From contig CAVYTU010000017.1 in NCBI GenBank assembly GCA_963771465.1, forward strand, positions 928,001 through 992,000: a DNA stretch of 64,000 nt, given 5' to 3'. This DNA comes from an uncultured delta proteobacterium. Lineage in GTDB: Bacteria > Desulfobacterota > Binatia > UBA9968. How positions within the stretch are numbered: position 1 is the stretch's first letter; each line of letters opens with the position of its first letter. The notes below the pieces were generated by a model. It had not been told where the DNA came from. It worked only from the letters and a program-made list of their open reading frames with translations, and ran no database searches. The translations under genes and the position numbers were made by a program. This document shows positions 1 to 64,000 of this stretch, piece by piece.

Positions 1-17
1 AAAAAATAGAAATTGGA

Positions 18-443
18 TTGCGCGATGGCACCCTGGTGCGCCATAAGAAGAAGGGCTATGAGGGAAAGATCGAGGGTACGACCACGATCAAAACCTGCTT
101 CACGAGAAATGGCGCCTTGCTGGAGCCGCCGTCGACCAAGGAGAGTTTTCAATACCGCGTCGTTGTAGTCGGACAGACGATGCGCTACATCGCACCCCTT
201 GACGACTTGGAAATTCTTGACACTGCGGCAGAAATTATTTGTAGCCGTTGTCACAAGACGTTTGGCACGACGCCCGGCCTCATGGGCAAGGCCAGCGGGC
301 GCTGCGCCTGCGGCGGGGCGATTTGTCCGGTCTGTTTGGCATGCCAATCGGAAGCTGCGGCGGAGGACAAAGCGACTTCCTGCGCTGATCAGCGCAAGCG
401 GTTCCTGAAAAAGCTCGCCGCCGACAAAAAAAAGGTTGCCTGA
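18..443 (+). CDS. Hypothetical protein with C-terminal Cys-rich (Zn-finger-like) region
   Basis: 141-aa ORF with CSRC, CACG and CPVC motifs; TTG start uncertain at the window edge. Confidence 0.55.
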   Translation: MRDGTLVRHKKKGYEGKIEGTTTIKTCFTRNGALLEPPSTKESFQYRVVVVGQTMRYIAPLDDLEILDTAAEIICSRCHKTFGTTPGLMGKASGRCACGGAICPVCLACQSEAAAEDKATSCADQRKRFLKKLAADKKKVA

Positions 444-501
444 TACGATCGTCGAGGAGTGAAGATCGAGTTCTGTTATCCGCGAACGCCAGCGTCGAAC
501 C

Positions 502-873
502 TCACGCATTCCCAGCCAGCGCTTTTCGATGACGTGCTGCTGCCATGTGGCCCAGTCCGATGGTAAGAATGCCTAAGGTCAAGTGAAGGGATTGCACAAC
601 CCAGTGAAACTCGCCGGCCATGAGCCCGGCGTGAAGCAGGCCGAAAATGATCGTAACCGCGCCGACGATGATTGCGCCGGCAGCGATTAACCAACTCCCA
701 CCGTTAACAGCCTGCGCAATGGCGATTACCCAGAGCGTGCCAACGGTTAAAAATCCGAGCGCCATATGCATCGTCATGAGAGCCACGGCCATACCCGCCC
801 AGTAGAGCAAACCGAGAATGAGTGCGAGGGCTCCGGAGAGAGTCAATATCGCGCTGGCATAGCGAACTAACAT
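502..873 (-). CDS. Hypothetical integral membrane protein (~4 TM)
   Basis: Hydrophobic ORF starting MLVRYASAIL; His residues in TM segments (TMHMALG, SLHLTLG). Confidence 0.6.
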   Translation of the reverse strand: MLVRYASAILTLSGALALILGLLYWAGMAVALMTMHMALGFLTVGTLWVIAIAQAVNGGSWLIAAGAIIVGAVTIIFGLLHAGLMAGEFHWVVQSLHLTLGILTIGLGHMAAARHRKALAGNA

Positions 874-895
874 GTCGGTGCAGGCTGATAGCGAG

Positions 896-1159
896 CTAGG
901 CGCCCATACGGGCATATTCGCAACGAGGACAGGGAGCGCCGACGAGTACCGGCCAGCCGCAGTCGCTGCAGTTGGTTACCGGTTCGCCTAACAGGCCGCG
1001 GACCAGTGAGCCGCAGCGTCTGCCGCCGCAGGGGCCGGTACCGACACCAGTGCGTTTGCTTACTTGCTCAAAGGTTTTGGCGCCCCCTTGGATCGCCTTG
1101 ATGACGGTACCTTTGCGGATTTTATTGCAGATGCAAGCGGGCTTGAGGTTTTCAATCAC
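896..1159 (-). CDS. BFD-like [2Fe-2S]-binding protein with C-terminal CxxC..CxxC
   Basis: CICNKI...TGVGTGPCGGRRC pattern of the Fer2_BFD family, plus CSDC/CPRC. Confidence 0.7.
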   Translation of the reverse strand: MIENLKPACICNKIRKGTVIKAIQGGAKTFEQVSKRTGVGTGPCGGRRCGSLVRGLLGEPVTNCSDCGWPVLVGAPCPRCEYARMGA

Positions 1160-1259
1160 CGCCTGGGTCTTGGCGTCTTGTTCCGATGGGTCGATGGCGT
1201 GTTACCTGGCTTTCCCTGCGACTTCTAAATCACTGTAGCACAAATATCCCCAATACGAA

Positions 1260-2249
1260 TTACCGCGTGCCGATGACCAAAGACGAAGTGAGCGGCGGCG
1301 CTAAATCAATCTGCTGTACTTGGTTTAGCCCGGCGTGGTTCATCCACGCGGCAATCTCGCTAAAACTATAGCAGCGGCCGCCGTCGGTGGTGAGTAGCAT
1401 TAACAAACTGAAGATGGCGCCGACCGGTGGATTAGCGCGGCTCTCGTCTAGAATATGGTCCTTGATGATTAGCTGGCCGCCTGGATTGAGATTCGCCGCG
1501 AGTTTCTCAATCAGCGCTTGGTTCTTCAGCGAATTTTCACCGTGGATAATATTGGAAAGAAAGGCTACGTCATACCGTCCCGGGATCGGATCGCTGCGGT
1601 AATCGCCGGCGACGAGGCCGATGCGGCCGGTCATGCCGGCATCGCGCACGAAGCGCTCGGTGATACTCAGCGTCGCCGGTAGATCGAAAATAGTCGCCTT
1701 GAGGCTGGCGAATCGTTGGCACAGCGCGATCGGGTAGCTTGCCGGGCCGGAACCGATGTCCAGCATGGTATTCACGCCGTTCCAATCTATGACCGTGGCC
1801 AGTACGTCGGCGTCGCCACGCGCTTTGACCAGCGAATCCATGGCGTTGATGAAGGTCGCGGTTTCCGCTGGGTCGTCCTGATACATATTCGGCGGACGCA
1901 CGGCCTTGCCCGTGCGCAGCGCGTCCGGCAGCTTTTCCCAGCAGGACCATAGCGAAGCATCGAACTGAATCATGCCGCCGACGAAATGCGGCGAACTGCG
2001 CAGGAGATACAGCTTTGATACTGCGGCAAGCGAAAAGTGCTGCGCTTGTTTCTGCAGCAGATTGAGTGCCGTCAACGCGTTGAGCAGCAACTCGGTGGCT
2101 TGCGCCTCTAACTTGAGCTGCCGTGCGAGAACGTCGGCGGGCTTGGGTTCAGCGCCCAACGCGTCGAAGATTCCTAGTTCGGCCGCGCTCTGCACGATGC
2201 GTGCTTCGACATGGCCGCCGGCCAAGCTCATCAATTGAGAAAAGTTCAT
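1260..2249 (-). CDS. SAM-dependent O-methyltransferase (dimerisation domain + Methyltransf_2)
   Basis: AAELGIFDAL N-terminal dimerisation motif, LDIGSGP motif I, FDLP, GDY, LSNIIH. Confidence 0.88.
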   Translation of the reverse strand: MNFSQLMSLAGGHVEARIVQSAAELGIFDALGAEPKPADVLARQLKLEAQATELLLNALTALNLLQKQAQHFSLAAVSKLYLLRSSPHFVGGMIQFDASLWSCWEKLPDALRTGKAVRPPNMYQDDPAETATFINAMDSLVKARGDADVLATVIDWNGVNTMLDIGSGPASYPIALCQRFASLKATIFDLPATLSITERFVRDAGMTGRIGLVAGDYRSDPIPGRYDVAFLSNIIHGENSLKNQALIEKLAANLNPGGQLIIKDHILDESRANPPVGAIFSLLMLLTTDGGRCYSFSEIAAWMNHAGLNQVQQIDLAPPLTSSLVIGTR

Positions 2250-2288
2250 TTCGCAAATAACTAACCCGGTTTATTCGCAGCCGGACGG

Positions 2289-2461
2289 GATCGGGGTGCA
2301 ACCCTTCCGGAGCGAAGGCAAAGCAGCTGTGCCTCGAAGCGGCAACCGGGCGAGTTAGCTCCGAGATCACCATTGAGAAGGTCAAGCTTCGTGCCGAGCG
2401 CCGAGCATAGGATGAAATATTCGCGCCGCTGCCTTCGCTCCTCTAGGGTCGCACCTCGATC
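2289..2461 (-). ncRNA. ssrS: 6S RNA-like long-hairpin RNA
   Basis: Ends pair over ~35 nt (GATCGAGGTGCGACCCT/AGGGTTGCACCCCGATC; GGAGCGAAGGCA/TGCCTTCGCTCC). Unpaired GCGAATATTTCATCCTA resembles the 6S central bubble. ~173 nt, promoter directly upstream. Confidence 0.6.
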
Positions 2462-2466
2462 GACAC

Positions 2467-2495
2467 AGTGTAGTGAATTTTCCTCGTAGTGTGAA
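2467..2495 (-). promoter_or_regulatory. sigma70-type promoter for the hairpin RNA
   Basis: TTCACA-N17-TACACT ending 5 nt before the first paired base of the RNA. Confidence 0.6.
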
Positions 2496-2504
2496 TAATC
2501 CGGG

Positions 2505-3950
2505 CTAGAGCTTTTCGATAATCCGATAGCTCCGGCTCTTCGGTTTGAGCGGCGCGACGATATTGTTTTTGACCATGAGGCGAATGTCACGATAGGCGAT
2601 GTCGCGGTCGACCTCGGCGATGCGCTCGTACTCGGTCGTGGAAAATGTCTTGCCGTGGCAATAGGCGTAAGCGAGCAAGCGGCGCTGGCGCATGTTGATT
2701 TGCCCAGTGTTGAACTGGTTCAGCCAGCGTAAGGTTCCTTCGTCGTAAACCGGCGCGTTGCGCAACGTTACGGTGAAAATAAAACCTTCGATGGATAATT
2801 CCGGCGGATGGAGACCATAGGTTTCCATCTCTTGAAACATGCGCGGCACGCCTTCGCCCATCTCACGCAGATAACCCAAGTCGGCCAGCGTGCGAACGAT
2901 CAACGGATTGCGCGAGAAGTGAAGGCTCTTCTGCTGGCGTAATTGTTCCAGCGTCACTGGCGCCGGCGGCGGGCCGGGGCTCCGGACCATGATGTGATCG
3001 TCGAACATCCAGACTTCGATCGACGCGCCGGTGAGGGAATAGTCGCGGTGCGCCACGGCGTTGACCAAAGCCTCCTGCCAGGCGAAGGTCGGATACTCCA
3101 GCCGTTCGCGAAAAAATAGATCGTGCAGAATCGTCCGCTCACGCATATGTTCCTTGATCCGGCCGACGGCTTCGTCGATGAGCCGCACCAATGGCGCTTC
3201 GAAGCGAATGCGTTTGATGACGTTGAGCGAAGCGCCGTGTTGGCGCTCGGCACCTTCGTATTTTACGAAATCGATGCCGCCGCGCGGGTGCCAGCGGGTC
3301 GGATCTTTGGCGAAAAGCAACAACGCCGCGGTGTTAGGGGTGGGAATCGCCCGGGAGTTATCGAGCAAGTGATATGTCTGACTCAGGAGCACTTGTGGAT
3401 CTGCGCCCGGCGATACTTTATCGACGAACGACTTGATCAGCTCGGCGTCCAGATCGAACCATGTCGCATTGAGCGCCTGCTGGCGTTCGTAGTAAACGTT
3501 TTTCTTGGCTTGCTTGAGTGCTTGGATTTGTTCCGCCGGCAACGCCACGGTCTCCGCTGCGACTCGATAAAACGATCGGCCGCCGGCGACGCGATAAATT
3601 TCCAGCGCCGAACCGACTTCGAATTTGAGCAGCTGCAAATTACCGAGGCGGACTTTTTCGCACGACGGTGCCAGTTGCGGCCTGAGTAAATTCTGCGGCG
3701 CTTGTATCAATGTGTGCAGCTCGTCGTGATCGTAGGGAATGCCGGTAACGCTTTTATCCGAATCGACGCCAACGAGTAAAGTCCCGCCGTCAGCGTTGGC
3801 CATGCCGGAAAGCAGCCGCGCGATATCACGTGCCAGTTCCTCTTCGCGCTTTTTCTGGCCGGCGCCGCGGCGATATTCGAAGGCGCTCAAGAAGGCAAGG
3901 AACTGACCTTGTTCCTGTTTGAGCAGCAGTCCAATTTCATCCGCTTGCAT
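2505..3950 (-). CDS. AlbA_2 (Schlafen-like) + HATPase_c_4 (RecG C-terminal-like) + wHTH protein
   Basis: GMANADGGTLLVGVD, EALVNAVAHRDY, SRNPLI, EMGEGVPRM motifs. Confidence 0.85.
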   Translation of the reverse strand: MQADEIGLLLKQEQGQFLAFLSAFEYRRGAGQKKREEELARDIARLLSGMANADGGTLLVGVDSDKSVTGIPYDHDELHTLIQAPQNLLRPQLAPSCEKVRLGNLQLLKFEVGSALEIYRVAGGRSFYRVAAETVALPAEQIQALKQAKKNVYYERQQALNATWFDLDAELIKSFVDKVSPGADPQVLLSQTYHLLDNSRAIPTPNTAALLLFAKDPTRWHPRGGIDFVKYEGAERQHGASLNVIKRIRFEAPLVRLIDEAVGRIKEHMRERTILHDLFFRERLEYPTFAWQEALVNAVAHRDYSLTGASIEVWMFDDHIMVRSPGPPPAPVTLEQLRQQKSLHFSRNPLIVRTLADLGYLREMGEGVPRMFQEMETYGLHPPELSIEGFIFTVTLRNAPVYDEGTLRWLNQFNTGQINMRQRRLLAYAYCHGKTFSTTEYERIAEVDRDIAYRDIRLMVKNNIVAPLKPKSRSYRIIEKL

Positions 3951-3963
3951 GGCTTTAACCCGG

Positions 3964-4026
3964 TTAGAAGTCAGGAGTTAGAGGTGAGGAGTCAGAAGCG
4001 GGGTCTCCCTACTTTTCACTCTTCAC
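3964..4026. repeat. Heptamer tandem repeats with a partly complementary partner
   Basis: ttagaag tcaggag ttagagg tgaggag tcagaag followed by ctcccta cttttca ctcttca. Confidence 0.55.
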
Positions 4027-5176
4027 CGAGATTTTCCCGCTATTCAGTTTGACGATCTCCAAAACCATCTGCGCCGAAAGATAGAAATCTTTAAGATCGA
4101 GCCATTCGTTGACCGTATGAATTTCGCGCATGCCGGTGCCGAGATTGGCGACGACGAGCCCTTTTTGATTGAGCACGTTGGCGTCGCATCCGCCGCCAGT
4201 GGCGCCGGTTTTCACATCAAGATTCAAGTTTCGTGCCGCGGCGTGGACCAGTTGTACGATCGGCGCGCTCTCGGGCACGTCCATGCGGTCGTAGTCGCGC
4301 TCGATCTTGGCTTCGACTCTAGCTTGATGATGCTTGCCGTCCAAGTCGAGCGAGTGACGCGCCGCGGCTTGTTCGAGGCAGCGTTGCATATGCTCGGTTT
4401 GCGCTGCCAGCTTTTCACTGCTGTGGCTGCGCGCTTTACCTTTAATAACGACTAGGTTGGGGACAATATTGACCGCAATACCGCCGTCGACGACACCGAT
4501 GTTGGCGGTGGTTTCATGATCGATGCGGCCCAACTGCATCTGCGCGATACCTTCGGCTGCGACTTTGATCGCGTTGATGCCTTTTTCCGGACAGATGCCG
4601 GCGTGGGCTTCGAGACCGTGCACGCGAAATTCCATACGGTTGGACGCCGGTGCTTTGGTGAAAAGAAAGCCCACCGAATCGCTGTCGAGCACGAGGCCCA
4701 TGCGTGCGCTGAGCCGATTCACGTCGAGCCATTTGGCGCCGATCAAGCCGGCCTCTTCACAGATCGTAAAGACCACATCGATGGGGCAGCAGGGTAGGCC
4801 GTTCTCCTTGATCACGCGCAGTACTTCGCAGATGATCGCCACACCGCTCTTGTCGTCGCCGCCGAGGACTGTCTTGCCGTTGGTGCGCAGGATGTCACCG
4901 TCGAGGATCGGCACGATGCCTTCGCCGGGCACCACGGTATCCATGTGCGCGGATAACAGCAGGGGTTGGCTTTTTGGCGCGTTGCCGGGAAATTTGGCGA
5001 TCAGATTGCCGACATTACCGCCGACCTTTTCGCCGGCGTCGTCGATCGATACCGCGGCGCCGAGCTCTTCCAACTCACGCTTGAGGCGAAGCGCGACGTT
5101 CAATTCCTGGCGCGACAGGCTGTCGATTTTAATCAACTCGATGAGGAAATGTTTTAATTCGTTCGTGATTGATCAA
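4009..5176 (-). CDS. M20/M25/M40 peptidase T-like metallohydrolase; +1 frameshift near the N-terminus
   Basis: SAHMDTV, GGDDKSG, CEEAGL, GGGCDAN, IHTVNE. Upstream TTG-start frame MINHERIKTF is 1 nt out of register with LIELIKIDS. Confidence 0.85.
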
Positions 5177-5751
5177 CGCGCTGTCCTCGCTCTCTCGGCG
5201 CGGGGATTTGTCGGCTCAAGCCTGGGTCAATCTGCCACAGTTTCACGCCAAATTCCAAGACTACTTTTACCTCGTTACTCATAGACTAGTAGCGAAGGTC
5301 CCATTTGAGCTTTTGACAGAGAGATTTCTTTATGAATGAACCCAATCGCATCGCGATCGAGCTGAGCCCAAAGGATTGAATCAAAACGAGCAGGGCACTT
5401 TAGAAAGCAAGACTAGGCCTCCGTGTCGCAAGAGGCGAGCACGGCCGCTAGGTCGAGTGGAATACCAACTCGATCTCGATTGGAAATTTGGCAGGTGGAC
5501 CAGCAGCACCGAAGCCAAAGGAACCGATCTGATTTGGGATGAGCGACTTTGAGGAGGGCGCCAACTAACAAATCTTTGACGGTAATCAGGCATTGCAGAT
5601 ATCTTCTCTTCAGATGAATCTTCATTCAGCTGACGTTAGTAATTAGGTCACAAGAGACACGGGTCCGAATGCCTCCGTCAATCTGAAAGCACCTTCCTTC
5701 AATTCTACAGGCACTAGTTGGCTCCGCTTAAGCCCGAAGGCGAACGAGAAT

Positions 5752-6552
5752 TTGTCCCAGAAAATGGGAATATTGAGGTCAGCTATCTCAATTATCCCAG
5801 TCTCTGCATTGGCGTCAATACCAGAGGAATTACGCCAACCACTCCTTAACTCATTTAGCAATATAATTCGAAATTTCCGCGAAAGGCGCTGGGAACCGTC
5901 TGAGCTAAACGGAGGAAAGTTTTGTGAGGTTGTCTATACCATCTTGCGGGGTTACGTAGACGGCAAGATGGCATCTAAACCAACCAAACCCAAGAATATG
6001 TTTGACGCTTGTAAGAATCTGGAGGCCGCCGACCAAGCACGCTTTCCGCGGTCTGTGCGAGTTCACATTCCCCGCGTCCTAGTTTCCCTGTATGAAATTC
6101 GTAACAACAGGGGAGTTGGACATGTTGGTGGAGATGTTAATCCCAACCACATGGACGCAACTCTCGTGATGGAGTCGGCAAAATGGATATTAGCAGAACT
6201 GATTCGCGTATTTCACGACATTAACACGCAGGAAGCTACCGAAATCGTTGATGCTCTAATCGATAGAACAATCCCTGTGATTTGGGAAGTCGGCGAGGTG
6301 CGTCGGGTGCTCAAGACAGGATTGCCGATGAAATTGCAAACACTCCTTTTGCTTTATTCGATCCCTGGAAGCGTACCTGAAAGGGATCTTTTCAAATGGG
6401 TTGAGCATTCTAACCTTACTGTCTATCGCCGCGATGTCTTACAACCCGCACATCGGGAACGACTATTGGAATTCAATCAGCTCTCAAGCCATGTTCAGAT
6501 TTCACCTACCGGAATTGCGTACGTGGAAGAAAACGTGTCGCTTATTGCCTAA
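5752..6552 (+). CDS. Hypothetical protein with HEPN-like R..H motif; lower GC than flanks
   Basis: YEIRNNRGVGHVGG motif in a helical N-terminal part; AT-richer codon usage; start uncertain. Confidence 0.65.
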   Translation: MSQKMGILRSAISIIPVSALASIPEELRQPLLNSFSNIIRNFRERRWEPSELNGGKFCEVVYTILRGYVDGKMASKPTKPKNMFDACKNLEAADQARFPRSVRVHIPRVLVSLYEIRNNRGVGHVGGDVNPNHMDATLVMESAKWILAELIRVFHDINTQEATEIVDALIDRTIPVIWEVGEVRRVLKTGLPMKLQTLLLLYSIPGSVPERDLFKWVEHSNLTVYRRDVLQPAHRERLLEFNQLSSHVQISPTGIAYVEENVSLIA

Positions 6553-6858
6553 GTTTACGCTTGGACAATGACGTTACCTAAACAATACAATTCGCCAGCG
6601 TTGGGGGCAAAATCTAATCGTTCAACAGAAATAGCCCTTTACAGAAGTCGCACTCAATTGCTTAGACTGGAGGAGGTTTGACGCCGAGCTTTGATAGTTT
6701 GATTCTGGCATTATGGCTGCTACGCGGCGTTGCAGTCGTTGGCTTTAGGACATCAACATTCTTGAGGCGGCAGTTTGAATCGATGAAATATGTTCTCGTT
6801 AGGCAGCTTTTTGATTCTTTACTGACAAGCGCGTCAAGGTTGCGGATGCTGACGTTGT

Positions 6859-6958
6859 TCAGCCGCCGTTCTCGATCAGCTTGGTGAGGTTGGTGAATTC
6901 CAATTCGGTAAATAGCGTGCGAACCTTCTCGATATCAAAGCCGGTGAATTGAAGCTCG
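6859..6958 (-). pseudogene. Orphan 3' end of a 5'-3' exonuclease gene (diverged duplicate of 8474-8546)
   Basis: Translates [32 protein letters not shown]; 6886-6958 matches 8474-8546 at 66/73 nt. Confidence 0.8.
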
Positions 6959-7081
6959 CGCAGCCTTTGGCGAAATGCATCGTGCCGGGCTGAAAAGAAA
7001 CGCACCTGCGTTTGACGGCTGGCGGGCTCGGCGATATAGGTCCGGGCAGAAAATAAGGTGGTTTGAATTGTCTATACCTAT

Positions 7082-7984
7082 ATGGCGACTCTGAAAGACC
7101 AAGACGCGATGAAACCTGTACGGCCGCCAAACCCAAACACCAGAGCGCCGAAGCTCAAGGCGCCGCCGGGAGCGTGCGATACCCATCTCCATATCTACGG
7201 ACCTTTTGATCGCTACCCGCTTTCTCCCGCCCGCCATTATACGCCGGCGGAACACTCGACTCTCGAGGATTATCTCAGAGTGCATCGCACGCTGGGTCTG
7301 GAGCGCGCCGTCATTGTGACCGGAAGCGGCAACGGCACAAACAACCGGGTAACGGCGGATGCGATCGCGCACATGAAAGGGCAATTTAAAGGCCTCGCGC
7401 TGCTTGATCCGGCGATCACTGACGTAGAGCTAGCGCAGTTGAAGGAAAGCGGTTTTACTGGCTTTCGCATGAAAGCCAACGGCAAGGATGCGCTTTCGAT
7501 CGAAACCGCGCAAAAGATAGCGCCGCGGGTCGCCGGGTTCGGCTGGCACGTCGAGTTTCAAGCGACATCGCTGGCTGAAGCGCTTAGCGTCGCGCCAGCG
7601 CTGAATAAACTCGGTATGCCTTACCTCTTCGATCACCTGGCGCGGTCGGGACCGGATAAAAGAATCAACGATCCCGAATTTCAAGAACTGCTCCGGGTTC
7701 TCCGATCCGAGGAGAACATCTGGATCAATCTTTACAGCTTTTATCAGCGTTCGGAGGAGGGGCCTCCCCATTATTCCGATATGGTGTCCGTGGCTCAGGC
7801 GCTTATCGACGCCAGGCGCGAGCGCGTCTTGTGGGGGACGAATTGGCCACACGGAGGTGTTCGGGTACCGATCCCCAACGACGCTGATCTTCTTGATTTT
7901 CTCCTCGTAGCGGTGCCGGACGAAAGTATCCGCAAGTTAATTCTTAGCGACAACCCGGCAATTTTGTATGGCTGGAGTGACTAG
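7082..7984 (+). CDS. Amidohydrolase_2 family (2-pyrone-4,6-dicarboxylate hydrolase-like)
   Basis: ACDTHLHIYGP, GLERAVIV, FDHLA, LWGTNWPH motifs. Confidence 0.85.
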   Translation: MATLKDQDAMKPVRPPNPNTRAPKLKAPPGACDTHLHIYGPFDRYPLSPARHYTPAEHSTLEDYLRVHRTLGLERAVIVTGSGNGTNNRVTADAIAHMKGQFKGLALLDPAITDVELAQLKESGFTGFRMKANGKDALSIETAQKIAPRVAGFGWHVEFQATSLAEALSVAPALNKLGMPYLFDHLARSGPDKRINDPEFQELLRVLRSEENIWINLYSFYQRSEEGPPHYSDMVSVAQALIDARRERVLWGTNWPHGGVRVPIPNDADLLDFLLVAVPDESIRKLILSDNPAILYGWSD

Positions 7985-8191
7985 GTTTACCGCGATACAG
8001 GCGGGTAATAAGTATTCGTCCATCAATTATTAATTTTGCCTTTTCTACTTGCTGCTAGTCCGCGATCTCGCCTCGGTGTGTCAGGGATAAGTCTAATGTT
8101 TCCAGAGCGCGGCGCGTGTTGATGGCCAGGATGCGCACCGCACTTGGCGCCTTGTAAGGTCGCATACGATCAAACGGCAGGTAACGGCGAG

Positions 8192-9330
8192 CTACTCTTT
8201 GGAGACTGTCGAATTAATTTCGTCCACGCGCCGCAGCGCTTCCTCCTCCGTCATCGCATCCACCTCGCACAGCATCTGCGCCAGCTCGGCATCGCTTGCC
8301 CGCTTCGCTTGATTGTGTGTGATGACGGCCGCCATCTCAGCGACCGTGGGCGCTTGGAACAAAGATTGAAGTGGCAGTTCTAGTTGGAAATGCTTAATGA
8401 CCCGAGAGACCACCCGCATGGCTGCGAGTGAATGCCCGCCGAGCTCGAAGAAATTGTCGTCGATGCCTACTTGGAGGTTGGTAAATTCCAGTTCAGTAAA
8501 TAGCGTGCGAACCTTCTCGATATTAAAACCCGTGAATTGAAGTTCGGGCAAACCGACGTCGATGGCCACGTCCCGTTTAACCGTGGCCAGATCACGGCTC
8601 AAAAAAGCTTTGTCTTTGTCGGCCTCAAGGATCTGCCGGATACGCGCCGCGCCGCGCAGTTGCATCTGTTCCATGTCGTCTAGATGGGCGAAGAGATTTT
8701 CCAATGTCTGAAATTGTTGGATTAACGCAATTGCGGTTTTTTCGCCGATTCCTTTTACGCCCGGAATGTTATCCACCGCGTCACCCATTAAGCCCATCAC
8801 TTCGATGACCTGCTCAGGCGCGACGCCGAACTTATGTCTGACTTCGTCTTTGCCGATCCAGAGATCTTTGGCGCTGTCTAACAGTTTCACGCCGTTGGTC
8901 ACCAACTGCATCAAGTCCTTGTCGCTGGACACGACAACCAAATCACAACCTTGGCCGCAGAGTCGCTCGCAAAGTGTAGCGATAATATCGTCGGCCTCAT
9001 AACCCGGGAGTTCGAGCAAAGGCAAGTTGAACGCGTCGAGCACTTTGCGGAAGTAGGGGAACTGCGGGATCAGGTCGGAGGCGCTTCGGGCCGGTTGCCT
9101 TTGTATTCGGCTAGCATCTCGTTACGAAAAGTTTTGCGTCCGGCATCGAGGGCCACAGCGATGTATTCAGGCTTATACTGCTTGAGTAACTTCAGCAGGA
9201 TGTTGGTGAAACCAAAAATCGCGTTGGTCGGCAGGCCCGCGGAGTTTGTCATCGGCGGGATGGCAAAGAAGGCGCGAAAAATATACGAGCTGCCGTCGAT
9301 TAAAAATAAGCGCGCGGGTTGATCGCTCAT
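8192..9330 (-). CDS. 5'-3' exonuclease (PolA N-terminal/FEN domain) fused to an NRPS carrier (PCP) domain; frameshift at ~9075
   Basis: [51 protein letters not shown], then [17 protein letters not shown] (phosphopantetheine Ser motif). One base is missing in APPT*/DLIPQFP. Confidence 0.8.
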
Positions 9331-9383
9331 TGGGGTTTGCGCGGACAGGTATTTAATCAATTGGAGCGGGCCAAGAAGCCTCG

Positions 9384-10796
9384 CTAGTCGCGGCGCGATA
9401 TCGTATGCGTTGCGGTGCCGTAAAAAGACTCCGCCGCTTCCATCAAAGTTTCCGACAAGGTCGGATGGGGATGCACCGAATCGGCGATGTCGCGCGCGGT
9501 GGCGCCCATTTCCACGGCGAGAACACCTTCGGCGATAAGCTCACCGGCGCCGGCGCCGGTGATGCCGACACCGAGAATTCTCTCGGTTTCCGGCTCGATG
9601 ATCAGTTTGGTCAAACCGTCGGGACGATCGAGTGTCAGCGCGCGACCTGATGCGCCCCACAAAAACTTTGCCACTTTGATCGCAATGCCTTTTTGCTTCG
9701 CCTCATTTTCAGTCAAGCCGCACCAGGCGACTTCCGGGTCGGTGTAGACGACCGCCGGGATCACGACGTTTTCGAAGGCGCTCGCTTCGCCGAGGATCGC
9801 TTCGACTGCGATCTTGCCTTCCTTGGTCGCGCGATGAGCGAGCAACGTGCCGCCGTTCACATCGCCGATGGCGTAAATATTAGGATCCTCGGTTTGCTGT
9901 TGGGCGTTACATTGAATGAAGCCTTTGTCGTCTTTGCTGACCTTGGTGTTCTCCAGGCCGAGGTCGGCGAGATTTGGCGAACGGCCGACGCTAACCAGCA
10001 CGCGATCGTAAAGTTCGTCGCGCGGCTGCTTGTCGATCTCGATGGTCACTTTGATCTGCTTGCCGGCGGTCGCCATCTTGAGCACTTTGGTGTTGAGGCG
10101 AATTTCTTTGAAGGCTTTTTGCGCCGCCCGCAGCACGGGCCGCGCCAGGTCGGCGTCGACCCCGGCAAGAATCGCCGGCAGCGCTTCCAACACCACGACT
10201 TGACTGCCCAACGCAGCGTAGACCGTGCCAAGTTCCATGCCGATGTAACCGCCGCCGACTACTAACAAACTTTCCGGGATGTCTGGCAGTTCCAGTGCGC
10301 CGGTCGATGTCATGACGCGCGGATTGCCGAGGTCGAAAGCGTTGGGCATTGCCGGTTTTGAACCGACAGCGATGATCGCCTTTTCATAACGGATGAATTT
10401 TTGTCCCTCGGCTGTTTCCACCCGCAAGGTCTGGGAGTCTTCAAAATGGCCGCGGCCTTGGATCAGCTCAACCTTGCGGTGCTGAGCGAGAGTCTTGATG
10501 CCCTGACCCAGCTTGTCGAGGATCGTATTTTTCCAGCTGCGCAGTTTCTCCACGTCGACTTTCGGCGCGCCAAACTCGATGCCGCGCAGGGCAGAATCTC
10601 TCGTCTCGCGGAGAATCTCTGTAGCGTGAAGCAACGCCTTCGAAGGAATGCAACCGACGTTTAGACAAATGCCGCCGAGGCGCGGGTTTTGTTCCACCAA
10701 GGTGACTTTTTTGCCTTTGTCCGCGGCGTAAAACGCTGCCGCATAGCCGCCGGGGCCGGCACCGAGAACGACGATTTCAGTGGTAATCGGTTCCAT
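9384..10796 (-). CDS. lpdA: Dihydrolipoyl dehydrogenase (E3)
   Basis: GAGPGGY, GGICLNVGCIPSK, HPHPTLSE. Confidence 0.96.
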   Translation of the reverse strand: MEPITTEIVVLGAGPGGYAAAFYAADKGKKVTLVEQNPRLGGICLNVGCIPSKALLHATEILRETRDSALRGIEFGAPKVDVEKLRSWKNTILDKLGQGIKTLAQHRKVELIQGRGHFEDSQTLRVETAEGQKFIRYEKAIIAVGSKPAMPNAFDLGNPRVMTSTGALELPDIPESLLVVGGGYIGMELGTVYAALGSQVVVLEALPAILAGVDADLARPVLRAAQKAFKEIRLNTKVLKMATAGKQIKVTIEIDKQPRDELYDRVLVSVGRSPNLADLGLENTKVSKDDKGFIQCNAQQQTEDPNIYAIGDVNGGTLLAHRATKEGKIAVEAILGEASAFENVVIPAVVYTDPEVAWCGLTENEAKQKGIAIKVAKFLWGASGRALTLDRPDGLTKLIIEPETERILGVGITGAGAGELIAEGVLAVEMGATARDIADSVHPHPTLSETLMEAAESFYGTATHTISRRD

Positions 10797-10805
10797 GTTT
10801 AGAAA

Positions 10806-12122
10806 TTATTTGAGCTTGATATCGGCTTCGGCGAAAGATTCGACCCCGGCGATGATCGCTTTTACGAATCGCACCGCGTCGCCGCCGTCGAGCACTCTGT
10901 GATCATAGGCGAGGCAAAGCGGCAAAATAGTTCGGATCGCGATCTTGCCGTCGATTGCGACCGGTTTCGCCTGTCCCTGGCCAATGCCGAGAATCGCTAC
11001 CTGCGGCGTATAAATGATCGGCGTGAAGTGGCTGCCGCCGATGCTGCCCTGGTTGGAAATGGTGAAGCTGCCACCTTGCAGTTCTTCTATAGCAATTTTG
11101 CGCTGCCGAGTTTTTTCGGTGATCGTGTGAAGCTCTTGGGATAGTTGCAGCAAGTCTTTCTTGTCGACATCGCGCAATATCGGCACGATCAGGCCGCCCT
11201 CCGTGTCGACGGCGACGCCGATGTGGCAGTAATCTTTGTAAACAATTTCCAGCGACGATTCGTCCATGCTGGCGTTGGCGCGCGGATGGTTCTTGAGCGC
11301 GCGGCCGAGAATGAACAGAAAAAATGACGTCAACGTCAGATGCGCGTCTTTTTTCTCGTAGGCTGGCGCGTGTTTTTTTCGCATTGCTAACAACGCTGTG
11401 ATATCGGCGTCGGCGAACTGATTGATCTTGGGAATTGTTGTCCAGGACTCGACCATGCGCCGGCTGACGGTGCGGCGCAGCGGCGACATCTTCTCCCTGC
11501 GAATCGGTCCCCACTTGGCGAAGTCGATCGCTTCTGCGGGACTTGGCGCGGCAGGTGCGTTCGCCGTTGAGGCCTTTGCCGCGGGCCGCTCAAATGCCAT
11601 GTGCTGAAGTTCTTGGATGTACGCGCGCAAGTCTGCAAGATTGATACGGCCGCCGGCTTCGCTGCCTCTCACTCGGGTGAGATCGATAGCGAGCTCGCGA
11701 GCGATCTTACGGATCGACGGCGGTGCCGGCGGTGCCGTGCCGCTTTTCGATTCGTAGCGGTAAGCATTGGGCGCGATTTCAGAGTTTGCCATCGCTTGCG
11801 GCGCCGCTGCCGGCTGCGCCTTATTGTCCGCCGCGACTTTAGCCGGGGCATTCTCGGCCGCTTTGTTGCTCGGGGCGACAGCCGACGGGCTGCCGGTGTC
11901 GATTGAAACCAGCAACTGGCCGACGCTTACTTCCATGCCTTGTTTGACATGAATCTTGGTGACGATGCCGGAGCTGGGTGCGGGAATCGACCCCACCGCT
12001 TTTTGAGTTTCGAGCTCCATGAAGGCCTGGTCTTTTTTGATCTCCTGGCCTTCTGAAACTAAAATACTGACGACGGTGCCGCCCTCGACGCCTTCAGCGA
12101 GCTGGGGAAGTTTCACATCCAT
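10806..12122 (-). CDS. aceF: Dihydrolipoamide acetyltransferase (E2)
   Basis: Lipoyl domain ETQKAV, E3-binding domain, YDHRVLDG; in operon with aceE. Confidence 0.92.
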   Translation of the reverse strand: MDVKLPQLAEGVEGGTVVSILVSEGQEIKKDQAFMELETQKAVGSIPAPSSGIVTKIHVKQGMEVSVGQLLVSIDTGSPSAVAPSNKAAENAPAKVAADNKAQPAAAPQAMANSEIAPNAYRYESKSGTAPPAPPSIRKIARELAIDLTRVRGSEAGGRINLADLRAYIQELQHMAFERPAAKASTANAPAAPSPAEAIDFAKWGPIRREKMSPLRRTVSRRMVESWTTIPKINQFADADITALLAMRKKHAPAYEKKDAHLTLTSFFLFILGRALKNHPRANASMDESSLEIVYKDYCHIGVAVDTEGGLIVPILRDVDKKDLLQLSQELHTITEKTRQRKIAIEELQGGSFTISNQGSIGGSHFTPIIYTPQVAILGIGQGQAKPVAIDGKIAIRTILPLCLAYDHRVLDGGDAVRFVKAIIAGVESFAEADIKLK

Positions 12123-12165
12123 GGAGAATTTTCGCGGCTGTCCTTTTGGCGTGTCAGTTTAGGGA

Positions 12166-14856
12166 TTAGAGGCAAAAGGGAAATGACTTTTCAGGATCGA
12201 TGCCCAACTTCTTGATCGCCTGGTCGACGACCGTCGCCGGAAACGCTTCTTTTAGGTGTAGCGCGTAAAGCGTCGCCACCGTCGTCGATTCAGCGTCGAC
12301 TTCAAAAAATCGCCGCAGGTTCTCACGCGTGTCGCTGCGGCCGAAGCCGTCGGTGCCTAAAGTCATGAGCCCGCCGGGAACCCAAGGCGCGATCTGATCG
12401 GCAACCATCTTCATATAATCGGAGACGGCAACAAAGACGCCTTCTTCATGTTGCAAGAGTGATTCGAGATAGGACTGCTTCGGTGGCGCGGTGGGATGGA
12501 GCATGTTCCAACGCTTAGCCCGAAGCGCGTCGCCGCGCAGCAATTTGTAGCTTGTCACGCTCCAAACGTCCGCCGCGACATCGAACTGCTCGGCGAGAAT
12601 GTCTTGGGCTCGCAGCGCGTCGCGTAGGATCGGCCCGCTGCCAAAAATATGCGCTTTATATTTTTTGCCCTTGGTCGCGGGCTTGACTTTGTACATGCCT
12701 TTGAGGATGCCCTCTTCGGCGCCCTCGGGCATGGCCGGCATCGGATAACTCTCGTTATAGAGCGTCAGATAGTAAAAATATTCCTCGTTCTCAGCGTACA
12801 GCCGGCGCAATCCGTCTTGAATGATGACTGCGATCTCATAACCATAAGCGGCATCGTAAGTTAGCAACGTCGGAATCGTGCTGGCAAGCAAATGACTGTG
12901 GCCGTCTTGGTGTTGCAACCCTTCGCCGTTGAGCGTCGTCCGTCCCGCGGTGGCGCCGAGCAAAAACCCCTTAGCCTTGCTGTCGGCGGCGGCCCAAATA
13001 AAATCGCCGATGCGCTGAAAGCCGAACATGGAGTAGTAAAAATAAAAGGGAATCAAGTTGATGCCGAGATTGGCATAAGCGGTGCCCGCTGCGATAAATG
13101 AAGACATGGCGCCGGCTTCGGTGATGCCTTCTTCGAGGATTTGCCCGTCCTTGGCTTCGTTGTAGTAAAGCAGCGTTTCGCGGTCGACAGGTTCGTAGAG
13201 TTGGCCCTTCGATGAATAGATGCCGATCTGACGAAACAACGAGTCCATGCCGAATGTTCTGGCTTCGTCCGGAATAATCGGCACGATCAGATCGCCGACT
13301 TCCTCGTGGCGCAGTAGCTTGGTCATCAACCGCACAGTGGCCATGGTCGTCGACATCGAATGCTGACCCGAGCCTTTCAGTAATTCAGTGTAATTTTCGG
13401 CGTTGGGAACGCTGAGCGGTTTTGCGCGGACTTTTCTTTCCGGCACGAAGCCGCGCAGTTGTTTTCGCCGTTCTAGGAGATACTGGGTTTCAGAGCTGTC
13501 CATCGGCGGGCGGTAGAAGGGTGTCTCGACCACTTCCTCGTCCGGCAGGGGAATGTCGAAGCGCTTGCGAAACTCGCGCAGCTCACGCTCGTTGAGCTTT
13601 TTCTGTTGATGCGTGATATTGCGGCCTTCACCGGCCTCGCCCAAGCCGTAGCCTTTGACCGTTTTGGCGAGTATGACCGTCGGTCCGTCTTTGTGTTCGA
13701 CCGCGGCCTTATAGGCGGCGTAAACTTTTTTTGGATCGTGACCGCCACGCAACAGGCCGTGAATTTGGTCGTCGGTTAAGTGATTGACCATTTCCAGGAG
13801 TTCAGGATATTTGCCGAAGAAATTTTTTCTCGTGTAGCTGCCGGGCTCGACGGAAAACTTTTGATATTCGCCGTCCACCGCTTCTTCCATCCGTTTGAGC
13901 AGCAGCCCATTCTCATCGGCCGCTAACAGCGGGTCCCAGTCCGAACCCCAAATCACTTTGATCACGTTCCATCCGGCGCCGCGAAACAGCGCTTCGAGCT
14001 CTTGAATGATCTTGCCGTTACCGCGCACCGGGCCATCGAGGCGTTGAAGGTTGCAGTTAACCACCCAGACGAGATTGTCGAGATTCTCGCGCGCCGCGAG
14101 CGATAGTGCGCCGGACGACTCCGGTTCGTCCATTTCACCGTCGCCGGGAAAACACCAAACTCGTGGCTCTTCACCGCTCAATAGGCCGCGGCTCTTGAGG
14201 TAACGCACGAAACGCGCCTGGTAAATCGACATGAGCGGGGCCAACCCCATGGACACCGTGGGAAACTGCCAGAACTCCGGCATTAGGTAGGGGTGGGGAT
14301 AGGACGACAAGCCGCCGACGCTGGAAAGCTCCTGGCGAAAGTGATGCAACCGCGGCGCATTGATGCGCCATTCTACATACGCGCGCGCGTAAACGCCCGG
14401 CGACGCGTGGCCCTGAAAATAAATCATGTCGGCGTTATTGGTGCCGTCGCTACCGCGGAAAAAATGGTTCTGGCCGACTTCATATAAAGTCGCGGCAGAG
14501 GCGTAGGTGGAAATATGACCGCCGATATCGGCATGCAGCCGATTGGCTTTGACCACCATCGCCATGGCGTTCCAACGGACGTAGCTCTTGATGCGCCGTT
14601 CGATTTCCCGGTTGCCGGGGTAAGGTGGTTCTTTTTCGGGCGGGATTGTATTGATATAAGGCGTGCTGACCGTGAACGGAATCTTAATGCCCGACTGGCG
14701 CAAGCGATCGGCGAGTTCTTCGAGCAGCTGGGACGCTTGTTCCGAGTGCTCGTTCTTTAAAATATATCCAAGGAAATATTCGAGTGAGGCGATCCATTGA
14801 TGGCGGTCGTCTTTGGTCGACTTGCCGTTACCGGTCGATTTGTTTTCAGGTTGCAT
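12166..14856 (-). CDS. aceE: Pyruvate dehydrogenase E1, homodimeric type
   Basis: GGHISTY, GDGEMDEPES, NCNLQRLDGPVRGN, GTDGFGRSDTRENLRRFFEV; likely start MQPENK. Confidence 0.95.
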   Translation of the reverse strand: MQPENKSTGNGKSTKDDRHQWIASLEYFLGYILKNEHSEQASQLLEELADRLRQSGIKIPFTVSTPYINTIPPEKEPPYPGNREIERRIKSYVRWNAMAMVVKANRLHADIGGHISTYASAATLYEVGQNHFFRGSDGTNNADMIYFQGHASPGVYARAYVEWRINAPRLHHFRQELSSVGGLSSYPHPYLMPEFWQFPTVSMGLAPLMSIYQARFVRYLKSRGLLSGEEPRVWCFPGDGEMDEPESSGALSLAARENLDNLVWVVNCNLQRLDGPVRGNGKIIQELEALFRGAGWNVIKVIWGSDWDPLLAADENGLLLKRMEEAVDGEYQKFSVEPGSYTRKNFFGKYPELLEMVNHLTDDQIHGLLRGGHDPKKVYAAYKAAVEHKDGPTVILAKTVKGYGLGEAGEGRNITHQQKKLNERELREFRKRFDIPLPDEEVVETPFYRPPMDSSETQYLLERRKQLRGFVPERKVRAKPLSVPNAENYTELLKGSGQHSMSTTMATVRLMTKLLRHEEVGDLIVPIIPDEARTFGMDSLFRQIGIYSSKGQLYEPVDRETLLYYNEAKDGQILEEGITEAGAMSSFIAAGTAYANLGINLIPFYFYYSMFGFQRIGDFIWAAADSKAKGFLLGATAGRTTLNGEGLQHQDGHSHLLASTIPTLLTYDAAYGYEIAVIIQDGLRRLYAENEEYFYYLTLYNESYPMPAMPEGAEEGILKGMYKVKPATKGKKYKAHIFGSGPILRDALRAQDILAEQFDVAADVWSVTSYKLLRGDALRAKRWNMLHPTAPPKQSYLESLLQHEEGVFVAVSDYMKMVADQIAPWVPGGLMTLGTDGFGRSDTRENLRRFFEVDAESTTVATLYALHLKEAFPATVVDQAIKKLGIDPEKSFPFCL

Positions 14857-14916
14857 CCAGGCGTGATCCTTGTTTTTTAAGAGACAACAAAACTGGGCCA
14901 AAATCAACTGAGTTCA

Positions 14917-15636
14917 ATGAAATATCTTGAACTGACTTTCACCGAAGCGGAGCGTAATCTCTCCTGCGACGAAGCGTTGTTGGAGTTGTTCGAAGCGCAA
15001 CATCCGGACGATGGAGTTCTGCGGCTGTGGCAATCGGAAACTTACTTTGTCGTACTCGGCCATTCTAATCATCTGGCGGCGGAAGTAGCAGTAACCGCGT
15101 GTGCGGCCGATGGTGTGCCGATCCTCCGTCGCGTAAGTGGCGGCGGCACGGTGCTCCAGGGGCCCGGCTGTCTGAATTATTCATTGATTCTCGATTGTGG
15201 AAAGTTTGGCCTAAAGAATATCGGCGCCACCTTTCACTATGTATTGAATCGCCACAGGACATCGATTGCGGCGCTGACCGGACTGCCAATTGCGGTCGCA
15301 GGCATCAGCGACCTGACGGTGGGCGGACGTAAGTTCTCTGGTAATGCGCAATATCGCAAAGCGCGCTATGGGTTGGTGCATGGGACCTTTCTTCTTGATT
15401 TCGATTTACCTCGCATTGAACGCTATTTGCGCATGCCGATAAAGCAGCCCGATTACCGGCACGATCGCGCACACGCGGATTTCGTCACAAACTTGAGCCT
15501 CGATGCCGATCGAATACATGAAGCATTGCTGAGTGAATGGGAGGCTTCTGCGGTCCTTGATGTCGACCTATTACGCGAAATCGACAGACTGGTCGATGAA
15601 CGGTACGGACGACCGGAATGGTCAAGCAAATTCTAG
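14917..15636 (+). CDS. lplA: Lipoate-protein ligase A family protein
   Basis: RRVSGGGTVLQGPGCLNYS, RKFSGNAQ, HGTFL; divergent from the PDH operon. Confidence 0.88.
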   Translation: MKYLELTFTEAERNLSCDEALLELFEAQHPDDGVLRLWQSETYFVVLGHSNHLAAEVAVTACAADGVPILRRVSGGGTVLQGPGCLNYSLILDCGKFGLKNIGATFHYVLNRHRTSIAALTGLPIAVAGISDLTVGGRKFSGNAQYRKARYGLVHGTFLLDFDLPRIERYLRMPIKQPDYRHDRAHADFVTNLSLDADRIHEALLSEWEASAVLDVDLLREIDRLVDERYGRPEWSSKF

Positions 15637-15645
15637 CGATATTGG

Positions 15646-16282
15646 TCGGCGGAGATCATCCCATTAGCACAGTGTTGCCCGAAGAACTGTTGAGGCACGG
15701 CGAAAATACGGCGATCTGATATTTCCCAGAAGATCGTCATAGACTAAAGACGCAAGATTTATTCACGGCGTCGATTTTTTGAAAAAATTCAGCGCCTCAC
15801 CGCCGCTACGCCGAGGCACGCCCCGAATTGAGCGAATGGCAAGTCATCAGGGCGAGAACTATCAGGGCGGCGTCAAAATCACGGCTACAGACCTGCGAAA
15901 CGTGTTTGCGACGGTCGTCATGGACAACGTAAGGAATCCGATACGGCGCGCCGACTCATGCGGCATACTTCGCTTCAGACGACGACGAAATATATGAGGT
16001 TGGTCAAAGACCGAATGCAAGATGCCGTCAAATTCTTGGGTAATTCCTTGGAGGCAAGTCTTGGGGGTAGATTTGGGGGCAACTTCCAACGTAAAAATGC
16101 TCAAAACGACATCATGCGCGAACTCCCTGCTACGGCTTGCTAAAACGCGAACCGCAGCAGGAATTCCGCGTTTCCCCTCGGTAAATCTTGTTGGCCTGGA
16201 GGGGAGAGTTGGTGGCGGTGGCGGGAGTCGAACCTGCGACGCCGCGGATATGAGCCGTCCGGTCAGGAAGAAAAGTAATTGA
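15646..16282 (+). pseudogene. Degraded C-terminal half of a tyrosine integrase, paralogous to 21285-22298
   Basis: Multi-frame fragments LIFPRRSS*TK, KIYSRRRFFEKI, ITATDLRNVFAT, MRHTSLQTTTKYMRLVKDRM match the intact integrase. Confidence 0.85.
16210..16257 (-). repeat. Displaced tRNA-Met 3' half (att site)
   Basis: 48-bp repeat of 22241-22288 with 42/48 identity; identical 21-bp core CGACGCCGCGGATATGAGCCG spanning the anticodon loop. Confidence 0.9.
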
Positions 16283-16302
16283 TTTATAAGTCTTTTTTCC
16301 AC

Positions 16303-16326
16303 CGGGGGCCACACCTGGGGGCCATC
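16303..16326 (+). repeat. Putative integrase arm-type sites
   Basis: GGGGGCCAC-N4-GGGGGCCATC; same pair and spacing as at 22115-22137. Confidence 0.6.
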
Positions 16327-16382
16327 CTAGCCAAAAAACGGCGTTTAGCGGGTCGAAACAACGCCATTGATGCGGTCTACGC

Positions 16383-16820
16383 ATGAGCGACGCACTACCA
16401 CCGCCAAAGAGCCGTCGTGAATACCAGAAGCACGGCACACACACACGAGACAAGCGCTTGCGGTCGCGTGGTCTTAGTGGAATCGACGGCAGAACTTCCG
16501 AAGGCCGCGAAGCGCTAAGCTGGCGCGATGCCGTGCTCAAATTGAAAGGTGGTGCCGCGTGTTCGTTCGCCGTCAAGACCGAAATCAAGCTGGCTTGCTT
16601 CGATCTTTTTCGGTTGTTGCACTTGCAATCGTACATGATCGCCGATTGCAACCACCGGCTAACGCTGGTCAACCGGCGCAAGCGCGAGCTGCCACGCATT
16701 CATGAGCAGTACGCCGAAATCGATCATCGGTTCTCGCGCCGCGTTGAAGGGTTGGACTTAGGCAAGGTGCCGCCGATGGACCTCGCGTCGAGATTGGCGC
16801 AAGCGACGGCGGAGCGATGA
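16383..16820 (+). CDS. Hypothetical protein (mobile-element type)
   Basis: 145-aa ORF; basic N-terminus with KHG and IDGRT motifs. Confidence 0.6.
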   Translation: MSDALPPPKSRREYQKHGTHTRDKRLRSRGLSGIDGRTSEGREALSWRDAVLKLKGGAACSFAVKTEIKLACFDLFRLLHLQSYMIADCNHRLTLVNRRKRELPRIHEQYAEIDHRFSRRVEGLDLGKVPPMDLASRLAQATAER

Positions 16821-16847
16821 GTAAACAATATCGCGTCGAAATGTTTC

Positions 16848-16958
16848 TTATCCCACTCGCTCCAACATAATCGCACAGAGTAAATAGAAGACAAACGCCA
16901 GCACGATGAGTATCAAAACCTCCCACGGTCGCCATTCTCTCACCTTCCAAGATTGCAT
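16848..16958 (-). CDS. Small membrane protein (36 aa)
   Basis: MQSWKVREWRPWEVLILIVLAFVFYLLCAIMLERVG; single TM; below the ORF-track cutoff. Confidence 0.35.
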   Translation of the reverse strand: MQSWKVREWRPWEVLILIVLAFVFYLLCAIMLERVG

Positions 16959-17330
16959 AAGCCCATGCCTGATGGGATCAGTGTTTTGCATACTGTTCCA
17001 TCTTAGTGCGGAGGCCCACTTCGGAAATCCCCGGTGGATAGTGGCCCAATTGCGACTCAGCGGTGTCCCAATTCGGCTTCACCGAAAGCAATGAGATCAG
17101 GGACAAGCAAGCAAACAACAGCGCCAGCAGTGTCCTTGTATTCATATATGCTCTCCGGTCTCGCGAGTTCCCGCAGACAAGAAATTCGGCCCTCCGGAAC
17201 TCGTCGGATTTCAAGTCTCATCTGCTCCCAGATAATTGCAGTATGCGTGACGGTTTCTGTCTAATATTAGACAGTTCCAAAAATATTTCGTTCGCGATTG
17301 GCGCAAGCGGTGGCAAGAGAGAGATGGATC

Positions 17331-17549
17331 ATGAGTCGTAAAGATATTGAGATTATCGAAGCAGAGACACGGCGGCTGGAAGCGCTCGGCATCGTCTTGG
17401 GCATGTTGGGATTGAAAGAGCCGAAGCGAGCCGGACGACGGCGCATGTACGTCACCGAAGCGGACCGGCAGAGAGCCTACCGAAAACGCAAGTCAGAGAA
17501 AGTCCGTGACTTGCAAAAACGTTCGCCCAGCAGCGTTGCAAGCTCGTGA
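17331..17549 (+). CDS. Small basic hypothetical protein, possibly DNA-binding
   Basis: GRRRMYVTEADRQRAYRKRK motif. Confidence 0.45.
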   Translation: MSRKDIEIIEAETRRLEALGIVLGMLGLKEPKRAGRRRMYVTEADRQRAYRKRKSEKVRDLQKRSPSSVASS

Positions 17550-17825
17550 ATTCGTTGAAGTCTGTTGTTACGAAATTCGGCCAAATCGGTGAAGTGGCAC
17601 ATTACCATTTACCGGGGGAAACGTTACGAAATAAGGCGATAGCGATAGAGGTGATTGACGATGAGTTTTGATCTTAAAAGTTGGAGTGAAGCGAACGGTT
17701 TCGCCTATTCTCCTTTTGGTTATCAACACACCGGCAAGATGGACAGCGATGTGATCTGCCGGGAGGGTTTAATCACCACAAGCGACGATGTGAACGGCTG
17801 GTTGCAATCGTTTCCGCAGATGAGC

Positions 17826-18086
17826 CTATGATGAGAAGCCAGCTATTCCAGTTCCAGCGTAACCGTCCCTGTTACTGTCAACCCAATCTTTGGCGAAAAT
17901 ATAGGCCGCCCTTTCAGCGTCTTTATATCTGTCAAAACTTCTCTCGAAGGCCCACTCCATCCAGAGCTTAACACGCTCCTGGCCGTTTTCGGTCCAGCTA
18001 ATTTTGGCAACAGGTTTAAAACCAATGCTGTCGTGAAAGGCGGAGGCACTGGACCGGATCAAGAACCCTTTGTAAGTTTGTTCCAT
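17826..18086 (-). CDS. Hypothetical protein
   Basis: MEQTYKGFLIRSSA... ORF with GGAG RBS. Confidence 0.55.
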   Translation of the reverse strand: MEQTYKGFLIRSSASAFHDSIGFKPVAKISWTENGQERVKLWMEWAFERSFDRYKDAERAAYIFAKDWVDSNRDGYAGTGIAGFSS

Positions 18087-18259
18087 TTCTCCACGGTAAA
18101 TCAACCGCCACGAGATTTCTGTCCAATACTGAACCAGACTTTAAAAAAAATTTAGGATACTATCAATTCGCCGGGAAGTGTGGACCAACGGCCATTTTAG
18201 CGCCGCAAGAAAGCGATGAGCAATGCTTAAACCAAAAGAGGGCCGGGCATGAAAAAACT

Positions 18260-18547
18260 TTATCTGATCTCTACGTCTCCTGCTTCACGTAAAGTCTTAC
18301 CGATTAACTTCCCTTTGTTAGCGTAAAGAAACGCAAAGTTGGTATCCCTAAAATTTTTCTTCCATAGGCAATTGCCAATACCCCAGGAAAGAACAATGCT
18401 AATTCCTGCGGGATGTGCGGGTTGAATGTTCTGGATTATTAAGCCGAGCAACTCGAACGTCGCTGGTATTAACGCCCCTGCCGCACCGACGGAAAAAAGT
18501 TTTGGCCAGGGAGACAATTCTTTATGGTTCCGTAAAAGCATCGGCAC
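18260..18547 (-). CDS. Hypothetical protein
   Basis: 95-aa ORF ending IGKTLREAGDVEI. Confidence 0.45.
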   Translation of the reverse strand: MPMLLRNHKELSPWPKLFSVGAAGALIPATFELLGLIIQNIQPAHPAGISIVLSWGIGNCLWKKNFRDTNFAFLYANKGKLIGKTLREAGDVEIR

Positions 18548-18698
18548 GTTTCTAAGCTTTGATGATACACGAAGCGGTCATCGCCGCCAAGGACGACGGA
18601 AACTCTCGTTGATGTTTCGGTGAGGACGATCCGAGTTGGGCCAAAGACGCAGCTATCGGTGAGAAGATGATAACGCTCGGTCTGAGAACCGTGACCTG

Positions 18699-19019
18699 TT
18701 AGAAAATTCCCAAAAGTCTTCGGACTTCTACCGCGCTGTTATCCAACAAGTAGTATCCGATTTGCCATCCGCGTTGATCGTATGCGAGATCGTCCTTGGT
18801 GACTTCGATCACGGTGACTACGACAAACCAAAACGCAAGCGAAAGGACGGCGCGGTCTGCGGGGTGTGGGAACTCTGGTGCGCTTACCAGAGATTGGTTT
18901 TCAAGTCGGTGTCTCAATCGGAGACCTAAAGTCGCGTAACAAAATTTTAGCGATTTCTCGGCAGCGAGCTTTCCATCACCGTCAGCAGATTTGAGCAACC
19001 AGATTCTCGCCATTGGCAC
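18699..19019 (-). CDS. Hypothetical protein
   Basis: 106-aa ORF co-oriented with neighbours. Confidence 0.45.
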   Translation of the reverse strand: MPMARIWLLKSADGDGKLAAEKSLKFCYATLGLRLRHRLENQSLVSAPEFPHPADRAVLSLAFWFVVVTVIEVTKDDLAYDQRGWQIGYYLLDNSAVEVRRLLGIF

Positions 19020-19147
19020 CGTTATGCAGCTTTCAGGACTTTCATTGGAGAGGCCCAGATATCAGTCGGTGCAGGAAAGCGCAAACGCTAGACGTCGCGG
19101 TTCTGCTCATGCAGCGGGCGGCATGGTAGCGATGTATCAGTGTGTTG

Positions 19148-19387
19148 CTAATCTGACTTACGAGCAGCCGTGATCGCCTTTGCGATTTCTTCAACGGCTT
19201 CAGGATAGACTGTGGCGGCTATGAACAGAAGTCTCTCCGCGTCTTCTATATCGCAGCGAATTTCTAATACACGTTCGAAATGATCTTCTTTGTATCTGCG
19301 AACAATGACGCCGTTATTGAGGATCGCAAATTCGCGTGAGGCCGGGTCGCACTTATCGACAAAGCCCTCATAAACGAGCAGTGTCAT
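19148..19387 (-). CDS. Hypothetical protein
   Basis: MTLLVYEGFVDKCDPASREFAILNNG... ORF. Confidence 0.5.
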   Translation of the reverse strand: MTLLVYEGFVDKCDPASREFAILNNGVIVRRYKEDHFERVLEIRCDIEDAERLLFIAATVYPEAVEEIAKAITAARKSD

Positions 19388-19645
19388 CAGAATGGTGGCT
19401 TGCACGGCGCAGACTTGTATAGAAATCGCCCACACCTGTCAACGAGCCAAAGTAAGAACAGCGACAATTTGAGACAGCGTTACACAAGTACCCCGACAAA
19501 TAACGCTTCGCGCGGAAGGCAGCACCAACGAACTAATCGGTGGACGTGAACCGTCTTGTAAACTTTGCTCGTGGTGCGAGATTGTGAACACTACAAGTCA
19601 GCGACGGCTGGTGAAATTGTGCCGTAAGCGGCTGAATGCTAGATT

Positions 19646-20284
19646 ATGGCTATGGACGATTGCTGTCAGTTAAAAGCGGGCGAACTCACGTCATTACGCA
19701 ACCAGCACCGGAACGTTCTCGTTTTCGTGTTGGTCATCAACGCCGTCTTATTCCTTGTAGAGGTTGCAGCCGGTTTGTTGGCGAACTCGACCGCATTGCT
19801 GGCTGATAGTCTCGACATGCTTGGCGATTCGCTCGTATACGGATTTAGCATGTACGTGCTTGGGCGTAGCGCGAAATGGAAGGCCAAGGTGGCGCTGCTG
19901 AAAGGCGCGATAATGGCCATGTTCGGCGCAGTCGTTCTCTTGGAAGCGGCTCACAAGACAATCGCTGGTACGGTGCCGACTGCTGAGACTATGGGAGTTA
20001 TCGGGACACTGGTGTTGCTCGGTAACGGTATTTGCTTCTTTTTGCTTTTTCGCCACCGGTCCGATGACATAAACATGCGCTCAACGTGGCTGTGTTCGCG
20101 CAACGACATCATCGCGAATGTGTCGGTGATTGTGGCCGCGATTTGGGTAAAACTCCTTGACGCGAGTTGGCCGGATATTCTCGTCGGAGTCGCCATCTCT
20201 GCTTTGTTCATGCGAAGCGCTATCACAGTGCTTCGCGACTCGCTATCGGAACTGCAAATGCGAAGGACCGCAGTCTCCGACTAG
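19646..20284 (+). CDS. Cation diffusion facilitator-type (Co/Zn/Cd) transporter, short form
   Basis: ALLADSLDMLGD, DINMRSTWLCSRND, WPDILVG; N-terminal DDCC. Confidence 0.88.
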   Translation: MAMDDCCQLKAGELTSLRNQHRNVLVFVLVINAVLFLVEVAAGLLANSTALLADSLDMLGDSLVYGFSMYVLGRSAKWKAKVALLKGAIMAMFGAVVLLEAAHKTIAGTVPTAETMGVIGTLVLLGNGICFFLLFRHRSDDINMRSTWLCSRNDIIANVSVIVAAIWVKLLDASWPDILVGVAISALFMRSAITVLRDSLSELQMRRTAVSD

Positions 20285-20341
20285 GCCGTTTGAGACTCCG
20301 CTTCGACTTGACGGACTTTGGGCACCTGTTAGATTACCATC

Positions 20342-20830
20342 ATGAACAGGCGAGATTTTCTTATTCAGGGTTTTGTTTTGGCTGCTGCTGTCTCGCTGCC
20401 GGAGTTAGTCTTTGGGGCGACGCAACACGCCTACAAACTAGCGCCAACCTCAATCCTGCCGGAACAGATTAGGAAAGGCCCGGTCGAAACAAGAGATGCC
20501 TATCGCTTCGCCGTCCTAAACCGAGACGTTCTCCGCTATATTCCCTGTTACTGTGGCTGTTGGGACTCGGTTGGGCATACGAGCAACGCTTCGTGCTACG
20601 TCAAGGACAAATCTCCTATAGACAAACCGGAGTTTGATCCTATGAGCGTTGGCTGACAAATTTGCATAGACATCACGCGTGACGTGATGAAGCTGATGGA
20701 CGAAGGCAGGAGATTGAAAGACATCAGACTGCATATCGAGAAAACGCACAGTCAGAAAGGACCAGGCACCCCGACGCCAGCGGTGCCGGAGAGTTACAAA
20801 GAATTTTGGCCGGTAAGAAAGCGAGGTTAG
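20342..20830 (+). CDS. PCYCGC-domain protein with Tat signal; in-frame UGA (20654-20656) likely selenocysteine
   Basis: MNRRDFL Tat motif and IPCYCGC...GHTSNASCY. After TGA the frame continues QICIDITRDVMKLMDEGRRLKDIRLHIEK...GTPTP to TAG at 20830. Confidence 0.8.
20657..20689 (+). promoter_or_regulatory. Putative bacterial SECIS element
   Basis: Perfect 7-bp stem CATCACG/CGTGATG with loop CGTGA; loop starts after a 21-nt spacer from the UGA. Confidence 0.65.
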
Positions 20831-20832
20831 CT

Positions 20833-21084
20833 ATGAAGAAAATGCTATTCGGAATTCTTGGAGGCTTGCTAATTGCCACAGCAGTCGGCGCATATCAGGC
20901 CGAAGATAAGAAAAGTGAGTCGCCGATGGGCGGAATGATGCAGGGCATGAAGATGATGGGTGAACAGTCGCCTGAGATGACGCAACAGATGAAAGAAATG
21001 ATGGCTCGGATGTCCAAAATGATGGATATGTGCAGCCAGATGATGAGTAATAATCGGTCAAATCAGCAGCCAGAAAATAAGTAA
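20833..21084 (+). CDS. Secreted Met-rich small protein (possible Cu/Ag binding)
   Basis: Signal peptide MKKMLFGILGGLLIATAVGA, then very Met-rich sequence; starts 2 nt after the read-through stop of the upstream gene. Confidence 0.7.
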   Translation: MKKMLFGILGGLLIATAVGAYQAEDKKSESPMGGMMQGMKMMGEQSPEMTQQMKEMMARMSKMMDMCSQMMSNNRSNQQPENK

Positions 21085-21284
21085 GTTCTTCCTGGCAAGT
21101 TCCGTTGTTGAAAACGTGCGGTTATGAAAGATCGCGCGATAAATTGCGTGCGCGGCTGATGGCTTCAAGACCATCCGCCTGCACCACCGGAAGCGCTGGC
21201 CAACGTCGTATCGCGCTACCTCGTCGATAGCGCCGATCCATCGGTAGGTAGGTCGCAACACCGGATAACGCGCTTTTCTGGAAC

Positions 21285-22298
21285 ATGAACAAGTTCGTAC
21301 TTAAATTTTTCGGCGAGACGACTCTAGTCGGCAACATCAAGGATGAGCAGATCAACGAGTTCATCAAGAAATATCGGCAAGGTCGAAAGCCAAAGACCAT
21401 GAAAAATATTTTCACAGACCTGAATGCGTTGCTTAACTACGCGGTGCAAAAAAAACTCTTAAAAGTGAATCCGGCAAACTTCGCCAACCGCGAACTTATC
21501 GGCAACACCAAGAGCAAAAAGCCTCAGCTTAACTTGGACGAAGTCCGAATGGCGTTGTCGGTGCTCAATGACAAGAGAGTGCTCAAGCGAGAGCGGGTAT
21601 GGTTTCTGGTCGGGATCATGACCGGTGGTCGGATGGACGAAGTAAATCGTGCGCAGTGGCCGGATGTTGATTGGACTGCGCGCGAAATCCATATACGCGG
21701 CACCAAAACCGATTCTGCCGACGCCAAGCTGCCGATTCCGCCGCCGCTGTTCGCCGAGTTGGTCGATCTCTACCGGCATAGAGAAACCTCAGACTATATT
21801 TTTCCTGGCGCGTCTTCGCAGACGAAAAATAAGAAAATCTACTCGCGCCGTCGTCTGTTCGAAAAGATACGCAAACTAGTCTTCGAACGGTACGACCGGC
21901 ATATCAAGCTTACGCCGAAAGATTTGCGCGATATCTACGCAACCGACGTGTCGGCGCTAGTTCGCGATCCGGAAACGCTCATGCACTTAATGCGGCACAG
22001 CAGCTTGACCACGACCACGAAGTATCTGCGCGGGGTAAAAGACCGCATGGTGGAAGCGGCGAAGGGCGTTGGTCAACAGTGGGTTCCGGCGCTTACTGAC
22101 GACGAAAAAAGCCTGGGGGCCACCTCTGGGGGCCATCTTGGGGTCGAAATAGTGCCTAAAAGGCCGCAAAACGCACAAAGCGACACGGCCAGATTGTCGC
22201 CGGAAAATCCGCTAACTACTCGGAATACATGGGGAAAAATTGGTGGCGGTGGACAGAGTCGAACTGTCGACGCCGCGGATATGAGCCGCGTGCTCTGA
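21285..22298 (+). CDS. Tyrosine recombinase/integrase; probably N-terminally truncated, 3' end overlaps tRNA-Met antisense
   Basis: TGGRMDE (R), GTKT (K), PKDLRD, LMRHS, TTKY (Y); stop codon lies inside the tRNA gene. Confidence 0.88.
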   Translation: MNKFVLKFFGETTLVGNIKDEQINEFIKKYRQGRKPKTMKNIFTDLNALLNYAVQKKLLKVNPANFANRELIGNTKSKKPQLNLDEVRMALSVLNDKRVLKRERVWFLVGIMTGGRMDEVNRAQWPDVDWTAREIHIRGTKTDSADAKLPIPPPLFAELVDLYRHRETSDYIFPGASSQTKNKKIYSRRRLFEKIRKLVFERYDRHIKLTPKDLRDIYATDVSALVRDPETLMHLMRHSSLTTTTKYLRGVKDRMVEAAKGVGQQWVPALTDDEKSLGATSGGHLGVEIVPKRPQNAQSDTARLSPENPLTTRNTWGKIGGGGQSRTVDAADMSRVL

Positions 22299-22317
22299 CC
22301 AACTGAGCTACACCGCC
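22241..22317 (-). tRNA. tRNA-Met (CAT), elongator-type
   Basis: GGCGGTGTAGCTCAGTTGGTCAGAGCACGCGGCTCATATCCGCGGCGTCGACAGTTCGACTCTGTCCACCGCCACCA; full cloverleaf, paired 1:72, CCA encoded (Ile2 not strictly excluded). Confidence 0.93.
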
Positions 22318-22361
22318 ACAAGGTGGCTAAAGGAAGATGGGAGTTTGAAAAGATCACGCCG

Positions 22362-23087
22362 TTAGGAAAGCGCGCGAACGGCATCCCACTTTCGTTGCAT
22401 CAAGGTTCGATTGACGCGCTTTTTTCCTCGACCGATCTGATACAGAACTTTCTCATCAACGTCCAAGCAAGTCAACATGTTGCCGTACACCAGACCGGTA
22501 TCGAGACCAACCTTATACGGTAGATCGAAGTAGACCGTGTGCTGTGGCGTGTGCCCGAACAGCACCGTGTAGGGCAGCTTGTGCGATGCGAAGATAAATT
22601 TATTGCGAATCCAAAATAACTCCTCTTCGGTTTGTTCTGCGAACGTCTTCGCTGGATCTATGCCGGCATGCACGCATAAGAACGGTTCCATTAGAAAATA
22701 GTTTTGTAAATGGCGATAAAATTCCAAATGATCGCCAGGGATGACCCGATGGGCCTCGAGTGCAGACGGACTGTCGGGGTTCAGGCCATAGCTTGCCATC
22801 GTCGCCCTGCCGCCATTGATGAGAAACATATCGCCATGGGCGCCGCCGATTTCCAGGAAAGACAAGAGCATGTCCTCGTGGTTGCCTTTTAGGAAGATCA
22901 GCTCAACAGCACTCAATTGTTTCTTGAGATCGAGGAGAAACGAAACCACGCCGCGTGAATCAGGGCCGCGGTCGATATAGTCGCCGAGAAACACCAATCG
23001 GTCGCCGCGCGCCAGTGGTAAGCGGTCGATTAAATAACGGAGCTCATCGGCACAGCCGTGAATATCACCGATTACAAAACTCTTCAT
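22362..23087 (-). CDS. Metallophosphoesterase (Ser/Thr protein phosphatase PphA-like)
   Basis: GDIHG, GDYIDRGPDS, KGNHE, VHAG, FGHTP, LDTG. Confidence 0.92.
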   Translation of the reverse strand: MKSFVIGDIHGCADELRYLIDRLPLARGDRLVFLGDYIDRGPDSRGVVSFLLDLKKQLSAVELIFLKGNHEDMLLSFLEIGGAHGDMFLINGGRATMASYGLNPDSPSALEAHRVIPGDHLEFYRHLQNYFLMEPFLCVHAGIDPAKTFAEQTEEELFWIRNKFIFASHKLPYTVLFGHTPQHTVYFDLPYKVGLDTGLVYGNMLTCLDVDEKVLYQIGRGKKRVNRTLMQRKWDAVRALS

Positions 23088-23194
23088 GAGACGTGAATCC
23101 TAAGCTACTCTCTTGCGCTGTGCAAACATGTCGGGTTTGCACAGTGGTAAAATTTCTTGTGAGTGATAACCTAGTCGCAGTCGAGAACGATGTC

Positions 23195-23575
23195 ATGAAG
23201 CTGCGCGAAATGTATTCAAGCCACGCTGCCGTTGGTGGTCTGTTCTGTTTGGTTCTGGGAATCGGCAACTGGGTCGTCGGCGCGGTTGAATCGACAAAAT
23301 ACCAGGCCCTGCTACATAAGACTGCGCAAACTGGATTGGAGGAATCTTACCGTAACTTTCAGGAACTCGATCAACAGAAAAATGAAGAAGTGCTGCGACG
23401 CATTAACGACAATCGGGAGAAGTATAATGCCGCCCGGGTTAAACTCAATTTCTTTTACGTCGTATTAACCGGCGGGAGGTTACTTTGCGTTCTCGGACTC
23501 ATCGTTACCGTTTTCGCCGTCATTCGCATGATTCAGCGCGATACCCAGTTGAAAATCGGTAAGATTGAGGCTTAA
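23195..23575 (+). CDS. Hypothetical membrane protein (2 TM)
   Basis: Two hydrophobic segments flanking a helical loop. Confidence 0.6.
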   Translation: MKLREMYSSHAAVGGLFCLVLGIGNWVVGAVESTKYQALLHKTAQTGLEESYRNFQELDQQKNEEVLRRINDNREKYNAARVKLNFFYVVLTGGRLLCVLGLIVTVFAVIRMIQRDTQLKIGKIEA

Positions 23576-23614
23576 CGAGTTAAGCGATGAGCGCGCGTCC
23601 GAGTGGCTAGAAGA

Positions 23615-24637
23615 CTATTTCGACGGTTTCGATTTTTGATATTTGCGATAATCGTACCCGGTTGCCATGGCCAGCAGGATGTCTTCCATTCCACCGTTCT
23701 TTTCCCGTCTCAAAATCAACAAGCGGTCGTAGAACTCTTTGAAATCTTTGTAGATCCGTTGACTATCATCGGTGCCGCGAAGGTAGAAATCCTTGATCCG
23801 GGTTACCGTAAAACGCAAAGCTGAGAAGCGTAATTCATTGGGAAATGAATCCCATTCCGGTAAGGAGAGCGGCCGGAGACTTTCATAGCCTGAGATCAAC
23901 GCTTCGAAACGATCTATTTGGTATCGGTCCCCAAGAAAGCACAGAGCATTTACTGCCGTTGCAAGGTCATAGATCAACTTGCCACGGCAGGCCGCCTCAA
24001 AATCCATCACCCCGGTCAATCGATTGCCTTTGAATTTGACGTTATCGGCAAACAGGTCGCCATGGATGATTCCTTTGGGCAAATTATTATCTAAGTAGTT
24101 TTCTAAATAGGTAAACTCGTCATCCAAGACCCGGACAATGTTCTTCAGATGGGTCGGCAGTTGCCGGCGCACGTCACGGTAAATTGAAACGATCCGATTA
24201 AATCCGAATCGGTTGTCGATACCTTTCTTATAGCTTCTTCCGATCAGGTGGAGGTTTGCCAAAGCATGTCCCAGCGCATTCAAATGCGTCAGGTTAATTG
24301 CTTCAACCGCCAGCTCGGTTCCCTCGATGAACTTGTTTACCGTGAGGCACTTGTTCTGTACTTCGAGATGAAATCGGCCGGTTTTGCTCTTGAGCGGTTG
24401 GAGACATGGGAAATTTTGCTTTCGGAGGTGAAATAAGAGTTCAAGTTCTTGTTTTACCTCAATTTCGCTTTTGACTTCGTCGATTTTTGCGAAATACCGG
24501 CCACGTTTAGTTTCAATGAGATAGTGCGTATTCACCGAGCCATTCTTGATGCCGGTAAAGGATACCAGATCGCCCAACGCAAATTCATCGGCGATTTTGG
24601 TAATGTCTTTCTTTGTGAGTGTAGTGTAGATGGCCAT
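23615..24637 (-). CDS. thrB: Homoserine kinase type II (APH fold)
   Basis: MAIYT, GIKNGSVNTHY, GIIHGDLFADN, GVMDFE, ALRFTVTR. Confidence 0.85.
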   Translation of the reverse strand: MAIYTTLTKKDITKIADEFALGDLVSFTGIKNGSVNTHYLIETKRGRYFAKIDEVKSEIEVKQELELLFHLRKQNFPCLQPLKSKTGRFHLEVQNKCLTVNKFIEGTELAVEAINLTHLNALGHALANLHLIGRSYKKGIDNRFGFNRIVSIYRDVRRQLPTHLKNIVRVLDDEFTYLENYLDNNLPKGIIHGDLFADNVKFKGNRLTGVMDFEAACRGKLIYDLATAVNALCFLGDRYQIDRFEALISGYESLRPLSLPEWDSFPNELRFSALRFTVTRIKDFYLRGTDDSQRIYKDFKEFYDRLLILRREKNGGMEDILLAMATGYDYRKYQKSKPSK

Positions 24638-24724
24638 CGAGCAATCTCTTATCGGGGCCCAAACGATGATTTCCCGGTTTGCCAGCCCAACCTGCTAATG
24701 CGCTCATGCGCCTTAAGATCAGTA

Positions 24725-24753
24725 GATATAACGGAAAATACTGGCTAGGTCAA
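24725..24753 (-). promoter_or_regulatory. sigma70-type promoter of thrB
   Basis: TTGACC-N17-TATATC. Confidence 0.45.
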
Positions 24754-25085
24754 TACGATTTAGCCAAAGCTTAGCAATATTAATAACTTATCTAGCGAAG
24801 GTGGTTTAAAAAGTAAGCTGGAGGCGAGCTCGTTTCCTGAACTTTTGGCAATTATTGAGCATGACCAAACTGATCCAAAAATTGACGATAGAATAGAAAT
24901 AGAAGGGGGCAGTTGCAGGGGTCCGGCCGGGGGCTCACTTTTTATAGATTGAGGTATTAGATCAACCCGATCGTCGGCGTTAAAGTCCAAGGTAGACGAT
25001 AGTGCCGGTGATGAAGGCTCGGGCGTTTATTTGAGCCCAGTTAGATCTAACGGGATGTAATTTCCTGCCAAATCTGATTTTTTTC

Positions 25086-25115
25086 TTGACAAGGATCGTC
25101 GGCTTTAACTAATCT
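25086..25115 (+). promoter_or_regulatory. sigma70-type promoter of csp, giving a long 5' UTR
   Basis: TTGACA-N18-TAATCT about 140 nt upstream of the csp ATG. Confidence 0.45.
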
Positions 25116-25257
25116 CCCCCGACCTTCGCGATGAGCTTTATATTTCGCAGGTCTAAGCCGTGTTGTTGGGGAGAATGGTTCTCACAATTACTACTTGTCG
25201 GAGTAGCTGCCCAGTAAGTTCATTATTTTAATGTGTCAGTCGAAGGAGGTCGAGTCA

Positions 25258-25458
25258 ATGGCGACGGGTAAAGTTAAATGGTTCAATAACTCAAAAGGCT
25301 ATGGTTTTATCGAAAACGAAGGCGGTGGCGACGTCTTCGTCCATTACAGTGCGATTCAGGGTGATGGGTTTAAGACTCTGAACGAAGGGGAAAGTGTCGA
25401 ATTTGAAGTTTCGCAGGGCGACAAAGGTCCGCAGGCCGTCAACGTCGTAAAACGCTAA
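25258..25458 (+). CDS. csp: Cold-shock protein
   Basis: [18 protein letters not shown]...DVFVHYSAI...GPQA; AGGAGG RBS. Confidence 0.96.
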
Positions 25459-25682
25459 AGCGCTTCGATGTTGGTGGCAATGGCGGCGAAACACTTCCGC
25501 TTTAAGGAATTTCCCGCACTTGAATCCCTATCAAACGGCTCAGCTAATTCGCTGCTTGCGCCGCAAAGCCATTCATCTGCTGATAAAGCCTCTCTCCTGT
25601 AAGTCCGCAGGTTTGTTTAAAGGTAGAATAAATAGTAGCTTTATCAGTAAAGTTTCGGGCTAAATCACTGGGATTAATATTT

Positions 25683-26192
25683 ATGGAGCAAACCGGACAG
25701 ACTACGGACTCGCGCTTTGGACAAGACAAGTTGCTCGCCGAGACGGTGGTGCTAACTAAGCTGGACAAGGCGATCGGTTGGGCGCGCAAGTACTCGCTGT
25801 TCCCCTATCCTTTTGCCACCGCTTGTTGTGCAATGGAGTACATGGCGCTGTCAATGTCGCCCTACGACATCGATCGTTTCGGTGCGCTATTGCCTCGCTT
25901 TAGTCCGCGTCAGGCGGATTTGCTGATGGTGATTGGCACGGTGAACCATAAGCTGTCGCCGGTATTGAAGCGAGTTTACGAGCAGATGTCCGAACCCAAA
26001 TGGGTGATGGCGTTTGGCGCCTGTGCCGCCAGCGGCGGATTCTACGATAACTACGCAACCGTTCAAGGAATAGACCGAATCATTCCCGTGGATGTTTATG
26101 TCCCAGGCTGTCCGCCGCGGCCGGAGGCTGTGCTCGACGGTTTGATGGAGTTACAGCATCGCATCGCGCAACAGAAACATCCGGTCGCTTAA
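25683..26192 (+). CDS. nuoB: NADH-quinone oxidoreductase subunit B homolog, stand-alone
   Basis: TACCAME, SPRQADL, MSEPKWV, GACA, PVDVYVPGCPPRPE. Confidence 0.88.
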   Translation: MEQTGQTTDSRFGQDKLLAETVVLTKLDKAIGWARKYSLFPYPFATACCAMEYMALSMSPYDIDRFGALLPRFSPRQADLLMVIGTVNHKLSPVLKRVYEQMSEPKWVMAFGACAASGGFYDNYATVQGIDRIIPVDVYVPGCPPRPEAVLDGLMELQHRIAQQKHPVA

Positions 26193-26272
26193 GTGGTGGC
26201 CTGAATTCACGGCAATCTAGTCCACGGTCAGCGATCGACCCGTATCTGATTCTGACGAAATCTATTAATTCC

Positions 26273-26548
26273 ATGGCTGAAGGACAGAAAGATCCGTTGA
26301 CCTCGCCGCGCGGCGATTTTTACCACCAAGGCGTGATCACCAAATTATTTCCGTCAAATAATACCGGGGTCGTGCGCACCGAAAGCGGCCGGGAGCTGAC
26401 GTTTTCTTATGAGTTGGTGATTCTCTTCGGCGAAGCCCAGTCGCCCCTTGAGCTTAAGGTCGGCGATGAGGTTGGCTATGATCTGGGCTGGACGTCAGGC
26501 GGTTTAAGGGTTACGAAGATCAAAACTTATCCAAAATTCGTCAACTAG
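26273..26548 (+). CDS. Small OB-fold/cold-shock-like hypothetical protein
   Basis: GVITKLF...GVVRT...LKVGDEVGYDL pattern resembles a CSD. Confidence 0.6.
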   Translation: MAEGQKDPLTSPRGDFYHQGVITKLFPSNNTGVVRTESGRELTFSYELVILFGEAQSPLELKVGDEVGYDLGWTSGGLRVTKIKTYPKFVN

Positions 26549-26563
26549 AATTTTTCCGCGTCG

Positions 26564-27394
26564 TCAAAATGGCAGTGCCGTCAATGCGAGAATCTGGCGC
26601 CCAAGTATCTCTCCGACAAATACTCCCAGCAGAGCGATGTAAAACAGCCCCGTGGCGGCCATCGTGTGCGGAATTTGCAAGGTACGCCAAATCATCCACG
26701 ACAAAATCAGCGGTGCAACTTGGCCAACCGTCATGCGGGTAACCAAAAGTGTCGAATGGCGCTGCCACAGACGTTCCATGCCGGCGAGGCTTTGGGGATT
26801 GCCAAGGAGATAGAGTGCCAGGGGCGCGAGGGCGAAGAACGCACACTGTAAGATCAGCGTGGTCACAAAAAATTTGTAGATGCGAATAAACGGCTCTAAA
26901 CTCTGTCCGGTATCGATTAAATACCAGTGGCCGATGAGCATGCCGACCGTGACGCTGCCGAGCAGTAAAGCCGATACAAGAAATGTCGCTGGATATACCA
27001 CGTTCTCGATTGAAATGATCGCGCTGCTATGAAAACTGAGCGTGGTCAACGCCAGGCCGGCAACCCCAGTTAAGATAGAAGTTGCGAAACTACGCGCGCG
27101 AAAGGCTTGCCGTTCACCCCACAATGAAACCATGTAGCAAGTAAACGAGAGGATGAATGCGCAATGAAAAAAAACTTCCAAGCCGACCGTCCATGAGAAG
27201 TGTTGCTCCAAACTTTGTAAATAGTAAACACTTTTGCCCCATAAGCCGATCAGAGCGATGCTGAAGAGAACGCCGGCCGTGGACTTGTAGAACGCGCGCT
27301 CAATTTCGTGAAAGGGAGTGCCGGCTAGGGCGAAGAGCCCGCCCAAGGCGATTTGATAGAAGAATATTAAAAAGCTGCTGGAAAATCCTTGCAT
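26564..27394 (-). CDS. Polytopic membrane protein
   Basis: ~8 TM; GMLIGHWYL and TMAATGLFY motifs. Confidence 0.75.
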   Translation of the reverse strand: MQGFSSSFLIFFYQIALGGLFALAGTPFHEIERAFYKSTAGVLFSIALIGLWGKSVYYLQSLEQHFSWTVGLEVFFHCAFILSFTCYMVSLWGERQAFRARSFATSILTGVAGLALTTLSFHSSAIISIENVVYPATFLVSALLLGSVTVGMLIGHWYLIDTGQSLEPFIRIYKFFVTTLILQCAFFALAPLALYLLGNPQSLAGMERLWQRHSTLLVTRMTVGQVAPLILSWMIWRTLQIPHTMAATGLFYIALLGVFVGEILGRQILALTALPF

Positions 27395-27417
27395 GGGATT
27401 GTGTTCGTCCCGTCGAC

Positions 27418-28137
27418 CTAGGATCGCTTTACCGCTACATGCATGCAGACCGCACCGCAGAGAAATTTCCGAATCGCGACTTCTTGGAAACCCGCCTCAG
27501 AAATCATGGTGGCAACCGTCTCAGGCGAATAAAAACGCTTAACTGAATCGGCCAAATATTGATATGCTTGTCGATCGTTCGACAGCAGGCCGCCGATCCA
27601 TGGCATCATTCGGTAGAAATAGATCGCGTAAAGTTTGGCGAACCGGCCCGGCGAAGGTGGAAACATGTCTAACGAGACCAACTTGCCCCGCGGTTTGAGT
27701 ACGCGAAAGGCTTCGGCAAAAAATACCGGCAAATCCGAGACGTTGCGCAGCACAAAGGCGGTCATCGCGCCGTCGAAAGTACGATCGCGCAGGGGGGCCG
27801 CCATGGCGCTGCCTTGAATGAACGCGGTGCTAGATCCGTGGGGCGCATCGGCGCGCTTGCTTTGCGCTCGTCGGACCATTTGCAGGGAAAAGTCCAGACC
27901 GATGATGCGCGCCTTGCCCTTGGCAATTCGAGCCGCGTTGAACGCTAGGTCGCCGGTCCCGGTGCCGAGATCGACTATAGACGGATTCTCGCCGCTCAGC
28001 ACCGTGCGGATCGCTTGTGCTCGCCACCAGGTGTCGAGGCGAAAACTGATGACGCGATTGAGGAGATCGTAGCGTCCGGCGATCCGGTCGAACATGCTTT
28101 GAACGGCTTGGTCGCGCGGATGGCGGGCAGCGGACAT
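27418..28137 (-). CDS. menG: Demethylmenaquinone methyltransferase (UbiE/MenG)
   Basis: MFDRIAGRYDLLNRVIS, DLGTGTGDLA, AFVLRNV, AYQYLADS. Confidence 0.9.
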   Translation of the reverse strand: MSAARHPRDQAVQSMFDRIAGRYDLLNRVISFRLDTWWRAQAIRTVLSGENPSIVDLGTGTGDLAFNAARIAKGKARIIGLDFSLQMVRRAQSKRADAPHGSSTAFIQGSAMAAPLRDRTFDGAMTAFVLRNVSDLPVFFAEAFRVLKPRGKLVSLDMFPPSPGRFAKLYAIYFYRMMPWIGGLLSNDRQAYQYLADSVKRFYSPETVATMISEAGFQEVAIRKFLCGAVCMHVAVKRS

Positions 28138-28179
28138 TATGAATCTGAGAGATAAAGTGAGCAGGACCCGCGTGCCAGG

Positions 28180-29223
28180 TTAGAAATCGCGGTCGATGAT
28201 TATCTGCACCAGAGTTTTGAGGCCGTTACGATAGAGCGATGGCGGCAGTTTCTTGATCGATTTAAGCGCTGCTTCGGCGTAGCGTTTAGAGAGCGCTTTG
28301 GCTTCTTGGATCGCCGGCCCATTTTTTATCGCATTCAAAGCCGCCCTGATTTGATCTTCCGTCGGCTGGCTGCAATCAAATGCTTCACAGACGGTGGCGT
28401 CGCCATTTTTCATGGCGAGAATGATCGGCAGCGCCGGATTACCGTCGCGTAGATCCATGCCCGTCGGCTTGCCGAGCAGGTCGGGATGGCCGACCACATC
28501 GAGAACATCGTCGACCATTTGGAAGGCGATGCCCATGTTGAGTCCGTAGCGCTCGGTTTCGTCGACTAATGCGGGGCTGGCGCCCGCGAGATAGGCGCCG
28601 ACTTTTGCGCCGGTGTGAAACAGCGAAGCGGTTTTTCGTTTAACGATCTCGACGTAATCGTCGAGAGTCACGCTGCGGTTTCGGTTAAAGTGGCCTTGCA
28701 ATATCTCACCCTCAGTGAGCAACGTGCAGGCGTCGGCGGTCCACTGGACTACGGTTTCGTCAAACTTACCGGCGAATTCGAATGCTTTAATAAAAAGAAA
28801 ATCGCCCGCGACCAAGGTCGATTTCATGCCGAACTTTTTAAATGCGGATTCTTTACCGCGGCGCGTATCGGCACCGTCGATAATGTCGTCGTGTAGCAAA
28901 GTGGCGGTGTGAATGAGCTCGATGGCGGTGGCGATGTCGACGATGTCGCTGATGTGTTTTCCACCAAAGGCGGCGTAGGCGAGCAGGGTGACCATCGGCC
29001 GCACCCGTTTGCCGCCGCCGTAAATCAGATGACCCGAAATGTCGGTCAGTTCCTGCTCGCGCGAGCGAATCGCTCGCACAAGATTCTCTTCGACGAGTTT
29101 GAGTTCGTCGCTGACGAAGCTAAACGGATCGTTGGCGCCTTGGAATAGTGGAATTTTACGATCGTGTTCCGCCGCCGGAACGGACTTAGCTTTGATCGTT
29201 TTAGATTTGCTTTCTGGAATCAG
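28180..29223 (-). CDS. Polyprenyl diphosphate synthase (IspB/HepT-like); start uncertain, possibly CTG/ATT
   Basis: GGKRVRP, IHTATLLHDDIID, AFQMVDDVLD, GKPTGMDL; frame is open ~48 codons upstream of the GTG at 29079. Confidence 0.9.
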   Translation of the reverse strand: MIPESKSKTIKAKSVPAAEHDRKIPLFQGANDPFSFVSDELKLVEENLVRAIRSREQELTDISGHLIYGGGKRVRPMVTLLAYAAFGGKHISDIVDIATAIELIHTATLLHDDIIDGADTRRGKESAFKKFGMKSTLVAGDFLFIKAFEFAGKFDETVVQWTADACTLLTEGEILQGHFNRNRSVTLDDYVEIVKRKTASLFHTGAKVGAYLAGASPALVDETERYGLNMGIAFQMVDDVLDVVGHPDLLGKPTGMDLRDGNPALPIILAMKNGDATVCEAFDCSQPTEDQIRAALNAIKNGPAIQEAKALSKRYAEAALKSIKKLPPSLYRNGLKTLVQIIIDRDF

Positions 29224-29458
29224 AGAGGCTCCGTCGGCTGGGAAAACTTTGGAGGCAAAATGTCATAGATCACCAGCGAGGTCAAGCTGATCTCACGCTC
29301 CGACGAGCGTGAGATACTCGCGGTGACAGCGTTTTAGAGCGAGAAACCGAGTTTTTTCCTTGACAATCTTGAGCCCCAACTAATATATAACGGCGAAGAG
29401 TTGCAATCGTTCAGGCGCTAACAATTCACGGGGTGTAGAGAAGGGAGCGGAGGTTAAT

Positions 29459-30166
29459 ATGGAATTTACATTATTTATTTTGCGGTGGATTCATTTCATG
29501 GCCGGTGTGACCTGGATCGGCATTCTTTATTATTTCAATTTCGTGCAGACGCCGTTCTTCGCGGAGACCGAAGCGCCTGTGCGTGTGGGCGCGATTCAAA
29601 AACTTGTGCCACGTGCTTTGTGGTGGTTTCGTTGGGGCGCGATGATTACGTTTCTCGCGGGTATCGCAATCTATGTGATCCGCATGGGTGAGATGGGCGG
29701 CGGGCTATTTTATTCATCCGCTTACGGCGTAACGATCACGGTTGGCGGTCTGATCGGAATTTTGATGTTCTTGAACGTATGGCTGGTCATTTGGCCCAAA
29801 CAGCAAATTGTCATGGCTTCGACAAATCAAGTTGCGTCTGGCGGACAAGCATTGCCGGAAGCGGCCGGCGCGGCACGGCGCGCGGCGTTGACTTCACGCA
29901 CCAACACGGTGTTCTCCATCCCGATGCTCTTTTATATGGGTGCCGCGAGTCATTACGGTTCGATGGTGGGAGCGTTGAATCCCGGCGGCGGTTCAAGAGG
30001 CTTTTTCTGGCTGCTGGTATTTGTCATCATCGCCGCAGTGGAGTGTAACGCGCTCATTGGCACACAGGGCTCAACCAAAGTGCCGTTGGATTCGGTAAAA
30101 GGCGCGCTTTGGTGTGGTTTTCTGATGACCGGTATTTTATTTCTGCTAACCCTCGGTCTCAGCTAA
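29459..30166 (+). CDS. Urate hydroxylase PuuD-like (Urate_ox_N) membrane protein
   Basis: LRWIHFMAGVTWIGILYYFN, LWWFRWGAMIT, MFLNVWLVIWPKQ, SRTNT. Confidence 0.75.
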   Translation: MEFTLFILRWIHFMAGVTWIGILYYFNFVQTPFFAETEAPVRVGAIQKLVPRALWWFRWGAMITFLAGIAIYVIRMGEMGGGLFYSSAYGVTITVGGLIGILMFLNVWLVIWPKQQIVMASTNQVASGGQALPEAAGAARRAALTSRTNTVFSIPMLFYMGAASHYGSMVGALNPGGGSRGFFWLLVFVIIAAVECNALIGTQGSTKVPLDSVKGALWCGFLMTGILFLLTLGLS

Positions 30167-30178
30167 GCACGAGGAGTG

Positions 30179-30532
30179 TTATTGAGCTAGATAAGCGGCT
30201 AAATACGGAATCTCGTCTTTTAAGAACGGGAACTGCGGCATCACCTTGGTCGGCCGTTTTGGTTTATAGTTAGGCGGGTAGCTGGTGCTTAGAACCCGTG
30301 CTTGGAGAAGTTCCCTTGAAGATCCTTTGATGGCAGGGCCGAGCGGTCCATCGCGCGATGGATCGTTGTTGTGGCAAGCGACACAGTTGGCCAGGTACAC
30401 GGCCCTGCCTTTTCCCACGTCGGGATTTCGCTTTGACGCGGCATCGTCGGCGTCATTCGAACAGGATGCCAGAAAAAAATAGATTCCCAGCAAAAGTGTT
30501 GATCGCTTAGTCGACCGCGTCATAGCCCGCAT
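30179..30532 (-). CDS. Mono-heme cytochrome c lipoprotein
   Basis: CVACH heme motif, MPQF distal Met, lipobox LASC. Confidence 0.88.
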   Translation of the reverse strand: MRAMTRSTKRSTLLLGIYFFLASCSNDADDAASKRNPDVGKGRAVYLANCVACHNNDPSRDGPLGPAIKGSSRELLQARVLSTSYPPNYKPKRPTKVMPQFPFLKDEIPYLAAYLAQ

Positions 30533-30779
30533 ACCTCGCTGCCGTTTACTCTTTAATATCGCTACTAAGGCCGAACGCTGGGCCGTATCGAAGTGAGATC
30601 ATTCGCGCCGCAAGCGTCTCGGTTGTATTTTTTGGTTCTCCGCCGCATTTTGAATTGATCTGAATGCCAGCGTTGATAGCGGGTCCGAGTTGGCGCGAAG
30701 TTGCTTCAAACATGGAGGGAAAGGAGTCGGTCGAGGTTAGAGAATCTGAGATTTGTATGCTAACTAATGATTGATGACT

Positions 30780-30866
30780 TGGTGCGAAAGGGGGGAATCG
30801 AACCCCCACGGCTGTTACCCCACAGGATTCTGAGTCCTGCGCGTCTACCAATTCCGCCACTTTCGC
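30780..30866 (-). tRNA. tRNA-Leu (CAG)
   Basis: GCGAAAGTGGCGGAATTGGTAGACGCGCAGGACTCAGAATCCTG...GGTTCGATTCCCCCCTTTCGCACCA with long variable arm. Confidence 0.95.
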
Positions 30867-30892
30867 GCAGTATAACCGACCAGCGAGTCACT

Positions 30893-30921
30893 TTTGTAAC
30901 TTGGGGTCGGCCCCTTGTCAA
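30893..30921 (-). promoter_or_regulatory. Promoter of tRNA-Leu
   Basis: TTGACA-N17-TACAAA. Confidence 0.5.
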
Positions 30922-30946
30922 GGTGAGCCGGAGGTTTTACGGTGGC

Positions 30947-31456
30947 ATGACTCGTATTTTATTAATCGAACCTGATCGAATGTTGCAACACGCGTTTACC
31001 ATGGCGCTTTTTCCTGAGCATCAGGCGAAAGTCGCGTATTCGATTCCCGAGTCGACACCGGAGGAGTCCGATTTATTAATTGTCGACGCCGTCGCGTTGC
31101 AAAGCCGAGAGGCGATCTCAGCACAGCAATTACGACTTCTTGCCGCATGGAAGTTGCCAATGATTTGGATCGGCGGCAATCAATTAATTCCAGCGGCGAT
31201 TCGTGACCAGGTCGTGGGCATCGAGCCGCCGCTGATGAAGGAAGGCTTGCAGCGCGCGTTAGTGGAGTGCTTGGGAAAAACCGCGATTCCGAAGCGCGAT
31301 GGCGATGCGGCGGCACGCCGAGGTGAAACACGCGCGGTCGCCAAGCCAAGAGCGATGCGCAAGACTCATGCTGCGCCGAGCGACAGCGGCAAATTCATCG
31401 AGCTCGTCGATGTCGTCGAGGAAGTTTCCGCGAGCGAAAATCTGCAAGCCAAATAA
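30947..31456 (+). CDS. Receiver-like (pseudo-REC) domain protein
   Basis: MTRILLIEPD, DLLIVD; C-terminal IELVDVVEE. Confidence 0.6.
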   Translation: MTRILLIEPDRMLQHAFTMALFPEHQAKVAYSIPESTPEESDLLIVDAVALQSREAISAQQLRLLAAWKLPMIWIGGNQLIPAAIRDQVVGIEPPLMKEGLQRALVECLGKTAIPKRDGDAAARRGETRAVAKPRAMRKTHAAPSDSGKFIELVDVVEEVSASENLQAK

Positions 31457-31469
31457 TTAGCAGTGCGTT

Positions 31470-34223
31470 ATGCAATTATCGAAAGCTTATAGCCACCGGG
31501 AGATCGAGCAAAAGTGGTATGCCCATTGGGTGAACTCCCGGTTGTTCGAGCCGGCGCGAAACGCCGCCGACTATTTTTCCATCGTCATCCCACCGCCCAA
31601 TGTCACCGGTTCGCTGCATATGGGGCACGCGCTCAACAACACGCTGCAAGACATTCTCTGCCGCTACCAGCGTATGGACGGCAAGCGTGTTCTTTGGGTG
31701 CCCGGCACCGATCACGCCGGCATCGCGACCCAAAATGTCGTCGAACGTCAGCTCGCGCAAAAGGGTACGAGTCGCGCGCAATTGGGACGCGAGCAATTCA
31801 TCGAAAAAGTCTGGCAGTGGAAAGAGGAAGCCGGTAACGCGATCTTACATCAGCTCAAAGCGCTGGGAGTTTCCTGCGACTGGAGTCGTCAGCGCTTCAC
31901 CATGGACGAAGGTCTATCGCGCGCGGTGCGCGAGGCGTTCGTCCAACTTTGGGAAGATAAGCTGCTCTATCGGGCGCAAAGGTTGATCAACTGGTGTCCG
32001 CGCTGCAAAACCGCGCTTGCCGATATCGAAGTAGTGCACGAAGATACCGACGGCAGCCTTTGGCATATTCGCTATCCGCTAGCCGACGATGGGTCACAGG
32101 CTCTCATCGTCGCGACCACTCGGCCGGAAACCATGCTTGGCGATAGCGCCGTTGCCGTTCATCCCGACGACCAGCGTTACAAAGAATTCGTCGGCAAAAA
32201 AATTCGTTTGCCGATCACCGGCCGAATCGTGACATTAATCGCCGATTCGTTCGTTGACCGCGAGTTCGGCACCGGCGCGCTCAAGATCACGCCAGGGCAT
32301 GACTTCAACGATTTCGACATTGGCGAGCGGTTTCATCTCGACAAGATCAGTATTTTCGACGCGGATGCGCGGATTGACGCAAGCGCATTTTCGGCCCGCG
32401 GTGAGAGTGGCGATTGGATTGAGCGCTACGGCGGCAGGGACCGTTTCGAGGCGCGCAAACTCGTGGTCGCCGAATTGAACGAGAACGGCTTTCTCGTCAA
32501 GACCGAGGCGCACAAGCTATCCGTTGGGCGCTGCTATCGCTGCCAGACGGTGATTGAGCCGTATCTCACGCCGCAGTGGTTTGTCGACATCAAACCGCTC
32601 GCCGAGCCGGCGATGCAGGTCGTGCGCGACGGCCGGATCAAGATTGTCCCGGAAGGTTGGAGCAACTCTTATTTTGCCTGGATGGAAAACATCAAGGACT
32701 GGTGCATCTCGCGGCAGATTTGGTGGGGTCACCAGATTCCAGCCTGGTACTGTAAAAGTTGCGACGGCGCGAATCTTATCGTCGCAGCAGACGGCGGCTA
32801 CTCGCTCACCAAAGACGCCCAGCCGATCGTCGGACGCCAACGGCCGGGAAGTTGTCCTCAGTGCGGCAGCAAAGAACTGCTACAAGATCCCGACGTGCTC
32901 GATACCTGGTTTTCTTCCGGTCTCTGGCCGTTTTCCACGCTTGGCTGGCCGGAACGCACCGAGGACTTAAAAACTTTCTACCCGACTTCGACTTTGGTGA
33001 CCGGCTTCGACATTCTTTTTTTCTGGGTCGCGCGCATGATCATGATGGGACTCAAGTTCATGGGCGATGTGCCGTTTCGCGATGTCTATATTCATGCGCT
33101 GGTGCGCGACGAGCAGGGCCAGAAAATGTCCAAGTCCAAAGGCAACGTCATCGATCCGCTGGAGATTATGAGCAGGTATGGCACCGATGCGTTTCGCTTC
33201 ACGCTCACCGCGATGGCGGCCATGGGCCGCGACATCAAGCTCGCCGAAGAGCGTATCGGCGGTTATCAGAATTTCGTCAATAAATTGTGGAACGCGGCGC
33301 GCTTCGTGCAGATGAATCTAGGCGATTCCGCTGACGCACGACCCAGCGGTCAAAGCCGACTCGCCGCCAACGATCTTGCACTGGCCGACAGCTGGATTCG
33401 TTCGCGTCTGGCATCGACCATCCGCGATGCTCGTGAAGCGGTCGAAGCTTATCGATTTAACGATTACGCCAATGTCTTGTATCAGTTCACCTGGCATGAG
33501 TTCTGCGACTGGTATATCGAGATGAGCAAGCTTTCGCTCAACGGTGTCAACGCCAATCAAGCAGGCGAATGCCGGCAATTGCTGCGCGAGCTGTTAGAGC
33601 AGATTCTTTTGCTGCTTCATCCGATCATGCCGTATGTCACTGAAGAAATCTGGCAGGTGCTCGGCGAAGAGCGTCCGAGCATCATGGTCGAACCCTATCC
33701 CAAGCTCGAGGCTGCTTGGATCGATGCCGGCTGTGAGAAGCAAATGAACTTTTTGATGGGCGTCATTCGCGCCGTCAGAAATCTCCGCACCGAGCTCAAC
33801 TGCCCGCCGGGGAAGGAAGTCAAAGTGATTTTTTGTGGCCGGGATACCGACCTCAACTTTCTGCGTGAACAGCAGCGTTATCTGCGCGCTTTGGCGCGGG
33901 TCGGAGCGTCCGATTATCGTTCAACCGGAGATCGGCCCAAGGGAGCGGCCACAGCCGTGGTCGACGCCACGGAAATCTATTTGCCGCTTGATGACCTGAT
34001 CAATCTCGACGATGAGCGGGCGCGTCTGAGCAAGGAAATTGGCAAAGTTGAGGATGAAATGCAGCGCGTTCGAAAGAAGTTGGGTAATAACGACTTCATC
34101 GCCAAGGCCAAGGAAGAAGTGATTCAAAAGGAGCGCGACAAGGCGGTTCAGTTCGAAGAGAAAATGCGCACGCTGCGCACCAACCTGGAGAAAATCGCGG
34201 AAATTCAAGCCGGAAAGGAATAG
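31470..34223 (+). CDS. valS: Valine--tRNA ligase
   Basis: PPPNVTGSLHMGH, DWCISRQIWWGH, KMSKS. Confidence 0.98.
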   Translation: MQLSKAYSHREIEQKWYAHWVNSRLFEPARNAADYFSIVIPPPNVTGSLHMGHALNNTLQDILCRYQRMDGKRVLWVPGTDHAGIATQNVVERQLAQKGTSRAQLGREQFIEKVWQWKEEAGNAILHQLKALGVSCDWSRQRFTMDEGLSRAVREAFVQLWEDKLLYRAQRLINWCPRCKTALADIEVVHEDTDGSLWHIRYPLADDGSQALIVATTRPETMLGDSAVAVHPDDQRYKEFVGKKIRLPITGRIVTLIADSFVDREFGTGALKITPGHDFNDFDIGERFHLDKISIFDADARIDASAFSARGESGDWIERYGGRDRFEARKLVVAELNENGFLVKTEAHKLSVGRCYRCQTVIEPYLTPQWFVDIKPLAEPAMQVVRDGRIKIVPEGWSNSYFAWMENIKDWCISRQIWWGHQIPAWYCKSCDGANLIVAADGGYSLTKDAQPIVGRQRPGSCPQCGSKELLQDPDVLDTWFSSGLWPFSTLGWPERTEDLKTFYPTSTLVTGFDILFFWVARMIMMGLKFMGDVPFRDVYIHALVRDEQGQKMSKSKGNVIDPLEIMSRYGTDAFRFTLTAMAAMGRDIKLAEERIGGYQNFVNKLWNAARFVQMNLGDSADARPSGQSRLAANDLALADSWIRSRLASTIRDAREAVEAYRFNDYANVLYQFTWHEFCDWYIEMSKLSLNGVNANQAGECRQLLRELLEQILLLLHPIMPYVTEEIWQVLGEERPSIMVEPYPKLEAAWIDAGCEKQMNFLMGVIRAVRNLRTELNCPPGKEVKVIFCGRDTDLNFLREQQRYLRALARVGASDYRSTGDRPKGAATAVVDATEIYLPLDDLINLDDERARLSKEIGKVEDEMQRVRKKLGNNDFIAKAKEEVIQKERDKAVQFEEKMRTLRTNLEKIAEIQAGKE

Positions 34224-34226
34224 ACG

Positions 34227-35078
34227 ATGGATATTCACGTCAGTCCGCAGATCGAACGTTTGATTCGCGATTCATTGGACGAGGACATCGGCGCCGGCGA
34301 CCTGGCGACTATGGCGACCGTCGCCGCCGAGGCGCAAGGTAAGGGATTATTTCGCGCCAAGAAAGACGGCGTGGTAGCCGGCTTAGTCTTGCTTGAGCGA
34401 ATTTTCTATTTCATCGATCACAGAATACAGGTTCGCTTGCTGACCAAGGACGGTACGGCGGTAGCGAACGGAACGGTGGTCGCTGAAGCGGTGGGACCAG
34501 TTCGCGCTTTATTATTAGCCGAGCGCACGGCGTTGAATTTTTTGCAACGCTTGTCGGGCACCGCGACCTTGACGCGCAAATTAGTTGACGCGGTCAAAGA
34601 TTTTCCCTGCAAAGTTCTCGATACGCGAAAGACGACGCCAGGACTTCGGACGTTAGAGAAATACGCCGTGCGCATGGGCGGCGGCATGAATCATCGGATT
34701 GGTTTGTACGACGCCGCTCTGGTCAAAGACAATCATATCGAAGCGACCGGCTCGATTGCCGATGCGGTCCAAGCGGTGCGCCGCCATGCGCCGTTCATGG
34801 CCAAAGTCGAAGTCGAAGCCGGCAACCTGAAGCAAGTTCAAGAGGCGATCGACGCCGGCGCCGACGTCATCATGCTCGATAACATGACCTTGGCGCAGAT
34901 GGCGGAAGCCGTAAAACTCGTCAATAAGCGCGCTTGGGTCGAAGCTTCGGGCGGTATTACGCTCGATTCGATTCGCAAAGTCGCCGAGACCGGCGTTGAT
35001 TTTATTTCCTCCGGCGCGCTGACTCACTCGGCGCCGGTGGTCGACTTCAACATGAAGATCACGATGAATGTCGCCTAA
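34227..35078 (+). CDS. nadC: Nicotinate-nucleotide diphosphorylase (carboxylating)
   Basis: ERTALN, DTRKTTPG, KDNH, EASGGIT. Confidence 0.96.
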   Translation: MDIHVSPQIERLIRDSLDEDIGAGDLATMATVAAEAQGKGLFRAKKDGVVAGLVLLERIFYFIDHRIQVRLLTKDGTAVANGTVVAEAVGPVRALLLAERTALNFLQRLSGTATLTRKLVDAVKDFPCKVLDTRKTTPGLRTLEKYAVRMGGGMNHRIGLYDAALVKDNHIEATGSIADAVQAVRRHAPFMAKVEVEAGNLKQVQEAIDAGADVIMLDNMTLAQMAEAVKLVNKRAWVEASGGITLDSIRKVAETGVDFISSGALTHSAPVVDFNMKITMNVA

Positions 35079-35886
35079 CGATCCGCTTCAAGGCGCGGCC
35101 TGGTCGATGGATGAATTGCGTCACGGCCTGGCGCTCAAAAGACTCGGTAGCGGGTTTCATTATTTCGCCGAGATCGATTCGACGAACACTTACGCCCGTC
35201 AGCTCGCCGAAAACGGCGCGAGCGAAGGCGAGATCGTTATCGCCGAGGCGCAAACTCAAGGACGCGGCCGACTCGGCCGCCGCTGGCAGTCGCCGCCATT
35301 CGCCAATCTTTATTTCTCGGTAATACTCCGCCCTCAGCTCCCGCCGATGCGGGCGCCGCAAATCACTTTGACGGCCGCCGTGGCTTTGGCTGAAACCGTG
35401 GCTTCGTTCATCGCTCAACCCGCCACGATCAAATGGCCCAACGACATTCTCGTCGACGGCAGGAAATTGGCGGGCATTCTCACTGAAGCCTCATGCGACC
35501 CGAATAAAATAAAATTCGTCATTCTTGGCATCGGCGTGAACTTGAACTATCGCGTCGCGACAATGCCGGAGGAGATTCGCGCCCACGCCACTTCGATGGC
35601 CGAATTAACCGGCAGTTCGATTCACCGTGAAAGCTTTCTCAGACGATTGATTCAAGGCCTTGACCGGTGCTATGGAGAGCTTGACGAGTTCGGCTTTGCC
35701 GGGCTGGCGCCGCGTTGGGAAGCGCACTTTGGATTGCGCGATAAGCGGGTGCGAGTAGAGCTGCTCGACCAGATCGTTACCGGACGGGCGCTAGGCATCG
35801 ATGAGGACGGCGCGCTGCTGATTGAAGATGACCGGGGGACACGTCAAAGAGTGCTCGCCGGCGATGTGATTCCAGTGGAGAGTTGA
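35068..35886 (+). CDS. birA: Biotin--[acetyl-CoA-carboxylase] ligase
   Basis: [27 protein letters not shown]. Confidence 0.95.
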
Positions 35887-35897
35887 TACCAAGTTCC

Positions 35898-36692
35898 ATG
35901 CTTTTGGCCATCGATATCGGCAATACCAACATCGTCCTGGGGCTGTACCAGGACAAACAGTTGATCACCCATTGGCGTTTGGCGACCCAAGCCGAGCGCA
36001 CCGCCGATGAGTATGGCGTCATCATTACCCAGCTCGTTACCTACGCCGGTTTCACGGTCGATCAAATCCATGCCATTGTCGTCTCCTGCGTCGTGCCACC
36101 GATGTTGACGACGACCCAGGAGTTGGCGCAGAAGTTTTTCAAGCTCGAGCCGCTGATCGTCGGACCCGGTATCAAGACCGGCATGCCGATTCTCTATGAG
36201 AGTCCCAAGGATGTCGGCGCCGACCGCATTGTCAACGGCATTGCCGCCTACGAAAAATATCGCGACAGTTGCATCATCGTCGATTTCGGTACGGCGACGA
36301 CCATTGATCTGATTTCTAAAAAAGGCGAGTACGTCGGCGGCGCCATCGCGCCGGGCTTGTCGATCTCGCTCGAAGCCTTGGTGCAGCGGGCGTCGAAATT
36401 GCCGCGCATCGAAATCGTCAAGCCCAAAGAAGTGGTCGGGCGCAACACGGTCAATTCGATCCAAGCTGGGATTTTTTTCGGTTACGTCGGTTTGGTCGAT
36501 GGCATCGTGCGGCGAATTCAAAAAGAACAAAACGTGCACGCAAAGGTCGTCGCCACGGGCGGATTGGCGCCGTTGGTTGCCGCGGAATGCAGCAGCATCC
36601 ATGAGGTGGATGAGTTTTTAACCCTCGAAGGGTTGCGTATCATCCACGAACGAAATTCACTCCAAGAGGTAAAAATCAGAGCACAGAGTTAA
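35898..36692 (+). CDS. coaX: Type III pantothenate kinase
   Basis: IDIGNTN, VGADR, DFGTATT, ATGG, LTLEGL. Confidence 0.95.
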
Positions 36693-36716
36693 TTTTTTAA
36701 GGAGGAACCGATTGTC

Positions 36717-38828
36717 ATGGCTGTAACGGAGCTCGATAAACTTCGTAACGTCGGCATACTAGGTCATGGGGGTTCAGGCAAAACCTCCGTGGGCGAGGCG
36801 ATGTTGTTTGCGGCGGGGGCGACCCAGCGGCTGGGCAAGGTTCAAGACGGCACATCAGTGCTGGATCATGAACCCGAAGAGATCAAGCATCGTGTGTCGA
36901 TCTCGACGGCGTTTCACTCCTTATCCTGGAACAAATTTCCGATCACGTTGATCGACACGCCGGGTTACGCCGCGTTCTTGGCCGATTCGATTTTTTGCAT
37001 GCGCGGTTTTCCCACCGCCGTCTTCGTACTCAATCCGGCGGTGGGCTTGCGCGTCGAGTCCGAGCGTCTATGGGCGAAAGCCAATGAAGACGGTGTCAGC
37101 CGGTTGCTGTTTGTCAGCAAGATGGACCATGAACAGGCCAACGTGCACGAGCGTATCGCGCCGATGCTCGAAACTTTGGAAGCCAAAGGCGTTTATCTGC
37201 AAATGCCGATCGGCGTGGAAGCCGAGTTCAAAGGCGTGGTCGATCTGTTGACCATGAAGGCATATGTCTACAGCGGCGATTCGGGAAAATTCACCGAAAG
37301 CGAAATCCCCGCCGACTTGAAGGACAGCGCTGAGGAATGGCGCCAAAAAATGGTTGAAGATGTGTCCGAGACCAACGACGAACTCTTAGAAAAGTTTCTC
37401 GACGGCCAAGAGATGTCGGTGGACGATCTTAAACAAGCGATCCGCGCCGCAACCCGAGAGCGAAAAATTTATCCCATCTTGTTTGGCGCGCCGCTGCGCC
37501 AAATCGGCGTTGTCCAACTACTCAATGCGGTCACCGATTATCTGCCGTCGCCGCTTGAGGCGGGCGTCGCCGAGGGGCAGAACCCGGTCAACGGTGAACC
37601 GGTGAAGCGCGCTGCGGATCCCAACGGGCCGTTCTCAGCTTATGTTTTTAAAACCCTCATCGATCCCTTCGCCGGCAAGCTTTCGATCATGCGCGTGATG
37701 TCCGGTAAGATCGTATCCGACATGCCCTGTTACGTGGCAAGCCGCCAGGTACGGGAAAAAGTCGGTCACCTGTTTCGCCTCGAGGGCAAAAAACAAGAGA
37801 CGGTAAAGGAAGCGTTGGCCGGCGAGATCGTCGCAGCGGCGAAGTTCAAAGACATCGCCACGGGTGATACGCTTTGCGACGAAAAGACGCCGATTCGATA
37901 CCAAGACCCGATCCATTTCTCACCGAATATCTCGTTTGCCTTGGAGCCCAAGAGTAAAGCTGACGAGGATAAGTTGCCCCAAGGGCTGCATCGCATGAAG
38001 GAAGAAGATCACACTATCGAGCTGCACCGCGACGAGGAAACCAGAGATTTTATTTTGTCGGGTATGGGCCAGCAGCATATCGAAATCGTTGTCGAGAAAT
38101 TGAAACGTAAATACGGCGCTGAGGTCGTGCTTAAAGCGCCCAAGGTGCCCTACAAAGAAACCATTCGCGGCAGCGCCAGCGCTCAAGGGCGGCAAAAAAA
38201 GCAGACCGGCGGTCATGGCCAGTTCGGCGATACCTGGATCAAAGTCGAACCTCTGCCCCATGGCGGCGGATTTGAGTTCGTCGACAAAATCGTCGGCGGC
38301 GCGATTCCGAAAAATTATATTCCGGCGGTGGAGAAGGGGATTCGAGATGCGATGGCGGGCGGTTACCTGGCCGGCTATCCGATGGTGGATGTCCGGGCGA
38401 CGCTTTACGACGGCTCCTATCATGATGTCGATTCCTCAGATATGGCGTTTAAGATCGCCGCGTCGATGGGATTCAAAAACGCCGTGGAAAAGGCCAAGCC
38501 GATTTTGCTCGAACCGATGATGAACATGGAAGTGTCGGTACCGGATGAATGCTTGGGCGATGTGATCGGCGATCTCAATAGCCGGCGCGGCAAGGTGCTC
38601 GGCATGGACACCAAGGGCCATATTCAAGTGATCAAGTCAAAAGTGCCCATGGCCGAAGTATTGAAATACGCCCAAGATCTTCGTTCGATCACGAGCGGAC
38701 GCGGCGAGTTCCATATGGAGTTCTCGCACTACGACGAGCTGCCGGCGCATTTGGCGGAAAAGGTAATCAAGGAAGCCAAGGCGCGCAAGGCGGGGGAGCC
38801 GGAAGGGGAACACAAGGCGCATGGGTAG
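36717..38828 (+). CDS. fusA2: Elongation factor G-like protein (EF-G2)
   Basis: GHGGSGKT, DTPGY, KKQTGGHGQFG, GSYHDVDSSDMAF; outside the str operon, divergent switch I. Confidence 0.9.
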   Translation: MAVTELDKLRNVGILGHGGSGKTSVGEAMLFAAGATQRLGKVQDGTSVLDHEPEEIKHRVSISTAFHSLSWNKFPITLIDTPGYAAFLADSIFCMRGFPTAVFVLNPAVGLRVESERLWAKANEDGVSRLLFVSKMDHEQANVHERIAPMLETLEAKGVYLQMPIGVEAEFKGVVDLLTMKAYVYSGDSGKFTESEIPADLKDSAEEWRQKMVEDVSETNDELLEKFLDGQEMSVDDLKQAIRAATRERKIYPILFGAPLRQIGVVQLLNAVTDYLPSPLEAGVAEGQNPVNGEPVKRAADPNGPFSAYVFKTLIDPFAGKLSIMRVMSGKIVSDMPCYVASRQVREKVGHLFRLEGKKQETVKEALAGEIVAAAKFKDIATGDTLCDEKTPIRYQDPIHFSPNISFALEPKSKADEDKLPQGLHRMKEEDHTIELHRDEETRDFILSGMGQQHIEIVVEKLKRKYGAEVVLKAPKVPYKETIRGSASAQGRQKKQTGGHGQFGDTWIKVEPLPHGGGFEFVDKIVGGAIPKNYIPAVEKGIRDAMAGGYLAGYPMVDVRATLYDGSYHDVDSSDMAFKIAASMGFKNAVEKAKPILLEPMMNMEVSVPDECLGDVIGDLNSRRGKVLGMDTKGHIQVIKSKVPMAEVLKYAQDLRSITSGRGEFHMEFSHYDELPAHLAEKVIKEAKARKAGEPEGEHKAHG

Positions 38829-38839
38829 GGGCCGATAAC

Positions 38840-39061
38840 ATGGCGGCGGATTCCTACAGCCAGTTCAACGCGAGCCTGCTCTACTGTAACAAGTGCGGCC
38901 AGGCCATGCCGGTGCGCCAGCGCTTGCTGCTGGTTCTGCCCGATGGCGACCTGTATGACTACACCTGTGAACGTTGTCATACTTCGGTGGGGTCGAAAAC
39001 CGAGAAGGCCGGTGCGAATCAAAACATCGGTAATCGCAAGCCTGGTTTAGGAGAATTCTAG
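38840..39061 (+). CDS. Small Zn-ribbon protein
   Basis: CNKC...CERC. Confidence 0.7.
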   Translation: MAADSYSQFNASLLYCNKCGQAMPVRQRLLLVLPDGDLYDYTCERCHTSVGSKTEKAGANQNIGNRKPGLGEF

Positions 39062-39062
39062 C

Positions 39063-40091
39063 ATGGCCGTTATCGATTCAGACGCGCATGTCCTCGAGAC
39101 GGAACATACCTGGGACTATATGTTGGAGTCCGAGCGCGCGCTCAAACCGCGCATCGTGCCGACGCCCAACGATCCGACGTCGGGCGGCGAATCGTGGCTG
39201 GTGGATGGGACCTATATCGGCAAAGCGCGCAATGTCGGCGCCGATACCTCGCGCGAGTCGCGCGAGATGGCTGACATCACGGCGCGGCTAAAGCACATGG
39301 ACGATCTCGAGATCGATATTCAGGTGCTTTATCCGACGATTTTCTTGCGGCCGTTCACGCGCCGCGCTGATGTCGAGCTGGGTGTGACGCGAAGCTACAA
39401 TCGTTGGCTGATCGATATTTGGAAAAAGGCGCCGCAGCGGCTGCGCTGGGTGGCGGTGTTGCCGCTGCTGTCGATGGACCAAGCGTTGGCGGAAGCGCGC
39501 CATGCCAAGGAAAACGGGGCTTGCGGGATTTTCATCCGCGGCCTTGAGGGGGAGAAGCGCTTGCACGATGCCTACTTTTATCCCCTCTACGAAGAGGCGG
39601 GCAAACTCGACTTGCCGATTTGCGTTCATTCAGCGACTGGCAGTTTCGCTGTGCACGATTATTTCGCCGATGAGTGCGGCTTTAACCGCTTCAAGCTCGC
39701 CGTGGTCGGCTCGTTTCATTCATTGATCTTCTACAAGATTCCAGAAAAGTTTCCCAAGACCAAGTGGGGCTTCATCGAAGTAAGTTCCCAGTGGGTACCC
39801 TATGCGATCCACGACTACGCGCGCCGCTACGAACGCAACGGCGCCAAGATTGACAAGAGCGAGGTGTTGCGTAAGAACAAAATTTGGGTGGCGTGCCAGA
39901 CCGACGACGACCTACCGTACGTGCTCAAATACTCCGGTGACGATATGCTGGTGATCGGCACGGACTACGGCCACAACGATACTTCTTCGGAAATCTTGGC
40001 GCTGCGCAAATTAAGAGAAGATGGTCTGGTGCCGACGCCAGTCGTCAACAAGATTCTCGATGACAACGCGCGGGCGTTATACGGTATATAG
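39063..40091 (+). CDS. Amidohydrolase_2 family protein
   Basis: IDSDAHV, ICVH, GTDYGHND, DNARALY. Confidence 0.88.
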   Translation: MAVIDSDAHVLETEHTWDYMLESERALKPRIVPTPNDPTSGGESWLVDGTYIGKARNVGADTSRESREMADITARLKHMDDLEIDIQVLYPTIFLRPFTRRADVELGVTRSYNRWLIDIWKKAPQRLRWVAVLPLLSMDQALAEARHAKENGACGIFIRGLEGEKRLHDAYFYPLYEEAGKLDLPICVHSATGSFAVHDYFADECGFNRFKLAVVGSFHSLIFYKIPEKFPKTKWGFIEVSSQWVPYAIHDYARRYERNGAKIDKSEVLRKNKIWVACQTDDDLPYVLKYSGDDMLVIGTDYGHNDTSSEILALRKLREDGLVPTPVVNKILDDNARALYGI

Positions 40092-40121
40092 CCCGTCAGC
40101 CTCAAAAGCCCAGACCCTAAC

Positions 40122-41147
40122 ATGATCATCGATTTTCAAGCCCATGTATTTCCCGAAGTCTATCTCGCTGAGATGAAGCGGCTCGACGGCGCGGTTATTC
40201 TCGAAGCTCCCGATCCGCATAGCGGCATGACGTATTTTTACGACAAGCCGCTCAAATGCCGGATCAACACCTGCACCTTGCAAGGGCAGAATATCGAACG
40301 GCGCTTACAGCATATGGATCAGCACGGTGTTGACATCCACGTGTTGACGATCCCGGCGCCGGGCGCGGACCGCTTCGAAGGGGACGGCGCACTTGGCATC
40401 GCCCGGATTGCAAATGACGCCATCGCGGCGATCGCGCGCAAGCATCCCAAACGCTTTATCGGCTTTTTCACTTTGCCGACTTGCGATATCAAAGCGTCGC
40501 TTGATGAGTTGGAACGTTCGGTTAACGAGCTCGGTCTACGCGGCTTCGGCGGCTTTGCCAATTTGAATAGTAAGGCCTTGGACCGCGAAGAGCTGTTTCC
40601 GATTTACGAACGGCTGGCGACGTACAAGCTTCCGGTTTATGTCCATCCGACCGCGCCGCTGGCGACGGAATCAAGCGGCATCGACATCATGCCCACACTC
40701 ATCTTCGGCTGGGCCTACGATAGCACTGTGGCGATGACGCGCTTGGTTTATGGCCGGGTGTTGGAGCGCTTTCCGGAGATCAACTGGGTGGTCGCCGATG
40801 TCGGCGGCGTGTTGGCGTTTTTCGCTCAGCGAGCGATCAATATTTACACCGGCCGCACCGAGGAGATTCGCCACAAGTACGGTTTGAAAGAAAATCCTCT
40901 TGACTCGTTCCGCCGCTTTTACGTCGACACGGCGGATCATCCGGCGTCGACCTTACGCTGCGTAAAAGATTTTTTCACGCCGGATCGGATGGTGCTGGGA
41001 ACGAATTATCCCTACGGACCGGAAGAAGGCTGTGTGCTGCTTAGGAACAGTCTCAAAGCGATCGATGGTCTCGACTTGAGTTCCACCGATAAGGAAAAAA
41101 TTCTCGGCGGCAATGCCGCGAAGATTTTGGGAATAGGAGGGGCATGA
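40122..41147 (+). CDS. Amidohydrolase_2 family (ACMSD-like decarboxylase)
   Basis: IDFQAH, VYVHPT, GTNYPY, ILGGNA. Confidence 0.88.
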   Translation: MIIDFQAHVFPEVYLAEMKRLDGAVILEAPDPHSGMTYFYDKPLKCRINTCTLQGQNIERRLQHMDQHGVDIHVLTIPAPGADRFEGDGALGIARIANDAIAAIARKHPKRFIGFFTLPTCDIKASLDELERSVNELGLRGFGGFANLNSKALDREELFPIYERLATYKLPVYVHPTAPLATESSGIDIMPTLIFGWAYDSTVAMTRLVYGRVLERFPEINWVVADVGGVLAFFAQRAINIYTGRTEEIRHKYGLKENPLDSFRRFYVDTADHPASTLRCVKDFFTPDRMVLGTNYPYGPEEGCVLLRNSLKAIDGLDLSSTDKEKILGGNAAKILGIGGA

Positions 41148-42745
41148 AATTCACCAAGGCAGCGCGGCCAGCGATCATGGGCCAGAACGGCATGGTTTCG
41201 TCCGGCCATCACTTAGCTTCGCTAACCGGTGTCGAGATTCTCAAGGAAGGCGGCAATGCCGTGGACGCCGCCCTCGCCGCTGCGTTCGTCATGTCGGTGG
41301 TGAAGCCCGAGACCAGTGGTCCGGGCGGCGATCTTTTCGCGCTGATCTACATAAAAAAAACCGGCAAAGTGGAAGCGCTCAACTCCAGCGGGCCGGCGCC
41401 GGCCAAAGCGACCATCGAGCAGTTTCACGACCGTGGCTTGAAAGGCATTCCACAATACGGGCCGCTCAGCATCGCCGTGCCGGGTGCCGTCGACGGCTGG
41501 CTCGAACTGCACAAGAAATATGGCACGAAAGATTTGGCGCGCTTAACCGCCGACGCGGTGCGTATCGCGCGCGAGGGCTTTCCAATCTCTCTGGAGTTCT
41601 CCGAAAGCGTCGCCGAATTCGCGCCGGAATATCCCTGGGTCGATAAATACTATCGCCAACCTTTCGGTACGGCGAAACCTGGAAACATCTTGTCGCAAAA
41701 AGGTCTGGCGGGGGTATTCGAAAGGATTGCACGCCAGGGGCGTGCCGGCTTTTACGCCGGCGAAGTCGCCGAGAAAATTTGTGCGACGATCAAAGCCGAA
41801 GGCGGCATGCTGGCGCCGGAAGACTTGCAGCCGATCGTCTGCCAGTGGCTTGAGCCGTTGGCGGCGACCTATCGCGACACCCTGGTTTACGAGCAACCGC
41901 CGGTATCCCAAGGTTTCATGGTCTTGGAAATGCTCAATATCGCCGAGGCTTGGCCGTTTCATGACGGCAGCATGAGCCAGGCGGAAATGATTCACTGGCA
42001 AATTGCGGCAAAAAAACTCGCCTTTGAGGATCGTATTCGATATCTCGAAGACCCCGCGTTCGGCGATCCGAAGATCGCGTTATTAATTTCCAAGGCGCAC
42101 GCGGCGCAGCGGCGCGAGCTTGCCGAAGAAATTCTGCGTCGGCCGCCAGCTTCAGCCGGCAATCAGAGCAGCGATACGACCTATCTTTGCGCTAGCGATC
42201 GCGACGGCAACGCGATCTCGTTCATTCAAAGCGTCTTTGCGCCCTTCGGCTCGCGCGTGATCGCCGGCGATACCGGCGTGATCATGAACAATCGTTTATG
42301 CAGCTTCGGTCTCGACCCGAGCAAGGCCAACTCGCTCAAGCCGGGCAAGCGACCGGCGCACACGCTCAATACCTATATGGTCTTTCGTGACAATGAGGTC
42401 TTTGCGATCGGCGGCAGTCCCGGCGCCGATGAGCAGCCACAAACTAATTTTCAAATCATCCACGACCTCGTCGATCTCGACATGGACCCGCAGAGCGCCG
42501 TCGAAGCGCCGCGCTGGAGCCACATGCCAGGCACGCCGCCGCGCGATCGATTGCCCGAAGCGCTGCGCATGGAAGCGGGCTACGATCGGACGACGCTCGA
42601 AAACTTGCGGATGAAAGGTCACCAGGTCAACGTCGTCGAGCGCTGGTCTTTCGGTAGCGCCAAAGTCATTGTGCGCGACCGCGCCAACGGCTGCTGGGTC
42701 GGCGGCGCCGACCCGCGGCGCGTCGCCTATGCCATGGGTTGGTAG
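41144..42745 (+). CDS. ggt: Gamma-glutamyltransferase family protein
   Basis: GGNAVDAA, VPGAVDGW, DTTYL, PGKRPAHTL, GGADPRR. Confidence 0.92.
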   Translation: MKFTKAARPAIMGQNGMVSSGHHLASLTGVEILKEGGNAVDAALAAAFVMSVVKPETSGPGGDLFALIYIKKTGKVEALNSSGPAPAKATIEQFHDRGLKGIPQYGPLSIAVPGAVDGWLELHKKYGTKDLARLTADAVRIAREGFPISLEFSESVAEFAPEYPWVDKYYRQPFGTAKPGNILSQKGLAGVFERIARQGRAGFYAGEVAEKICATIKAEGGMLAPEDLQPIVCQWLEPLAATYRDTLVYEQPPVSQGFMVLEMLNIAEAWPFHDGSMSQAEMIHWQIAAKKLAFEDRIRYLEDPAFGDPKIALLISKAHAAQRRELAEEILRRPPASAGNQSSDTTYLCASDRDGNAISFIQSVFAPFGSRVIAGDTGVIMNNRLCSFGLDPSKANSLKPGKRPAHTLNTYMVFRDNEVFAIGGSPGADEQPQTNFQIIHDLVDLDMDPQSAVEAPRWSHMPGTPPRDRLPEALRMEAGYDRTTLENLRMKGHQVNVVERWSFGSAKVIVRDRANGCWVGGADPRRVAYAMGW

Positions 42746-42839
42746 CGGCTCGGCCTGCCGAGATCGATTGGCGCAGCGTCGTCGGTTAGAATCCTAGTCC
42801 AAAGAACAAATTGCCTGGAGTCGGTTTGAGCGGTTGCCA

Positions 42840-43331
42840 ATGTTTTCGGACTGGTCATACTCGCAGACTTTTCGCGCTATCGGTCAATCTTTAGAAGAGA
42901 TTGGCGTGCAGGATTTTTCGCTTTCTTGGCGTGACGACAAATTTGTTGTCCGCGGCACTCGGAGTGTGGCCGCCAGGCGTAGCTGGTTCGCAGCGCTATT
43001 TGAAAAGCGTCCCAAAGATGTCAATAAAAAAATTGAACTTCACTATCTTAAGAAAAGTATTTTGTGGCTCCAAATTCGAGGCGAAGGGATGCGCAAACGG
43101 CCGGATCAGACGCCGGACTACTTTCGTTTATCCCAGACGCTGCGCACGGTCGGAGCTTACGTCGATAATATGACTCTTCGATTTCTCGCATTGACGCGCA
43201 GCGGCGGTAATTTCACGCTCGAGTTTCAGCAGAAGGATGGCCTTAAACGGGTTGAGGAACATGGCGTGGGATCGTTTGAGACTTATTTTTTGCACACCTA
43301 TTTGAGCGGGCGAAAAAAATCGCGGAATTAA
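42840..43331 (+). CDS. Hypothetical protein with internal repeat
   Basis: YSQTFRAIGQSLE and LSQTLRTVGAYVD duplicated helix. Confidence 0.65.
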   Translation: MFSDWSYSQTFRAIGQSLEEIGVQDFSLSWRDDKFVVRGTRSVAARRSWFAALFEKRPKDVNKKIELHYLKKSILWLQIRGEGMRKRPDQTPDYFRLSQTLRTVGAYVDNMTLRFLALTRSGGNFTLEFQQKDGLKRVEEHGVGSFETYFLHTYLSGRKKSRN

Positions 43332-43357
43332 TCTGCTACTGACAACTAGCCAAAGGA

Positions 43358-44209
43358 GTGCGCTTGGAAAAAATTGGCATGATCGGCACCGGCGCCATGG
43401 GTTTGGCGCTGTTGGAACGGCTGAAGGTCGCCGGAGTGACTGATGTGGTTTGCCATGACGCCTACCAGCCGGCTTTGGATTCAGCGACGGCTCTGGGATA
43501 TCGCGCCGCTGCCAGTGCCGCCGACGTGGCTACGCAAGCGACGCTGATCGACATCGTCGTGCGCACCGATCAGGACATGCTCGACTGCGCGCTTGGGCTC
43601 AATGGAGTACTTGAATCGGCACAGCCAGGGACACTGTTGCTGCTCCACAGTTCGGTATTGCCGGACACGATGAAAAAAGTTGCAGCAGCGGCGTGCGCCA
43701 AGGGGATTCACGCGGTGGACGCCTGCATGACCGGCGTACCCGACACCGTGCGCGCCGGCAATCTGAGCTTTGTCGTCGGCGGCGAGGACCAAGACGTCGA
43801 GCGCGCCACGCCGCATCTATTGAAAATGAGCAAAGAAGTCTTTCACATGGGACCGATCGGCACCGGCGCTGTGGGGAAGCTGATCAAGAATATGCTCGGC
43901 GGCGCCGAGACGTTGATCGTGCACGAGGCGATTCAGATCGGCATCGCCGGCGGTATTCCCTATCCCAAGGCGTTGGAGATGATGCGGCGCATCGGTCACG
44001 ACAGCGTGCTCAATCGCTGGCAACGTACTTTCGATCCGTCGGGCAACGATCCGCTGCCGCGGTCGGGTCGCAACGTATTGAATAAAGATATTCCGCTGGT
44101 GGCCGAGCTAGCGTGCCTGTTGAATACGGAAACTCCGATCACCCGGCAGTTGGCGGCGGCTGCCGACCGTGTCGTGGCGGCCAATGAGAAGCGTAATAAG
44201 CGGAACTAA
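43358..44209 (+). CDS. NAD(P)-dependent oxidoreductase, 3-hydroxyisobutyrate dehydrogenase family
   Basis: GMIGTGAMG, GNLSFVVGG, GAVGKLIKN, KD motif. Confidence 0.88.
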   Translation: MRLEKIGMIGTGAMGLALLERLKVAGVTDVVCHDAYQPALDSATALGYRAAASAADVATQATLIDIVVRTDQDMLDCALGLNGVLESAQPGTLLLLHSSVLPDTMKKVAAAACAKGIHAVDACMTGVPDTVRAGNLSFVVGGEDQDVERATPHLLKMSKEVFHMGPIGTGAVGKLIKNMLGGAETLIVHEAIQIGIAGGIPYPKALEMMRRIGHDSVLNRWQRTFDPSGNDPLPRSGRNVLNKDIPLVAELACLLNTETPITRQLAAAADRVVAANEKRNKRN

Positions 44210-44231
44210 GACTCAAAGGATAAAAATTCAA

Positions 44232-45284
44232 TTGAAGTGTAGTCTGTTTACCGAGATTCAGGTCCCTATTGGGGCGTCGCCGGCGGCGCGGCTAGAAGAG
44301 TTCATGGAACAGGCGGAGTTGGCCGATCGTCTGGGCTTCCACACTTATTGGGTAGCCGAGATTCATTGCCAGCCGCAGTTTTCCCTGATGTCGGCGCCGT
44401 ATGTTGCGCTAGGCGCCGTGGCGCAGCGCACCAAGCGGCTCCGTTTGGGCGTCGCCGTGAATACCTTGCCCGTGCATCACCCGGTGCAGCTCGCCGAGCA
44501 GGCGGCGATGTTGGATCTAATCAGTGGCGGGCGCATGGAGTTCGCCTGCGGCGGCGGCCATCCGCATAGCCGGGCGTACGAATGTTTCGGCGCCGACCAC
44601 AAAGCGACACACGATGTGATGGCCGAAGCGATGGCCGTCATTCGCAAGGCTTGGACGGATGACAAATTGACTCACGACGGCAAGTTTTTTCAGATCCCCG
44701 GCGTGATCGTCAATCCCAAGCCGGTGCAAAATCCACTGCCGCCGTTCTGGATGGCGACCAGCTCGATGGACGGCGTCGAAGTCGGCGCGCGCTTGGGTGT
44801 GAATCTTTTTTTGCCGATTCATACGCGTACCCCGGATCAGGTTTTCGAGTTTGCCGATGCCTACTGGGCGGGCTTGAAAGCGCACGGCCATGATGCGGTA
44901 ACCAGGGAGTTGGGCCTGTTGATTCCAATGCATGTCGCGAAAACGACCGCCGAGGCGAAAGCACGCTCACAAGCGGGGATCATGAGCTACTTCAAGACGA
45001 TCCTCGATATGCGCTTGGATTACACCGATTGGCTGACGCGGCGCGGCGCGGAGTTGCCAGCGCGCCTGCGCACGGCGGCTGGCGCGATGGTCGGCTTCGA
45101 AACAATTTGCGAGAAGCATGCGGTGATCGGCGATTCGCAATTCGCGATCGATAAAATCAAGGGGCTGGCGAAGAAAACCGGCGCTTCGCAACTGCTCACC
45201 TGGTTCAACATCGGCACGGTGCCGCACGCTGCGGTGACAGAGTCGATGCAACAGTTCGCGAGTGAAGTGATGCCAAAACTTTGA
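44232..45284 (+). CDS. LLM-class flavin-dependent oxidoreductase
   Basis: ADRLGFHTYWVAEIH, TKRLRLG, PVQLAEQAAMLDLISGGR, PKPVQ. Confidence 0.9.
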   Translation: MKCSLFTEIQVPIGASPAARLEEFMEQAELADRLGFHTYWVAEIHCQPQFSLMSAPYVALGAVAQRTKRLRLGVAVNTLPVHHPVQLAEQAAMLDLISGGRMEFACGGGHPHSRAYECFGADHKATHDVMAEAMAVIRKAWTDDKLTHDGKFFQIPGVIVNPKPVQNPLPPFWMATSSMDGVEVGARLGVNLFLPIHTRTPDQVFEFADAYWAGLKAHGHDAVTRELGLLIPMHVAKTTAEAKARSQAGIMSYFKTILDMRLDYTDWLTRRGAELPARLRTAAGAMVGFETICEKHAVIGDSQFAIDKIKGLAKKTGASQLLTWFNIGTVPHAAVTESMQQFASEVMPKL

Positions 45285-45314
45285 TACGGATTGGAATACT
45301 GGAGGGTAAGCGAA

Positions 45315-45662
45315 ATGGAAGAGTTGACCGAACAGAAATGCGTGGCCTGCCGAGTTGGGGCGCCTTCGGTGACGGCTGAGGAGATCAAAGCGTTTCAGCC
45401 GATTGTGCCGGAGTGGCGGATCGTTACCGAAGATAATATTCCCAAGCTCGACCGGTTGTTTAAGTTCAATGATTTCAAGGACGCCATCGCGTTCACCGAC
45501 GCCGTCGGCGCCGCTGCCGAAGAGGAAGGGCACCATCCGCGTCTGACCACGGAGTGGGGTAAAGTCGCCGTCACTTGGTGGACGCATAAAATCAAAAACC
45601 TGCACAAGAACGACTTCATCATGGCGGCCAAGACCGATGCGATTTATCGAAAGGTAGTGTGA
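45315..45662 (+). CDS. phhB: Pterin-4-alpha-carbinolamine dehydratase
   Basis: AEEEGHHP, WWTHKI, LHKNDFIMAAKTD. Confidence 0.93.
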   Translation: MEELTEQKCVACRVGAPSVTAEEIKAFQPIVPEWRIVTEDNIPKLDRLFKFNDFKDAIAFTDAVGAAAEEEGHHPRLTTEWGKVAVTWWTHKIKNLHKNDFIMAAKTDAIYRKVV

Positions 45663-45719
45663 CGAGGGTTGCCGTTTCGTAGTGACGGTGTGAAGGGATA
45701 ATAGCGATTTCGCTCGCGG

Positions 45720-46799
45720 TCATTTTTTACGCGGGTCGTGTAACTTCTCGTCGGGAGCGTGATACATTCCCGTGCGGATGATTTTCACCATGTTGGCTAG
45801 CGCGAGTGCGGCGTTGCTAACCTCGGCGAACAAGTCTTTATCTTTGTCGAGATCGTCGTGACTCGTGGCGTAGGGTTGGTACCAGCCCACCCAAGTATCG
45901 ATCAACGCCGTCGGGCCCGCTGGAATCATCTCCATGTCAGTGAGCCAATCGGTCAGCATGCGCCGCAGATTCTCCGGCCCGGCGGCGTCGCCGTGCGCGA
46001 TGACCGAGAAGGCGCGTCCGGCGAGATGCTTAGGATAACTCCAGCCTTTGAGCTCAAGCTGTTTGGCCATTAGCGGATTTTTTCCTTTTGTCGTCGTTGG
46101 ATCGGGGTTGCCGCCGTCGGCACATACCAGCCTATCGATCATGAGCTTTAGACTCGCCGGCGCATGATACCAATGCACCGGGCAAACGATCATCACGCCA
46201 TGCGCCGCCACCCAGCGCGGATAAATCTCGTTCATCCAGTCGTTGACCTGACCCATTGCGTGATTGGGATAACAGGAACACGGCCAATGGCACAGCGGTT
46301 GCGCCGTTGAAACGCACGCCTTGCACGGAAATATACTCTTGTACGGCTCGTCAGCGAGCGTCGAGATGTCGAGAAAATCCACTTCAAAGCGGCGCAACGA
46401 TTCGATGGTCTTTTGCGCCTGCTGCGCCAAGCGTCGGGTTTTGGAAATTTCTCCCGGGCAAGTGTGCTCGCTGCGGGTTGATCCGCTGACGATCAATATG
46501 CGTGACAGCGACTGGGGATTTTTCTGGCGTTTCTCGGCTGCTTGAATCTTTGCCCGGGTGTCAAGCCATTCGATCGGCAGGGCGAAGTTTGGATCGGCAA
46601 ATCCTTTACCCGCGGGTTTTTTGCGCGGCGATTTCCGGTAGGCGATGTAGCCGTCCCAAGCTTTTTCGAAAACCCTCTCCAGTTCCGGCTTGACTGCGTC
46701 GAAGGCGGGGTCGTAGAAACGCGCGAAAAAACGCTCGCGAAACTGCTCTTCGGTCAAAGGCACATATTTGGTCTGACGGCGCACAGTTGGTTTAGCCAC
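45720..46799 (-). CDS. Flavodoxin-fold NADPH-dependent FMN reductase / iron-sulfur flavoprotein
   Basis: PCKACVSTAQPLCHWPCSC, PVHWY, LKLMIDRL. Confidence 0.85.
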   Translation of the reverse strand: MAKPTVRRQTKYVPLTEEQFRERFFARFYDPAFDAVKPELERVFEKAWDGYIAYRKSPRKKPAGKGFADPNFALPIEWLDTRAKIQAAEKRQKNPQSLSRILIVSGSTRSEHTCPGEISKTRRLAQQAQKTIESLRRFEVDFLDISTLADEPYKSIFPCKACVSTAQPLCHWPCSCYPNHAMGQVNDWMNEIYPRWVAAHGVMIVCPVHWYHAPASLKLMIDRLVCADGGNPDPTTTKGKNPLMAKQLELKGWSYPKHLAGRAFSVIAHGDAAGPENLRRMLTDWLTDMEMIPAGPTALIDTWVGWYQPYATSHDDLDKDKDLFAEVSNAALALANMVKIIRTGMYHAPDEKLHDPRKK

Positions 46800-46905
46800 G
46801 GATGCCTCCGTTAAAGAATCAGATGCCAGAAGTATTTCGATACTTTCACTGCCGAAAGGGATTATCTCTGAATGAATCTGAACCGGTCGAGACGGCTGGC
46901 ATTAA

Positions 46906-48543
46906 CTACAACAACTGATCGACAATCACGTCCGCATTCTTGGCGCCAACTTCAACGGGATTCTTCTTATACTCGCCAGTCAGGTCGCCGGCGCCGCGCG
47001 TGGTCGGATTGCCGTCTTTATCCAAGCGGACGGTGATGTTGATCTTGCCGGTGAACGGCGTGCCTTGCATCATGACGTTTTCTTGGCTGAGGGAGTAAGT
47101 CAACGGGAACGTCGGTTTGTCGATTTTTTTGACCGCCAGGGGCGGGCCGCCGGTGGCGGCTGCGGGTCGCGCGATGATAAAGAGCGCGGCTTGCGGATCG
47201 ATCTTATCTTTCAACTTTGGATCGATAGTAATTGTGCCGGAGATGTTTTGGCCGGACGGCGTCGCCGCCGGCGCTGCGGTGGAAGTTGATTTGGGCGCGC
47301 CGCCCGTGGCTGGGATTTCGGCCAGCACTTTGGCGACTTCGTTTCTTTCTTCTCCCGGAGGCACGAGATTCAGCAGCCTCTCGAATATCTCGCGCGCGCC
47401 GGCGAAATCTTTCTTGTCTTGATAGAGCACCATGCCTTTGCCCCACAGCGCCATGGGAAAATTGGGTGCGCGCGTGAGCGCCTTTTCAAAGGCCATCAAC
47501 GCGCCGTCGCCATGGCCGGCCTGCATGAGAACAAAGCCCATGTAGCTGTGCGCTTCGGGATGGTTCGGGTCAGCGCTTAAGACTTTTTTGAAGGCCTCGA
47601 TGGCCTTGGGAAACTCCTGACGAGAAAAAGCCTGCTTGCCTTCGGCGAGTGCGGCGGCGGCTTCGCCATTGGCCGGAGTCGTGCCGGTCATGAAGTCGCC
47701 GGTCATGGAATCGTTGGCGCCTTGGCGCGGTCGGATCGATTGGGTGAGCATGACGCCTAAGGCTAAGCCGAAGAGCATAAGGAAAACGCCGCCGCTGATC
47801 AGTTGCCAGCGTTTAAAGCGATTGTGTGAAACGGGATCTTTGGGCGATTTATCTTTTGCCGGCTTGTGCTGAGATTTCCGAGCGGGCTCGGCCGGCAGCG
47901 AGTTGAGTTGCCGCAGCACCGTGCCGCCTTTGCTCTCGATCTCGTGTTTCAGCGCCGCGTAGTCGGTTTCAGAAAGCTTTCCCGACTGAAAGTCGAATTC
48001 CAATTCATTCAACTCGTCTTTCACGCGGCCGCGCTCCCGCAGTAACTGCGCGCGGCTGCTGGTGTCTTCAATATCCGGGAGGGCAAAATCTTGGCGCAAT
48101 AATTCGCCCTGAGCCGGCGCTAAGTCGGAGCTTTCAGCCGGTGGCGTCACCGACTGTCTCTTATTTGTCGACCAGCGCCGCACAAACCACAGCGCGGTGA
48201 TCACGCCGATGACCAAAACAACATAGGGCAAGATCCACAAAAGCGCGCTGAAGCCGGTTGTCTTGGGTTTGAGCAAAACCCATTCGCCGTATTTTGATAC
48301 GAAGAACTCTTTAATCTGCTCATCAGTCTTACCGGCTTGAAGCTGTTCGCGCACGATGGCGCGCATTTGCTGGGCCATCTCGGACGGCGAGTCTGCGACT
48401 GAAAGGTTTTGACAGACGACGCAGCGTAGTTCGGTGGCAATCTCGCGGGTACGGTCTTCGAGGTCGGGCGCTGGCGCGGCGTGGAGCGGCGCGTGGAAAA
48501 GGACCAAAAGGACGTATAGGAGAAATAGTTTAAGAGCAGCCAT
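46906..48543 (-). CDS. ccmH: Cytochrome c biogenesis CcmH fused to CcmI/TPR domains
   Basis: LRCVVCQN, YGEWVLLKP, TPR repeats, C-terminal Ig-like domain with GGPPLAVK. Confidence 0.9.
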   Translation of the reverse strand: MAALKLFLLYVLLVLFHAPLHAAPAPDLEDRTREIATELRCVVCQNLSVADSPSEMAQQMRAIVREQLQAGKTDEQIKEFFVSKYGEWVLLKPKTTGFSALLWILPYVVLVIGVITALWFVRRWSTNKRQSVTPPAESSDLAPAQGELLRQDFALPDIEDTSSRAQLLRERGRVKDELNELEFDFQSGKLSETDYAALKHEIESKGGTVLRQLNSLPAEPARKSQHKPAKDKSPKDPVSHNRFKRWQLISGGVFLMLFGLALGVMLTQSIRPRQGANDSMTGDFMTGTTPANGEAAAALAEGKQAFSRQEFPKAIEAFKKVLSADPNHPEAHSYMGFVLMQAGHGDGALMAFEKALTRAPNFPMALWGKGMVLYQDKKDFAGAREIFERLLNLVPPGEERNEVAKVLAEIPATGGAPKSTSTAAPAATPSGQNISGTITIDPKLKDKIDPQAALFIIARPAAATGGPPLAVKKIDKPTFPLTYSLSQENVMMQGTPFTGKINITVRLDKDGNPTTRGAGDLTGEYKKNPVEVGAKNADVIVDQLL

Positions 48544-48546
48544 GGT

Positions 48547-49113
48547 TCACCGTACGCCTTGGTAGTCTCCTCGTCCTTCCTGCGCGCTGGCAATGCCTTT
48601 GGCGGCTTCTTCAAGTTTGCTCAAAACTAACGCGGCGCGGATGGCGCCGACGTGTTTGTAAGTGATACGACCTTGAGGGTCGATGAAAAAACTTTCCGGA
48701 ATGCCCCAGGTGCCGTAGTCGACGGCGATCTTGCCGGATTCGTCGCGGCCGTTGGGATAGGTGACGTTGAACTCTTTGAGAAATTCTTTCGACGCCTGAT
48801 CGCTGTCCTGCAAGGCGACACCGAGGAAGATCATGTCCTTGTCTTTTACCTTTTGCCAGGCGGCTTCAAGATCATGCGCCTCGGCGCGGCACGGCGTGCA
48901 CCAGGAGGCCCAGAAATTCAGGAACACCGCTTTACCGCGCAAGTCTGCCAAAGCGATTTTCTTGCCGTCATAGAGCGTCACGGTGAACGATGTCGCGGGT
49001 TTGGCGAGCAAGGGCGAAGTAATGTACTTCGCGTCGCGGGTAAATCCGAAGGCGAGCAACGCCAATATCGGCGCGATGATGAGGAGGGTAATAATTAAAC
49101 GGCGCCAGGACAT
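48547..49113 (-). CDS. ccmG: Thiol-disulfide oxidoreductase CcmG/TlpA
   Basis: NFWASWCTPC, YGTWGIPESFFID. Confidence 0.9.
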   Translation of the reverse strand: MSWRRLIITLLIIAPILALLAFGFTRDAKYITSPLLAKPATSFTVTLYDGKKIALADLRGKAVFLNFWASWCTPCRAEAHDLEAAWQKVKDKDMIFLGVALQDSDQASKEFLKEFNVTYPNGRDESGKIAVDYGTWGIPESFFIDPQGRITYKHVGAIRAALVLSKLEEAAKGIASAQEGRGDYQGVR

Positions 49114-49198
49114 GAGTTTGTTTCGTTGCGCTCGAAGGCGTTGATGTTGAATGCCAGATTACAAATTGCAAATTTCAGATGACGGATTAGTAATTTCA

Positions 49199-51164
49199 TT
49201 ATTCGGATTCATGCTCGGCGACTTTTCGCATCGGCCAGACGCAGATCAGCGTGCCGAAGATGATCACGAAGCCGCCGATCCACATCCAGATAACCAGCGG
49301 ACGCACCAACACTTTGAGCGTTGCTCGGTTGCGGTCAACTTCGCTGAAGCCGGAGAGAATCAAATAGATGTCTTCACTAAGACTGCTCTGATGCACGGCG
49401 CGGCCGACGGGCGACTCCTGGGTCGGAAAGAATTTCAGCGCGGGCGTGACCACGCCTTCGTCATTGCCATGGTGAAAAACCCGGAAGGCGCCTTCGACGC
49501 GGAAGTGGGTCGGTTGTTGGGAACCTTTGAGACCCTCGAACTGGATGCGGTAGTTGCCGATGATCAAATTATCTTTGACCGCTAAGGTCGCGTCTTTTTC
49601 GCTACTATAGGTCATCGAGCCGGCGATCCCCATCATGATCAAGACGATGCCGAGATGAACGATGAAGCCGCCGTAGCGCCGCTGATTGCGTCGGGTCAGG
49701 GTGACGAGACCGCGCAGGATGCCCTCACCGGCGATGCGCTTGCGCGCGCGCAGAGCGAGCGCCGTGTCGAAAGTGATCGTGCACACCACGAAGGCGAGCA
49801 GCGTAAATCCGAGGAGCGGCAAAAAATCTTTGACTTTCCAGATGAACAGGAACAGGCCGAACCCAAGTGCCGCCGCCGCCGGCCAGAGAAAGTTGCGTTT
49901 CAAGTTGTCCCACGTGGCGCGCCGCCAGGCGATCATCGGACCGACCGCCATGAGAAATACCAAGCATAAAAATAGCGGCACGGTGACGGAGTTGAAATAG
50001 GGCGCGCCGACGCTGACTTGAACGCCGGCGACCGCTTCGGAAATCAGCGGAAAGATCGTGCCGAGGAAAATCGTAAACAGCGCCGATACGAGCACGATGT
50101 TGTTGAGCAAAAACGCCGACTCGCGGCTCACCATGGAGTCGAGCTCGGGTTGTTCCTTCAGCAGGTCGGCGCGGTAGGCGAGCAGACCGAAGGAGCCGAG
50201 CAAGATGAATGCGAGAAAGGCAAGAAAGAACGCCGCCGACAGGCCCGGAGGAAAATGCATGGATCGACGAGATGATACCCGAGCGAGTGAGAAATGTGCC
50301 AAAGATCGTCAGGCTGAAGGCGACGATGATCAGCGACAGATTCCATACCTTAAGCATGCGCCGGCGCTCCTGCACCTGCACGGAATGTAAAAACGCGGTG
50401 GCCGGCAGCCACGGCATGAACGCGGCGTTCTCTACCGGGTCCCAAGCCCAGTAGCCACCCCAGCCAAGCACATGATAGGACCACCAGGCGCCGACGAGAT
50501 TGCCCGCGGTCAGAAAAAACCAGGCGATGATTGTCCAGCGGCGCGTCGTGGTGATCCAGGCTTCGTCGATTTTGCCGACGATTAGCGCCGCCATGGCGAA
50601 CGCAAACGGCACGGTAAGACCGACGAAGCCGGTATAGAGTAGCGGCGGGTGGGTCATCATGTTGGCGTCTTCGAGCAGCGGATTGAGACCGCGGCCGTCG
50701 AGCGGGATGGGCGAAACGATTTCAAAAGGATTGGACAGGAAACCGATGACGCCAAGAAAAAACGCCGAGACGATGGAAAAAATCATCACCACCCAGGGCA
50801 TCATTTCATGGTGGCGATTACGATAGACCCAGGCGACGATGCCGGCGAAGATGATGAGAATCCATTCCCAAAGCAAAAGCGAGCCTTCGAGCGCGCCCCA
50901 AAGTCCGGTGACGCGGTAGTATATCGGCGTGGCGCGGGTGGTGTTGAAAGCGACGTACTTAATCGAGAAATCAGTGGCGACCAGACCATAGATCAGCGCC
51001 ATCGCCGCCACCGTGACCAACGAAAATTGACTGAAGATCGAGTAGCGCGCGACGGCGCGAAAGCGTTCCGCTTCAAAGCGCGCCGCGATCAGCGGACTGG
51101 CGATGCCGGCCAGCGCCGCGACAAAGGCCAACAGGATCGCAGTATGACCGAGAGTTGCGGTCAC
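49199..51164 (-). CDS. ccmF: Heme lyase CcmF; +1 frameshift at ~50236
   Basis: HPPLLY, LGWGGYWAWDPVEN, TRSG..SIHAF; continues FFLAFLAF in the next frame to PLVIWMWIGG. Confidence 0.92.
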
Positions 51165-51604
51165 TTGGCGACGGCTTCCTTGGCGGGAACGAAACTGTTA
51201 TTGGGCGTCTTGCCGTCGGCGTGAGGACTGTAATCTTCGGCGTGTTTGGCCATGATCATGGTTGCTTGAAAGACGCCGTCGCTGCCGACCCGGCCTTCGA
51301 CGACTGCGCCTTTGCCTTCGACGAAAAGGTCCGGCGGCACGCCTTTGAAATAAACCGGAAATGCGGTGTTGCCGTCAGTGAGCTGGAAACGATAGGTGAG
51401 GTTCTGCAAGTCTTTTTGCAGCGAACCTTTGACGACCATGCCGCCCATGCGGACAAACTTGCCTTGCAGCGATTTTTCTTCGGCGCGTAGTTCGGACGGC
51501 ATCTTGAAATAGACCATGGCCTCCTGCAAGCCGCCGTAAATGATGTAGGCCAGCGCGGCGAGAATAATCACTCCGCCGATCAAAAAACGTCTAGATTTTA
51601 TCAT
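51161..51604 (-). CDS. ccmE: Heme chaperone CcmE
   Basis: PDLFVEGKGAVVEG, AKHAEDY. Confidence 0.92.
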   Translation of the reverse strand: MIKSRRFLIGGVIILAALAYIIYGGLQEAMVYFKMPSELRAEEKSLQGKFVRMGGMVVKGSLQKDLQNLTYRFQLTDGNTAFPVYFKGVPPDLFVEGKGAVVEGRVGSDGVFQATMIMAKHAEDYSPHADGKTPNNSFVPAKEAVAK

Positions 51605-51746
51605 CGCTGCCTATTATCTCCGAAGATCTCAGCCGATCAAGCTCCGCTTCAGCTTGCCGATAGCGGCGCTTCAAGAACAACCAGTACACGACGATGGTGC
51701 CGCAAACAATTCCATAGGCCAATGAAACAAATCCCCAAGCTCCCAT
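51591..51746 (-). CDS. ccmD: CcmD-like small membrane protein (51 aa)
   Basis: MGAWGFVSLAYGIVCGTIVVYWLFLKRRYRQ...; between ccmC and ccmE with overlapping boundaries. Confidence 0.75.
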   Translation of the reverse strand: MGAWGFVSLAYGIVCGTIVVYWLFLKRRYRQAEAELDRLRSSEIIGSDDKI

Positions 51747-52442
51747 CAAGCACCTCGCTCCAGACGCAGCGCTTTAATCTCCTGGCGCATCTCGCCGACT
51801 CGATAGCGCAGCGACAGCAGGTAGAAGTAGAGCAGCAAGAAGCCGACGAAACTGATCGTCAGCGCGGTCAACATGGCCGGATGGACATTTTCCCACGGCG
51901 CCTTATCCGGCCGCAGAATCGACGGCGGTTGATGTAAAGTGCGCCACCAATAGACCGACATGTGAATCAGCGGGATGTCGAGAAAACCGATAATGCCGAG
52001 AATCGCCGCGGCTGAAGCGGCGCGATTTTCATCTTCGATCAACGATCGCAGCATCAAATATCCGGCGTAGATGAGCAGCAGGATCGCCGTGAGGGTCAAG
52101 CGCGCATCCCACGTCCACCAGACTCCCCAGGTCGGGTTTGCCCCAGATCGATCCTTCGATAATCGTCAGCGCGGTGAAAAGTACGCCCAGCTCGGCGGCG
52201 GCATGCGCGAGCAGGTCATCGCGCTTTTCGCGTTTCCACAAATACATGCCGCTGCCGATGAAGACTAAGAAATAGGATAGATAGGCAGTCAGGATGCTCG
52301 GCAGATGAAGATACATGATGCGTTGGACTTCGCCCTGATAAGCATCGGGCGGCGCGACGGCCAAGCTCCAGTAAAGCCCAATCGCGACCGCCACCAGTGC
52401 TAGGCCGCCGAGAATGCCTTTACGCTTCTTCGATTGAGTCAT
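51746..52442 (-). CDS. ccmC: Heme exporter CcmC; +1 frameshift at ~52135
   Basis: RIMYLHLP, WGKP|TWGVWWTWDARLT split by an extra C, WWRTLHQ. Confidence 0.92.
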
Positions 52443-52449
52443 CTGCCCA

Positions 52450-53127
52450 TCAGCTTTCAATCACCCAGTCGAAGATCAAAACTCCCACGGTTATGAATAT
52501 CACGTCGAAGCCGACCAGCAGCTTCAGCCACGACACCGCCTCGCCGAACTCGCCGTGCCTCAGGACGCTTTCCATACAACGAATGGTGGCGAGGATAACT
52601 GGAATCATCAATGGGAACAATACTAGCGGCAACAGTAACTCGCGCGCTCGGGCGCGCAAGGTGAGCGCTGACATGATCGTGCCGAGAACGCAAAAGCCGA
52701 TGGTGCCAAGTAAAGTAACCAGAAAAAGTTGCGGGAGCAAATTCCAAGCGGATAAATTAAACAAAATCCAAAACAGCGGCATGACGACGAGCTCGACGAG
52801 CAGCATCAGGATCAAGTTGAAACTCGTTTTGGCGAGAAACAGCGCGCCGCGGTCAAGCGGCGAAAGCAGCAGGGCGTCGAGACAATGGTTCTCGCGTTCG
52901 GCTTGAAACAGTTGCGCCAGCCCGAGGGTTCCGGTGAACAAAAACGCCAGCCAAAGCAGCGCCGGCGCCATCTCGGCGATTTTATCCGGCGCCAGATCGA
53001 AGGAAAAGTGAAAGACAAAGAGGAGCAGCGTGCCAAAGAAAAACATCGTCAACAGACTGTCACGCCGGCGCAGCTCCAAGAGCAGGTCCTTGCACAGCAG
53101 TAGATAGGTTTGCTTTAGGAGAGCCAT
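52450..53127 (-). CDS. ccmB: Heme exporter CcmB
   Basis: KDLLLELR, LLLPLVLFPLMIPV. Confidence 0.92.
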   Translation of the reverse strand: MALLKQTYLLLCKDLLLELRRRDSLLTMFFFGTLLLFVFHFSFDLAPDKIAEMAPALLWLAFLFTGTLGLAQLFQAERENHCLDALLLSPLDRGALFLAKTSFNLILMLLVELVVMPLFWILFNLSAWNLLPQLFLVTLLGTIGFCVLGTIMSALTLRARARELLLPLVLFPLMIPVILATIRCMESVLRHGEFGEAVSWLKLLVGFDVIFITVGVLIFDWVIES

Positions 53128-53831
53128 GACTCTCCATGGGGCAGAAACTCGCCGAAGGCTTGAGCAAAGGTCGGCCAAGGCTGCTGTTTCGCTTCATCGA
53201 AGGTCAATTTTCCCTGATGCAAAATCATCGCACGGTTGCAAAGGTTAAGGGCACGGGAAACATGGTGCGAGGCCATGATCACGATGTGCCCCTGTTGGCA
53301 ATGAGAGCGAAGAAAACCCTCTAACAAATCGACGCCGTTGCCGTCGAGCACGCCGTAGGGTTCATCGAGCAGGAGCAGGCCTGGCTGCAAGAGTTGCCAT
53401 TTGGCGATGGACACGCGGCATTTCAGGCCGCTGGAAAGATTGGCGACGAATTCGTCCCGCCGCTGGGCGAGGCCGACGGCTTCGAGCGCTGATTCGATGC
53501 TCGTCGCACGATCGTTGCGCTCATAGAGCGACGTGAAGAAGCGCAGGTTTTCCCAAACGGTCAGGTTCTCGTAGAGATGATCCGAAGGCGCCAGAAAGCC
53601 GATTTGCCGGCGTGCCGCGGGATTGCTCGCGGCCATGGTTGCGCCGTCGACGAGTATCGATCCCGTTGTCGGCGCGATCATGCCGGCGAGGAGTTTTAGC
53701 AGTGTCGTTTTGCCGGCGCCGTTTGGACCAAGCAGCGCGACGAATGCGCCTGACGGGAGATCGAGATTGAGATCTCTGAGCGCCCACAAAAAGCCATAAG
53801 CTTTGGCGAGTTTATTGATGGTCAAGCGCAA
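53115..53831 (-). CDS. ccmA: Heme ABC exporter ATPase CcmA
   Basis: GPNGAGKT, LSSG, LLLDEPY. Confidence 0.9.
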   Translation of the reverse strand: MRLTINKLAKAYGFLWALRDLNLDLPSGAFVALLGPNGAGKTTLLKLLAGMIAPTTGSILVDGATMAASNPAARRQIGFLAPSDHLYENLTVWENLRFFTSLYERNDRATSIESALEAVGLAQRRDEFVANLSSGLKCRVSIAKWQLLQPGLLLLDEPYGVLDGNGVDLLEGFLRSHCQQGHIVIMASHHVSRALNLCNRAMILHQGKLTFDEAKQQPWPTFAQAFGEFLPHGESWLS

Positions 53832-54013
53832 GAGTGCGGTTCGCTTTCCTTCATCGAAAGGAGCTTAGCGTTGAGTCGATCGACTATAGTGAGCGATCTT
53901 TGTGGATTCAAGCGCGACTTCGGTTTGCTAATTTGTTAGCGTTTGATTGACATTAATACCGCATCTCTCCTATTTTGGTTTGGCTACATTCGGTTTTCGC
54001 TGAGGAGGAATCG

Positions 54014-54688
54014 ATGAATCCCGTCGTTACGGTCACCGGCTTTTGGGATGCGTTTATCACCAAGATCGCGGTGTTTTTGCCCAATTTATTTTTCGCCATC
54101 GCGATCATTCTGCTCGGCTGGGTGATTTGTAATGTGATCAAGCGCATTGTCGTGCGCGTGTTAAAGCTTTGCCAGTTCGATATTTTGGCGGAGCGCGCCG
54201 GCATCAAGCAGATTCTTGACCGCGGCGGTATCCGCCAATCGGCATCGGATATTGTCGGTCTATTGGTTTTCTGGTTTCTGTTTCTTATCGCGATCGTGAC
54301 AACCTTGGAAACGCTCAATTTGAGCGGCGCCACCGATACCCTGCACACGATCTATTTATACATTCCCAAGATCGTTGCCGCCCTGGTGACGCTGATCCTC
54401 GGCCTTTACTTCGCCAACTTCCTTGAGTCCGTCACGCGGACTTCCTGCGCCAACGCCGGCTTGGAGCAGGCCAGTTCCATCGGCCGCGCGGCTTACATCG
54501 CGGCCGCGATATTTGTCGTTGCCGGTATCTTCGAGATTCTCGATATCGCCTCAGAGATAGTCATCTGGGCGTTTATTTTGGTCTTTGGCGCGGCTTGTTT
54601 GGCGCTCGCTTTGGCCTTCGGCTTGGGCGGCCGAGACGTCGCCGGACGCTTCCTGGAAAGATGGTTAGAGCAGAAGAAAAGCGAATAG
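54014..54688 (+). CDS. CmpX-like / mechanosensitive channel TM-helix protein
   Basis: FLPNLFFAIAIILLGW, YIPKIVAAL, LAFGLGGRD. Confidence 0.8.
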   Translation: MNPVVTVTGFWDAFITKIAVFLPNLFFAIAIILLGWVICNVIKRIVVRVLKLCQFDILAERAGIKQILDRGGIRQSASDIVGLLVFWFLFLIAIVTTLETLNLSGATDTLHTIYLYIPKIVAALVTLILGLYFANFLESVTRTSCANAGLEQASSIGRAAYIAAAIFVVAGIFEILDIASEIVIWAFILVFGAACLALALAFGLGGRDVAGRFLERWLEQKKSE

Positions 54689-54749
54689 TTAGGTACCTTG
54701 ACTCGCAGTAGGTAATCAGTTAATTTCGACGAGTTCAAAATTCAACCAT

Positions 54750-54802
54750 CAAAAATAGCCTAAGGCGCGGCAAATTCTGTGGACGCCCTTAGGCTATTTT
54801 TG
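54750..54802. terminator. 16-bp perfect inverted repeat (terminator-like hairpin) upstream of icd
   Basis: CAAAAATAGCCTAAGG-N21-CCTTAGGCTATTTTTG. Confidence 0.55.
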
Positions 54803-54816
54803 CACGTGAGGAGAAT

Positions 54817-56223
54817 ATGGCAGATTACAAAGTGGTAAAAGTCCCGAAGGACGGCGCTAAGATCACCCTGGGGGCGAACAAAAAGCTAAGCGTTCCCGAC
54901 AATCCGATCATTCCTTTCATCGAAGGCGACGGCACCGGCCGCGATATTTGGCGTGCCTCGGTAAAGGTCTTCGATGCCGCGGTGCAGAAAGCCTATGCCG
55001 GCAAGAAGAAAATTCACTGGATGGAAGTCTATGCCGGTGAGAAATCCTTCAAGCAGTACAAAAGCTGGCTGCACGAAGAAACCGTGCCGGCATTTACAGA
55101 ATTTCTTGTCGGTATCAAAGGGCCACTGACCACGCCCATCGGTGGCGGTATGACATCACTAAACGTCGGACTGCGTAAGTTGCTCGATCTCTACGTCTGC
55201 CTGCGGCCCGTGCGTTACTTCAACGGTGTGCCTTCCCCGGTGAAGCATCCTGAATTTGTCGATATGGTGGTTTTCCGCGAAAACACCGAGGACATTTATA
55301 CCGGTATCGAGTTCCCCAACGGGACTGAGGCCAGCGCAAAGTTCAAATCAGTGCTCAAAGAGAATTTTCCCAAAGAATTTGCCAAGATTCGCTTTCCGAA
55401 TACGGCCTCTATCGGCTTGAAACCGGTTTCCGTCGAAGGGACGGAACGGTTGGTGCGTGCGGCGATTCAATGGGCGTTGACCAACAAGCGCAAGAACATC
55501 AATTTCGTCCACAAGGGCAACATCATGAAATACACCGAGGGCTCATTCATGGAATGGGGCTACGCCCTCGCCAAGCGCGAATTTCGCAACGACGTGATTG
55601 CCGAGCGCGAGTCGTGGATCTTGGGCAATAAAGAAGGCAACCCGAACATCAGTGTTGAAGATAACGCCAAAGCAATCGATCCCGGTTTCGAAATGATGTC
55701 GCCGGATCAGCAGAATGACATCAAAAAAGAAGTGGAAGAAGCCCTCAAACTCTGGCCAAGCCACGGTGACGGCAAGTGGAAAAAGAAACTAATGCTCAAA
55801 GACTCCATCGCTGACGTGACCTTGCAGTTCGTGCTTATTCGGCCCAAGGATTACGATGTCATCGCCACCATGAATTTAAACGGCGATTATCTATCGGACG
55901 CTCTGGCGGCGCAGGTTGGTGGCATCGGCATCGCGCCGGGCGCCAATATTAACTACGAGACCGGTCACGCGGTGTTCGAAGCCACCCACGGCACCGCGCC
56001 GAAGTATGCTGATTTGGACAAGGTCAATCCAGGCTCGGTAATCCTCTCCGGGGAAATGATGCTTCGTTATATGGGCTGGGGTGAAGCTGCCGACTTGATC
56101 ATCAAAGGCATCGAAGGCGCGGTCAACGATAAAACCGTGACCTACGACTTCGAACGATTGATGCCGGGCTCGAAGCTGGTTAGCTGTTCGGGTTTCGGCG
56201 ACGCGATTATTTCCAATATGTAA
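54817..56223 (+). CDS. icd: NADP-dependent isocitrate dehydrogenase
   Basis: [40 protein letters not shown]. Confidence 0.97.
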
Positions 56224-56244
56224 ATTCTCGAAGAGGGTAAAGTC

Positions 56245-57189
56245 GTGGCTAGGAAAAAGCTTGCATTAATCGGTGCCGGAAACATCGGCGGGTCGATGGC
56301 GCATTTAGCCCTATTGAAGGGTCTTGGCGACGTGATTTTGTTCGACGTCGTCGAAGGACTGCCTCAGGGAAAGGCTTTAGATTTATCCCACGCCGGGCCG
56401 GTCGAAGGCTTCGACGGCAATGTCATCGGTACCAACAAATATGATGATATCGCCGGCGCCGATGTTTGCATCGTCACCGCAGGCATCGCCCGCAAACCGG
56501 GCATGAGCCGGGACGATCTGCTCGGCACCAACGCCAAAATTCTATCTTCCGTCGCGGACGGGATTAAGAAGCACGCGCCGAATTCCTTTGTCATCGTAAT
56601 TACCAATCCCTTGGATGCGATGGTGACGTTGATGCAGCGCGCTCTCGGTTTCCCAAAATATCGCGTGGTCGGCCAATCGGGAATTCTCGATTCCTCGCGC
56701 TACCGTTCCTTCATTGCCAAAGAGCTCAATGTGTCGGTAAGGAGCGTGCAGGCCATAGTCTTGGGCGGCCATGGAGATGACATGGTGCCGGTGCGGAGTT
56801 CGTCTAGCGTCGGCGGCGTCCCGGTGGAAAAGCTAATTGCCTCCAATCGGCTCGATGAGATCGAAGCGCGGGTACGCAACGCCGGCGGCGAAGTGGTCGC
56901 TCTGTTAAAAACCGGTTCTGCGTATTTTTCGCCGGCATCGGCCGCGATTCAAATGACCGAAGCGTTTCTGTTCGACAAGAAAGAAATACTTCCCTGCGCG
57001 GCGCTGCTTGAAGGTGAGTATGGCGTCACGGGTTATTATTTTTGCGTGCCTGTTATAATTGGCGCGGGCGGCGTGGAAAAGATCATTGACATTAATTTGA
57101 ACGCGGGCGACAAAAAGGCGTTCGATGAGTCGCTCAATCACGTCAAAGATATCGTCCAAGCCATGGACCGAGTGTTGAGCGCTAAGTAA
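56245..57189 (+). CDS. mdh: Malate dehydrogenase (LDH-like)
   Basis: [26 protein letters not shown]. Confidence 0.96.
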
Positions 57190-57250
57190 CCAGCGAAAAG
57201 TCGGCGCTAGGGCTTCAATCCGAAGCTCAATTCCATATTTCCGTTCCTCA

Positions 57251-58414
57251 ATGAATATTCACGAGTTTCAGGCGAAGGAGATCTTAAAACGCTTCGGCGT
57301 GATGGTGCCACGCGGCATCGTTGCGACGACGCCTGAGCAAGTAAAAGCCGCGGCGTTGGAACTCGGCGGCGGCGTGTGCGTGGTTAAGGCGCAGATTCAT
57401 GCCGGCGGGCGCGGCAAGGGCGGTGGGGTTAAGGTTGTCAAGAATGCCGATGAAGCCGTAGCGCGGGCGCGCGAGATACTCGGTAAGAATCTTGTCACCC
57501 ATCAGACCGGCCCGGAGGGCCGGCGGGTACGTCGCTTGCTGGTCGAGGAAGGGCTTAATATCGCCCGCGAACTGTATCTTGCCATGGTGCTCGATCGTGC
57601 CCAATCGCAAGTAACGGTCATTTGTTCCTCGGAAGGCGGGGTTGAGATCGAAGAAGTCGCCGAGAAACATCCTGAAAAGATCTTAAAAGAAGCCATCGAT
57701 CCGGTGATCGGTTTAGCGCCGTTCCAATGCCGTCGGGTGGCTGTAGCCTTGGCCATTCCAGCCGGGCTTACCGGCAAATTCGTCGCTGTGATGCAATCGC
57801 TGTATCGCGCCTTCGAGGAGTGTGACGCTTCGCTGGCCGAAATCAATCCTTTGATTATCACCCAAGAAGGCCACCTCCTGGCGCTCGACGCCAAAATGAA
57901 CTTCGACAGCAACGCGTTTTTTCGCCAGAAAGACATTGTCGCGTTGCGCGATTTCGACGAAGAAGATGCGCGCGAGGTTGAGGCGGGCAAGTACGACCTC
58001 GCTTATATTTCCCTCGACGGTAATATTGCGTGCATGGTGAACGGCGCCGGTTTGGCAATGGCGACCATGGATATCATCAAGCTCTATGGCGGCGAGCCGG
58101 CCAACTTCCTCGATGTCGGGGGCGGCGCGGACAAAGAAACCGTGTCTCAGGCATTTAGAATTCTCCTCGCCGACGCGCGGGTGCGCGGCCTACTGATCAA
58201 TATCTTCGGCGGCATCATGCGCTGTGACGTGCTCGCACAGGGCGTCGTCGATGCTGCGCGCGAGCTGCAAATTACCGTTCCCCTGGTCGTACGCATGCAA
58301 GGCACCAATGTCGCGCAGGGAAGAAAAATCTTAGCCGATTCAGGTCTGACGATTATCTCCGCCGAAACGATGTCGGACGCAGCTGAGAAAATCGTCAAGG
58401 CGGTTAAAAATTAA
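57251..58414 (+). CDS. sucC: Succinyl-CoA synthetase beta subunit
   Basis: [30 protein letters not shown]. Confidence 0.97.
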
Positions 58415-58494
58415 AAATGGAAAAATTAAAAATTATCAAAAGAGATTACATTTTTAAATTTGCCCTTGTAATTTTTGATTGAAGTCGGAAGTTC

Positions 58495-59367
58495 ATGTCC
58501 ATCTTAGTCAACAAATCGACCCGTGTTTTGACCCAGGGCATCACTGGCGCCACGGGTCAGTTTCACACCAGAGCGTGCAAGGAATACGGCACGCAGATGG
58601 TTGGCGGCGTGACACCGGGAAAAGGCGGCACGACCTTCGAAGCGATTCCCATCTTCGAAACGGTGGCGCGCGCGGTGAAAGAGACCGGCGCCAACGCCAC
58701 GGTAATCTACGTGCCGCCGCCATTTGCCGCTGACGCGATTTTAGAAGCTGCGGATGCCGATATTCCGCTGATTATCTGCATCACCGAAGGCGTGCCGGTA
58801 CGCGACATGGTCAAGGTGAAGCGCTACTTCGCCGGTAGAAAGTCGCAGCTACTCGGTCCCAACTGCCCAGGTACGATCACTCCGGGCGAGTGTAAGATCG
58901 GCATTATGCCGGGCCATATTCATAAGCAGGGAACGATCGGTGTGGTCTCGCGCAGCGGCACGTTAACCTACGAAGCGGTCGACCAGCTAACCCGGTTGGG
59001 ATTGGGGCAGTCCACTTGTGTCGGCATCGGCGGCGACCCAGTGCATGGTTTCGAATTTGTCGATGTACTAAAAATGTTCAACGAGGATCCAAATACGGAA
59101 GCGGTGGTGCTGATCGGCGAGATCGGCGGCAGCGCCGAAGAAGAAGCCGCCGCGTGGATCAAAGCCAATATGAAAAAACCGGTGGCGGGCTTTATCGCCG
59201 GACAGACGGCGCCGCCGGGAAAAAGAATGGGGCATGCGGGCGCGATCATCTCCGGCGGCAAGGGGACGGCGAAGGAAAAGATCGAAGCGATGAAACAGGC
59301 TGGTATCCGCATGGCGTCATCGCCGGCGACCATCGGTCAAACGATGCAGGAGGCGTTAGCAAAGTAA
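58495..59367 (+). CDS. sucD: Succinyl-CoA synthetase alpha subunit
   Basis: [22 protein letters not shown]. Confidence 0.97.
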
Positions 59368-59786
59368 TGGCTGTAGAAAGAACTTTATCGATCGTCAAAC
59401 CGGATGCGGTGGGAAGAAATCTCATCGGCGAGATTCTTAGGAAGTTTGAAGCTGCGGGACTTAGAATTGCGGCAGGGAAATTGATTCGGCTCACTCCCGA
59501 GCGCGCCCAGGGGTTTTACGCGGTTCACAAAGCGCGGCCATTTTTTCACGGCCTGTGTGAATATATGTCCTCCGGTGCGATATTTGTTTCGGTGTTGGAG
59601 GGTGAGAATGCCATCGCGAAAAACCGTGAAGTCATGGGCGCCACCGATCCGGCAAAAGCGGCCGCCGGGACGATCCGCAAAGAGTTCGGCAAGGACATCG
59701 AACAAAACGCGGTGCATGGCTCAGATGCTCCCGACACCGCGGCTACGGAAATCGCTTTTTTCTTTAAGCCCGACGAGATTCTTTAG
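59367..59786 (+). CDS. ndk: Nucleoside-diphosphate kinase
   Basis: [19 protein letters not shown]. Confidence 0.96.
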
Positions 59787-59823
59787 CTCCAAGCTGATTT
59801 CACTTTTCTACCGGTAAAGCGCA

Positions 59824-60891
59824 GTGAAGCCCAATATCAAAGATTTGAGCTTCAGCGAGTTCTCGACATTTATCGCCGAGCGAAAGCATACGGCCTATCG
59901 GGCCAAACAGGTTTGGCAGTGGCTGTTTCAAAAGCGCGCTCGGGAATTCGCCGAGATGAGCAACCTGTCGCGCAAGTTACGCGATGAGTTGGAGCAACAT
60001 TTCTCTATCAGCGGTCTCGCCGTTCTGCGCCGAAACGAGTCGCGCGACGGCACGGTCAAGTTTCTCTTTGGCCTCGCCGACGGGCAAAGCATCGAGAGCG
60101 TGCTTATTCCGGAAACTAAACGGCTGACACTTTGTATTTCGACCCAAGTCGGGTGCGCTTACGGGTGCGCGTTTTGCGCCACAGCGCTGCTCGGTTTCAA
60201 AAGAAATTTGCGTGCCAGCGAGATCGTCGATCAGATTATTGAGGCTAGCCGCGAGCCGGCTGCGGCCAAGGGGATTAGCAATATCGTTTTGATGGGAATG
60301 GGTGAACCGCTGGCCAATTACGCCAATACTTTACGCGCCATCGAGATCATGACCGATGCCAGTTGGGGCTTAGGCATCGCGCCGCGCCGGGTGACCTTGT
60401 CGACCGTCGGCCTGATTCCGCAAATCGAAAAACTCATGGCGGAAACCAACGTTAGTTTGGCGATCTCGCTGCACGCCGCGACCGAAGAGTTGCGTGGTCG
60501 CTTGATGCCGGTGAATCGAAAATATTCGCTCCAACAACTAATGGACTGCTGCCGAAACTTGCCGCTGCCGCGGCGCAAGCGGATTACCTTCGAATATGTG
60601 TTGCTGCGCGGCGTCAATGATTCGCTGGCGGACGCGATGGCGCTCTGCCGCGTGCTCCGCGGCGTGCCGAGTAAAGTGAACGTGATTCCCTTCAATCCCC
60701 ATCCCGAAAGCGAGTTCGAGCGGCCGGCCGATGAGTCGGTCAAACGTTTCCAACAAGTGCTCTTTGATCATAAGATTCAGGTCAACGTGCGCCGGCCGCG
60801 CGGCGACGACATCGCCGCGGCCTGCGGGCAGCTGCAGGGGCAGGCGGAAGGGCGCTGGCGGGAATCATCGGCACAGATCGGGACTGGTTAG
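59824..60891 (+). CDS. rlmN: 23S rRNA m2A2503 methyltransferase RlmN
   Basis: CISTQVGCAYGCAFC, MGMGEP, ISLHA, AACGQL. Confidence 0.95.
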   Translation: MKPNIKDLSFSEFSTFIAERKHTAYRAKQVWQWLFQKRAREFAEMSNLSRKLRDELEQHFSISGLAVLRRNESRDGTVKFLFGLADGQSIESVLIPETKRLTLCISTQVGCAYGCAFCATALLGFKRNLRASEIVDQIIEASREPAAAKGISNIVLMGMGEPLANYANTLRAIEIMTDASWGLGIAPRRVTLSTVGLIPQIEKLMAETNVSLAISLHAATEELRGRLMPVNRKYSLQQLMDCCRNLPLPRRKRITFEYVLLRGVNDSLADAMALCRVLRGVPSKVNVIPFNPHPESEFERPADESVKRFQQVLFDHKIQVNVRRPRGDDIAAACGQLQGQAEGRWRESSAQIGTG

Positions 60892-60897
60892 ATCATC

Positions 60898-61758
60898 ATG
60901 GATCGGCGCATGATCGGTGTCATTGGCGGCAGCGGATTGTATCAAATGGCGGGACTCGAAGCCGTGCGGCGAGTCTCGGTCGAGACGCCCTTCGGCAAGC
61001 CTTCCGACAAACTTGTTAGGGGGCGAATCGGCGCCCTGGAACTGGTCTTTTTGCCGCGCCACGGAATCGGCCACCGCTGGTTGCCGACTGAAATAAACTT
61101 TCGCGCTAATATTTTCGCCATGAAAAAACTCGGTGTCGAACGAATTATCTCGGTCAGCGCGGTGGGGAGTCTACGCGCGGAGATCGCGCCTGGTCACTTG
61201 GTCATCCCCGATCAGTTCATCGATCGCACCACCCAGCGGCCCAGCACGTTTTTTGGTAAAGGCATTGTCGCCCATGTGAGTTTGGCCGATCCATTCTGTC
61301 AGGCGCTTTCAGGGATTTTGGCTCGTGCGGCCGCCAGTGAAGGTGCGCGAGTCCACGAGGGCGGTACCTATGTGTGTATGGAAGGGCCGCAGTTCTCAAC
61401 TCGCGCCGAGTCCCACATGTATCGAAGCTGGGGCGCGCATGTCATCGGCATGACCAATTTACAGGAAGCGAAACTGGCGCGGGAAGCGGAGATTTGCTTT
61501 GGCACCTTGGCGCTCGCTACCGATTACGATTGTTGGAATGAACATGCCGGCGACGTCGAGATCGAAAATGTTCTGGCCGTATTGGCGCAGAACGTCGAGC
61601 TGGCGCAAAAGACCATTCGGCGTGCGCTGGCTACACTCGGCGAGCCGCGAACTTGCAGCTGTGCCTCGGCGTTAAAGGATGCTATCATCACCGACAAATC
61701 GCGAATTCCAAAGAAGGTCCGGGCCGAATTGCGGCCGATCATCGGGAAATATTTATGA
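60898..61758 (+). CDS. mtnP: S-methyl-5'-thioadenosine phosphorylase
   Basis: GVIGGSGLY, MEGPQFSTRAES, GMTN, TDYDCW. Confidence 0.93.
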   Translation: MDRRMIGVIGGSGLYQMAGLEAVRRVSVETPFGKPSDKLVRGRIGALELVFLPRHGIGHRWLPTEINFRANIFAMKKLGVERIISVSAVGSLRAEIAPGHLVIPDQFIDRTTQRPSTFFGKGIVAHVSLADPFCQALSGILARAAASEGARVHEGGTYVCMEGPQFSTRAESHMYRSWGAHVIGMTNLQEAKLAREAEICFGTLALATDYDCWNEHAGDVEIENVLAVLAQNVELAQKTIRRALATLGEPRTCSCASALKDAIITDKSRIPKKVRAELRPIIGKYL

Positions 61759-62660
61759 GCGTATTGGTTGTTGGCACCGTTGCTTTTGACTCCATCGAGA
61801 CCCCCTTTGGTTCGGCTGAAAGAATCCTCGGCGGCTCGGCGTCTTATTTTGCCCTCGGCGCTTGTTTCTTTGCGCCGGTGCGGGTCGTCGGCGTGATCGG
61901 CAAAGATTTCCCGCAGGATTATCTCGATCTGTTCGCCGAGCGCAAAATTGACATCGCCGGCATCAAGCGCGAGCCGGGCGACACTTTTCACTGGCGCGGC
62001 CGTTATCACGAAGACATCAATCAGCGCGATACCATCGAGCTCCACCTAAACGTGCTCGCCGGTTTCGTCCCCGAGCTGCCGGATAACTACCGCGACGCGG
62101 AATATGTTTTTCTCGGTAACATCGATCCGGTCATGCAGATGGAAGTGTTGAATCAAATTCGCAGCCTTAAGCTAGTCGTTTGCGACACCATGGATCATTG
62201 GATTCGCGAGAGCCAGGAAGAACTCAAGAAAGTGCTCAAGCGCATCGAAATGCTGGTGATCAACGACTCGGAAGCGCGCCTGCTGAGCGGTTACGACAAT
62301 ATCGTCAAGGCGGCGCGGGCGATTCTCCGCATGGGGCCGAAAATGGTGCTGATCAAGCGCGGCGAATACGGCGTGCTGCAATTTTCCGATTCCTCGGTGT
62401 TCGCGACGCCGGCTTATCCATTGGAAGAAGTCTTCGATCCCACCGGCGCCGGCGATTCGTTTGCCGGTGGCTTGATGGGACATCTCGCGCGCAGCGGCGA
62501 CACAAGCGAGGGCGGCCTGCGCCGCGCCATTGTTTACGGCTCGGTGGTCGCCTCGTTTACGGTAGAGGATTTCGGCGTCAAGCGCTTGACCGAAGTGTCT
62601 CTGCCGGAAATTGAAGAGCGCTACCAAAGATTCGTCCAGCTCACCGATTTCCATTCCTGA
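61755..62660 (+). CDS. PfkB family carbohydrate/nucleoside kinase
   Basis: GGSASY, DPTGAGDSFAGG. Confidence 0.92.
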   Translation: MSVLVVGTVAFDSIETPFGSAERILGGSASYFALGACFFAPVRVVGVIGKDFPQDYLDLFAERKIDIAGIKREPGDTFHWRGRYHEDINQRDTIELHLNVLAGFVPELPDNYRDAEYVFLGNIDPVMQMEVLNQIRSLKLVVCDTMDHWIRESQEELKKVLKRIEMLVINDSEARLLSGYDNIVKAARAILRMGPKMVLIKRGEYGVLQFSDSSVFATPAYPLEEVFDPTGAGDSFAGGLMGHLARSGDTSEGGLRRAIVYGSVVASFTVEDFGVKRLTEVSLPEIEERYQRFVQLTDFHS

Positions 62661-62664
62661 GTCG

Positions 62665-63618
62665 ATGCAGCTCTCCATCGTTATTCCAGTCTTCAATGAG
62701 GAAGAGAACATCCAACCGTTAATCCGTGAAATCGATGCCGTGCTGGCGCCGTCGGGCCGACGCTACGAGATCATCGCCGTCGACGACGGGAGCAAGGACG
62801 GCACCTTCGCGGTGTTGCGCGGCTTGCTGTGTCAACAAAAAACATTGAAAGCGGTGCGGCTCAAGCGCAACTTCGGCCAGACTGCGGCGCTGGCGGCTGG
62901 TTTGGCCTATGCCCAAGGCGACGTGGTCGTGCTCATGGACGGCGATGGGCAAAACGATCCGGCCGATATTCCGGCGCTGCTTAAAAAAATCGATGACGGT
63001 AACGACCTGGTTGCCGGCTGGCGCCATAATCGCCAAGACCCGTTTCTCAACCGGCGCTTGCCGTCGATGATCGCCAATCGGCTGATTTCGTGGACAACCC
63101 AGGTGAAATTGCACGATTATGGTTGTACGCTTAAGGCGATGCGCAAGGATCTGGCCAAAAATTTGCGGCTCTATGGCGAAATGCACCGCTTCATTCCCGC
63201 CATCGCCTACGAGCGCGGCGCGCAGATCGCCGAACTGAAGGTGAATCACCGGCCACGGCTGCGCGGTAAATCGAAATATGGCATCATGCGCACGCTCCGC
63301 GTGGTTCTCGATCTTTTGACCGTCAAGTTTCTCGCCAGCTATTCGACCCGCCCGGCTCATGTCTTCGGACCGATCGGTTTCCTCAGCGGACTGGCGGGTT
63401 TTGCCATGGGCTTGTATTTAACCGTGCAGAAATTGGTCTACGGCCTGCCCATCGGCGGCCGGCCATTGCTGCTCCTGGCGATACTTCTTATTTTTATCGG
63501 CATTCAGTTCATCACCATGGGCTTATTGGGTGAAATGCTGGCGCGTACGTACCATGAATCGCAAAATCGTCCGGTATACGTCGTCGGTGAAATCTTGGGA
63601 GGTGACAAGGCTTTATGA
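62665..63618 (+). CDS. Glycosyltransferase family 2 (ArnC/GtrB-like)
   Basis: [30 protein letters not shown], two C-terminal TMs. Confidence 0.92.
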
Positions 63619-64000
63619 AGCTCGCTGTGGTTGGCACGGGTTATGTGGGTTTGGTTGCCGGGACTTGTTTTGCCGAGAGCGGCAACGATGTCGTCTGCGT
63701 CGATATCGATGCGAGCAAGATCGCCATGCTCAAAGAAGGTAAGGTGCCGATCTATGAGCCGGGGTTGGAAGAGATGGTTCGCCGCAATGCTGCCGAGGAG
63801 CGACTGTTTTTCTCCACGGATTTGGCGGCGGCGGTAAAACATGCGGCCATCATATTTATCGCCGTCGGTACGCCGCAAGGGCCAACGGGACACGCCAATC
63901 TGGAATACGTTCGCGCCACGGCAAAGGGTATCGCCAAGGCGATGGATGGCTTTAAGATCATCGTCACCAAGAGCACGGTGCCGGTGGGCACGGCGGATCA
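63615..64000 (+). CDS. ugd: UDP-glucose 6-dehydrogenase (5' part, runs off the window)
   Basis: [35 protein letters not shown]. Confidence 0.92.

Follow-up and report, generated by a model that had tools for sequence, protein, structure and literature searches.

Background

A table in a 2026 review of the selenoproteome (PMC13188914) already lists a selenoprotein family, OS_HP4/CYCXC, that combines the PCYCGC domain (PF13798) with a UxxC motif. NCBIfam holds the equivalog model NF041379 (OS_HP4_CYCXC) under the name "CYCXC family (seleno)protein". The first-pass annotation of the DNA studied here had cautioned that curated collections might contain Sec-containing members of the family, and these two entries prove it right. 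The gene described below is an unannotated member of a known selenoprotein family, and the main lesson that it offers is the routine shortening of the protein by gene callers. New here are the position of its clade below the NCBIfam cutoff, the cutting of 116 of 120 public predictions at the TGA, the island context with CDF and Met-rich genes, and the copper-related neighbors of distant members.

The literature excerpts retrieved for PCYCGC, PF13798, and OS_HP4 describe no function of the family, and in those retrieved for bacterial selenoproteins with copper, cupredoxin, or SECIS, the family is unnamed among the matches listed. A Cys form from Bacillota, Parageobacillus AOT13_14730, is described as a lipoprotein in PMC13068155, where its gene adjoins that of an Fe3+-binding protein. 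A UxxC motif also occurs in further bacterial selenoproteins linked to metals, such as a Sec-containing E1-E2 cation ATPase and a CobW-related selenoprotein, which are listed in tables of PMC9312934 and PMC13188914. These likewise have Sec for the first Cys of a metal-type CxxC; however, their folds and families are unrelated to that of the protein studied here, which is small and soluble or lipid-anchored, and neither a transporter nor a GTPase.

Gene and Predicted Product

The window, that is, the whole stretch of 64,000 nucleotides that was analyzed, contains the following features of the gene:

20342..20830, plus strand: predicted Sec-containing PCYCGC gene, 162 codons and TAG, with a PF13798 match that spans the TGA
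20342..20419, plus strand: N-terminal leader, MNRRDFLIQGFVLAAAVSLPELVFGA, with a twin-arginine motif and a hydrophobic region
20543..20560, plus strand: P68-C-Y-C-G-C73 motif, with C69, Y70, C71, and C73 invariant in 18 of 18 aligned sequences
20654..20665, plus strand: U105-Q-I-C108 (UxxC), with U/C105 and C108 as invariant columns (18 of 18) and TGA 20654-56 as the predicted Sec codon

Read directly on the plus strand, the frame from the ATG at 20342 reaches a TGA at 20654-20656, where the gene-caller product ends after 104 aa. Past this TGA, 57 further codons remain open up to the TAG at 20828-20830, and the downstream ATG at 20833 lies two bases past the TAG. Reading through the TGA gives a product of 162 aa with G-U-Q-I-C as residues 104-108. 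With the TGA read through, the product matches PF13798 at 81.8 bits (6.4e-23), well above the gathering cutoff of 25 bits, and covers most of the 153-position profile (residues 34-147 aligned to positions 38-150). The alignment crosses the TGA and places U105 in the invariant Cys column. The first-pass annotation had proposed this U/C correspondence and the 162-aa length, and both are borne out, as are the positions that it gave for the ORF, the TGA, the 57-codon extension, the next ATG, the stem, and the loop. Taking these results together with the comparisons below, we estimate a probability of about 0.9 that 20342-20830 forms a single gene encoding a 162-aa PCYCGC/CYCXC-family selenoprotein, and we infer selenium incorporation at U105.

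An ORF at 20684-20830 appears in the mechanical ORF list, and the region could be read as two separate genes, one for a 104-aa protein ending at the TGA and one for a 48-aa ORF from GTG 20684. This is very improbable, since the Pfam model aligns as a single stretch across the TGA, the Cys-form homologs are one continuous protein here, and GTG 20684 falls within the 3' arm of the hairpin described below.

In the alignment, C69, C71, C73, C85, U/C105, and C108 are invariant in all 18 sequences, and H79 is an invariant soft ligand beside this Cys/Sec set. The AF2 model of the product has a pLDDT of 86 and places U105 just ahead of helix 106-120. The helical mature domain would carry C69, C71, C73, H79, C85, U105, and C108 as a soft-ligand cluster.

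Relationship to the Curated Family

On NF041379, the window protein scores 58.9 bits, below the cutoff of 90. Four further members of its clade reach 52.5-63.3 bits, which places all of those tested (5 of 5) at about 52-63 bits, against 107-128 bits for the short-form members (8 of 8). Judged by these scores, the window protein is homologous to NF041379 yet outside the equivalog as curated. The likeness extends to a homologous domain with the same invariant ligands (CYCxC...GH...C...U/CxxC), to the column that Sec occupies, to the existence of Sec as well as Cys forms, and to a SECIS-like hairpin at the same codon position. The window's clade is set apart from the short forms by 11 residues inserted between C85 and U105, by a PTPTP tail, and by an RR leader where the short forms have a membrane anchor. 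The hairpins also differ in sequence and register, with CAUCACG/CGUGA in the window and UACGC/UGGAC in NF041379 members. Lowering the NF041379 cutoff, or building a clade-specific model, would recover hundreds of proteins.

The Cys-form PCYCGC proteins of Chloroflexota and Bacillota belong to the same Pfam family and length class, share the insert and the C-terminal helices, are 37-50% identical to the window protein, and are also extracytoplasmic. They differ in having Cys for Sec, in not maintaining the hairpin, and in a +8 residue that is mostly Gln. Their gene neighbors are cupredoxin/COX2-like proteins, cytochrome c, and Fer4_5, whereas the neighbor in the window is a CDF exporter.

Recurrence of the TGA

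Among related genomes, 26 of the 31 fetched loci hold a homolog, and the column has TGA in 24 of these 26 and Cys in two. The five other loci (L046-L049 and L051) have a long unrelated ORF without the motif and were left out of all counts. A further 84 named loci, from several phyla, comprise 33 with TGA, 42 with Cys, and nine in which the search pattern found no motif. Every motif-bearing homolog has either TGA or Cys at the U105 column; the Cys forms include L043, L050, P0005, and the 42 named loci. In a phylum-wide survey with a single query (E <= 1e-5), six of 401 genomes gave matches, the rest being counted as not found with that query.

The TGA at which gene callers end could be a plain nonsense mutation, leaving a pseudogene or a truncated 104-aa protein, with the hairpin as a by-product of the conserved ITRDVM peptide. 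Its recurrence at the same column in homologs from several phyla argues against this, as does the downstream frame, which is kept with synonymous variation. From U+12 to U+43, the amino acids are conserved while their codons vary synonymously, and on this comparison the codons past the TGA are under protein-level constraint.

Among the public predictions for the clade, nearly all end at the TGA, in the proportion given above, and three show Leu, Arg, or Trp at the Sec column, perhaps through error or because the copies are decayed. With good support and little ambiguity, the gene exemplifies a selenoprotein missed by annotation, in a clade of which the curated NCBI model falls short.

RNA-library contig X18, from a relative, corresponds to 20639-20725 with 10 differences and leaves the TGA unchanged; with just 15 letters on the upstream side, it was not counted as bridging the TGA. 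Parts of the stretch also occur in metagenomes from soil, rhizosphere, and sediment, aligned as short contig pieces only. The conclusions given here do not draw on these sequencing runs.

SECIS Hairpin

One further feature lies just past the TGA:

20671..20689, plus strand: predicted SECIS hairpin, 7-bp stem CAUCACG/CGUGAUG with the apical loop CGUGA at 20678-20682

The stem arms, CATCACG (20671-20677) and CGTGATG (20683-20689), pair perfectly and start 14 nt past the TGA, and the 7-bp hairpin is the centroid structure (-8.8 kcal/mol). The limits given for bSECIS elements in the Fig. 2 legend of PMC13188914 are a loop of 3-9 nt, a stem of 4-16 bp, a G in the first two loop positions, a spacing of 16-37 nt, and an MFE <= -7.5. 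With a loop of 5 nt, a stem of 7 bp, a spacing of 21 nt, and -8.8 kcal/mol, the window hairpin lies within them. Rfam at gathering thresholds found two tRNAs over the window and nothing else. The single-sequence fold of the 76-nt stretch is unremarkable (MFE -13.8 kcal/mol, z = 0.08), with 108 of 200 shuffles at least as stable. This fold, and the fact that the hairpin codons encode a conserved peptide, would suit a by-product of ITRDVM downstream of a nonsense mutation. The significance of the recoding rests on cross-sequence evidence, namely the recurrence of the TGA, compensatory changes found only in Sec forms, and synonymous freezing only in the hairpin codons.

Among the Sec forms (n = 35), 95.4% of the cells are paired, and five of the seven pairs change on both sides (21 cells). 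Their covariation score is 0.328 versus 0.128 in shuffles, and 0 of 500 shuffles reach 0.328; sliding the register of the stem gives 10-63% pairing. In contrast, 63.4% of the cells are paired in the Cys forms (n = 41), a value that is not above shuffles (500 of 500 reach it). The mean hairpin dG is -8.7 kcal/mol for Sec forms and -5.6 kcal/mol for Cys forms. In L031, a Sec form identical in sequence to L065, two mismatches weaken the stem, yet the TGA is retained.

In the loop, the Sec forms show no variation at positions C, G, G, and A. A CGN codon in the loop encodes the residue at U+8, and all 33 Sec forms examined have Arg there, whereas the Cys forms have Q (27), R (7), H (4), L (2), V (1), or D (1). 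The compensatory swaps in the stem also exchange amino acids, turning ITRDVM into IVRDTM or IARDAM. The five hairpin codons have a major-codon fraction of 0.97, against 0.64 for 48 conserved codons elsewhere, only one of which is invariant. The SECIS thus lies inside codons of a conserved helix, under joint RNA and protein constraint, with pairing kept through paired amino-acid swaps and the +8 Arg fixed only in Sec forms. Stem pairs that swap in compensation even at the cost of amino-acid exchanges, and pairing that is lost in Cys forms with similar peptides, leave a nonsense mutation with hardly any probability.

Selenocysteine Machinery

Profile searches of the genome found selA (614 bits), selB (359 bits), and selD (376 bits), all three adjacent on C14, and a tRNA-Sec with the anticodon TCA (76.7 bits); each of the four scores above its curated cutoff. 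The selD gene is itself Sec-containing, with an in-frame TGA. During translation, hairpin 20671-20689 would recruit SelB with Sec-tRNA(Sec), so that the UGA at 20654-56 would be decoded as selenocysteine and not as a stop.

The first-pass annotation had read this TGA as a Sec codon, and its reading gains support from the recurrence of the TGA, the covariation of the hairpin in Sec forms, the downstream constraint, and the host machinery, for which selA, selB, selD, and tRNA-Sec are all present. Of the independent homologs that it had proposed to look for, many combine a TGA in this column with a hairpin that covaries, and the Cys forms are without the hairpin. Comparative sequence evidence shows the recoding signal, the family to which the protein belongs, the presence of the Sec machinery, and the structure of the island described below.

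Leader and Export

The leader of the window protein contains N-R-R-D-F-L-I, and RR-x-[FL]-[LV] is found in 10 of 10 full-length close homologs (alignment A1). The Tat consensus is of the S/T-R-R-x-F-L-K type, followed by a hydrophobic region. The AF2 pLDDT is low across the leader. The genome has two TatC genes (235.7 and 225 bits). Scores on the Pfam TAT_signal model are below its cutoff of 22.7 bits for the window protein (8.1 bits, E = 3.7) and for the homologs L024 (20.1) and L028 (15.1). This shortfall weakens the case for Tat without excluding it, because short models of this kind often miss true leaders. The product had been called Tat-exported at the outset; the conserved RR-x-F-L motif and the two TatC genes favor that description, and the HMM score of 8.1 bits counts against it. 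An RR-type leader would direct the product outside the cytoplasm, and we infer the export route from these features.

Mobile Island

The genes and repeats around the predicted selenoprotein gene are as follows:

16201..16257, no strand: left copy of a 57-nt direct repeat, a remnant of a tRNA 3' half and the likely left att site
19646..20284, plus strand: CDF exporter, 212 aa, N-terminal MDDCC (Pfam Cation_efflux, 77 bits)
20833..21084, plus strand: small Met-rich protein, 83 aa, with a signal-like N-terminus and no Pfam family
21285..22298, plus strand: tyrosine recombinase (integrase) at the end of the island (Phage_integrase, 49.6 bits)
22232..22288, no strand: right copy of the 57-nt direct repeat, overlapping the 3' half of tRNA-Met
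22241..22317, minus strand: tRNA-Met (CAT), the integration target, with its 3' half within the right-hand repeat

The two repeat copies are 84% identical, and no complete tRNA was called at 16201..16257. GC content is 0.47-0.52 within the island and 0.53-0.57 to its left. The integrase, the tRNA-Met, and the direct repeat support an island of about 6 kb, in keeping with the mobile island proposed for this DNA before. The CDF gene adjoins the Sec gene in 11 of 16 close loci, and in 9 of 13 once unpublished genomes are set aside. The CDF, Sec-PCYCGC, and Met-rich genes would travel as a cassette on this integrase/tRNA-Met island, a location that indicates selenoprotein genes moving as cargo between Sec-using hosts.

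For the Met-rich protein, searches gave only unnamed protein-atlas clusters at 0.90-0.91, a range reachable by chance. RNA-library contigs X17 and X19 cover its gene, which is not proof of transcription.

Function

We scored the gene neighbors of 60 more distant loci. Cupredoxin/COX2-like proteins occur in 16, SCO1 in two, P-type ATPases in two (one of them with HMBD and YHS domains), DUF1775 in one, and Caa3_CtaG in one; 26 of the 60 have none of the scored neighbors. The cupredoxin, SCO1, and ATPase neighbors are mostly in distant, mostly Cys-form clades and not in the window's clade. Cytochrome c and Fer4_5 are not copper-specific, and the metals usually associated with CDF exporters are Zn, Cd, Co, Fe, and Mn, more than Cu. 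The neighborhoods of the distant members suggest extracytoplasmic handling of copper or another thiophilic metal.

A real selenoprotein could instead hold a cofactor such as an Fe-S cluster and transfer electrons to the neighboring redox proteins; assembly of the cofactor in the cytoplasm would account for the twin-arginine leader. The conserved RR leader together with the two TatC genes, the seven Cys/Sec/His ligands, and the Fer4_5 and cytochrome c neighbors (nine distant loci each) agree with such a role. The sole PDB sequence match is a ferredoxin, but at E = 0.55 it is not significant; no Fe-S family was matched in profile searches, and the short-form family members have a membrane anchor, not an RR leader. 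Lipoproteins are usually exported by the Sec route, not Tat. The Bacillota protein AOT13_14730 of Parageobacillus, a lipoprotein according to PMC13068155, also speaks against a cofactor of this kind, which we regard as improbable.

Instead of binding metal, the selenoprotein could also act as an extracytoplasmic thiol-disulfide (selenenylsulfide) oxidoreductase that maintains partner cysteines, such as those of cupredoxin or CuA sites, in reduced form, as CcmH does for apocytochrome c and Sco for CuA. The UxxC at a helix N-terminus in the AF2 model points this way, and SCO1, DsbD_TM, and cupredoxin neighbors occur. CcmH (2hl7_A) tops the wide structural search (Z 4.4, rmsd 3.4, 74 residues) and ranks eighth in Foldseek, but these structural scores are within the chance range for helical proteins. 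The wide search gave no row with Z >= 5, and no fold was assigned because nothing in it exceeded Z 4.4. In the PDB, Foldseek found nothing at E <= 0.001, and its top rows, kinases with TM-scores near 0.2, were taken as noise. The periplasmic domain of CcmH (PDB 2hl7, 2kw0) is likewise small, helical, and extracytoplasmic, with a redox-type CxxC at a helix start. However, the similarity is weak (11% identity) with no sequence relationship, CcmH is without the CYCGC/His/Cys cluster, no Sec form of it is known, and we do not claim membership. Five extra invariant soft ligands (C69, C71, C73, H79, and C85) exceed the needs of a redox CxxC, and the neighboring genes in the window encode a metal exporter and a Met-rich protein instead of redox partners. 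We consider an oxidoreductase possible but the less probable role.

For metal handling by the selenolate/thiolate cluster, the gene neighborhood leads us to roughly even odds. On the outer side of the membrane, the cluster would bind a Cu(I)-like thiophilic metal or hand it over, in concert with the CDF exporter encoded next to it and with the Met-rich periplasmic protein, and metal binding could include a selenenylsulfide redox step. The neighborhood data are a testable lead to the family's function, namely copper or another soft metal outside the cytoplasm. More tentatively, PCYCGC/CYCXC proteins might be an unrecognized extracytoplasmic class for copper or thiophilic metals, acting as chaperones or reductases for cupredoxin/CuA-type centers and exporters, and the window's clade might be a mobile three-gene detoxification cassette. 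If this is true, the cassette would be usable only in hosts that already have the Sec machinery, and a selenium-dependent trait would thus be spreading on integrative islands across phyla. The same genome contains a second copy of the three-gene module (CDF, Sec-PCYCGC, and Met-rich), in which the CDF is 58% identical and the Met-rich gene 65% identical to those of the island.

Predicted read-through of the in-frame TGA

An ATG at 20342 opens a reading frame that meets an in-frame TGA at 20654-20656, continues for 57 further codons and ends in a TAG at 20828-20830; the ATG of the downstream gene is at 20833. The read-through product is 162 aa long and contains ...MSVG-U-QIC-IDITRDVMK.... Starting 14 nt 3' of the TGA, a 7-bp stem without mismatch (20671-20677 paired with 20683-20689) encloses the loop CGTGA; the centroid of the predicted fold is this hairpin, with an energy of -8.8 kcal/mol. 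The first-pass annotation had proposed a hidden selenoprotein from these features, all of which are present in the sequence. The single-sequence fold is no better than those of shuffled sequences (z = 0.08), and the case therefore rests on comparison between sequences. Judged from that comparison, this is a real selenoprotein gene that was mis-called, and its putative SECIS element is well supported.

The read-through protein matched the Pfam family PF13798 (PCYCGC) with 81.8 bits in a single stretch across the TGA. The invariant columns in an alignment of 18 homologs are Y54, C69, Y70, C71, C73, G78, H79, C85, U/C105, and C108; the TGA thus takes the place of an invariant Cys, the first residue of the CxxC, as had been proposed.

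Homologs with TGA in the same column, to which the first-pass annotation had looked for confirmation, are common. Matches were found in 35 of 101 related genomes. Translation of 31 loci from related genomes gave 26 with a homolog, 24 with TGA (Sec forms) and two with a Cys codon (Cys forms; L043 and L050); the other five contain an unrelated long ORF and were excluded. Some loci have another TGA further on, which follows ...PTPTPPVP and is the genuine stop codon. A pattern search of 84 loci from named species representatives returned 33 with TGA, 42 with Cys, and nine without the motif. The two sets overlap, being from the same species collection, and their counts are not summed; two loci (L061 and L076) are possibly identical in sequence to two others (L026 and L036). 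The Sec forms come from MAGs labelled Binatia, Syntrophobacteraceae, Chloroflexota, and others, and from Bacillota isolates. Three unpublished genomes (G041, G035, and G005) enter the counts over 16 close loci, one NCBIfam row, and the codon table; no claim depends solely on them.

The hairpin in Sec and Cys forms

A 5-nt loop, C-G-(U/G)-G-A, occurs at the same codon position in every Sec form of the long-form family, and the stem changes by compensation.

Stem variants of the Sec forms and the peptides they encode
AUCACG...CGUGAU: ITRDVM
AUCGUG...CACGAU: IVRDTM
AUAGCG...CGCUAU: IARDAM
UAGCC...GGCUA: IAREAK
GGUGGCA...UGCCAUC: VARDAI

Pairing and covariation of the hairpin in 35 Sec forms and 41 Cys forms
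Paired cells: Sec 95.4%; Cys 63.4%
Pairs changed on both sides: Sec 5 of 7 (21 cells); Cys 1 of 7
Covariation score (shuffles): Sec 0.328 (0.128); Cys 0.097 (0.122)
Shuffles reaching the score: Sec 0 of 500; Cys 499 of 500

One Cys sequence (L106) was left out of the Cys alignment because the motif pattern placed its register three residues early. Sliding the register of the Sec-form structure reduced pairing to 10-63%. The residue encoded by the loop codon CGN is Arg in 33 of 33 Sec forms, whereas the Cys forms have Q (27), R (7), H (4), L (2), V (1), and D (1), the last being the misregistered L106. Mean hairpin energy is -8.7 kcal/mol for Sec forms against -5.6 kcal/mol for Cys forms (Mann-Whitney p = 3.6e-6, a value that overstates the case because the sequences are related). 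Among 12 close relatives, codons 3' of the TGA vary synonymously with the amino acids conserved, and the major-codon fraction is 0.97 for the five hairpin codons versus 0.64 for 48 other conserved codons. The window's hairpin also agrees with the four criteria of the published bacterial SECIS model, as given in the Fig. 2 legend of PMC13188914. The SECIS-like hairpin first noticed in the sequence is thus borne out by covariation present in Sec forms and absent from Cys forms.

The short-form relatives have a hairpin at the same place with another sequence, UACGC/UGGAC/GCGUA or GAGGCGC/UGGAY/GCGUCUC. The stem is weakened in one of the Sec forms, L031, whose sequence is identical to that of L065. 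Among the Cys forms, L104 still has the whole hairpin (CAUCACG/CGUGA/CGUGAUG); its sister is the Sec form L119 (support 99), which suggests that Cys replaced Sec recently here and that the RNA element is a relic. On the quick tree, the Sec/Cys label changes at least nine times, six of these being forced by well-supported branches.

Sec machinery

The window's genome (6.9 Mb, 19 contigs) has the complement that the selenoprotein proposal called for. The genes selA, selB, and selD adjoin one another on contig C14, each scoring above its curated cutoff, and a tRNA-Sec with anticodon TCA scored 76.7 bits. The selD gene carries its own in-frame Sec (...AAG-U-AAK...). The same contig holds a translation-GTPase-like ORF (13177-14205, minus strand) with one in-frame TGA and a weak match to the selB model (85.7 bits).

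Known status and annotation

NCBIfam NF041379 is named 'CYCXC family (seleno)protein', OS_HP4, and 'Hypothetical protein OS_HP4, UxxC' is an entry in a table of a 2022 review (PMC9312934). PCYCGC proteins that contain Sec are thus a known kind, already listed as a selenoprotein family, as the first-pass annotation had suspected of curated collections. The source cited for OS_HP4 is the Olavius symbiont paper (PMC1976440), whose main text has OS_HP1-3 only and 0 occurrences of OS_HP4; the name is also missing from the GOS paper (PMC2398784), and may be in supplements. The main text of the BSepDB paper (PMC13326102) does not name the PCYCGC/CYCXC family.

The curated model misses the window's clade: five of five members tested (four of four without the unpublished L033) scored 52-63 bits against a cutoff of 90, whereas eight of eight short-form relatives scored 107-128 bits. 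The clade differs from these in an 11-residue insert, an RR leader, and a PTPTP tail.

A search of a public protein collection gave 490 matches at E <= 1e-10. Among the 120 matches listed, 116 cover just 63-64% of the query, including all five from NCBI, which end short. These partial predictions are mostly 101-108 aa long, a minority being longer through upstream starts, and where named are called 'hypothetical protein' or 'protein of unknown function with PCYCGC motif'. Of the four longer predictions among those listed, one is a true Cys form. The other three (P0020, P0021, and P0024) have Leu, Arg, or Trp where Sec would be, each one base from TGA; sequencing error, decay of the copy, or a working variant without Sec could account for them. 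P0021 represents 28 member sequences.

Export

An RR-x-F-L motif is present in 10 of 10 full-length close homologs, and the window's genome has two TatC genes; the window's leader scored under the cutoff of the TAT_signal HMM. The protein had been described outright as Tat-exported; given the HMM score, Tat export is likely, short of established. In four of the 10 (L024, L025, L028, and L030), the leader has a Cys at the lipobox position (e.g., ...LAGC) as well as the RR motif; these may be Tat-routed lipoproteins. The window's own leader has no Cys there. Lgt genes adjoin two loci (L032 and L034).

The island and its gene neighbours

Features in and around the island
16201-16257 and 22232-22288: 57-nt direct repeat, 84% identical, duplicating the 3' half of tRNA-Met and enclosing about 6 kb
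19646-20284: CDF exporter, 5' of the Sec gene
20342-20830, plus strand: Sec gene
20833-21084: Met-rich protein, 83 aa, 3' of the Sec gene
21285-22298: tyrosine integrase, after the Met-rich gene
22241-22317, minus strand: tRNA-Met, after the integrase gene

The integrase, tRNA-Met, and direct repeat uphold the suggestion of a mobile island, a small integrative one that carries the Sec gene together with a metal exporter. A second direct repeat (16304-16326 and 22115-22137; 23 nt, 91% identical) lies just inside both ends in the order opposite to that of the 57-nt repeat, and may be left over from an earlier integrase end.

A second copy of the module in the same genome (L022, contig C13:136694-137188 plus flanks) keeps all three genes in another order: Sec-PCYCGC, Met-rich, CDF. 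Its Sec protein, which also has the TGA, is 70% identical to the window's, the CDF 58%, and the Met-rich protein 65%. No integrase adjoins this module within the 3.5 kb covered; GFA and glutathione S-transferase genes do.

CDF genes are adjacent in 11 of 16 close loci (9 of 13 without the three unpublished genomes) and class-I SAM methyltransferase genes in 6 of 16 (6 of 13). In tblastn searches of the 84 named loci, CDF was found at 7 of 33 Sec loci versus 0 of 42 Cys loci, and the methyltransferase at 12 of 33 versus 0 of 42. The methyltransferase (Methyltransf_11/UbiE-like, about 205-280 aa; L023, L024, L027, L029, L031, and L032) recurs beside the window's clade only. MerF, YnfA, MIP channel, and Lgt genes each occur once or twice beside the 16 close loci; in L031 (1978-2463, minus strand), just 3' of the Sec gene, lies a gene for a 161-aa protein that has several CxxC-like motifs and, at its C-terminus, a MerF mercury-transport domain. 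The CDF protein is short (about 212 aa), without a match to the Pfam ZT_dimer C-terminal domain. It and its homologs in L022-L034 share an N-terminal M-D-(A/D)-C-C-(E/Q) (window 19646-19663), a possible soft-metal site.

The window's clade in the quick tree is tight, with 21 sequences, all Sec, and support of 96. It spans MAGs labelled as several phyla, a spread that fits transfer and that MAG binning errors could inflate.

Leads on function

We scanned 107 flanking ORFs at 60 more distant loci (18 Sec, 42 Cys).

Neighbours at the 60 distant loci
Cupredoxin/COX2-like: 16, usually the next gene downstream
Cytochrome c: 9
Fer4_5 membrane proteins: 9
DUF1573: 4
SCO1/SenC: 2, both Bacillota Sec forms
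P-type ATPase: 2, one with HMBD and YHS domains
DUF1775: 1

At least one of cupredoxin, cytochrome c, Fer4_5, SCO1, ATPase, and DUF1775 is present at 34 of the 60, the copper-type neighbours belonging mostly to clades other than the window's. A Caa3_CtaG gene adjoins one short-form member. Together with the window's Met-rich neighbour and exporter, the distant-locus neighbours point to a putative role in extracytoplasmic handling of copper or another thiophilic metal.

The main rival is a thiol/selenol redox role. The AF2 model is of high confidence (pLDDT 86, pTM 0.77) and helical, with U105 directly before helix 106-120. Structural searches with it gave no clear match to any solved fold; CcmH, a helical periplasmic CxxC oxidoreductase, tops one structural search at Z 4.4 and stands at rank 8 in Foldseek, which we take as a lead only. 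Our literature search found no paper describing a function for the family; the metal-handling role is inferred from gene neighbourhoods.

In L094, L102, L107, and L109, the gene immediately upstream of the Cys-form PCYCGC gene is a DUF1573 gene. DUF1573 (pfam07610) is also on the reviews' lists of selenoprotein families and goes by OS_HP2 in the GOS paper, so two 'Olavius symbiont' families neighbour each other in some genomes.

Follow-up and report, generated by a model that had tools for sequence, protein, structure and literature searches.

Where does an integrase gene end when its reading frame crosses the attachment site of its own island, and is such an ending an accident of one copy or the habit of a family? 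The question is raised by the integrase open reading frame (ORF) of island E2, a 337-aa truncated pseudogene (21285..22298, plus strand) in a 64-kb stretch of DNA that was analysed as a whole and is referred to here as the window. The C-terminus of this ORF reads ...GGGGQSRTVDAADMSRVL*, i.e. ...DAADMSRVL followed by TGA. A tRNA-Met(CAT) gene (ARAGORN; Rfam tRNA, 65.7 bits) occupies 22241..22317 on the minus strand, so that the final 58 nt of the ORF run antisense to it, starting at its CCA end and reaching the D-arm. The tRNA carries a G1-C72 pair and is of the elongator type; among the 44 tRNAs of the genome, three have a CAU anticodon, and the C1/A72 mismatch occurs in only one of these. The crossover region, a 21-bp identity block at the integrase/tRNA junction (22268..22288), spans the variable loop, the 3' anticodon stem, the anticodon loop and the start of the 5' stem. 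The island supplies the 3' part of the tRNA up to the anticodon stem, and the stop codon of the ORF (TGA, 22296-22298, plus strand) lies beyond the 21-bp repeat in the host-derived D-arm. The ORF and tRNA calls agree in this respect with the initial annotation, which had described an integrase frame running antisense through the 3' part of the tRNA and the 21-bp core to end as ...DAADMSRVL* in the host tRNA 5' half.

A second copy of the identity block is located at the far end of E2 (16237..16257), the island itself extending over 6,031 bp (16258..22288). The block is the exact part of a 57-nt repeat with 84% identity (16201-16257 versus 22232-22288). The frame through the far copy reads ...DAADMSRPVRKKSN*, and ORF 16022..16282 shows ...GGGGGSRTCDAADMSRPVRKKSN* directly in the window sequence, which bears out the earlier claim that the other island end continues the frame past the core. 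The integrase ORF (21285-22298) with its internal att crossover (22268-22288) accordingly has an alternative ending readable at 16259-16282 (plus strand), the codons for PVRKKSN plus TGA that would follow the core in an excised circle. As the att core lies inside the ORF, the last few residues of the protein are not the same for the inserted and the free island. In the integrated form the ORF ends with Val, Leu and TGA (22290..22298, plus strand), the stop being the antisense of the tRNA D-loop; in the circular form, as judged across the family, it runs on for 6-31 codons into the P' arm. Only the residues after ...DAADMSR differ between the two states, and the catalytic domain and the extension following it lie together on one side. 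These observations support that the stop codon and the last residues of the integrase ORF are set by the DNA junction.

Taken together with its surroundings, E2 appears to be the decayed remnant, 6 kb long, of an integrative island that had entered an elongator-type tRNA-Met gene at its anticodon-loop region. In line with Islander class A (anticodon-centred tDNA islands), an intact tDNA and a displaced 3' fragment bracket the integrase-bearing island. The displaced tRNA 3' fragment (16210..16257, minus strand, 84% over 57 nt), assigned to an older island E1, differs from the intact tRNA in the T-stem by compensated differences. Next to it lies an older integrase stump in two frames (15689..16209, plus strand; tblastn match about 15689-16258), which is the ortholog of an intact integrase at the syntenic metagenome locus L085 (tblastn, about 41% identity). 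E2 would thus directly adjoin the remains of an older island of the same family, as expected from tandem accretion. The cargo of E2 comprises a cation-efflux (CDF) gene (19646-20284), a PCYCGC-motif gene (20342-20656) and a Met-rich small ORF (20806-21084); the coding value of the ORFs at the far end is doubtful. Excised or circular forms were not seen in soil and rhizosphere metagenome reads, where the runs contained at most 0.39 of the sampled words and the contigs of X1-X4 were short. A joint of 16240 to 22292 in run X4 was rejected as an empty site or circle, having a depth of 2, a side of 23 and 20 foreign letters in between, and was read as another tRNA. No relative of the elements was present among the IMG/VR viral contigs, and judged by this search the family does not consist of catalogued viruses.

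The protein itself was identified as a tyrosine integrase by its match to PF00589 (49.6 bits against a cut-off of 27.1), and its catalytic domain (Pfam residues 82-249) is preceded in the ORF by part of a core-binding domain and followed by a C-terminal extension of 88 aa. The gene crossed by the att site is an integrase and no repressor, unlike in the mycobacteriophages drawn on earlier as an analogy, in which attP lies inside a repressor gene and integration removes a degradation tag; Mx8 IntP/IntX and DsiB (see below) are closer precedents. The best solved relative is XerA (4a8e, E 2e-23, family profile). None of the NCBIfam Xer or integron-integrase equivalogs scored above its cut-off, the best being XerA_Arch (59 bits versus 220); XerC and XerD reached about 40 bits against cut-offs of about 330. 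At the positions of the catalytic residues of tyrosine recombinases (R, K, H-x-x-R, H/W and Y), R116, K141, R215, H238 and Y247 do not vary among 23 sequences. The HxxR box is replaced by KxxR throughout the family, as had been noticed for the window copy, with K212 and R215 present in 23/23 sequences and KDLRD aligning to HQLRH of XerA 4a8e. The integrase is assigned to a large, unnamed tyrosine-integrase family from soil-type MAGs.

The initial annotation had also considered the N-terminus frameshifted or truncated, and both turned out to apply. With the 423-aa homolog P0002 as reference, tblastn showed that 21267-22295 is homologous to residues 80-423 (64% identity) and that residues 45-79 match a displaced fragment in another frame (21163..21267, plus strand), and found no counterpart of residues 1-44, the arm-binding domain, in the window copy. 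No intact family paralog was found elsewhere in the genome. Aligned in this way, the window copy is a pseudogene, and no switch operates in the window: any such device is dead here, with its arm-binding N-terminus lost, the gene frameshifted and the tail decayed to PVRKKSN.

As the window copy is a pseudogene, the read-through might simply be peculiar to it, an earlier stop codon having been lost by chance. The survey of homologs refutes this explanation, which we consider negligible. In the family, 75-95 codons remain open after the catalytic Tyr, and the frame leads on into tRNA-Met. Of 119 homologs, collected in a search that was biased by tail words, 100 end with D.ADMSRVL, and another six run past the core and into different sequence. 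The same picture emerged from a phmmer search that was blind to the tail (residues 1-257), in which 12 of the 21 best cluster representatives (E<=1e-30) ran into a tRNA, nine of them ending in VL, two continuing from the core into another tail and one being of the tRNA-Val type. Among 42 metagenome loci with the Tyr motif, 33 read into a tRNA (tRNA-Met 23, tRNA-Val(CAC) 10, in the same register) and nine stop earlier. The expectation, named earlier as the one that would speak for chance, that most homologs stop before the tRNA is thus not borne out. Exceptions exist: P0125, P0130 and P0137 stop 17 aa past the Tyr (...AVKGLGE*), and P0214 uses another frame and ends inside the anticodon loop. 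The post-Tyr length varies between 77 and 126 aa, yet the register is kept, and the frame is continuous from the catalytic Tyr in 10/12 integrase-linked loci examined. By contrast, 28 loci that match the query only by the tRNA-coded tail (residues 284-337) have only 10-80 codons open upstream of the core in this frame. A pattern search for further far-end junctions gave hits in 2/301 genomes of the class and 2/81 of the family, without new lineages. The homologs therefore indicate that the read-through is not due to chance and is the rule in the close family. It has also persisted through a change of target, since in one subgroup the frame enters tRNA-Val(CAC) instead of tRNA-Met, with the register unchanged.

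What, then, does the extension between the catalytic Tyr and the tRNA encode? Within it, two GGGGGCCA repeats, 13 nt apart (22115..22135, plus strand; encoding LGATSGGH), are candidate arm-type sites of the P arm, lying 160 and 147 nt ahead of GCGGAT (22275), the reference point taken in the 21-bp block. Two further copies, likewise 13 nt apart, are located at the far end (16304..16324, plus strand), 47 and 60 nt past the core, as candidate arm-type sites of the P' arm. These four copies, at -160/-147 and +47/+60, are the only ones in the 64-kb window and occur only at the two island ends. At locus L061, TGGAGGC repeats occur at -153/-140/-127 and +47/+60; the repeat variant is specific to each lineage while the position is the same, and the P arm of the family carries 2-3 such candidate repeats. 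A peptide motif 'LGAxLGG', which we had considered as a protein feature, was rejected, as it is the translation of the arm repeats. The extension is collinear with the P arm of attP and is for the most part P-arm DNA read as protein. Lambda-type heterobivalent integrases have an N-terminal beta-sheet domain, a core-binding domain and a catalytic domain, with arm-type sites in the att arms. In the AlphaFold2 (AF2) model of P0002, the domain order is the same, the N-terminus forming strands (4-6, 11-18, 21-28) and a helix with pLDDT >80, and direct repeats are present in both att arms of the window island and of L061; such an N-terminal domain, here predicted to bind the arms, together with matching repeats is what characterizes heterobivalent integrases. 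Unlike in lambda-type systems, the whole P arm is inside the integrase ORF and the first His of HxxR is Lys.

The overlap could be a by-product of compaction, in which attP was placed directly behind int and is translated as a functionless, disordered appendage whose state-dependent residues are neutral. Several findings fit this explanation. Over 14 pairs, the median pN/pS is 0.75 in the linker versus 0.21 in the catalytic domain, and pS is lower in the linker (0.41 versus 0.78); because the relaxed ratio coincides with a reduced pS, the constraint on the extension seems to act on the DNA rather than on the protein. The extension is predicted to be disordered, with AF2 pLDDT values of 29-47 for P0002 residues 347-423, i.e. 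below 50. The 'LGAxLGG' motif is arm-repeat DNA, the far-side tails are heterogeneous, and some relatives stop at ...LG[EK]*. The same explanation was weighed for DsiB, as the trivial one, by McMurdie et al. (PMC3146451). However, a neutral extension would be expected to gain stops and frameshifts. The linker of 12 loci is free of stops in the integrase frame, as follows from how the walk was constructed, while the other two forward frames carry 3.8 and 2.5 on average, and the integrase frame is open across lineages of about 40% identity in spite of variable linker length and the switch from tRNA-Met to tRNA-Val. The third-position-biased change in the first 13 far-side codons (see below) is likewise at odds with neutrality. 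We consider a mere by-product rather improbable, but to be taken seriously.

Translation across attP might also be selected for reasons at the RNA level and not for the peptide. If ribosomes covered the att region of roughly 240 nt, Rho polarity could be prevented, and transcripts starting at the int promoter of the circle could extend into P'-side genes; a junction-dependent mRNA 3' end could control the decay of int mRNA, as in lambda sib retroregulation, where the mRNA 3' end has this role; or the transcript could pair with the tRNA or its transcript. Such a function would be compatible with a peptide that is wholly different in the tRNA-Met and tRNA-Val subgroups while the read-through is kept, with a linker that is weakly constrained as protein, and with the first far-end ORFs of L003 and L052, which lie on the same strand as int. 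At L028 and L053, in contrast, the far-end genes (HigB-like toxin, HTH antitoxin) are on the opposite strand, and those of the window are of doubtful coding value. A scan of 20900-22500 showed no promoter-like site and a number of terminators no higher than the shuffle level, and the codon-like conservation of the far-side tail would be left unexplained. Selection at the RNA level thus appears quite unlikely to us.

This conservation concerns the codons beyond the crossover. We found 14 distinct far-side junctions, several of which are short and unrelated (AYRRDN, VAHNFSRDN, PVRKKSN). Five DNA copies and the protein P0114 have x-D-S-[DE]-[SP]-N-[LY]-L-[DE]-L-L-T-E in common. In group A, represented by five DNA sequences of which two are nearly identical, the first 13 far-side codons gave a pN/pS of 0.27 in the integrase frame versus 0.85 and 2.62 in the others, with 4, 3 and 9 variable columns at the three codon positions. 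The long tails consist of arm-repeat DNA in their distal half (pN/pS 1.52), and for the short tails the integrase frame is indistinguishable from another frame (0.20 versus 0.17). WDESY-stop is kept in L003 and L056 despite synonymous changes and a switch from TGA to TAG. The far-side codons of relatives are acidic and, in one group, evolve like coding sequence. The PVRKKSN of the window is atypical; it looks like a decayed version of the acidic EDWDESY-type tail, since it has the same length and 14/21 nt are identical (own count). The initial annotation had described the excised tail as basic/polar, and because PVRKKSN looks decayed from an acidic one, this description should not be extended to the family. 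In the AF2 model of P0114, a natural ORF with a long acidic tail, the tail appears as a helix (293-307) with a pLDDT of about 53 and neither folds nor docks with confidence. Searching proteins with the P0114 tail region returned six matches among 23 candidates and no other database protein with that tail, and inspection of the far-side tails by eye revealed no ssrA-like tag. Integrase ORFs with non-tRNA tails were rejected as circular forms: as their P and P' repeats differ, tandem-array hybrids are likelier.

The far-side codons might also form a separate micro-ORF, expressed from the far junction of the integrated island and starting at an in-frame ATG, or GTG in tRNA-Val elements, that is complementary to the anticodon. 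This complement is in frame in tRNA-Met as well as tRNA-Val elements, and the coding-like pattern of the next 13 codons would fit equally well. Yet there is no evident ribosome-binding motif upstream in the tRNA fragment, the short-tail peptides have only about 10 residues, and no promoter was identified; we regard a micro-ORF as very unlikely.

We are about half persuaded of a different reading, according to which the window holds a decayed E2 island of a family whose frame is kept open because the far-side codons would be the real C-terminus of the free-form enzyme, making the tail a state-dependent switch. In members of this family, the frame runs along the P arm, then in antisense through that 3' half of the tRNA which the element carries, and past the crossover. 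The free form would have an acidic tail (...DWDESY or ...DSDSNLLDLLTE...) attached through a disordered tether, and integration would replace this tail and may thereby change the activity, directionality or stability of the integrase, a built-in switch of the Mx8 IntP/IntX kind. Antisense control by tRNA transcription, suggested in the initial annotation, might come in addition. In favour of the switch stand the conserved read-through, the open frame, the arm repeats inside the gene, the tether-like linker, the far-side codons of group A and of L003 and L056, and the precedents of Mx8 and DsiB. The tails themselves fit this reading unevenly: the 14 junctions are heterogeneous, the coding signature belongs to the few sequences of group A and cannot be told from another frame in the short tails, and the distal half of the long ones evolves as arm-repeat DNA. 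Also against the switch stand the P0114 model, in which the tail neither folds nor docks with confidence, the resemblance of natural ORFs with non-tRNA tails to tandem-array hybrids with no circular form seen, the earlier stops in P0125, P0130, P0137 and 9/42 metagenome loci, and the other frame used by P0214. We put forward only tentatively, and with some doubt, the more specific proposal that a widespread family of soil-bacterial elements carries a short acidic C-terminal motif of the integrase beyond the crossover on a disordered P-arm linker, that only the circle makes the complete enzyme, and that integration clips it to -VL, which would amount to an excisionase-free directionality or stability switch kept through the change from tRNA-Met to tRNA-Val.

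The idea of a recombinase whose end is altered by integration is already in print for Mx8 IntP/IntX, DsiB and phage AP3. In Mx8, attP is inside the tyrosine-integrase gene, and integration gives the gene a new 3' end and a different C-terminus by which the enzyme is reported to be not inactivated but modified in its specificity (Tojo et al. 1996 and Magrini et al. 1999, as described in PMC6070905 and PMC4383910). Both systems share a tyrosine integrase gene that contains attP and a C-terminus changed by integration. In the present family, the difference is confined to the last 2 residues (integrated) or 6-31 residues (free), and the targets are tRNA-Met and tRNA-Val. The target of Mx8 is a tRNA-Asp gene, and a much longer part of the C-terminus is exchanged. 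No kinship to Mx8 IntP was detected: tblastn of P0002 against 50,697 phage records gave hits to seven records at E<=1e-5 with 23.5-25.5% identity, none of them a myxophage. The gene of DsiB, found in the Dehalococcoides ssrA islands, always overlaps attL at its 3' end and has its stop in ssrA or the neighbouring island, and the authors suggest that the protein may be fully functional only on the circle (McMurdie et al. 2011; PMC3146451). The likeness lies in the overlap of the 3' end with the att site; DsiB is a serine recombinase with a tmRNA target and no arm-type sites, in contrast to the tyrosine integrase studied here. In the Burkholderia P2-like phage AP3, integration into a tRNA gene swaps the last 33 nt of int for 15 nt of the tRNA (PMC5247547). 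Here, too, insertion into a tRNA gene rewrites the end of int, but AP3 is a single phage with another integrase lineage, and neither a family-wide analysis nor a long extension is described for it. The archaeal SSV-type 'suicidal' integrases, to which the locus had originally been compared, likewise have attP within the integrase gene as a compact int-att module, and integration splits the gene into Int(N) and Int(C), which inactivates it (PMC8371274). The first part of this comparison stands, and the second does not: the catalytic protein stays whole here, with N-terminal and catalytic parts unseparated, and Mx8 IntP/IntX and DsiB are closer. PF16795, the Pfam family cited for SSV-type integrases in that source (PMC8371274), is absent from the Pfam matches of the integrase ORF.

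If the far-side tail is functional, control of directionality would be carried in the geometry of the gene itself. Suggestions of this kind date from the 1990s for Mx8 and from 2011 for DsiB and have, to our knowledge, rarely been tested. The family would provide a simple test system, with elements of 3.4-8 kb, an attP of roughly 240 bp, recognisable arm repeats and two tRNA targets. For annotation, the findings mean that integrase ORFs overlapping tRNA genes should not be trimmed as artefacts, and that 'conserved' peptide motifs in such extensions can be translated DNA binding sites. Each integration also rewrites the T-arm of the cell's apparently sole elongator tRNA-Met gene. In the window, the feature is a fossil.

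The integrase ORF (21285..22298, plus strand, 337 aa, with the C-terminal end GGGGQSRTVDAADMSRVL) overlaps the minus-strand gene for tRNA-Met(CAT) (22241..22317; ARAGORN and Rfam, 65.7 bits), so that its final 58 nt are the tRNA read in antisense from the CCA end into the D-arm. A direct repeat of 57 nt (84%) pairs 16201-16257 with 22232-22288. Its exact portion is a 21-bp block, the core (16237-16257 and 22268-22288), which spans the variable loop, the anticodon stem-loop and the first bases of the 5' stem. The stop codon TGA (22296-22298) is located outside this block, within host-derived tRNA sequence, and at the left repeat copy an ORF (16022..16282) reads GGGGGSRTCDAADMSRPVRKKSN before its stop directly off the window sequence. 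The initial annotation had described the ORF, its antisense overlap, the core, the stop in the host tRNA and the left-copy reading, and all these statements hold. Stop and last integrase residues depend on the DNA junction.

The genome encodes 44 tRNAs, three of them with a CAU anticodon. The tRNA at the island has a G1-C72 pair, and of the other two CAU tRNAs just one shows the C1/A72 mismatch typical of initiator tRNA. By textbook rules these features make it probably the elongator tRNA-Met. Read in antisense, the CAU anticodon supplies the integrase ORF with an in-frame ATG (22281-22283, 16250-16252); tRNA-Val elements carry GTG at the matching codon. From element to element the T-stem varies, with its pairs compensated (16210-16257 compared to 22241-22288; homolog tails; peptide readings GGGGQSRTVD, GGGGRSRTYD and GGEWSRTTD), and the T-arm of the apparently sole elongator-type tRNA-Met gene is thus rewritten at every integration.

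A second integrase stump of the same family, in two frames (about 15689-16209), lies left of the left core copy, and the arrangement at tRNA-Met is a tandem array of an older island, E1, and a newer one, E2. Of E1, the integrase 3' stump and the tRNA 3' fragment it once supplied remain; E2 (16258-22288, 6,031 bp) has its own integrase adjoining the intact tRNA. An intact E1-type integrase sits at the tRNA in the metagenome locus L085, and the spacing from tRNA-Met to tRNA-Leu, 8.5 kb in the window, is about 8.4-8.7 kb in L060 and L085. The E2 integrase (21267-22295) matches residues 80-423 of the 423-aa full-length homolog P0002. Residues 45-79 match 21163-21267 in a different frame and the counterpart of residues 1-44 is gone, confirming the suspected frameshifted and truncated N-terminus. 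The gene is broken and the feature in the window a fossil; no other copy occurs anywhere in the 6.9-Mb genome. The E2 cargo (19646-21084) looks metal-related, with a Cation_efflux (CDF) gene, a PCYCGC-motif protein and a 92-aa Met-rich ORF without a Pfam match.

Whether the stop lies beyond the core in homologs was surveyed in three ways. A word-indexed search, biased as tail words can seed candidates, listed 120 of 129 relatives, or 119 excluding the window's own protein. Among these listed matches, 100 of 119 end in D.ADMSRVL, six cross the core into other sequence and 13 lack the core motif. For a tail-blind control, query residues 1-257 only were compared to 1.84 billion cluster representatives. 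At E<=1e-30, nine of 21 matches end in VL, two have the Met core and one a tRNA-Val type core followed by another tail, four are short (three with LG[EK] ends, one stopping 5 aa past the Tyr and possibly cut), four have other long tails and one is a fragment. At E<=1e-10 (n = 78) the classes are VL 14, core plus another tail 4, other long 20, short 15 and no recognisable Tyr motif 25. A metagenome DNA scan for D[AS]ADMSRVL and box I returned 79 loci, 42 of them with the Tyr motif: 18 end in VL, three continue from the core into another tail, two run off the contig at the core, nine stop earlier, and in ten the frame runs into a second tRNA with the register unchanged, ending in RTYDLAHVRRAL. 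ARAGORN identified this target as tRNA-Val(CAC) in 3/3 loci checked. The frame thus reads into the tRNA in 100/119 relatives, 12/21 tail-blind matches and 33/42 loci.

Twelve loci, the window among them, were chosen because integrase homology precedes the core. The frame is unbroken from the Tyr in 10 of them, and the other two forward frames of the same DNA contain on average 3.8 and 2.5 stops. The post-Tyr length varies from 77 to 126 residues with the register to the tRNA preserved; in the distant relative P0214 another frame is read, with its stop within the anticodon loop. In a control of 28 genome-contig loci matching the query solely in its tRNA-coded tail (residues 284-337), 10-80 codons are open upstream in the same frame, and several loci visibly retain integrase-tail remnants. 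The homolog and locus surveys refute chance read-through. The open frame is kept by selection across the family and both targets, and read-through in the window copy is a family trait.

The extension overlaps attP. GGGGGCCA occurs four times in the window, always on the plus strand (shuffles: mean 1.5, 4/100 reach four), as two pairs spaced by 13 nt: at 22115 and 22128 within the integrase extension, encoding LGATSGGH, and at 16304 and 16317 just within the far end of E2. Relative to the cores, these are -160/-147 and +47/+60. In locus L061 the TGGAGGC repeats of a complete 3.4-kb element are at -153/-140/-127 and +47/+60, and variants peculiar to other lineages occupy the corresponding linker place (TTGGGGGCAA, TGGGGGCGATTC, TTGGCGTAAAT, TTGGATNCCAAT), with matching variants recurring about 45 nt beyond other junctions. 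As repeats occur in both arms and full-length homologs have an N-terminal three-stranded sheet and helix (AF2 pLDDT above 80), the repeats are best read as candidate arm-type sites. If so, attP would extend roughly from -165 to +75, and the ORF would include the entire P arm (the integrase side of attP), the tRNA segment and the core. The family peptide motif 'LGAxLGG' is the arm repeats translated. Between 14 pairs from 14 loci, the catalytic domain has a median pS of 0.78, pN of 0.16 and pN/pS of 0.21, the linker 0.41, 0.35 and 0.75: its DNA is conserved and its protein weakly constrained, which fits arm-type sites. Residues 347-423 of P0002 have an AF2 pLDDT of 29-47. The read-through might then be a functionless by-product of int-attP compaction, which we consider rather doubtful. 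Both arms share another short match, GGGTCGAAA, after their arm repeats (22139-22152, -134; 16350-16363, +93); it may be a further protein-binding site of attP or chance. P0005 and P0017, otherwise different, share a near-identical in-frame insert of ~32 aa (ADILSARNSAL.TGERG.LLANS.PERGS) just ahead of the arm repeats in the linker (alignment columns about 470-507), which could be a small frame-keeping mobile insertion.

On the far side of the crossover, we found 14 distinct junctions between a tRNA-Met 3' fragment and non-tRNA DNA; additional tails are known from proteins alone. A long acidic group (L028, L053, L077, L085 at 2955, L061 at 7495 and the protein P0114) has tails of 23-26 residues, x-D-S-[DE]-[SP]-N-[LY]-L-[DE]-L-L-T-E and onward, followed by the P' (far-side) repeats as protein. 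Related tails contain SSNLSETLTE in P0040 and SPSNPSETQ in P0122, of the tRNA-Val type. Over the first 13 codons of the group, the integrase frame gives a pN/pS of 0.27 and the others 0.85 and 2.62, with 4, 3 and 9 variable columns by codon position; in the repeat part pN/pS rises to 1.52. A short acidic group ends after seven residues in EDWDESY (L003, L081), EIWDESY (L056) or VLSDEDY (L102). Synonymous changes separate L003 from L056, and the stop switches from TGA to TAG without moving; with three sequences, the frame test does not discriminate (0.20 versus 0.17 in another frame). The window tail PVRKKSN equals EDWDESY in length and matches 14/21 nt (hand count), and we take it for a short-group tail that has decayed. 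Other tails are patternless (AYRRDN, VAHNFSRDN, VRVPPSNWKQ and a 148-codon run in L021). L003, L056 and L102, in which an integrase ORF runs into such a tail, are probably tandem arrays rather than circles, because the repeats within the ORF are not those found past the core. L028 (3144-3712, minus strand) and likewise L053 carry a HigB-like toxin (PF05015, E 6e-16) and an HTH_3 antitoxin gene at the far end of long-acidic-tail elements, oriented opposite to the integrase. In elements that adjoin some junctions, in L003 (12218-12790) and at the far end of L052, same-strand ORFs look phage-like, one weakly matching a terminase large-subunit ATPase (E 8e-4, below cut-off), and some family members may be prophages.

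The open frame could be explained if the far-side codons encode the authentic C-terminus of the enzyme in its free form, an acidic tail held by a disordered tether; integration would swap this tail for -VL and alter activity, directionality or stability. We give this reading as a whole an even chance. Tail heterogeneity, the small sample behind the codon test, relatives stopping right past the catalytic domain and an AF2 model in which the tail neither folds nor docks with confidence weigh against it. That translation across attP is selected for RNA-level reasons appears improbable, and a micro-ORF starting at the anticodon-derived ATG very improbable indeed. A state-dependent integrase tail, the functional idea of the initial annotation, is plausible as a hypothesis and has published precedent in Mx8 and DsiB.

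The layout, an integrase gene across attP, is already known from other elements. According to the Islander paper, Mx8 and SSV integrases extend across attP; a review reports that Mx8 integration creates a new int 3' end and, citing Magrini et al., that this modified specificity and did not inactivate the enzyme (PMC6070905, PMC4383910). McMurdie et al. report that dsiB overlaps attL in every case and takes its stop from ssrA or the adjacent island; they suggest that its product is fully functional only on the circle (PMC3146451). In phage AP3, tRNA integration is reported to swap the last 33 nt of int (PMC5247547). Unlike the window family, SSV-type integrases are described as split and inactivated on integration (PMC8371274). 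The catalytic domain is that of a genuine tyrosine recombinase (PF00589); it scores under every curated NCBIfam cut-off, and the KxxR noted in place of HxxR is found throughout the family, Lys replacing the first His. No close relative is present among 50,697 phage records (identity <=25.5%), and none in IMG/VR. Many homologs (P0008, P0012, P0014, P0017, P0019, P0027, P0038 and P0086) carry within the catalytic domain a Cys-rich, zinc-ribbon-like insert of ~50 aa with several CxxC pairs between FEKIxRLT and GIKLxPKDLRD (alignment columns about 346-400), missing in the window copy.

The observation is real and applies in the window to a fossil copy. What is new is the integrase family itself, with its two tRNA targets; the extension as the probable P arm bearing its candidate arm repeats; and a first hint, from a small sample, that far-side codons may be under coding selection.
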